Shown: positions 1-30,301, numbered from the stretch's first letter. The stretch: DNA of 30,301 nucleotides from Sulfurospirillum sp. (GCA_045047115.1 JASFYR010000030.1:1-30301), one strand, 5' to 3'. The notes: generated from the letters alone by a model not told the origin. Numbers and translations are program-made.

Positions 1-88
1 TGATTACGGTTTTTGAGCAAAGCCCAAAAAGCCTACGCTAACGCTGAGTTCTCTTCGGCAGAGTGCCCGGCGCGACGAGGTCGCTTTT
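1..88 (-). repeat. GC-rich palindromic intergenic element (REP-like or structured RNA; may extend past the window edge)
   Basis: GC-rich island directly after the stop of 89..565. Hairpins GCGAC-gag-GTCGC (72-84) and TTTTTGAGC-aaa-GCCCAAAAA (10-30); the latter pairs fully, with one G:U, only on the - strand. Confidence 0.55.
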
Positions 89-565
89 TTATTTTGATTT
101 ATAATTTTCTACTGCTTTGTTCCACATAAGCTTGTATTTTCTTCTTGTAAATTCCAACTCTTCTTGAGTATGCTTCAACTGCTTTGTGAGAGTCTCTACG
201 ATTTTTCTATCTTCATCGTACAACTCCTGCATAGAAAAAAGTGCTTCTTTTAAAAACCTGTTTTCACTTTTAAGCGCATCAAGTGTTTCGTCTTTTGCAT
301 CTAGAACTTTCTCGTGCAGATTTAAAATCGTTCCTATTGTTTTTTCTATAAAGTCAGCACCAGCTAATTGAGTTGCTCCTGCATTTGAAACAACTTCACT
401 TTTACCTGAAGGCATTATAGAGTATGTTGCTCTGTTGGCTTCTATATATCTTTTACCATTTTCCTCTTTAACACTCAATTTCCCCTTATTTATCATCTCT
501 TCAATCGTGCTGATATCCAAGTGAATAAGTTTGCTAAATTCATCAATCTCCAGCCAGGTTTGCAC
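89..565 (-). CDS. DUF3972-type protein (N-terminal HTH-like region, C-terminal coiled coil; Cj0703-like)
   Basis: GTG start with an AAGGA SD at 572-576. FIEKTIGTILNLHEKVLDAKDETL...YKLMWNKA matches the Campylobacterota protein encoded downstream of purE. Confidence 0.8.
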   Translation of the reverse strand: MQTWLEIDEFSKLIHLDISTIEEMINKGKLSVKEENGKRYIEANRATYSIMPSGKSEVVSNAGATQLAGADFIEKTIGTILNLHEKVLDAKDETLDALKSENRFLKEALFSMQELYDEDRKIVETLTKQLKHTQEELEFTRRKYKLMWNKAVENYKSK

Positions 566-574
566 GATAAATCC

Positions 575-1069
575 TTATATTAGGGACTCTACAGAAATAG
601 AATCCGTCTCAACTTTCTTCGCCTTTAAAACTCTGTCTTCTTGCAATTTTACATTTAATTCTCTATCCTCAAGAGCTAAAATTTGCATGGCAAGATAAGC
701 ACTGTTTATCGCTCCGGCCTTTCCGATAGCCACAGTTGCTACAGGCATACCGCCTGGCATCTGCACTGTTGAAAGAAGCGCATCCATACCATTTAGGGCT
801 GAAGCTGACATCGGCACTCCTATGACAGGTTTTGTGGTTAAAGATGCCACAACACCAGCTAAATGAGCCGCCATACCGGCAGCCGCTATAAAGACTTGGG
901 CCCCTTTTTTCTCAGCTTCAATTACATATTTATGAGTTCTCTCAGGGCTTCTATGTGCTGATGACACAATAACCTCATACATAACACTGAACTTTTCCAA
1001 TATCTTAGCACACTCTTCCATCACAGGATAGTCACTTTTGCTACCTATGATTATCGATACAAATTTCAT
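575..1069 (-). CDS. purE: N5-carboxyaminoimidazole ribonucleotide mutase
   Basis: Motifs [38 protein letters not shown]. Start moved to the ATG at 1069 (AGGA SD at 1077-1080), giving 164 aa. Confidence 0.97.
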
Positions 1070-1078
1070 ATTTTTTTC

Positions 1079-1201
1079 CTGTTTAATTGTCATCTTGCTT
1101 AGGAACAAAGTCCCTAGGCAATTCACGCGCTACTAAAGCTAGACCATTCGGCCAGAAAGCTGTTTAATTGTCATCTTGCTTAGGAACAAAGTCCCTAGGC
1201 A
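1079..1201. repeat. Two identical 42-bp direct repeats (1079-1120, 1160-1201) with a 39-bp spacer, each containing an imperfect palindrome
   Basis: CTGTTTAATTGTCATCTTGCTTAGGAACAAAGTCCCTAGGCA occurs twice exactly. Internal hairpin TGCTTAGGAAC-aaa-GTCCCTAGGCA. Confidence 0.95.
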
Positions 1202-1203
1202 CC

Positions 1204-2460
1204 TTAAAGCCTCTTTCTTAAAAATGTAAAAGCCGGCAGACTCATTGGCAACATTATAGCATTTGTGTTTCCACTATGAATCGAGTCATAAATCTTGCCT
1301 TTTTCACTTTGAAGCTTTTTAAATTCTATATACCATCTTTCATTCTCATTGAAAACTCTACCAAATTCATTTTCTGCATTACGCATATCAGTCCTGGGCA
1401 ATACTAATTCATAGACAACATCTGCCTCCAACTTATCCTTGGAAAGACATCCTTTTCCATCCTCGTTTACCATCGCACACACCTGGTGTGTTCCTTCGCT
1501 TATAGAGTCTTCTAAATTCTGTGTATCATTTTTTTCAAATGGTCTCTTTACGAGATAGCCATCATTAAATCCTCTATTTTTAGTACTGTTTAGCTCAACC
1601 TCATACGAGGAAGCATCAAAACTCTCTTTATAATAATCATCTATAGCTTTCCTGTATGTCTTGGTAGTTATTCCGACATAGTATGTACTTTTTGTTCTGC
1701 CTTCTATCTTCAAAGAGTCGATTATACCACTGTCTAAGATACTGTCTATATGAGCACTTAGATTTAAATCTTTTGCATTCATTATATGAGTACCCTCTTC
1801 ACTCTGTTCCACCTTAAAAAGTGTTCCGCTCTCTTCATTTTTAGCATACATTGTATATGGAAATCTACAGTCATTTGCACAACTTCCACGATTTGAAACC
1901 CTTCCGCTTTGCAAAGAGCTGATGAGGCATCTCCCACTGTATGCGAAGCACATGGAGCCATGCACAAAAACTTCAAGCTCAAGATCAGGCAGATGCTCTT
2001 TTATTTTTTTGAGATCCTTAAGACTCACCTCTCTGGCAGCTATGATTCTTTTCACACCCAAATCCCAATAAACCTCAGCATCAAGATAACTCAAAACATT
2101 TGCCTGTGTAGAGAGGTGAATCGGCACACTTGGCGCAATCTCTTTGACCAGTTTTATGACTCCTGGAGCCGCTACGATAAAAGCATCAGGATTCATAAGC
2201 GCGACTTTTTGTATATGTTTTCTCAATAACTCAATTTGGGAATTAAAGGGAAAGCCATTTATGGTTACATATAGTTTTTTACCCTTAGAGTGGGTATATT
2301 TAATAGCCTCTTCAAAGCTCTCATAAGTAAACTCTTTTCCACTTCTAAGTCTCAAAGAAAAATGGCTGACACCTGCATATACAGCATCCGCTCCATAAGA
2401 GAGCGCAATTTTCAGTTTTTCAAAATTTCCCGCTGGCGAGAGTAGCTCTACTCTGTCCAT
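1204..2460 (-). CDS. trhP: Peptidase U32 family Fe-S protein, probable tRNA wobble-uridine hydroxylase (TrhP/YegQ-like)
   Basis: ELLSPAG, GADAVY, IHLSTQAN, EVFVHGSMCFAYSGRC...RGSCANDCR (4 Cys), SLKIEGRTK. Confidence 0.8.
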   Translation of the reverse strand: MDRVELLSPAGNFEKLKIALSYGADAVYAGVSHFSLRLRSGKEFTYESFEEAIKYTHSKGKKLYVTINGFPFNSQIELLRKHIQKVALMNPDAFIVAAPGVIKLVKEIAPSVPIHLSTQANVLSYLDAEVYWDLGVKRIIAAREVSLKDLKKIKEHLPDLELEVFVHGSMCFAYSGRCLISSLQSGRVSNRGSCANDCRFPYTMYAKNEESGTLFKVEQSEEGTHIMNAKDLNLSAHIDSILDSGIIDSLKIEGRTKSTYYVGITTKTYRKAIDDYYKESFDASSYEVELNSTKNRGFNDGYLVKRPFEKNDTQNLEDSISEGTHQVCAMVNEDGKGCLSKDKLEADVVYELVLPRTDMRNAENEFGRVFNENERWYIEFKKLQSEKGKIYDSIHSGNTNAIMLPMSLPAFTFLRKRL

Positions 2461-3222
2461 CTACTTTTTTTTACCCAGGCTTTCTATAATCGCTTCTATA
2501 TCATCAGTTGTTACTAAATCTTCAGTATTTTCATCACCATAGATATGGACGGCAGAACCCACTCTTTTGTCATCATCTATGCTTCCTTCAAAAAGGAGAC
2601 TTATATATTTCGAGAGTGCTCTCATGACATTTATAACTCTCTCGATTTTTTGCCTGTGGATATCTTGATACTGCATGATATCCATAGCCATCATAGCTTC
2701 ATCTTCTCCCGTCTGGGCATTTGATTTCATAGTATCAAGTTTCTTTTTGATCTCTTTATTATCATCGAGAGCAGTTTTAAATTGAGCAATATTTGGAAAT
2801 TTTTCCGTCAATTTTTCAAAAAGAGTTATATTTCCGTCAATTTTTGACACTATTTCATCTATGTCAGTCTCCATATCCATCAAAACATTATTGACTGCAT
2901 CCAATTTATCAAAAATCTGCGTTGCTTTCACTTCAGAATCTTTTGTTACATCATCTAGCTGAGTAACCATTTTATGATCTTCCGTTGGCGGTGGTGGAGG
3001 CCAAGCCATATTTGCATCTGCTCTGTACTCATGAGCATCTTTTTGATTCTCTTCTATATCTTCTCCATTTTCCACATCTTCTTTGATGGCCTTTCCCAAC
3101 TCTTTATCATCCTTCTCTTCTCTCTCGAGAGTCTTTTTATCCTCTTGTGTTGCCGACTCTACTCCAGTATCCAAATCATCTAACCCGCCAGCCATCAATG
3201 CATCAAGCTCTTCTTGTGTCAT
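2461..3222 (-). CDS. cheZ: Campylobacterota-type chemotaxis phosphatase CheZ (HP0170/Cj0700-like)
   Basis: Starts MTQEELDALM at ATG 3222 with a GAGGAG SD. WPPPPPT, catalytic MQYQDIHRQKIERV (D-x3-Q), C-terminal DDIEAIIESLG CheY-binding peptide. Confidence 0.85.
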   Translation of the reverse strand: MTQEELDALMAGGLDDLDTGVESATQEDKKTLEREEKDDKELGKAIKEDVENGEDIEENQKDAHEYRADANMAWPPPPPTEDHKMVTQLDDVTKDSEVKATQIFDKLDAVNNVLMDMETDIDEIVSKIDGNITLFEKLTEKFPNIAQFKTALDDNKEIKKKLDTMKSNAQTGEDEAMMAMDIMQYQDIHRQKIERVINVMRALSKYISLLFEGSIDDDKRVGSAVHIYGDENTEDLVTTDDIEAIIESLGKKK

Positions 3223-3253
3223 AAATTTCTCCTCTAAAATGAGTTTTATCAAT

Positions 3254-3277
3254 ATTATATAGAACTTTTCATATAAT
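3254..3277. promoter_or_regulatory. Divergent sigma70 -10 boxes for cheZ (-) and the PHP gene (+)
   Basis: TATAAT on the - strand at 3254-3259 and on the + strand at 3272-3277, in a 77-bp divergent gap. Confidence 0.5.
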
Positions 3278-3299
3278 TTTACTTTAAAAGGAAAAATAA

Positions 3300-4079
3300 A
3301 TGATAGTTGACCTACATAATCACACTTCTTTATGCAACCATGCAAAAGGCAGTATGGAAGATTTTGTTCAAAAAGCAATAAAAAAGAATATTGATATTTT
3401 TGGTTTCAGTGACCACGCACCGATGAATTTTGATAAAAAATACCGTATGAATTTCGAGCAAATGAAGGGCTATGAAAAAGAAGCTCTGCATGTAAAGCAC
3501 AAATACAAAGATGAGATAGAAGTTCTTTTAGGGTATGAAGTAGATTTTTTAGAGGGCTATATTGATAAAAGAGTTTTAAATGCAGATGTTGATTATCTTA
3601 TAGGCTCAATTCACTTTTTGGATAAATGGGGTTTTGATAATCCGGAATTTATAGCCCAATACCAAAGAAAAGATATAGACAAGATATGGGAAGAGTATTT
3701 TGATGCTGTTAAAAAGATGGCGCAGAGCAATCTTTTTGAAATAGTGGGACATATAGACTTGATAAAAGTCTTCAAATATCTGCCTAAAAAAGATATTAGA
3801 CTCATAGCAAAAGAGGCGATTAAAGAGATAAAAAAAGCGGCTATGGTTGTTGAATTAAATAGTGCGGGGTATAGAAAACCTATCAAAGAGCCTTATCCAT
3901 CATCAGATATAATGGAACTTTTGGTAGAGTTTGACATTCCAATAACATTTTGCTCAGATGCTCACAAACCAGAAGAGGTAGGATACAAAATTGAAGAAAA
4001 TATAAAATATGCAAAGTCCTATGGGTATAATAAATGTGCAGTTTTTAGGAGCAAAGAACTAGAGATGGTTAATTTTTAA
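3300..4079 (+). CDS. hisJ: PHP-family histidinol-phosphate phosphatase (HisJ/HisK type)
   Basis: DLHNHT...CNHA, FSDHAP, GYEVDF, IGSIHF, GHIDLIK, SDAH metal-binding motifs. Confidence 0.85.
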   Translation: MIVDLHNHTSLCNHAKGSMEDFVQKAIKKNIDIFGFSDHAPMNFDKKYRMNFEQMKGYEKEALHVKHKYKDEIEVLLGYEVDFLEGYIDKRVLNADVDYLIGSIHFLDKWGFDNPEFIAQYQRKDIDKIWEEYFDAVKKMAQSNLFEIVGHIDLIKVFKYLPKKDIRLIAKEAIKEIKKAAMVVELNSAGYRKPIKEPYPSSDIMELLVEFDIPITFCSDAHKPEEVGYKIEENIKYAKSYGYNKCAVFRSKELEMVNF

Positions 4080-4149
4080 CCACACAATAAAGCCATTATA
4101 TAGATAATTTAGATAAAATATATCAAAATAAAATTTACAAGGAGTGCAC

Positions 4150-5580
4150 ATGGGCAAATTTGTCAATAGTGTGGAAGAGTTTTTTGAGTACTGCAAAGAG
4201 AATGAAGTAGAGTTTGTTGATTTTCGTTTTACGGACATAAAAGGTGCTTGGCATCATTTATCATATACAATGCATGCCATTGATGCCGATTCTTTTAAAG
4301 ATGGTATTCCGTTTGATGGCTCAAGCGTTGATGCATGGCAGCCAATCAACAAATCAGACATGATTCTTATGCCAGAAGCCGAATCTGCTTTTTTAGATCC
4401 TTTTACAGCAGATCCAACCATCATAGTCTTCTGTGATGTTTATGATATATACAAAGGCGAACTATATGAAAAATGTCCTAGAAGTATAGCCAAAAAAGCA
4501 CTAAAGTATCTCGGCAAAACAGGGGTAGGAGATGTAGCCTATTTTGGACCCGAAAATGAATTTTTCATCTTTGATGATGTAAAAATAAAAGATGAGATAA
4601 ATTGCGCCTATTATGAAGTTGATTCTGAAGAGGGTGAATGGAGTGACAGCAAATCATATGCTGATGGTTTCAACACTGGTCACAGACCAAGAACAAAAGG
4701 TGGATATTTTCCATGTCAGCCAACCGACTCTATGGTTGATTTAAGGGCAGAAATGGTTCAGGTTCTTGAGCAGGTTGGACTAGAAACTTTTGTTGTTCAT
4801 CACGAAGTTGCTCAGGCCCAAGGTGAAATAGGTGTAAAATTTGGTACTCTTGTAGAAGCAGCTGATAATGTGCAAATCTATAAGTATGTTGTAAAGATGG
4901 TAGCCCACCTAAATGGTAAAACTGCCACTTTTATGCCAAAACCTCTTTATGGTGACAATGGAAACGGCATGCATGTGCACCAATCAATCTGGAAAGATGG
5001 AAAAAATACATTCTTCGAAAAAGGTGCATATGCAAATCTAAGCGATACAGCCAGATACTATATAGGAGGTGTTCTAAAACATGCTCAAAGCCTGGCAGCC
5101 TTTACAAATGCAAGCACTAACTCATATAAAAGATTGATTCCGGGATTCGAAGCTCCTTCAATTCTCACTTATTCTTCACAAAACAGAAGTGCAAGTTGTC
5201 GCATCCCTTACGGTTCAAATGAAAAATCGGTTCGTGCAGAGATGAGATTTCCAGACTCTACTGCTTGTCCCTACCTTGCTTTCACTGCACTTTTGCTAGC
5301 AGGACTTGATGGCATAGCAAACAAAACCGAGCCTATTGGTCCGATGGATGAAGATCTGTTTGAATTAAGCCTTGATGAAATTAGAGAAAAAGGAATCGCT
5401 CAAATGCCTCATACTCTAAGAGAAGCGCTAGAGGCTCTTTTGAAAGATCAAGATTATCTTAAAGCTGTCATGAGTGATGAGTTTATCAGCACCTACAAGC
5501 ACTATAAATTTGAGACACAGGTCTGGCCGGATGAGGGCAGACCAACAGCATTTGAGTTTAAGTCAACTTACTCTTGTTAA
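4150..5580 (+). CDS. glnA: Glutamine synthetase type I
   Basis: [69 protein letters not shown] at 4139-4144 favours the ATG at 4150 (476 aa). Confidence 0.98.
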
Positions 5581-5583
5581 GCA

Positions 5584-5615
5584 TATAAAGTAGAGGATTT
5601 CTCCTCTACTTTATA
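5584..5615 (+). terminator. Intrinsic terminator after glnA
   Basis: Perfect 14-bp stem TATAAAGTAGAGGA-tttc-TCCTCTACTTTATA beginning 3 nt after the stop codon. Confidence 0.85.
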
Positions 5616-5951
5616 ACTATACTAAGTAAATTCTACAAAATTGACGATAAAACTATCATTTTTATCATTAAAATCGACAGTTTACACTATATAAAATAAT
5701 AGAGTTAATTTATAAGTTTTATATCTTTTTTATATGATAAAATATCGTTACAAAATGACACACTTTAGAAAAAAATCTACTTTTTTCGCCCACAATATAG
5801 CATTTTACGGTAATTTTTCGATAATATTCATCTGAAGTTTACAAAGGGTACTTTTTAATAGCCTTATATATCCAAAACGAACTTTAAAATTCTCTACGGA
5901 TATAGTAAGTAATGTAAGCTACAAAAAGTAACCCCAATATGGAGATAAATT

Positions 5952-7607
5952 ATGGAAAGTAAAAACACTCTTTTAGTAGATGTTCTTATAGTCGGGGGTG
6001 GACCTTCAGGATTAAGCACAGCCATACACCTTGCAAACCTATTGAATAAAAATGGCGAAAAAAAGCGTATAATGCTCGTAGATAAAGCAAGCGAGATAGG
6101 CTCACATATACTCTCAGGAACACTTGTCAAAGAGCAAGTTTTAAAAGAGCTGCTAAGCAAAGAAGAGTTTGAAAATCTTCCCATAGAGTGTGAAGTTATA
6201 CGTGATGATACTCTCAAATTATCTCAAAAAAAGTACAAAATTCTACCTTTTCATCCTCCACATATGAACAATATAGGAAACAAAATAATTTCACTCTCAG
6301 AAGTCTGCAAATACTTAGCAGATGTTGCTACTAAAAAGGGCGTAGAGATATATCCTGGTTTTTCAATATCCGACCTACTCTATGAGAATGAAAAAATTAT
6401 TGGTGTAAAATGCATAGATACCGGTCTTAGTAAAGATGGTAAAAGAGAGAAAAATTTTCAAGAAGGCACAAAAGTTTTTGCAAAACTGACAATCTTGGCT
6501 GAGGGAAGCAGAGGAAGTTTGGCAAAAAAAGTAAAAAACAGATTTGCCCTCAGAGCAAACTCAAACCCTCAGCTCTACTCAATTGGCATCAAGGAGATAT
6601 GGGATATAAAAGAGGGGAGCATTAAAGAAGGTGAGGTATTTCACACTTTTGGCTATCCGCTAGAAGAAGATGAATTTGGCGGAGGTTTTATATATGGTCT
6701 TGGCAACAACAAAGTTGAGCTCGGTTTTGCTATTGGACTAGACTACAAAGACCCTACATTAGATCCTCATGCATTGATGCAAATCTGGAAACAGCATCCA
6801 TTTTTAAGAAAAATCTTAGAGGGGGGGAAACTTCTTGAGTACGGAGCGAAAACCATACCTGAGGGGGGATGGAACTGTATATCCAAACTCTATACAGACA
6901 ATCTCCTTATAGTAGGCGACAGTGCTGGTTTTGTAGCTATGCCGGCACTTAAGGGGGTACATCTCTCAGTCACATCCGGAATGTGTGCGGCGCAAACTGC
7001 TTACGAGGCACTAAAGGCTGATAACTTCAGCGAAGCTGTGCTCTCACACTACAAAAAGCACATAGACCAAAGCCGAATCAAAAAAGAACTCTATCCGGTT
7101 AGAAATTTTAGAGCGGTTATGAGTGAAGGTCTCTTTGTGGGCGGTTTTAAATTTGGCATACAACTCATCACAAATGGATTTTGCCTATTGACTCCACACC
7201 TCCAAAAAGATAGTCTTAGCACGAAAAAAACCAAAGATTTTAGAGGTAAATTTTTCAAAGAGAGATTTGGAGACAAACTTGAATTTGATAAAAAACTTAC
7301 TTTTGACAAAGATAGCAGTGTTTTTTATTCGGGAACTCATCATGATGAAGAACAGCCTTGCCATCTAGTTGTAAAAGATATAGATGAATTTTCAAGAATA
7401 AATATCAATGAGTATGGTATGCCATGCCAATATTTTTGTCCGGCAGCAGTTTATGAAGAGCATATCGACAAAGATGGCAAACGCTCTTTAAAGATACATC
7501 CTGAAAATTGTATCCACTGTAAAACCTGTGATATAAAGACACCAAATGACGCGATAACATGGAATCCACCTTATGGCGGTGACGGCCCACAATATCAAAA
7601 TATGTAA
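5952..7607 (+). CDS. Electron transfer flavoprotein:quinone oxidoreductase (ETF-QO; functional equivalent of FixC+FixX)
   Basis: GGAG SD at 5941-5944. FAD motif DVLIVGGGPSG, EIGSHILSG, AEGSRGSL, GIKEIW, YGAKTIPEGG, VGDSAG, KGVHL. C-terminal [4Fe-4S] motif CPAAVYE...NCIHCKTCDIK...W..PYGGDGPQY..M. Confidence 0.92.
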   Translation: MESKNTLLVDVLIVGGGPSGLSTAIHLANLLNKNGEKKRIMLVDKASEIGSHILSGTLVKEQVLKELLSKEEFENLPIECEVIRDDTLKLSQKKYKILPFHPPHMNNIGNKIISLSEVCKYLADVATKKGVEIYPGFSISDLLYENEKIIGVKCIDTGLSKDGKREKNFQEGTKVFAKLTILAEGSRGSLAKKVKNRFALRANSNPQLYSIGIKEIWDIKEGSIKEGEVFHTFGYPLEEDEFGGGFIYGLGNNKVELGFAIGLDYKDPTLDPHALMQIWKQHPFLRKILEGGKLLEYGAKTIPEGGWNCISKLYTDNLLIVGDSAGFVAMPALKGVHLSVTSGMCAAQTAYEALKADNFSEAVLSHYKKHIDQSRIKKELYPVRNFRAVMSEGLFVGGFKFGIQLITNGFCLLTPHLQKDSLSTKKTKDFRGKFFKERFGDKLEFDKKLTFDKDSSVFYSGTHHDEEQPCHLVVKDIDEFSRININEYGMPCQYFCPAAVYEEHIDKDGKRSLKIHPENCIHCKTCDIKTPNDAITWNPPYGGDGPQYQNM

Positions 7608-7627
7608 AACTTGGGGGAGTAATAAAA

Positions 7628-9574
7628 ATGACAACAATAATTAGTTTAATGAAACAAGTTCCGCTTCCATCACAAATGAGAATGGGAGATGACGGACTAA
7701 TGGACAGAACAAAAGCAAAATCAATCATAAATATAGATTGCTCTTTTGCATTGGAGGCTGGTTTACAATTAAAATCTATGCTAGGCGAGGCGAGATTGAT
7801 TGTCTGCTCTATGGGCCCTCCATCGTTTGAACAATCCCTCAAAAAAGCAATATCTATGGGTTATGACGAAGCATATCTACTTTCAGACAGAAAATTGGGT
7901 GGTTCAGATACTTTCGCGACAGGACTTGCAATATCGACCATGTTAAAACATCTGGGTTTTGGCAGGGGTGCAAATGAGAATTTTATCATAGTTGCGGGTC
8001 GCCAAACAAGCGATGGCGATACAGCTCATGTACCATCACAAGTTGCACAAAATCTGGGTATCCCGCAAGCCACTTTCATCGAAAATGTAGAGTTTAAAGA
8101 TGGGCATGTTATCGCAAGAAGGATTATAGAGGGAGGTTATCAGATACTAAAACTACCAAAACCTTGTGCTCTATCCTTGACACCAACAGGCATACCTCCA
8201 AGACGACCAAGTCTTTTAGGAGCAGTAAAAGCCAGAGATGCAAAGGTAAATATTTTAAGCGTAAATGATATAAACCTAAGTGATGAAAAGATTGGATTAT
8301 CAGGTTCTCCAACTATAGTGGCCAAGGTAGTAAATATAAAGAGCGAAAGAGCCCCTGTAATTATGAGTAAGGGCAAAAATGCCTCTACTCTGGTAGATAA
8401 TCTTATAGAAAATATCAAATCAGGCAAAAACAGTCTTGAAGTAAAAGAGAAAAAAGAAGTTAAGAAAAAGAATATACCCAAAGACTATGAGAAAGTAGAT
8501 TTTAGAGAAGGGGCTAGCGGAATCCTCACTTGGGCTGAGCTTGCAAACGGCAAAATCACCAGACCTTCGCTAGAGCTTTTGACACCTGCAAAAAATCTTG
8601 CAAACTCACTGGAAAAGGGAACAAAAGTAAGAACTCTTCTTATAGGGCACAATATAAAAGATTTGGCAAATGAGTTGATTTATCACGGAAGCGATGAAGT
8701 GATAATCGTGGACGACGAAAGACTCGAAGAGTATAGAATTCTCCCTTTTTCATCAATCTTTGCACAAGTTATAAAAAAATATAATCCGGAAATTGCCCTT
8801 TTTGCAGCCACAACTGCCGGACGGGAATTGGCTCCCAGAACTGCGGTTAAAACCCAAAGCGGAGTGACGGCTGATTGCACAGGGCTTGAAATAGGCGAAC
8901 ATATAGACAGAAAAAACAAAAAAGTATTTGCTCCTATACTAGAATCAAGAAGGCCGACTTATGGAGAATCAAAACTTGCTACGATTCTGGGTTTTCACTG
9001 CCCGCAAATTTCAACTGCAAGAGCTGGAACTTTTGAAGTGCCAAAGAGAGATGAGAGCTTAAAGGGTAAAATTTCAACATTTAGGCCAAAACTTGACGAA
9101 GAAGATTTTATCACTCAAATCATAAAAACAGTTAGGGGAGACGGAGGCTTGGCAAATCTCTTTGAGGCAGATATCATAGTCTCAGGAGGCAGAGGGACTA
9201 TAAATGATGACATGAAACTCATCAAAGAGTTAACAAACGCACTAAAAGCTCAAGGAATCAATGCTGAATACGCCTCTAGCAGACCTATGGTTGATATAGG
9301 AATAAGCGAATATGCAAGGCAGGTTGGACAAACAGGAAAAACACTCAGACCAAAAGTCTATATTGCCATAGGTATATCAGGAGCCATCCAACACCTAGCA
9401 GGGATGAAAGAGTCCGAAACAATAATTGCAATTAATATACATCCAAATGAGAGCATTTTTTCCAATGCCGATTTTGGAATTGTAGGGGATTATAGTGATA
9501 TAGTGCCAGAGTTAATCAACAGGGTTAAAGATGGCTTTACATTTGGGGTAAAAAGGGAGAATAAAGATGTATAA
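7628..9574 (+). CDS. Fused electron transfer flavoprotein beta-alpha (EtfB-EtfA / FixA-FixB), bifurcating-type motifs
   Basis: N-terminal EtfB (aa ~1-265): KQVP, SMGPP, SDRKLGGSDTFAT, GRQTSDGDTAHV, GSPT. Lys/Glu-rich linker. EtfA from aa ~298: GRELAPR, GVTADCTGL, RPTYG, IVSGGRG, QVGQTGK, GISGAIQHLAGM. Confidence 0.92.
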   Translation: MTTIISLMKQVPLPSQMRMGDDGLMDRTKAKSIINIDCSFALEAGLQLKSMLGEARLIVCSMGPPSFEQSLKKAISMGYDEAYLLSDRKLGGSDTFATGLAISTMLKHLGFGRGANENFIIVAGRQTSDGDTAHVPSQVAQNLGIPQATFIENVEFKDGHVIARRIIEGGYQILKLPKPCALSLTPTGIPPRRPSLLGAVKARDAKVNILSVNDINLSDEKIGLSGSPTIVAKVVNIKSERAPVIMSKGKNASTLVDNLIENIKSGKNSLEVKEKKEVKKKNIPKDYEKVDFREGASGILTWAELANGKITRPSLELLTPAKNLANSLEKGTKVRTLLIGHNIKDLANELIYHGSDEVIIVDDERLEEYRILPFSSIFAQVIKKYNPEIALFAATTAGRELAPRTAVKTQSGVTADCTGLEIGEHIDRKNKKVFAPILESRRPTYGESKLATILGFHCPQISTARAGTFEVPKRDESLKGKISTFRPKLDEEDFITQIIKTVRGDGGLANLFEADIIVSGGRGTINDDMKLIKELTNALKAQGINAEYASSRPMVDIGISEYARQVGQTGKTLRPKVYIAIGISGAIQHLAGMKESETIIAINIHPNESIFSNADFGIVGDYSDIVPELINRVKDGFTFGVKRENKDV

Positions 9575-11837
9575 GGTACTAAGCAAAAGATATCTTTCAC
9601 CTACCATAGTATCTATGGATTTGGAAGCACCATTGGTTGCAGTAAAAGCACAACCCGGACAATTTCTGATCGTAAAGTTGGATGAATATGCCGAGAGAAT
9701 TCCTCTGACTATTTGCGACTATGACAGGGATGCAGGAAGTGTCAACATAATCTTCCAAATAGTTGGTGAAAGTACAAAAGATATGGAAAAAGTTGAACCG
9801 GGAGACTATTTTGAAGATGTTGTCGGTCCACTTGGTCAGCAGTGCGAATTCTTAGAAAAAAACATGGATGAACTCAAGAAAGAGCATTTTGTCTTTATAG
9901 CCGGAGGTGTAGGAGCAGCTCCGATACATCCACAGGTAAAATGGTTTTATAAACATGGTCTAAAGATGGACATCATACTAGGTGCCCGCTCAAAAGGACT
10001 GCTGATACTGGAAGAGGAGTTTAAAAAATACACTCCAAATGTTCATATCTGTACAGATGATGGTTCTTACGGCGTACACGGAAATGTTACAGATGTACTC
10101 AAAAAACTTGTTTTAAGTGATAAAAAAGAGTTCACGCAAGCTGTTGCAATTGGTCCCATGATTATGATGAAATATGCAACAATTATGACAAAAAAACTTG
10201 AAATTCCTACTACCGTAAGTCTAAATCCTCTTATGGTTGATGGTACGGGAATGTGTGGAGCTTGTCGTGTTGAAATAGATGGCAAAGTAAAATTTGCCTG
10301 TGTTGACGGACCTGAGTTTGATGGCTTTAAAGTTAATTTTGACGAGGCGCAAACACGGCTTAGAATGCGTCAGGAAAACACACTCGAAGATGAACACGAA
10401 AATGAAGAGTGCCCAATAGAACATGAAGAGGTTCACGATGCCAAAAAACGATCACTTCCATACACAAGAGAACCACTTCATAGAGTTCACAGTTTTGATG
10501 AAGTGAATCTCGGATATACATTTAAAGAAGTTGTAAAAGAGGCAAATCGCTGTTTTTTATGTAAAAAACCAAAATGTGTCAGCTCTTGCCCTGTTGGCAT
10601 AGATATACCGGCTTTCATAAAAAAACTTAGAGAAGAAGATATCGAGGGAGCTGCAAGCATATTGCTGGCACACACCAAACTGGCTTCTATCTGTGGGAGG
10701 GTCTGTCCACAGGAAAAACAGTGCGAGGGAAGTTGTATCTCCGGCAAAAAAGGAGAGCCTCTTGCTATAGGATTGCTAGAAAGATTTGTCGGCGACTGGT
10801 CACTTCAACATATGGAAACAAAAGTACCAAAGAAAAATGGGAAAAAAGTAGCTATTATAGGTAGCGGACCATCTGGTCTTGCTGCCTCTGCCCAGCTTTC
10901 AGAATTTGGCTACGAGGTAGATGTCTTTGAATCGCTACATAAACTCGGTGGTGTTTTAGCTTATGGAATTCCCTCTTTTAGACTACCAAAAGAGATAGTC
11001 AATGCAGAAATAGACAGAATCAAAAAACTTGGCGTAAAATTTCACACAAATGTAGTAATTGGCAAAACTTTGACGATAGACGAACTGTTTAATGAAGGCT
11101 TTGAAGCTGTATTTGTTGGAAGCGGTGCAGGATTTCCTAACTTTTTGGGAATCAAAGGTGAAAATGCGATGGGCGTCCTGTCTGCAAATGAGTTTCTAAC
11201 AAGAGTAAATCTTATGGGCGGTAACAAGAAGGATTATCATACTCCGACTACAATAGGCGATAAAGTTGCCGTCATAGGTGCTGGAAATGTATCAATGGAT
11301 TCAGCAAGAGTTGCAAAAAGATTAGGAGCGCAAACCAGTATCGTTTACAGAAGAAGCTATGAAGATATCCCTGCCCGCGCTGAAGAAACTGAACACGCCA
11401 AAGAAGAAGGTGTTGATTTTAAACTTTTGACAAATCCTATAGAAATTTTGGCGGATGACAAAGGCAGAGTAAGAGGATTGAAATGTGTCAAAATGGAGCT
11501 TGGGGAACCTGATGAGAGCGGCAGAAGAAGACCGATAGAGATAAAAGGCTCGCAGTTTGTCATAGAAGCCGATACTGTTATCATCTCAATTGGCACCAAG
11601 CCAAATGATTTAGTAACTTCCACAACACGGGGTATGGCAATCACACCAAAAGGCACAATAATTATAGAAGACGACAAAACAACAGCAACAACAAGAGAGG
11701 GAGTCTTTGCAGGTGGCGACATAGTCACAGGAGCTGCCACAGTCATACAAGCCATGGGAGCCGGTAAAAAAGCGGCAAAAGAGATAGATGAGTACATAAA
11801 AAGCAAAGAGTTAAAAAACTCAAAAGTTTCTGCATAG
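9567..11837 (+). CDS. nfnAB: Fused NfnA-NfnB, NADH-dependent reduced ferredoxin:NADP+ oxidoreductase (PyrK-like plus GltD-like; SudBA family)
   Basis: N-part: PGQF, ERIPLTI, GPLG, GGVGAAP, TDDGSYG, and the Asp-ligated [2Fe-2S] motif MVDGTGMCGACR...CVDGPEFD. C-part: CFLCKKPKCVSSCP, CGRVCPQEKQCEGSC...LERF, GSGPSG, YGIPSFRLP, GAGNVSMD, YRRS, GVFAGGD. Overlaps the etf gene by 8 bp. Confidence 0.88.
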   Translation: MYKVLSKRYLSPTIVSMDLEAPLVAVKAQPGQFLIVKLDEYAERIPLTICDYDRDAGSVNIIFQIVGESTKDMEKVEPGDYFEDVVGPLGQQCEFLEKNMDELKKEHFVFIAGGVGAAPIHPQVKWFYKHGLKMDIILGARSKGLLILEEEFKKYTPNVHICTDDGSYGVHGNVTDVLKKLVLSDKKEFTQAVAIGPMIMMKYATIMTKKLEIPTTVSLNPLMVDGTGMCGACRVEIDGKVKFACVDGPEFDGFKVNFDEAQTRLRMRQENTLEDEHENEECPIEHEEVHDAKKRSLPYTREPLHRVHSFDEVNLGYTFKEVVKEANRCFLCKKPKCVSSCPVGIDIPAFIKKLREEDIEGAASILLAHTKLASICGRVCPQEKQCEGSCISGKKGEPLAIGLLERFVGDWSLQHMETKVPKKNGKKVAIIGSGPSGLAASAQLSEFGYEVDVFESLHKLGGVLAYGIPSFRLPKEIVNAEIDRIKKLGVKFHTNVVIGKTLTIDELFNEGFEAVFVGSGAGFPNFLGIKGENAMGVLSANEFLTRVNLMGGNKKDYHTPTTIGDKVAVIGAGNVSMDSARVAKRLGAQTSIVYRRSYEDIPARAEETEHAKEEGVDFKLLTNPIEILADDKGRVRGLKCVKMELGEPDESGRRRPIEIKGSQFVIEADTVIISIGTKPNDLVTSTTRGMAITPKGTIIIEDDKTTATTREGVFAGGDIVTGAATVIQAMGAGKKAAKEIDEYIKSKELKNSKVSA

Positions 11838-11846
11838 CAACCATAA

Positions 11847-11876
11847 AGAGAGAAGGATATAAATACCCTTCTCTCT
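11847..11876. terminator. Probable bidirectional terminator between convergent nfnAB and pbp1A
   Basis: AGAGAGAAGG-atataaatac-CCTTCTCTCT inverted repeat in the 37-bp gap between the two stop codons. Confidence 0.75.
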
Positions 11877-13800
11877 AGAAAATCAAACCTCCGCCAGTTT
11901 TGCTCTCCGAAGGAGTATTTGCCTTTGGAAGAGGTGATATATCGGTAAAATAATATCTTCTCTCTCCCACTAATTTATATTTTACTCCATTAGGAATATC
12001 AAATTTTCTTTTTGTTTGCGGATAAAGTTGTATATAATTTTTTACAAAATTTGCAAATGACGGTCCGGCACTTCTTCCACCCGTTTCTCTTTTTTTCATG
12101 GGACTATTGTCATCATTTCCAAACCATGTGACAACTTCTATGCTGGGAGTAAAACCGCAAAACCAGGCATCTACATAGTTGTTTGTAGTACCTGTTTTTC
12201 CAGCTACTTCAACATTTTTTACATTTGCTTTTCTTCCCGTACCCCTTTTAACAACCTGCTTTAATATATCAATCATAAGATATGCCTGTGATGGCGAAGT
12301 TATCTTTTTTGTCTGAACTTCAAAATTTTGGGTATCGCCAAATTTGTTCTGTATTTTTGTTACCAATCTTGGTTTTACTCTTTGCCCATAATTGGAAAAA
12401 GTGGTATAGAACCCTGCAAAATCATAGGGTGAAATCCCAAAACTTCCCAAAGCCATAGAAAGGTCATAAGGTAACTTTTTAAATCCCTCTTTGCTCAAAT
12501 CTTTATACACGCTATCCATTCCCAGTGCATTGAGCAAATTTATAGTTGCTAGGTTTCTTGAATGAACCAAAGCATTTTCCAAAGTAATCATACCCTCAAA
12601 ATTCTCTTCATAATTTCTGGGCTTCCATTTCTTATCATTTTTTTTATCGACAAATACTCTGGAGATATCCGGTATTTTCGTCTGTCCGTTATATCCAACA
12701 TTTAGAGCGTGAAGATAGATAAAAGGCTTGAAACTACTTCCTGGTTGTCTTCTGCTTTGCGTAGCACGATTAAAGTGACTCTTTTTGTAATCCACTCCTC
12801 CAACCATGGCTAGAACATCACCTGTTTTATTATCAAGCACAACCATCGCTCCATTTAACTTTGAATTATTTCCATCTTTATTTCTTTTAATAATTCCATT
12901 ATATCCGAGCAAGAGGGATTTTCTGGCAAGCTGTTGCAATTTTAAATCGATACTTAGATAAATTTTATATCCTCCGGTTTTAAGATCACTAAACTGGGGA
13001 GTTAGTCTTTTGATAACCTCATCAACGATATATGGAGCTCTATTTTTTGTTAGTGTTTCATCATAAACTATAGGATGCTCGTCAGTAGCTTTTTTATATT
13101 GGTTTTTATTTATCCAGCCCAAAGAGTACATTCTGTATATTACTCTGTTTGCACGACTAAGAGACAAATCCAAATGTTTGGTCGGATCATAGGCACTAGG
13201 AGCCCTCGGAAGCCCAACCAATATAGCTATCTCTTTGAGACTCAAAGCATCTAAATTTTTATTAAAATAACCAAGTGCTGCCGTTTTGACACCATAATAA
13301 CCATGACCAAAATATACTTGGTTAAAGTATCTCTCCAATATCTGTTCTTTTGACAACTCACTCTCTATCTTGTATGCCAAAATAGCTTCGTTGAGTTTTC
13401 TTTTGATGGTCTTTTTTCTTGAAAGAACAGTATTTTTAATCAACTGCTGAGTCAAAGTACTTGCCCCTTCAACAAGCTTCATAGCTTTTATATCTTTGAT
13501 AAGTGCTCTAAATATAGCTTCAAAATTGATACCACCATGCTCAAAAAAAGATGTATCTTCTATCGCCACCAAAGCTTCAATCATGCGCGGTGGAATATCA
13601 TCATACTTAACATATACTCTATTTTCTTTATCAAAAATATTTGCCAACAGCTCACCATTTCTATCAAATATCTGAGTAGTTAGCCTAGGCTTATAATCAA
13701 TAATTTTATAAGCATCAAATCTGACATTTGAGTATAGGTACAAAAATCCAACAACAAGCAAGAGTGCCACCGAAAAAATCAAACCAATAAAATATTTCAC
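11875..13800 (-). CDS. mrcA: Class A penicillin-binding protein 1A
   Basis: N-terminal TM. Transglycosylase motifs EDTSFFEHGG, GASTLTQQL, RKLNE. Transpeptidase motifs SSFK, SRN, KTG. Confidence 0.95.
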   Translation of the reverse strand: MKYFIGLIFSVALLLVVGFLYLYSNVRFDAYKIIDYKPRLTTQIFDRNGELLANIFDKENRVYVKYDDIPPRMIEALVAIEDTSFFEHGGINFEAIFRALIKDIKAMKLVEGASTLTQQLIKNTVLSRKKTIKRKLNEAILAYKIESELSKEQILERYFNQVYFGHGYYGVKTAALGYFNKNLDALSLKEIAILVGLPRAPSAYDPTKHLDLSLSRANRVIYRMYSLGWINKNQYKKATDEHPIVYDETLTKNRAPYIVDEVIKRLTPQFSDLKTGGYKIYLSIDLKLQQLARKSLLLGYNGIIKRNKDGNNSKLNGAMVVLDNKTGDVLAMVGGVDYKKSHFNRATQSRRQPGSSFKPFIYLHALNVGYNGQTKIPDISRVFVDKKNDKKWKPRNYEENFEGMITLENALVHSRNLATINLLNALGMDSVYKDLSKEGFKKLPYDLSMALGSFGISPYDFAGFYTTFSNYGQRVKPRLVTKIQNKFGDTQNFEVQTKKITSPSQAYLMIDILKQVVKRGTGRKANVKNVEVAGKTGTTNNYVDAWFCGFTPSIEVVTWFGNDDNSPMKKRETGGRSAGPSFANFVKNYIQLYPQTKRKFDIPNGVKYKLVGERRYYFTDISPLPKANTPSESKTGGGLIF

Positions 13801-14492
13801 TCTCTAAACTCCCTGTTTTCAAATCCGGACTCTATCAATTCTCTAGTATAGCTGTTTTTTGGATTTTTCAAAATATCTTCTATATCTCCATCTTCTAGGA
13901 TTCTTCCCTCTTTCAAGATACCCACTCTATCACATAAATTTCTTACAGTTGCTATATCGTGAGTTACAAATAGTATATCAAAATTATCTATACATTGTAT
14001 TTTTTTAATCAACTCTAAAATATCAGTTTTACTCTTTTTATCCAGTGCCGTAGTTGGCTCATCAAGCAAAAGAAGTTTTGGTCTTATCGAAAGAGCCATA
14101 GCAATAATCACCCTTTGAAGCTGTCCACCACTTAGTTCAGATGGAAATCTATTTATCAACTCTTTATCTAAACCAACCATGTCTATATATTTAAAAATTT
14201 CATCAACTGGCATGAAAAACTGTTTTTTTATCTTTGTCAAAGGAGAAAGTGCTGTGAAGGGATTTTGAGGAACGATTGAGACTGTTTTGCCTCTTCTTAG
14301 CTCATAATCACATTCAATCTGTATAGAGCTCTCAAGATTAGAGGGTAACATACCTAAAAATGCCTTTAGCGTTAAGCTTTTTCCACTTCCACTCTGCCCT
14401 ATAAGGGCATATGACTTTTGATTTTCAAAAGAGATATCCAGAAGAATCTTATCTCTGTTTTTGATACTCAAATTTCTACATATAAAGCTCAT
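13797..14492 (-). CDS. ABC transporter ATP-binding protein (Dpp/Opp/Nik-like), no cognate permease nearby
   Basis: Walker A GQSGSGKS, Q-loop PQN, signature LSGGQLQR, Walker B LLLLDEPT, H-loop VTHD. The ATG at 14492 forms an ATGA overlap with the bioF stop. Confidence 0.9.
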   Translation of the reverse strand: MSFICRNLSIKNRDKILLDISFENQKSYALIGQSGSGKSLTLKAFLGMLPSNLESSIQIECDYELRRGKTVSIVPQNPFTALSPLTKIKKQFFMPVDEIFKYIDMVGLDKELINRFPSELSGGQLQRVIIAMALSIRPKLLLLDEPTTALDKKSKTDILELIKKIQCIDNFDILFVTHDIATVRNLCDRVGILKEGRILEDGDIEDILKNPKNSYTRELIESGFENREFRE

Positions 14493-15583
14493 TTCACACA
14501 CTCACTCAACTTCTTGCATAATCTCTCAAACTCATATGAATCTATATTTATCCTTGGAATTATCCTTAATATCGGCTCTTTGACGGTTGGCGGACGAATA
14601 GCACCAACACTAAAACCTAACTCTTGCAGTTTATCTTTGCATTTTAAAACATTTTGTGAAGTTCTAATTTTAAATGGAAAAATCAAACCATCCACATCTA
14701 TTTTAAAATAGTACCTGAAAATCTCTTTTCTCTTTTTGATCTCTTGTATAAATATATCTTTTTTTTCTTGCACATAAAGTAGCCCAAATCTTGCCAGTTC
14801 TATATCAAAAAGAGATGGAGCTGTGGCATATATAAGTGATTTGGCCCTATTTTGGAGATACTCTCTTATATGCTTGCTACAAAGAATATATGCCCCATAA
14901 CTTCCCAGCGCCTTTCCCAAAGTCCCCATTTTTATATGATATTTTGTAGGTCTAATATTGAACAAATCAAAAATTCCCAGTAGATTTTTGCCAACTACAC
15001 CTACACTGTGAGCTTCATCTACGATAAGTATAAACTTATATATCTCGCACAGTTCAAATATATCTTTTTTTACCAAATCTCCACTCATGGAGTAGATACC
15101 CTCAACTGCAACAATCACTCTTTTGAAGTCACTATTTCGAAGTATATCTTCTAGATGTCCCATATCATTATGTCTAAAATAGACAACTTTTGAATCTATA
15201 AGTTTTGATGCCAAAACTCCGCTCGCGTGGTACTCTTCATCCAAAATCAACAAATCTTTTTTTCTCGGAAGTGCCTCAATGAGAGCAAGATTTGCCAAAA
15301 AACCACTACCTGCGACAATAGCGCTTGGAAAATTGTTTATCCCACAAAGATAATCTTCAAAATTCTTATGAATTTCGTGGTAGCCATTTAGCATTTGTGA
15401 AGCTTGAGGGGCATGAGAAGAGTAATGTTGCAAACTGTCACAAGTTTTATTCAAAAGAGATTTGATCTCGCTTAATCCCAAGTAGTCATTTGAGGCAAAA
15501 TCAATCAAATTTGCATCTTTGATTTCTCTAGATCGAAAAAGATTGGATTTTTTTATCGCCTTTAATTCACTAGAGTACATCAT
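14489..15583 (-). CDS. bioF: 8-amino-7-oxononanoate synthase-like PLP enzyme
   Basis: DFASNDYLGL, SGFLAN, HAS, FRHND, EGIYSMSGD, VDEAH, GTLGKALG (PLP Lys), AIRPPTV. Start may be 15580 or 15583. Confidence 0.85.
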   Translation of the reverse strand: MMYSSELKAIKKSNLFRSREIKDANLIDFASNDYLGLSEIKSLLNKTCDSLQHYSSHAPQASQMLNGYHEIHKNFEDYLCGINNFPSAIVAGSGFLANLALIEALPRKKDLLILDEEYHASGVLASKLIDSKVVYFRHNDMGHLEDILRNSDFKRVIVAVEGIYSMSGDLVKKDIFELCEIYKFILIVDEAHSVGVVGKNLLGIFDLFNIRPTKYHIKMGTLGKALGSYGAYILCSKHIREYLQNRAKSLIYATAPSLFDIELARFGLLYVQEKKDIFIQEIKKRKEIFRYYFKIDVDGLIFPFKIRTSQNVLKCKDKLQELGFSVGAIRPPTVKEPILRIIPRINIDSYEFERLCKKLSECVK

Positions 15584-16133
15584 TTAACTCTAAAAAAGGC
15601 ATAAGCTTCTCTATGCCTAGTCCCATTGCTGTACTTTGCAAACCTATAACCTCTTTTATATATTTTTTGCAAAAGCCCTCAACCATACAGGCACCGGCCT
15701 TGCCTCTCCACTCATCACTCTTTAGGTAAATATCAAGCTCACCCATATCAAAAGGAGAAAACAGATATTTTGTTGCATTAAGATCAATAAACTCCATTTT
15801 GTATGATTTATAAATCATACAGGTCAAGATAGAGACACTATTCCCACTTTGCCTAAGTAAAATTTTCCTTGCATCTTCTACATCTTTTGCCTTTCTAAGT
15901 ATTATATCATCTGCACAAACAACCGTATCAGCACATAAAACAGGAATTTCCAGATCATACTTCGATAAATAAGTCTCCATTTTTCCTTTTGTTGCATAAT
16001 AAACAAAATCTCTGGGCTTGCTATACTCTAACGAGTCTTCATCAAAATCAATACCAATTTGCGAAAACTCCACACCATGGCTTTTTAATATCAGTGCCCT
16101 GGTTTTTGATTTTGAAGCTAAAATCAATCTCAT
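15570..16133 (-). CDS. maf: Maf family nucleoside triphosphate pyrophosphatase
   Basis: LILASKS..R, DFDE, ADTVV, LRK, EWRGKAGA, GL motifs. Confidence 0.92.
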   Translation of the reverse strand: MRLILASKSKTRALILKSHGVEFSQIGIDFDEDSLEYSKPRDFVYYATKGKMETYLSKYDLEIPVLCADTVVCADDIILRKAKDVEDARKILLRQSGNSVSILTCMIYKSYKMEFIDLNATKYLFSPFDMGELDIYLKSDEWRGKAGACMVEGFCKKYIKEVIGLQSTAMGLGIEKLMPFLELNDVL

Positions 16134-16631
16134 CTATATCTCTTTTATAACAACGCCGAAATAAACTGCTATTAACGAAATAACAAGGTTTAGAGGAATC
16201 AAATACTTTGTTATGAGTATTATATTTTCTTGAGTAACCAAAAAATCTTTTTGCCTGTATGCTTTTTTAGCATTCATGTATTTTTTATATATATAAAGGA
16301 AATTAAAAGCAAGAAATATCCATATAGCCTCTTTTATATGTATCACTATAAATACTGTAGGGTCTCCGTATTCAAAACCCATTCCGATATTCATAAAAAA
16401 GGATGCCGAGAGTATAGTTAACATAATGGGAACTAAAAAAATGTTAAACCTTTGTAATATTTTAAGACAATTTTCACACTTTAACTCAATATCCTCTACC
16501 TTCTTGGCAATTGGTCTGACTATAAATATGATTACAAACATACTCCCAATCAAAAAAGACGCACTCAAAACATGTAAAAATATAATAAGAGTCTTATAAT
16601 TTTCAAATATATCGGCTGTTAAATCATACAT
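16134..16631 (-). CDS. Hypothetical 4-TM membrane protein (CopD-like at best)
   Basis: Four hydrophobic segments, with His in FLHVLS and IHIKE. Lies in an operon between alaS and maf. Confidence 0.65.
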   Translation of the reverse strand: MYDLTADIFENYKTLIIFLHVLSASFLIGSMFVIIFIVRPIAKKVEDIELKCENCLKILQRFNIFLVPIMLTILSASFFMNIGMGFEYGDPTVFIVIHIKEAIWIFLAFNFLYIYKKYMNAKKAYRQKDFLVTQENIILITKYLIPLNLVISLIAVYFGVVIKEI

Positions 16632-16648
16632 AGCATACTTTCATGTGA

Positions 16649-19189
16649 TTATAAAATAGCCCTTGCATACTCTAAGGCTATTTTTTTTGCTTTATCTATC
16701 ATCTGTGGTTTCTTGCCTCCTGCTTGAGCAAAGTCATCCCGACCGCCACCGCCACCGCCAACTATGGGAGCCACCTCTTTTATCCAAGCTCCCGCTTTTA
16801 TAGGAGCATTTTTTACTCCGCTTGCTATAAGCACTTTGTCTCCCTTTTTCTGAAAAAGCAAAACTGCAACACTCTGTTTTTGATTTTTCAAATCATCTAT
16901 GCTCTTTTTTATATCTCCAGCTTTAAGTTCATCTACTATAAGTTCAACTCCATTGATAGTGTTTGATTCTACTGCTTTTCCAGCATTTGCACTAAAGGCT
17001 TCTACTTCTGCTTTAAGTTCAACTATCTCCTTTTTGAGTCTTCCTATCCCTATAAATATATCTTTGTGTTTCACCTCTTCCTTGGCCTTCTCAAGAGTCT
17101 CTCTTAATTGTAGCACATACTTATGTGCGCTTTTGCCACATACTGCTTCAATTCTTCTCACACCTGCGCTTACGCCACTCTCTTTTGTGATGAAAAAGCT
17201 TCCTATGTTTGCACTGTTTTTCACATGTGTTCCTCCACAAAGTTCAATACTCACATCTCCAAAAGAAACAACCCTCACTTTATCTCCATACTTCTCGCCA
17301 AACAAAGCCATAGCACCACTCTTTCTGGCATCATCTATATTCATAATTTTTGTCTCTTCTTTAATGCCCTTAAAGATGATACTGTTTACAAAATCTTCTA
17401 CTTTTTTTATCTCTTGCAAACTCATCGCTTTTGGGTGTGAAAAATCAAATCTCAATCTATTTTCTTCAACAAGCGAGCCAGCTTGCGCTATATGCTCACC
17501 CAAGACTTTTTTGAGTGCACTTTGCAAGATATGTGTAGCCGAATGGTGTTTTGCTATCTCGTTTCTACCCGCGCTAACCTCTACATGTAAAATATCGCCT
17601 GTTTTTATACTTTTTTCAAGCTCTACATGCGAAAGATTCAGATCAAAGAATTTTTTGGTATCTGTTATGCTTCCATACCCTTCAATCTCTCCGCTGTCAC
17701 CACATTGTCCACCACTTTGCGCATAAAAAGGTGTTCTCTCAAACATAACCCAGCCACTCTTGTCTAAGCTTTTTACCTCTTTAAAATCTTCATCTAAAAG
17801 CGCTAAAACTTTTGAGTTTGATACACTATTTTCATATCCTATAAACTCATTTAATCCAAACCTTTCAAGTAAAGGTTTAAAATCACCGTGTGCTGCACTG
17901 TCTCCACTGCCTTTCCATGAAGCCTTGGCTCTTTTCCTCTGTTCACTCATCAAATAATCAAATCTTTTGGCATCAACACCTAGACTTCTCTCTCTTAGCA
18001 TATCTTGGGTCAAATCAAGTGGAAAACCGTAAGTATCGTAGAGTTTAAAGGCTACATCTCCACTAAAAATCTCTTTGGTATTTTGTAGCTCTTTTTCAAA
18101 CAGCTCTAATCCAAGAGAAATAGTAGATAAAAATCTCTCCTCTTCCCTTTTTATCTGCTCACTAAGAACATCTTTTTTTTCTATCAAATACGGATACTGT
18201 TTTCCCATCAAATCATTTAGCGTACCCAACAATCTATACATAAAAGGCTCTTTTATATTAAGTAAATATCCGTGTCTTACAGCTCTTCTTAATATCCTTC
18301 TTAGGACATATCCTCTGCCCTCTTTATCAAAATTCACACCTTGGGCCAACAAAAATGCTACAGAGCGAATATGATCAGCTATAACCCTATAACTCGCGCC
18401 ACTCTCATAACTGTATGGCTTTTTACATATCTCTTCAACTTTATGAATCAAAGGCATAAACATAGATGAATCATAATTACTGAAAACGCCCTCTTTGACA
18501 GCTATCACTCTCTCCAAGCCCATACCTGTATCGATAGAAGGTTTTGGAAGTGGTGTTAATTTACCGCTCCCTTCTCTCTCATACTGCATAAAAACAAGAT
18601 TCCAAATCTCTAAAAATCTATCACCATCACCGCCCAGATAGTCCTCTGCCGTATCAAAATGCTCACTTCCTTGGTCATAAAAAATCTCACTGCAAGGTCC
18701 ACAAGGTCCGGTATCTCCCATCTGCCAGAAGTTATCTTTGTCACCAAATCTCTTAATTCTCTCTTTTTGGATATATTTTTGCCAGATAAGTTCCGCTTCA
18801 TCATCACTGTCATGCACAGTCACCCAAAGTTTCTCTTTTGGAAGTTCAAGCACTTCAGTGATAAATTCCCATGCATATTTGATAGCATCCTCTTTAAAAT
18901 AATCACCAAAAGAGAAATTTCCAAGCATCTCAAAAAAAGTGTGGTGTCTTGCGGTATAGCCGACATTATCCAAATCGTTATGTTTTCCCCCCGCTCTTAT
19001 GCAAGTCTGTGCACTTGTGGCACGGGGAGGATTTGGTCTCGGAATCTCTCCTGTAAATATTGATTTAAACGGCACCATTCCAGCGTTAACAAAAAGAAGC
19101 GTAGCATCATCAGGAACCAAAGGCGCACTTGGCACCAAAGTATGTCCTTTGTCTTCAAAAAATCTTAAAAATTGGGCTCTTATATCCAT
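16649..19189 (-). CDS. alaS: Alanine--tRNA ligase
   Basis: [49 protein letters not shown], editing motifs HSATH and ELCGGTH, C-terminal GGGGGR..FAQAGG. Confidence 0.99.
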
Positions 19190-19313
19190 AAGTTGTTTCC
19201 TAAATAAATAAATAGCTGTTATTTTAGCTAAAAGGCATTTAAAATTGCATAAGAGAGTCTAATTTACTCTCCATTATCCTTTGTATTTTATACTTTCATC
19301 AACATATTTTAAG

Positions 19314-19359
19314 TAAAATACAAAATTATAACTTACCTTGCAAAATGCAAGGTAAGTTA
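19314..19359 (+). promoter_or_regulatory. -10 box followed by a perfect 14-bp inverted repeat in the gnnB leader
   Basis: TAAAAT at 19314-19319; TAACTTACCTTGCA-aaa-TGCAAGGTAAGTTA at 19329-19359. Confidence 0.6.
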
Positions 19360-19377
19360 AAAACAACAAGGCAAATT

Positions 19378-20478
19378 ATGAAATTACCATTTATAGATCT
19401 CAAAACTCAATATGAGCTCTACAAAGACGAGATCGACAAAGAAATTTTAGGTGTATTAAATTCAACACAATTTATACTAGGACCCCAAGTCAGCAAACTA
19501 GAAGAAAGCCTGGCTGATTTTACAGGCTCAAAACATGCCATTGCCTGCTCATCTGGCACAGATGCTCTCCTTTTATCCCTTATGGCATTGGATATAAAAG
19601 CCGGCGATGAAGTAATCACAACTCCTTTTACATTTATCTCTACCGCAGAAGTTATAGCATTGGTGGGAGCAAAAGCAGTATTTGTAGATATTGACAAAGA
19701 GACTTACAACATAGATCCAACCCTTATAGAAGAGAAAATCACCTCAAGAACAAAAGCCATCATACCTGTCTCTTTATATGGGCAACCAGCTGACATGGAT
19801 GAAATCAATAAAATAGCAGAAAAACACAATATATCTGTGATCGAAGATGGTTGTCAGAGTTTCGGAGCAAACTATAAAGACAAAAAATCTTGCAATCTAA
19901 GCGATATAGGCTGCACCAGCTTTTTTCCATCAAAACCTCTTGGGTGCTATGGTGATGGTGGAGCGGTATTTACAAATGATGATGCTTTAGCAAAAAAAAT
20001 AAGGACTCTCTGTAATCATGGTCAAGAAGAGCGCTATAAACACAAATATATAGGCATCAACGGGAGATTGGATGCCTTACAGGCTGCGATATTAAATGTA
20101 AAAATGAGATATTTTAAAGATGAAGTTGAAAAAAGAGAAGAGATCGCAAAGAGATACAATGAATTATTAAAAGATTCTAAAGTTTTACCTCCTCTTATCA
20201 AGGATGACAGAAGCAGCGTATTTGCACAGTACTCAATCCGATATAAAAACAGAGATGATTTAGCTTCACAGTTAAATCAGGCGGGAATCCCAACTGCAGT
20301 ACACTACCCTATATCTCTTCATCAACAAGAGGCATTTGCCTCTCTTGGATACAAAGACGGTGATTTTCCTGTAAGTGAAAAAATTTCAAATGAAATTATG
20401 AGTCTTCCGATGAGTCCATTTTTGACAAAAGAACAACAAAACTTGGTAACAGAAACCATAAAGAGGATAACTAAATGA
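19378..20478 (+). CDS. gnnB: DegT/DnrJ/EryC1/StrS aminotransferase, probable UDP-3-keto-GlcNAc aminotransferase (GnnB/WbpE-like)
   Basis: PFIDL, SGTDAL, IEDGCQS, SFFPSKPLGCYGDGG (PLP Lys), NGRLD. Paired with a Gfo/Idh/MocA gene and divergent from alaS, as for C. jejuni gnnA/gnnB. Start set at ATG 19378. Confidence 0.8.
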   Translation: MKLPFIDLKTQYELYKDEIDKEILGVLNSTQFILGPQVSKLEESLADFTGSKHAIACSSGTDALLLSLMALDIKAGDEVITTPFTFISTAEVIALVGAKAVFVDIDKETYNIDPTLIEEKITSRTKAIIPVSLYGQPADMDEINKIAEKHNISVIEDGCQSFGANYKDKKSCNLSDIGCTSFFPSKPLGCYGDGGAVFTNDDALAKKIRTLCNHGQEERYKHKYIGINGRLDALQAAILNVKMRYFKDEVEKREEIAKRYNELLKDSKVLPPLIKDDRSSVFAQYSIRYKNRDDLASQLNQAGIPTAVHYPISLHQQEAFASLGYKDGDFPVSEKISNEIMSLPMSPFLTKEQQNLVTETIKRITK

Positions 20479-21383
20479 AAAATATAGCGCTTATAGGCTT
20501 GGGTTCTATGGGAAGAAATCATCATAGAATTATAAAAAGTATCAACGGATTCAGGCTTGTTGCCATTTGCGATGTTGTAAAAAACGGTGATTATGACGAG
20601 CCATTTTATTCAAGTGTAGATGATATGTTGCAAAGCGAAGATATCGATGCCTGTGTGATAGTTGTACCAACATTTTTGCATAAAGAAGTAGCAATAAAGT
20701 GCCTTGAGAGTGGGAAAGATATATTTATAGAAAAACCTGTTGCTTCTACCACCGAAGAAGCGCATGATATACTAAAGGTTGCAAACAAGACGGGTGGGAA
20801 AGTGGCCGTTGGCTATATAGAGAGATTCAATCCTGTAGTAGCTGCTCTTAAAGAAGAAATAAAAGACCAAGAGATTTACAGTATAGGCATCACAAGAGTT
20901 GGACCTTTTCCTCCAAGAATTGCAGATGTTGGAATTTTGACGGATTTATCTGTACATGATATAGATTTGATTCGCTATATCTCACAAAGAGAGATCGTAA
21001 AAACCAATATATACCGTTCAAGAAAAATCCATAACCACCATGAAGATAACGCAATCTTGTCTTTTAAACTTGAGCACGATATAGTGGCGAGTGTCACAAC
21101 AAACTGGCTTACTCCATTTAGAAAAAGAACGATAGAAGTAGCAACAAAAGAGTCTTATTTTGAAGCAGACTTAATGGCACAAGACCTTACAGAGTATTCA
21201 GAATATCAAAAAAACAACTCCTATGTTATAAGAAAATGCATAGTAAAAAAAGAGGAGCCCCTTCTTAGAGAGCAACTTGCATTTTTAAATTTCCTCGAAA
21301 CCGGAGAAAGAAGCGGTCTAAGCACTATAGAAGACAGCATGATAACACTGGAAATTTCAGCAAAAAAAAGGATTATAGACTAG
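20475..21383 (+). CDS. gnnA: Gfo/Idh/MocA oxidoreductase, probable UDP-GlcNAc 3-dehydrogenase (GnnA/WbpB-like)
   Basis: GLGSMG, EKP, ERFNP, RVGPFPPRIADVG, DLSVHDID. ATGA overlap with the upstream aminotransferase. Confidence 0.8.
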   Translation: MKNIALIGLGSMGRNHHRIIKSINGFRLVAICDVVKNGDYDEPFYSSVDDMLQSEDIDACVIVVPTFLHKEVAIKCLESGKDIFIEKPVASTTEEAHDILKVANKTGGKVAVGYIERFNPVVAALKEEIKDQEIYSIGITRVGPFPPRIADVGILTDLSVHDIDLIRYISQREIVKTNIYRSRKIHNHHEDNAILSFKLEHDIVASVTTNWLTPFRKRTIEVATKESYFEADLMAQDLTEYSEYQKNNSYVIRKCIVKKEEPLLREQLAFLNFLETGERSGLSTIEDSMITLEISAKKRIID

Positions 21384-23136
21384 GGGTTAGATACCCCTCT
21401 TCTACCAAGGTTTCTACAATCTGCCTAAAAACCGGAACAGCAGTCAATGATGCATAATAATAGTATCTCTTCTTTGGATTTCTCACTAACACCCCAATAG
21501 TAAATCTATGTTTGGAATCATTTGCAAAACCAAAAAATGAACTATTGTAGTTATCACTATAGCCTCCCCTTTTTGCTATATGAGCAGTGCCTGTCTTACC
21601 GCCAATCTCAAGACCTTTGTATATCGCAGCCTTTCCGGTACCCTTTAAAACTGTTTTGATGAGAATTTTTTTCATTCTTTGCGCCACAGGATTTGAGATT
21701 ATCTGTTTTTGAGGTAAAAAAGCTAGTTGGTTTGGCTTGCCATTTTTCAGTGAAAATCTATCTGCAATTTTTGGAGTAACAACTCTGCCATTGTTATTAA
21801 ATATATTATATGCTTTTAAGAGTTGTATAAAAGTAACTCTTAAACCATAACCATATCCGACAGTTGCTTTATATATTTCAGATTTAAATTTGTGCAAAGG
21901 AGGTATGTCTCCTCGCGCCTCATAAGGCAAGTCTATACCGCTCTTAAAGGTAAATCCAAAATCTTTTAGACCCTGATAAAACTCTATAGAATTTAGATTT
22001 TGGGCAAGCTGGGCGATTCCAACATTACTAGAATGAACTATAACATCTTCTGCACTAAGCCAATCATACTTATGAGAATCCCTGATGGTTTTTCTGCCTA
22101 TTTTAAATTTTCCACCATATATCCTAACCAAGTCAAAAGGGTTTACTTTTTTTGCTCTAAGCAGAAGTGAAAAAGTAAAAGGCTTCATAACCGAACCCGG
22201 CTCATACAGATATTCAGCCGCTGTGACATTCAAGGATGGATAGTCAACTCTTCTTATAAAATCCGGATTGTACCTGTTACTTGAGGCGAGTGCCAAAATT
22301 GAGCCTGTCTTGCTATCCATCACGCAAGCTACAATTTCATCTGCTTTGAGATATTTTTTTTTATCACTGAGTATTTTCTCTATCATTTTTTGAATTTTCA
22401 ATGAGACATTAAGATATATATTGTAGCCGTCTATTCTTTTTGTAAATATACTGCTTCTATCCAATATAACACTATTTGATATATCTCTTTTTCCTTGCAA
22501 AATAGAGTTTTGTATTGGGGCTAACTTGTCTTCGTAATATTTTTCTAAACCCTTGACTCCAACCACTTTTGTCATAGATTTTTTCTCAACTTTTCTAATA
22601 TACCCGATAACAGGAGTTAAAGTGTCAACAGCTGGATATATTCTCTTCTCTCCGCTTTCCATTATGCTCATACCATGTAAAAATGACTCTTTTGTTTTTG
22701 GATTTTCATATGTTACAAAAACTCTCAGTAGATAAAGTTTTCTTGCTAGATTTTTGAGGTACTTTGCCCTTTTTGAGTCAATTTTATACGAAAGCACAAC
22801 ATTTCCAAAGCGTGAATTGATAATTTTTAAGACTTTTTTAGGATTGTCTCCACTGTATAATGAATATAGTTTTATAAACAGCTGTTTTTTCTCAGGATCA
22901 ATATTTCTGGTATCAAGCATAACTTTATAGAGCTTTTTACTTGTGGCAACCCTGAAACCATCTTTGCTTATTATATCGCCTCTTAAAGCATGATCTACCT
23001 CTTTGTGAATCAAAGTAGGTAATCTTCTTTTGATACTAGACCAATAAAAATCAGCTCCCAAAAAGAGCACAAACCCAAGTGTAACAATAAAAAATAGAAA
23101 AATTATCTTATAGGTTTTGGGTTTAGTATTTTGCAT
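21373..23136 (-). CDS. ftsI: Class B PBP, division transpeptidase FtsI (PBP3)
   Basis: N-terminal TM, RGDI, R.YP, GLEKYY, EPGSVMK, SSN, KTGT. Follows fliE, as in other Campylobacterota. Start set at ATG 23136. Confidence 0.88.
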   Translation of the reverse strand: MQNTKPKTYKIIFLFFIVTLGFVLFLGADFYWSSIKRRLPTLIHKEVDHALRGDIISKDGFRVATSKKLYKVMLDTRNIDPEKKQLFIKLYSLYSGDNPKKVLKIINSRFGNVVLSYKIDSKRAKYLKNLARKLYLLRVFVTYENPKTKESFLHGMSIMESGEKRIYPAVDTLTPVIGYIRKVEKKSMTKVVGVKGLEKYYEDKLAPIQNSILQGKRDISNSVILDRSSIFTKRIDGYNIYLNVSLKIQKMIEKILSDKKKYLKADEIVACVMDSKTGSILALASSNRYNPDFIRRVDYPSLNVTAAEYLYEPGSVMKPFTFSLLLRAKKVNPFDLVRIYGGKFKIGRKTIRDSHKYDWLSAEDVIVHSSNVGIAQLAQNLNSIEFYQGLKDFGFTFKSGIDLPYEARGDIPPLHKFKSEIYKATVGYGYGLRVTFIQLLKAYNIFNNNGRVVTPKIADRFSLKNGKPNQLAFLPQKQIISNPVAQRMKKILIKTVLKGTGKAAIYKGLEIGGKTGTAHIAKRGGYSDNYNSSFFGFANDSKHRFTIGVLVRNPKKRYYYYASLTAVPVFRQIVETLVEEGYLTPSL

Positions 23137-23146
23137 TAAGTGGTTA

Positions 23147-23440
23147 TTAGATTTGTGTTCGAGATATCTCTTTATATGCATTTAGCGCTTTATTTCTTAC
23201 TTCAAGCATCATCTTCATACTAAGCTCGGCCTTATCTATGGCGATGGCAGCTTGATGCAAATCTTTCACTTCGCCTGTGGCCATATCAGACATAGCCTTT
23301 TGGGCATTTTCTTGAAGACCATTAACCTCAGAGATACTACTCTCAAGCACTTTTGAAAAATCCTTACTGTTTTGTGTTGTAGTTTTATTTGTATTTGTAC
23401 TGTTTATTAATGATGAAATACCTTTAACACTATTTTGCAT
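23147..23440 (-). CDS. fliE: Flagellar hook-basal body protein FliE
   Basis: DLHQAAIAIDKAELSMKMMLEVRNKALNAYKEISRTQI. Confidence 0.96.
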   Translation of the reverse strand: MQNSVKGISSLINSTNTNKTTTQNSKDFSKVLESSISEVNGLQENAQKAMSDMATGEVKDLHQAAIAIDKAELSMKMMLEVRNKALNAYKEISRTQI

Positions 23441-23444
23441 CTAA

Positions 23445-23939
23445 CTATCCCCTTAAAATATCTATGGCACTCTGTGCCATAGTTTTAGCACTTTGAAATG
23501 CAGCCACATTTGCCTGATAAGCTCTTGTAGCTTCTATCAAATCGGACATTTCTATCACTGGATTTATATTTGGATATGCAACATATCCATCTTTGTTTGC
23601 ATCCGGATGAGACGGATCATACTTCATCTTAAAACCACTCTCGTCCCGCACAACTTTGTCAACTACTACACTCATTATAGCAGGATTTGCATTCTCTTGC
23701 GAAGACGAATCATCCAGCGGGTTTTCATATTTTAGCATATTGTTATTGTCATCTATCTGAGAATTCAGTATTTTATCAAAATTTTGAGCTTTAAATACAA
23801 CTTCTCTTCTTTGGTATGGTCCACCCTCACTCGTTCTTGTAGTATTTGCATTAGCTATATTTGAGCTAATAACATTCATTCTAAACCTCTGAGCAGAGAG
23901 CCCATATCCGCTTATATCAAAATCACTTAAAAATGCCAT
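23445..23939 (-). CDS. flgC: Flagellar basal body rod protein FlgC
   Basis: GLSAQRFRMNVISSNIANANTT, GPYQRR, YDPSHPDA..GYV.YPNIN, RAYQAN. Confidence 0.98.
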   Translation of the reverse strand: MAFLSDFDISGYGLSAQRFRMNVISSNIANANTTRTSEGGPYQRREVVFKAQNFDKILNSQIDDNNNMLKYENPLDDSSSQENANPAIMSVVVDKVVRDESGFKMKYDPSHPDANKDGYVAYPNINPVIEMSDLIEATRAYQANVAAFQSAKTMAQSAIDILRG

Positions 23940-23942
23940 TTT

Positions 23943-24374
23943 TTACACCTTTGCCGAAGAGTCCAGGACGCTTCTAAAAATCATACTGTCTTTTTTGAGT
24001 GCAGCTGTCAATGCGCTGTACATCACAGCATTTTTGCTAAGTTCTGTTGTTTCAATATCCAAATCAACCGTATTTCCGTCATTTCTCTGAGTTTGGCCAT
24101 CTCTTAGGTAGATAGTAGCTTTTTCGTCGCTTATGTCGCTAAATCCGCTCAAATGAGCACTATTTGTCTCTGCCATTCTTAATTTTTTGCTACTGTTTGC
24201 TTGAAAAACCTCTTTTGCCTTATTTGCCAATTGAGTCTCAAAATCTATATCTCTTGCTTTATAATTAGGAGTGTCTATATTTGCAATGTTTGAAGCTATC
24301 AACTCTTGCCTGAGGCTTCTTGCGTTTAAGCCGTCTGCCAACAAAGAGTGTGCTCTGCTTATCTCAAAAGACAT
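23943..24374 (-). CDS. flgB: Flagellar basal body rod protein FlgB
   Basis: RQELIASNIANIDTPNYKARD, RNDGNTVDLD. Confidence 0.97.
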   Translation of the reverse strand: MSFEISRAHSLLADGLNARSLRQELIASNIANIDTPNYKARDIDFETQLANKAKEVFQANSSKKLRMAETNSAHLSGFSDISDEKATIYLRDGQTQRNDGNTVDLDIETTELSKNAVMYSALTAALKKDSMIFRSVLDSSAKV

Positions 24375-24411
24375 ATTTTCCTCACTTTACATAGTTTTTA
24401 TAACTTAAATA

Positions 24412-24429
24412 AAGCAAAAATCATTCCTA
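24412..24429 (-). promoter_or_regulatory. Sigma54 (RpoN) -24/-12 promoter of flgB-flgC-fliE
   Basis: The - strand reads TAGGAATGATTTTTGCTT (GG-N10-GC), about 40 nt upstream of the flgB ATG. flgB is RpoN-dependent in Campylobacter and Helicobacter. Confidence 0.85.
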
Positions 24430-24487
24430 TTCTACAAAAGCAATCTCTTAATACTTTTTTTGTACAATAAAAGAAAAAAAGATTCGC

Positions 24488-25648
24488 ATGCAAACAGATA
24501 AAACACTATTTATTCTTAGCTCTTTTTGTATATTTGTAGGCATAGTGTTTTCACTATCCTTGCCTGTTTTTGCAAATATCTATTTTAACTACTCAGAATT
24601 TCACTTTTTTATCAGGCAATTTAGTGTTGGTATGCTTTCCATACTTGTTATGTGGTCACTCTCAAAACTAAATCCTGAAAAAAGTCTGACTTTCATTGGT
24701 TTTAGTATATTTCTCATATGCCTTTTTCTTATGGGCATCATGCACTTTCTCCCTGAAAGCTTTGTAACAAGTGCAGGCGGAGCAAAAAGATGGATAAGAC
24801 TTCCTGGTTTTTCATTAGCCCCTGTCGAATTTTTTAAGATTGGCTTTGTCTATTTTTTGGCATGGAGTTTTGCAAGAAAACTAGATGAAAAGAAAAAGTC
24901 ACTCAAAGATGAGGTTAAGCTCATACTGCCTTATGTAGCAGTTTTTATTCTTGTTGTTTATCTGATAGCTGTCATGCAAAACGACTTGGGACAAGTAGTA
25001 GTTTTGGCTCTCACCTTGGCCATTATGCTTCTTTTTGCAGGAACCAGCATAAAACTCTTTATGATTTCTCTAATCATGTCTTTTTCAATTTTTGCAATTG
25101 CCATCTTTACTTCAGAGCATAGAATTTTAAGGATAAAGGTCTGGTGGGGAACTATACAAAATATGATTCTCTCATTTTTACCGAATAGTATGGCAAAAGC
25201 TCTTAGGGTTGAAGGTATACCTGAACCATACCAAATTTCAAATTCACTAAATGCCATAAATCATGGCGGACTTTTTGGACAAGGCATAGGTTCAGGCTCT
25301 TTTAAACTTGGCTTTTTAAGTGAAGTTCATACCGATTTTGTACTTGCAGGAATCGCAGAGGAGACTGGATTTATCGGAATTTTTATCATAACACTGGCTA
25401 TATTTTTTATAATTTACAGGATATTTAAAATTGCAAACAGAAGTCAAAACAGAGTATATTATCTCTTTAGTGTAGGAATTGGTCTTTTGATAGTCTTTTC
25501 TTTTCTTATGAACGCATACGGCGTAACATCTCTGACGCCTATAAAGGGTATAGCTGTTCCTTTTTTAAGCTATGGTGGAAGCTCTGTTCTGGCACTCTCT
25601 ATAGGCATAGGTATGGTACTTATGATAAGCAAAAGAGCAAAACCATGA
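24488..25648 (+). CDS. ftsW: SEDS family peptidoglycan polymerase FtsW
   Basis: About 10 TM segments, GAKRWI, PVEFFK, QNDLG, LSEVHTDF, EETG, PFLSYGGSS. Directly upstream of murG. Confidence 0.93.
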   Translation: MQTDKTLFILSSFCIFVGIVFSLSLPVFANIYFNYSEFHFFIRQFSVGMLSILVMWSLSKLNPEKSLTFIGFSIFLICLFLMGIMHFLPESFVTSAGGAKRWIRLPGFSLAPVEFFKIGFVYFLAWSFARKLDEKKKSLKDEVKLILPYVAVFILVVYLIAVMQNDLGQVVVLALTLAIMLLFAGTSIKLFMISLIMSFSIFAIAIFTSEHRILRIKVWWGTIQNMILSFLPNSMAKALRVEGIPEPYQISNSLNAINHGGLFGQGIGSGSFKLGFLSEVHTDFVLAGIAEETGFIGIFIITLAIFFIIYRIFKIANRSQNRVYYLFSVGIGLLIVFSFLMNAYGVTSLTPIKGIAVPFLSYGGSSVLALSIGIGMVLMISKRAKP

Positions 25649-26655
25649 TAGCCCTCAGCGGTGGAGGCACAGGTGGTCACTTGGCTATCATAAAAGCGTT
25701 AAAAAATGCACTAAACCAAAAAGGAATAAAACCTGTTTATATCGGCTCAAGCAGAGGACAAGATAGAACCTGGTTTGAAAGCGAAGAGGGTTTTAGTCAA
25801 AAATTTTTCCTTAATTCACAAGGTGTTGTAGATAAAAAAGGACTTAAAAAATTATCAGCTCTCACAGAGATACTAAAATCATCTTCTACATGTAGAGCTA
25901 TCTTTAAAGAAAAAAATATAAAAAGCCTTATATCAGTCGGTGGCTATTCAGCAGCTCCAGCCTCATTTGCGACTATTGGAAGCAGAGTAAACTTATATAT
26001 ACACGAACAAAATGCAGCGATAGGCAAATTGAACAAAATACTAAAACCATTTGCAAAAGAGTTTTTTAGCTCTTATACTCCGGATAGCAAAGTTCGTGAT
26101 TATCCGGTAGACATCTCTTTTTTTAAAAACAAAAAAGAGATAAATGAGCTTGGAACAATTATATTTCTCGGAGGAAGTCAAGGCTCAAAAACCATAAATG
26201 CTCTCGCCATAAATCTGGCAAAAGAGCTCAAAAAGAAGAATATCCATATCATTCACCAAACAGGAAAAAATAATTTTAAAGCAATAGAAGATTTTTACAA
26301 ATCAAATGATATAGATGCTGATATCTTTGATTTTTCTCCAAATTTACTCGAAAAAATCTCACAGGCAGATTTTGCTATAAGCAGATCTGGAGCTAGCACT
26401 TTGTGGGAACTTTGTGCACAGGGAATTCCGACACTATTTATCCCATATCCCTATGCCGCGAGTGACCATCAATACTACAATGCAAAAACTTTATCTGATA
26501 AAAAGTTGGCGTTGCTCAAAAGAGAGAATGAAATAGATGCAAAAAGCATACTTAACGAAATAAAAAAACTAAACTTAAGAAAAATATCAAAAAAACTAAA
26601 AGAGGAAATATCTCCAAATGGAGCTATGAAAATCATAGAGAGCATCATCTGCTAA
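25645..26655 (+). CDS. murG: Lipid II GlcNAc transferase MurG
   Basis: GGGTGGH, GGY, HEQN, GGSQG, RSGAST, DHQYYNA. Confidence 0.96.
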   Translation: MIALSGGGTGGHLAIIKALKNALNQKGIKPVYIGSSRGQDRTWFESEEGFSQKFFLNSQGVVDKKGLKKLSALTEILKSSSTCRAIFKEKNIKSLISVGGYSAAPASFATIGSRVNLYIHEQNAAIGKLNKILKPFAKEFFSSYTPDSKVRDYPVDISFFKNKKEINELGTIIFLGGSQGSKTINALAINLAKELKKKNIHIIHQTGKNNFKAIEDFYKSNDIDADIFDFSPNLLEKISQADFAISRSGASTLWELCAQGIPTLFIPYPYAASDHQYYNAKTLSDKKLALLKRENEIDAKSILNEIKKLNLRKISKKLKEEISPNGAMKIIESIIC

Positions 26656-28049
26656 CTTGTCTGTTTTTTATCATTTGAATCAGCTCTATAGGCCTTAAAA
26701 TCTTTCAAACTCCCCTTAAATATATTTTCCTGCCCCAAGTACAAACTATACCCAAAACTTGTCAAATAGCTGGTTATCACAGCAGCTGTCATGGGAATAA
26801 CAACATCATCATGACTCATCTCTGTAATCATTACAATAGATGCAAGCGGTGTTTTGGCAGCTGCAGAGAGTGCTGCTCCCATGCCGGCAAGTGTAAACAT
26901 GACCAATTGAGCCGGGAATATATGACCAAATACATTTCCCAAGGCTGCTCCTATAATTAAAACAGGCAAGATCAACCCACCAGGAATGCCAAAACCTAAA
27001 GTAAAACTTGTGATAACAATAGTAAATCCGATAATAGCAACATCTGTACTTATCGGAAAATTCATCTGTGCCATATTTGATAAAATTTGCATATTTACAG
27101 GAGCCGATAGGACATCTGCATTGTTGGTTATATAATACAATCCAACCATAAAAGGGACCGCCACAAGCGTACCTATAAATGGTCGCCTGTCTAGTGGGAT
27201 TATCTTGGCAATTTTTACAAAAAAATGAAACATAAGAGTATAAATATATATAACAAGAGATATAATAAAACCCATAGCAATAATATACGGTATGCTATCT
27301 AGTGTCCACACTGCTTTACTGGTGAGTTGTATAAAAGCATGGTTGCCTCTAAAGAATGAAAAAGTAAGATAACTGACTATGGAAGCTACTATCATAGGCA
27401 CAAATGGACGATAATCAAAATCGTATGTATTCTCCAACTCCATGGCAAAGATAGAGCTTCCAAGAGGTGCTTTCAAAAGTGCACCCGTGAATGCTCCACC
27501 GCCTATGAGTCCGAGTATATTCTTAAACCTTTTGCCAAAACCGTAAGCCTTGCCAACCCATTCACCTATACCTATTCCCAAGAAAAACGAAGGACCCTCA
27601 CGACCTGCTATAAAACCCCCCGAAAGTGTAAAGACAGATATAATCAATTTGTAAAAAAGTGTTTTAATTTTTAGATACTTTGTAGTTTTAAGATGTAGTA
27701 TGGAAAATCCTATTCCAGGACCTCCGGCTTCTGGATTATTTTTTATGGCTTGCCCAGTGATAATCGCAACAAGAAGAGGATAAATAAAAAGGTAGATAAT
27801 ATTTGTGGATAAAAAGTTGTTGATATTTACAACAGCCAAATCCATCAGTGAGGCCATGATTCCAGTAGTAATACCAACTGCTATGGCAAAAGGAAGCCAT
27901 CTCCCAAGAAAGAAAAATATAGATATAGAATCTATCTTTATATTTAAAGGGCATAAATTTTCTCTACAAGTCCTTTTAAAATGCTTAAAAACTTGTACAT
28001 TTTTGTTACCAAAAATCAGCCAAACAAAAAAATCCTTAATTTTTTTCAT
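26652..28049 (-). CDS. ClC family anion channel/transporter with a non-canonical filter
   Basis: PEAGGPGI, GREGP, KAPLG..FAME, GIPGG..LP, GMGA, TPL..IVMITEM, SLY; multiple TM segments. Confidence 0.88.
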   Translation of the reverse strand: MKKIKDFFVWLIFGNKNVQVFKHFKRTCRENLCPLNIKIDSISIFFFLGRWLPFAIAVGITTGIMASLMDLAVVNINNFLSTNIIYLFIYPLLVAIITGQAIKNNPEAGGPGIGFSILHLKTTKYLKIKTLFYKLIISVFTLSGGFIAGREGPSFFLGIGIGEWVGKAYGFGKRFKNILGLIGGGAFTGALLKAPLGSSIFAMELENTYDFDYRPFVPMIVASIVSYLTFSFFRGNHAFIQLTSKAVWTLDSIPYIIAMGFIISLVIYIYTLMFHFFVKIAKIIPLDRRPFIGTLVAVPFMVGLYYITNNADVLSAPVNMQILSNMAQMNFPISTDVAIIGFTIVITSFTLGFGIPGGLILPVLIIGAALGNVFGHIFPAQLVMFTLAGMGAALSAAAKTPLASIVMITEMSHDDVVIPMTAAVITSYLTSFGYSLYLGQENIFKGSLKDFKAYRADSNDKKQTS

Positions 28050-28129
28050 GATATTACACCTACAAATTTGCTATATAATATCATTTTATATCTTAAATGG
28101 TTTTGTAATTGTTTTATTTTAAAAGCATA

Positions 28130-28206
28130 TGGCGCGCCCAGAGCGATTCGAACGCCCGACCGCTGGTACCGCAAACCAGTGCTCTATCCAGCTGAGCTAT
28201 GGGCGC
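28130..28206 (-). tRNA. tRNA-Arg (anticodon GCG)
   Basis: Reverse complement GCGCCCA-TA-GCTC-AGCTGGATA-GAGC-A-CTGGT-TTGCGGT-ACCAG-CGGTC-GGGCG-TTCGAAT-CGCTC-TGGGCGC-G-CCA: a full 77-nt cloverleaf with encoded CCA. Confidence 0.97.
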
Positions 28207-28226
28207 ACGCCAATAATAAGGTCGGT

Positions 28227-28232
28227 ATTATA
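28227..28232 (-). promoter_or_regulatory. -10 box for tRNA-Arg
   Basis: TATAAT on the - strand 20 nt upstream of the mature 5' end. Confidence 0.6.
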
Positions 28233-28250
28233 TCTTAATTTTTATAAAAA

Positions 28251-29147
28251 TCAAAGTAATTTCTTATCTTTCTTCTGCTGAAGCAATAATCCAAACACAA
28301 TTAAAACAAGTCCTACAAAAGTTGAGGACAAAATCTTCTCTCCCACTAAAAAATATATAAATATCAATGATAAAAAAGGAGAGATAAATATAAGATTTGC
28401 AATCTTTGAACTACTGCTAGTCAACTTCATAGCCTTTAACCAAAAAACATAGGTAATTCCCATCTCAAAACTACCTATATAAGCCGAGCCTAAAACTCCA
28501 TATATATTTGGCTCAAAAGAGTAGTTAAATAACAGCATATAGATAGATATAAAAACAGAGCCGCTAACAAAACTCACAAATAACCCAACAATCAGATCTA
28601 TATCAAGTTTTGTATTATATATCCAATACAGTGCCCATAAAATTGTGGAAGAAAAAGCTAAAACTACACCTTCTTTTGAAGTAAAATCGAAACTTAAAAT
28701 ATCACCTTTTGTTGAAATAACCAAAATACCTATATAACAAATAACACCTGCAAGAAAATCAAAAATATTAAGTTTGTGCTTTAAGATAAAAAATGACATA
28801 TAGCTAAGAGTCAATGCCCAAGTATAATTTATAGGTTGAGCCACTTGCGCAGGTAAAAGATCATAAGCCTTAAACAGCATTAAATAATAAAAAAAAGGAT
28901 TTATAAATCCAAGTAATGCCAGCTTTAAATAATCACTTCTCGAGTAGGCAAAAAGAAGGTGGAACTTTTTCTCTTTAATAATAATAACAAACAAAACAAC
29001 TAAAGAAAAAATAACTGCATAAAAAAGCAATTTTATAGGAGAAAAATATTCAAGTGTCAACTTAAAAGCACTAGCTACGGTTGACCACAATATAACAGCT
29101 AAGATTCCGTATATATAAGCATATTTTTGCCTATTATTTTTATTCAT
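28251..29147 (-). CDS. EamA/DMT family transporter
   Basis: About 10 TM segments in two repeats; LWSTVASAFK, AQPINYTW, LIFISPFLS, GEKI. Confidence 0.9.
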   Translation of the reverse strand: MNKNNRQKYAYIYGILAVILWSTVASAFKLTLEYFSPIKLLFYAVIFSLVVLFVIIIKEKKFHLLFAYSRSDYLKLALLGFINPFFYYLMLFKAYDLLPAQVAQPINYTWALTLSYMSFFILKHKLNIFDFLAGVICYIGILVISTKGDILSFDFTSKEGVVLAFSSTILWALYWIYNTKLDIDLIVGLFVSFVSGSVFISIYMLLFNYSFEPNIYGVLGSAYIGSFEMGITYVFWLKAMKLTSSSSKIANLIFISPFLSLIFIYFLVGEKILSSTFVGLVLIVFGLLLQQKKDKKLL

Positions 29148-29152
29148 CAGGA

Positions 29153-29187
29153 ATTATACTATATTTTTAGTGTAAACTTGATAGAAT
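29153..29187. promoter_or_regulatory. Divergent -10 boxes for eamA (-) and pheA (+)
   Basis: TATAAT on the - strand at 29153-29158; extended TGaTAGAAT on the + strand at 29179-29187. Confidence 0.55.
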
Positions 29188-29213
29188 TATATCTCTACAT
29201 ATAAAGGGATGAA

Positions 29214-30068
29214 ATGAACGATAAAATCATAGCTTATCAAGGTGTTGAAGGGGCGTATTCGCATCTTGCCTGTAAAAATGCTTTTCCAAAATCCATATCT
29301 ATCGCATGCGAAAGTTTTGAAGATGCTATGAAACTAGTTGAAGATGAAACTGCTGATTTTGCTATGATACCAGTTGAAAATTCAACTGCCGGAAGAGTTG
29401 AAGAGATATATAGACTTATACCAAAATCATCACTTTTTATCGTAAGTGAACATTTTGAACCGGTCAACCATTGTCTGCTGGGACTAAAGGACTCCAAGCT
29501 AGAAGATATAAAATATGTCGGTTCACACCCTCAAGCTCTAGCACAGTGTTACAAAAATATCATAGATTTAAAACTAATAGCTGTAGCAAAATTTGATACG
29601 GCAGGTTCAGCAAAAGAGATAAAAGAAAAAAGTGACATAAAATGTGCAGCCATCGCCTCGAAACTTGCTGCTAAGCTGTATAATTTAGAGATTTTAAAAG
29701 AGTATTTTGGAGATCTTAAAGGAAATGTCACAAGATTTATTATACTCTCAAAAAGAAACACCATCCCAAAGTTCGACAAAGAAAAAAATTACATAACATC
29801 ACTCATATTTCATGTGCGAGACATACCCGCCGCACTCTACAAAGCATTAGGAGGCTTTGCAACAAACAGCGTGAACCTGCTTAAACTAGAAAGCTACTCA
29901 ATGACTGGATCCTTGCAAGTAAGCAGATTTCACATAGACATAGAAGCTCATCCGAATGAAAAAAGACTTAAACTTGCCCTTGATGAACTAAAATACTTCG
30001 CAAAAGAGATAAAGTATCTAGGCGTATATGAAAAACATGATGGCAGAGAGAATTACAAGCTTTTGTAA
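29214..30068 (+). CDS. pheA: Prephenate dehydratase (PDT plus ACT domain, no chorismate mutase domain)
   Basis: IAYQGVEGAYS, PVENSTAG, SHPQALAQC, NVTRF, ACT segment PAALYKALGGFATN..NL.KLES. Confidence 0.92.
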   Translation: MNDKIIAYQGVEGAYSHLACKNAFPKSISIACESFEDAMKLVEDETADFAMIPVENSTAGRVEEIYRLIPKSSLFIVSEHFEPVNHCLLGLKDSKLEDIKYVGSHPQALAQCYKNIIDLKLIAVAKFDTAGSAKEIKEKSDIKCAAIASKLAAKLYNLEILKEYFGDLKGNVTRFIILSKRNTIPKFDKEKNYITSLIFHVRDIPAALYKALGGFATNSVNLLKLESYSMTGSLQVSRFHIDIEAHPNEKRLKLALDELKYFAKEIKYLGVYEKHDGRENYKLL

Positions 30069-30261
30069 TATTTGACATAAAGATACGGCTTTAAAACAGA
30101 ACAGACTACTATATGATACTTTTACAAAAGGATTAATTGTTAACTGCCTCGCATTAAACATTTTCTAATTTTGTTATAGGTGCGATATAGTGCGTAAAAC
30201 CAAAAATAAAAAGTTGATAAATAATTATTAAAAGTATATTTGAAGTATTAAATTCCAAGAA

Positions 30262-30301
30262 TCCGGCAGCGACCTACATTTCCACAACAGTAAGCTGCAG
30301 T
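30262..30301 (-). rRNA. rrf: 5S rRNA, 3' portion (truncated by the window edge)
   Basis: The - strand reads ACTGCAGCTTACTGTTGTGGAAATGTAGGTCGCTGCCGGA, matching the conserved 5S 3' end (GUAGGUCGCUGCC). Suggests an rRNA operon beyond the right edge. Confidence 0.85.

Follow-up and report, generated by a model that had tools for sequence, protein, structure and literature searches.

A bifurcating-type EtfBA fusion beside a canonical-type ETF:quinone oxidoreductase and a fused NfnAB in Sulfurospirillum, a candidate quinone-linked bifurcating system

We analysed a 30,301-nt stretch of DNA from Sulfurospirillum sp. (GCA_045047115.1 JASFYR010000030.1:1-30301), here called the window, in which three co-oriented genes encode an ETF:quinone oxidoreductase (QO), a fused EtfB-EtfA and a fused NfnA-NfnB. 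QO and etfBA are separated by a 20-bp gap, etfBA and nfn overlap by 8 bp, and the first ATG, that of QO, follows the first hairpin by 336 bp. The ORF coordinates agree with this layout as originally predicted, and domain searches bear out the three gene identities. Judging from the spacing, the genes are probably co-transcribed. The features of the locus are as follows.

5584..5615, + strand: strong hairpin after glnA (-18.4 kcal/mol, z -6.5), probable upstream boundary
5616..5951, + strand: upstream region with a ribosome-binding site and genus-shared blocks (8-sequence alignment), probable promoter
5952..7607, + strand: canonical-type ETF:quinone oxidoreductase, 551 aa, predicted to carry FAD and one [4Fe-4S]; cysteines C496, C520, C523 and C526, with Y501 and T525 kept
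7628..9574, + strand: single-chain EtfB-EtfA, 648 aa, of bifurcating (two-FAD) sequence type; D94/T95/T98, DGDTAH 129-134, P228/V231, R442, R552
8192..8227, + strand: EtfB residues 189-200, which we take to be the recognition loop; Leu196 invariant, modelled into the QO pocket
9567..11837, + strand: fused NfnA-NfnB, 756 aa, pattern B; [2Fe-2S] Asp/3-Cys motif, both [4Fe-4S] motifs, Arg472, YRR 594-596
11847..11876, strand unassigned: hairpin separating nfn from the convergent PBP1A gene (folding and terminator scan)

Both flanking hairpins fold strongly on the + strand (z -6.5 and -5.2 for 5584-5615 and 11847-11876, respectively), with 0 of 200 shuffles folding as well as either. The terminator scan agrees in part: it missed 5584-5615 and called 11847-11876 on the - strand only, and its total of 8 sites is not above chance (5.5 ± 2.5 in shuffles). 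Because it is called only on the - strand, 11847-11876 serves at least the convergent PBP1A gene; it is possibly a bidirectional terminator. The alignment behind the probable promoter comprises eight regions from the same genus, uncontrolled for relatedness.

In the second protein, EtfB precedes EtfA in one chain. We compared it with signatures of bifurcating ETFs taken from PMC8958531, PMC6764259 and PMC10734219. The motif DGDTAH (129-134), invariant in 44/44 rows, conforms to the peptide zipper of bifurcating ETFs, DGDTA(Q/H), rather than to DDDxNQ of canonical ones; D94, T95, T98, G130, V231, R442 and R552 are likewise invariant in all 44 aligned clade members. Equivalents of the second-FAD-site residues (Rpa D93, T94 and T97; Gly127; Val232) are D94, T95 and T98, G130 and V231, as judged from the surrounding motifs and from alignment with 4KPU and 7KOE. 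Arg is present at both flavin sites (R442, R552), a feature necessary for a bifurcating ETF but not diagnostic of one. Every bifurcating-type signature tested is thus carried by this ETF, which is of the FAD type, not the AMP type. Ranked by PDB match, the EtfB half hits five bifurcating ETFs first (E 3e-41 to 5e-28); the other five ETFs score 9e-16 or weaker. An AlphaFold model (mean pLDDT 84) and a fold search confirm the ETF fold; in the latter, bifurcating and canonical ETFs are mixed (Z 27.3 to 23), with no separation of types. Sequence signatures and PDB ranking therefore support the predicted bifurcating type, and suggest that the protein would bind two FADs and bifurcate. A canonical (group 1) ETF/ETF-QO system is disfavoured by the FAD-type signature and by a genome without acyl-CoA dehydrogenase domains.

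The QO contains domains PF21162 and PF05187. It matches pig ETF-QO (2GMH) over its full length with E 2.5e-114, compared to 3.9e-25 for FixC, and scores 95 bits on the FixC model against a cut-off of 610. The cluster-tuning Tyr and all four cluster cysteines of 2GMH are retained. At the equivalent of pig Thr367, a position that presumably affects the FAD potential, Val or Ile is found in 51/51 clade rows versus Thr or Ser in 18/20 rows from Pseudomonadota. For an effect of ETF-QO N338, no supporting paper was found in the open-access literature searched. These data argue against the view that six subunits have been condensed into three: the QO is no FixC-FixX fusion but an ETF-QO of canonical, single-chain type, and both of the real fusions had already been published.

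To what extent QO and EtfBA may interact was assessed by complex modelling, using a cut ETF without domain I. Of 157 solved complexes, 116 reach the mark applied, as do 2 of 215 mismatched pairs. The QO-ETF model scored 0.78, compared to 0.00 for the best of three controls; model runs agreed in at least 98% of contacts, with a partner pLDDT of at least 84. The model supports binding of QO to EtfBA, although similarity to ETF complexes already solved, 7KOE among them, may account for the pass.

The third protein has an NfnA-like domain followed by an NfnB-like domain (PRK12778, 1025 bits against a cut-off of 1103). It contains the motifs RCx2Cx4Cx3CPV and GRVCPQExQCx3C, the latter with the Glu ligand, as well as the [2Fe-2S] motif, and GxxER is preceded by a spacer of 11 residues, the P. 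furiosus length, instead of 13. The bifurcating-FAD Arg (R472; Tma Arg187) and the NADP-binding Y594-R595-R596 align with 4YLF_B. NfnI-type chains match the NfnA half with E 1e-65 and 1.5e-61, compared to 4e-36 for 5VJ7_B; a putative NAD+-dependent reduction of ferredoxin by NADPH, an activity that NfnII lacks, would fit this closer match. Homologues carry the database name glutamate synthase small subunit, an identity we rejected given the NfnA half and a separate gltBD pair on another contig (C5). A role for Nfn in place of an FqrB-like reductase was also rejected, a PF13738 protein, presumably that reductase, being found in 56/61 family genomes including the source genome. The fused Nfn is 68-69% identical to proteins of Psychrilyobacter and other Fusobacteriia and groups with Fusobacteriota sequences, at a distance from a split, separately acquired Nfn that lies two genes downstream in 2/18 other Campylobacterota carriers (G324, G568). 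Two separate lineages have an Nfn near the QO-EtfBA cassette.

We then compared gene neighbourhoods; related genomes in the carrier counts are non-independent observations. QO lies directly upstream of etfBA in 55/55 distinct clade loci from three phyla. Within the family, Nfn adjoins the cassette in 19 of 21 carriers, such that the proposed ETF-Nfn linkage is kept, and 19/20 holders of this Nfn also have the ETF. Among 401 phylum genomes, there are three strong NfnA matches, all within the six ETF carriers. In other Campylobacterota carriers, the third gene encodes an NAD-type malate dehydrogenase (MDH) in 16/18 cases, and 10 loci are placed within the reverse-TCA operon. Obligate coupling of QO-ETF to Nfn is at odds with these data: the unit conserved across phyla is QO plus EtfBA, with Nfn a lineage-specific third gene. 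The cassette is accessory, being present in 6/401 phylum genomes, 14/201 genomes and 21/61 family genomes. ATP citrate lyase is found in 13/21 family carriers; we rejected the cassette as an autotrophy marker, since outside the window's genus ATP citrate lyase occurs in 2/10 carriers versus 6/37 non-carriers. Plasmid carriage was likewise rejected: 213 records matched, all below 60% identity, and the ten matches listed were split ETF pairs at 33-37%.

No acyl-CoA dehydrogenase, lactate dehydrogenase or nif product is present among the 26 window proteins scanned, as had been predicted, and the whole genome (100% complete) contains neither acyl-CoA dehydrogenase domains nor nitrogenase (PF00148), ruling out a nif link (Fix sensu stricto). 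Pnt, Rnf, PF06039 (for an MQO cycle) and flavodoxin were also not found in the genome. It does encode ATP citrate lyase, Por, Oor, CO dehydrogenase, a 2x[4Fe-4S] ferredoxin, a second Nfn-like pair and, besides an epsilon-type complex I, a NuoEF-type complex I. The last of these undercuts the rationale, given in the original prediction, that complex I lacks NuoEF. NuoF occurs in 20/21 family carriers and 51/61 family genomes, which for the family refutes the cassette as a replacement for missing NuoEF.

Taken together, we lean slightly towards a reading in which QO and fused EtfBA would together be a functional analogue of Fix/EtfABCX made of two polypeptides, with Nfn as an NAD/NADP adaptor. 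NADH would reduce the bifurcating FAD; one electron would pass via ET-FAD, the QO [4Fe-4S] and the QO FAD to menaquinone, the quinone of Campylobacterota (PMC6682613), and the second to ferredoxin. The net reaction would be 2 NADH + MK + 2 Fd(ox) -> 2 NAD+ + MKH2 + 2 Fd(red), and reversible. The third gene would be a replaceable adaptor between the NAD-specific ETF device and the NADP pool; this family uses NfnAB, and other Campylobacterota the NAD-type MDH (sometimes with a different Nfn). ETF/QO and Nfn would be linked by shared pools rather than in one complex, the likeliest net role here being to convert NADH to reduced ferredoxin and then, via Nfn, to NADPH. The stoichiometries originally given for serial action are correct. 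At standard values, the forward ETF reaction yields -22 kJ, and -47.5 kJ is obtained for the series 3 NADH -> 2 NADPH + MKH2. Of the three serial options proposed, the thermodynamically easiest is to reduce ferredoxin and NADP+ with NADH; 4 NADPH -> 3 Fd is marginal. With NADH at -280, Fd at -500 and MK at -74 mV, the forward ETF reaction comes to +2.7 kJ, and hence the direction is not fixed by the energetics. What this analysis establishes is gene identity, sequence motifs, linkage and the gene content of the genome, and the QO-ETF contact is modelled; FAD occupancy, bifurcation, its direction, co-transcription and ETF-Nfn coupling are inferred.

The same enzymes might run in reverse, with menaquinol and reduced ferredoxin generating NADH that MDH or Nfn would consume. 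Ferredoxin would then be reduced by epsilon-type complex I, CO dehydrogenase or Por/Oor, and the proton cost of NADH halved. The placement of an NAD-type MDH after ETF in most other Campylobacterota carriers fits such confurcation, as malate would be a poor driver in the forward direction (+37 kJ with standard values and an assumed malate potential). NADH sources are also few in those carriers, because 17/18 lack NuoF, and the source genome has CO dehydrogenase, Por and Oor. In A. vinelandii FixABCX, confurcation has been measured at ∼10 times the rate of bifurcation (PMC13761266). However, this direction needs ferredoxin below about -460 to -486 mV and consumes the scarcest reductant, and in the family NuoEF is already able to make or consume NADH. 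We regard it as unlikely, though worth serious consideration.

Another idea is that the second FAD merely admits NADH and both electron pairs go to quinone, in an uncoupled or loosely coupled NADH:menaquinone oxidoreductase acting as a redox valve, with Nfn a neighbour that balances NADPH independently. A. vinelandii FixABCX can indeed reduce quinone without bifurcating (PMC13761266), neither the window nor the surroundings of the cassette in annotated loci contain a ferredoxin gene, and no flavodoxin was found in the genome. Against a valve, the genome encodes a ferredoxin elsewhere, and low-potential partners seldom neighbour bifurcating ETFs (PMC12042025, section 3.7). Invariance of every bifurcation-site residue and the occurrence of Nfn close to the cassette in two distinct lineages also count against it, and we judge it quite improbable. 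Still more doubtful is that the ETF is a canonical carrier from a distant flavoprotein dehydrogenase to QO and that Nfn linkage reflects shared transfer history. Here, the genome does encode two FAD-oxidase-C proteins; its FAD-linked 2-hydroxyacid dehydrogenase homologues lie away from the locus, and GlcD-like and FAD/Fe-S dehydrogenases (the latter of 941 aa) might serve as remote clients. The QO is itself of canonical type. Acyl-CoA dehydrogenases are found in many Bacteroidota and Omnitrophota carriers (14/16 non-Campylobacterota carriers have a domain match, 9 of them strong), and a Fusobacterium ETF is reported to act canonically (PMC12630350). Yet the ETF signature is FAD-type, no such dehydrogenase lies beside the cassette among annotated neighbours, and of 38 other Campylobacterota carriers, two have an acyl-CoA dehydrogenase match and 36 have none.

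Returning to the two-chain bifurcating reading, its wider implication is speculative, and we would sooner doubt than accept it: some Campylobacterota may have an unrecognised ferredoxin route for the reverse TCA cycle, in which a two-chain menaquinone-dependent bifurcating enzyme with a canonical ETF-QO is NADPH-fed by interchangeable adaptors. In lineages lacking NuoF, the NAD-specifying Asp is missing from the resident MDH in 10/10 cases examined and present in the cassette MDH in 15/15. Given this, a NADPH-to-NADH loop made up of the two MDHs would drive ETF. For this MDH coenzyme rule, we found no supporting paper in the open-access literature searched. In the present family, a separately recruited Nfn would place two bifurcations in series. 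According to bioRxiv 10.1101/717884, it is still an open question how ferredoxin and NAD(P) are reduced in autotrophic Campylobacterota, and no known bifurcating complex was found for S. denitrificans. The cassette offers a concrete, small, soluble-plus-monotopic candidate, and may be one way in which some relatives obtain strong reductant for CO2 fixation. Being accessory, it cannot be a phylum-wide answer. A close homologue (P0081) carries the source name Sulfurimonas gotlandica GD1, a cultured strain, which makes the idea open to experiment. If true, a canonical ETF-QO can stand in for FixCX, and structural studies would gain, in this cassette, the simplest bifurcating enzyme of the quinone-linked kind.

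The components have precedents: a fused ETF beside a quinone reductase, a fused Nfn and an etf-nfn operon have each been published. In line with the original suggestion, among the open-access papers listed we found no description of a QO-ETF-Nfn system in Campylobacterota, Sulfurimonas and Sulfurospirillum included, and PMC11406935 does not mention etf, nfn or bifurcation. Like EtfABCX of Thermotoga maritima (7KOE) and FixABCX of Azotobacter vinelandii (PMC10734219, PMC13761266), the cassette pairs a bifurcating-type ETF with a membrane quinone reductase, and the same reversible menaquinone reaction is proposed. Those systems have four chains rather than two, and their quinone arm is FixC plus a two-cluster FixX, whereas the cassette has a canonical ETF-QO with one [4Fe-4S] motif. 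Its ETF is nearer to clostridial Car/Bcd ETFs than to 7KOE, and the nitrogenase context of FixABCX is missing. Canonical ETF-QO (pig, 2GMH) normally has as partner an AMP-type ETF fed by acyl-CoA dehydrogenases; here, the partner is of bifurcating type. The EtfB-EtfA fusion, the bifurcating signatures and an ETF:quinone oxidoreductase neighbour are shared with Sulfolobus acidocaldarius SaETF and with monomeric EtfBA clusters (PMC12042025). The accessible text of that source contains no Nfn, MDH or Campylobacterota context, and the clade may be in its network figure. Pattern-B fused NfnAB is known from Clostridium autoethanogenum, Bacteroidota and Fusobacteriota with the same domain order and cofactor motifs; in the Nfn review, this pattern is uncharacterised and neither Campylobacterota nor epsilon is mentioned (PMC6405883). 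In the present locus, its linkage is with a quinone-reducing ETF system. The rex-crt-bcd-etfBA-hbd-nfn operon of Clostridium kluyveri (PMC6405883) similarly joins a bifurcating ETF and Nfn, but there the high-potential acceptor is crotonyl-CoA via Bcd, whereas in this respiring organism it would be a membrane quinone via ETF-QO.

The cassette is real and conserved. Its three genes all lie on the plus strand:

5952-7607, plus strand, gene 1, ETF-QO (QO)
7628-9574, plus strand, gene 2, fused EtfBA
9567-11837, plus strand, gene 3, fused Nfn

The originally described succession of three ORFs, with a 20-bp gap and then an 8-bp overlap, was borne out, as were the hairpins upstream (5584-5615) and downstream (11847-11876). 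Both hairpins had been taken for terminators; a terminator scan picks the downstream one alone, on the minus strand. Flanking genes are housekeeping (glnA upstream, PBP1A convergent downstream), and the cassette GC content, about 0.38-0.40, is among the highest values across the window but has no diagnostic weight. Short blocks upstream of QO (window 5690-5845) are kept in 8/8 same-genus loci and are possibly promoter or regulator sites.

Gene 1 encodes a canonical, full-length ETF-QO (E = 2.5e-114 against pig ETF-QO, versus 3.9e-25 against Thermotoga FixC) with a single, four-cysteine cluster motif. In gene 2, EtfB precedes EtfA, and the top five matches of the EtfB half are bifurcating ETFs. 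The protein contains the DGDTA(Q/H) zipper, a bifurcating signature according to PMC8958531. At the second FAD site it keeps the Asp/Thr/Thr, Gly and Val residues defined in PMC6764259, and both flavin arginines are present as well. All of these features are invariant in 44/44 aligned members of the ETF clade, i.e. relatives of this EtfBA. Gene 3 encodes NfnA followed by NfnB, with Fe-S motifs, an Arg187 equivalent and the NADP-binding Tyr-Arg-Arg. Databases name its homologues glutamate synthase, an identity we rejected; the true gltBD sits elsewhere in the genome. The window's genome (G000) also holds a second, split NfnA/NfnB-like pair (contig C18:16121-18402; L115:6125-8403, minus strand), which sits on a long branch and shares 31% and 48% identity with the protein encoded in the window. 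A similar NfnA is present in eight other genomes of the family.

QO lies directly upstream of the clade ETF in 55/55 distinct loci: 21 from the window's family, 18 from other Campylobacterota, 7 from Bacteroidota and 9 from Omnitrophota or untitled relatives. One duplicate was dropped from this set. Contig ends truncate two of the QOs, and a third carries a frameshift. When ETF domains III and II were modelled with QO, the complex scored 0.78, versus 0.00 for the best control; at least 98% of contacts agree between runs, and partner pLDDT is at least 84. The mark that this model reached was also passed by 116/157 solved complexes versus 2/215 mismatched pairs, counts that apply here as a rough guide. 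In the model, the ETF Leu196 loop sits in a QO pocket that includes the invariant Tyr134 and Phe137. One caveat is that this contact may arise because the pair resembles ETF complexes of known structure.

Four of the nine Omnitrophota-type loci have an extra 344-aa protein upstream of QO (L022:486-1520, L023:2183-3217, L026:2309-3343, L028:3038-4075), with an N-terminal ETF domain only and no NCBIfam match at 1e-20. At three loci (L105, L012, L153) the fused ETF is split into at least two ORFs, as is QO in L012; these breaks may stem from sequencing error or decay.

Within the window's family, which source names suggest is Sulfurospirillaceae, ETF was matched in 23/61 genomes, or 21 after removal of two weak FixAB-like matches, and NfnA in 23/61, or 20 after removal of three with just a 33-34% paralogue. 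The 19 genomes with both, from six genera, have them adjacent every time, in keeping with the predicted linkage. Two genomes (G021, G081) carry the ETF pair only, and one (G019) carries Nfn only. Because the flanks of this lone fused Nfn (L135) resemble those of full cassettes (L100, L137), the data suggest that G019 lost QO-ETF. Among 401 genomes of the phylum, ETF occurs in six and a strong NfnA match in three, all within those six. The patchy distribution of the cassette counts against our reading. Of the 18 other Campylobacterota carriers of the clade ETF, six have a split Nfn (about 50% identity), which lies two genes downstream in two of them (G324, G568); Nfn is adjacent in 0/16 non-Campylobacterota loci, several of whose contigs stop close downstream. 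In a quick tree, which carries a long-branch warning and no formal clade test, fused Nfn joins Psychrilyobacter-type sequences (100% SH-aLRT) and split Nfn forms a separate group, suggesting two recruitments.

In 16/18 of the other Campylobacterota carriers, the gene directly after ETF is instead a malate dehydrogenase (MDH), and in 10/18 the unit lies within an idh-mdh-fum-suc-oor cluster. Asp ends the second Rossmann strand of the cassette MDH (15/15 examined); resident MDHs have Gly or Ala there (10/10), with Arg next in four. Asp would indicate a preference for NAD, and Gly/Ala (plus Arg) a preference for NADP. The MDH of G000 has the Asp. NuoF occurs in 1/18 of these carriers; in the window's family, where the third gene is Nfn, it occurs in 20/21. 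We read the third gene as a NAD/NADP adaptor. At one locus (L129:8350-8845), etfBA is separated from the second mdh by an element of about 120 bp repeated in tandem, with an assembly gap.

G000 is 100% complete and has two complex I operons, one NuoEF-type and one epsilon-type, so the complex I without NuoEF invoked in the original prediction does not apply here. Substitution of the cassette for NuoEF was rejected for the window's family given this operon and NuoF in 20/21 family carriers; substitution for the PF13738 reductase was likewise rejected. The NuoEF-type complex I (C25; L116:2659-15921) forms two convergent blocks, nuoA-F on the plus strand and nuoG-N on the minus strand, with a short NuoG of 504 aa. 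There are also three hydrogenase-4 or complex-I-like membrane clusters (C14, about 112-122 kb, L118; C8, about 101-109 kb, L119). An RxCGxC motif scan missed the NuoD-like subunits of the C14/C8 clusters; these clusters may encode ion pumps that are linked to ferredoxin and lack a NiFe site.

A further point against our reading is that the ETF may serve remote dehydrogenase clients in G000. Acyl-CoA dehydrogenase matches occur in 14/16 non-Campylobacterota carriers versus 2/38 other Campylobacterota carriers. The absence of acyl-CoA dehydrogenase and nif already noted extends from the window to all of G000, where searches found no acyl-CoA dehydrogenase, nitrogenase, PntB, RnfD/NqrB or MQO. 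The genome encodes ATP citrate lyase, Por, Oor, an uptake hydrogenase, CO dehydrogenase and one 2x[4Fe-4S] ferredoxin, YfhL-type. A search of the whole of G000 for flavodoxin (PF00258), a family expected in Campylobacterota, found none. The anaerobic CO dehydrogenase and an Fe-S partner gene sit beside a sensor kinase (C41; L126:9951-12457). Outside the window's genus, the cassette shows no association with autotrophy, which also counts against our reading.

With NADH at -320, ferredoxin (Fd) at -450 and menaquinone (MK) at -74 mV (PMC10734219), the forward ETF/QO reaction yields -22 kJ, the series 3 NADH -> 2 NADPH + MKH2 yields -47.5 kJ, and 4 NADPH -> 3 Fd(2e) + MKH2 comes to +28 kJ. At NADH -280, NADPH -370 and Fd -500 mV, the corresponding values are +2.7, -5 and +18 kJ. 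The best Fd potential reachable by the NADPH-fed series is computed as about -460 to -480 mV. Given these series energies and this limit, the simplest reading for this host is forward bifurcation with NADPH-forming Nfn. The host would run the ETF/QO reaction forward and Nfn in its usual direction. Against this, the computed energies place the ETF/QO-Nfn system near equilibrium. Nothing in our analysis shows a three-chain complex of QO, EtfBA and Nfn.

PMC13761266 also qualifies the forward reading: for A. vinelandii FixABCX it describes a reversible reaction, faster confurcation and non-obligate coupling. The cassette would work like Fix/EtfABCX, but its subunit composition excludes it from membership. 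Survey criteria appear in PMC6085437, and 10.1101/717884, PMC6682613 and PMC4584964 bear on the open question of how ferredoxin and NAD(P) get reduced in autotrophic Campylobacterota; the accessible sections of PMC4518329 and PMC11406935 hold nothing further on this system. Our literature search, which covered papers outside subscription, found no description of the cassette in Campylobacterota. Fused bifurcating EtfBA with ETF/Qor neighbours is already published (PMC12042025), and PMC6405883 covers both Nfn fusions and, in C. kluyveri, an etf-bcd-nfn unit. Every part and every fusion of the cassette is already known; what is new is that a canonical QO serves as the partner, that a proposed NAD/NADP adaptor recurs, and that in relatives the unit lies among reverse-TCA genes.
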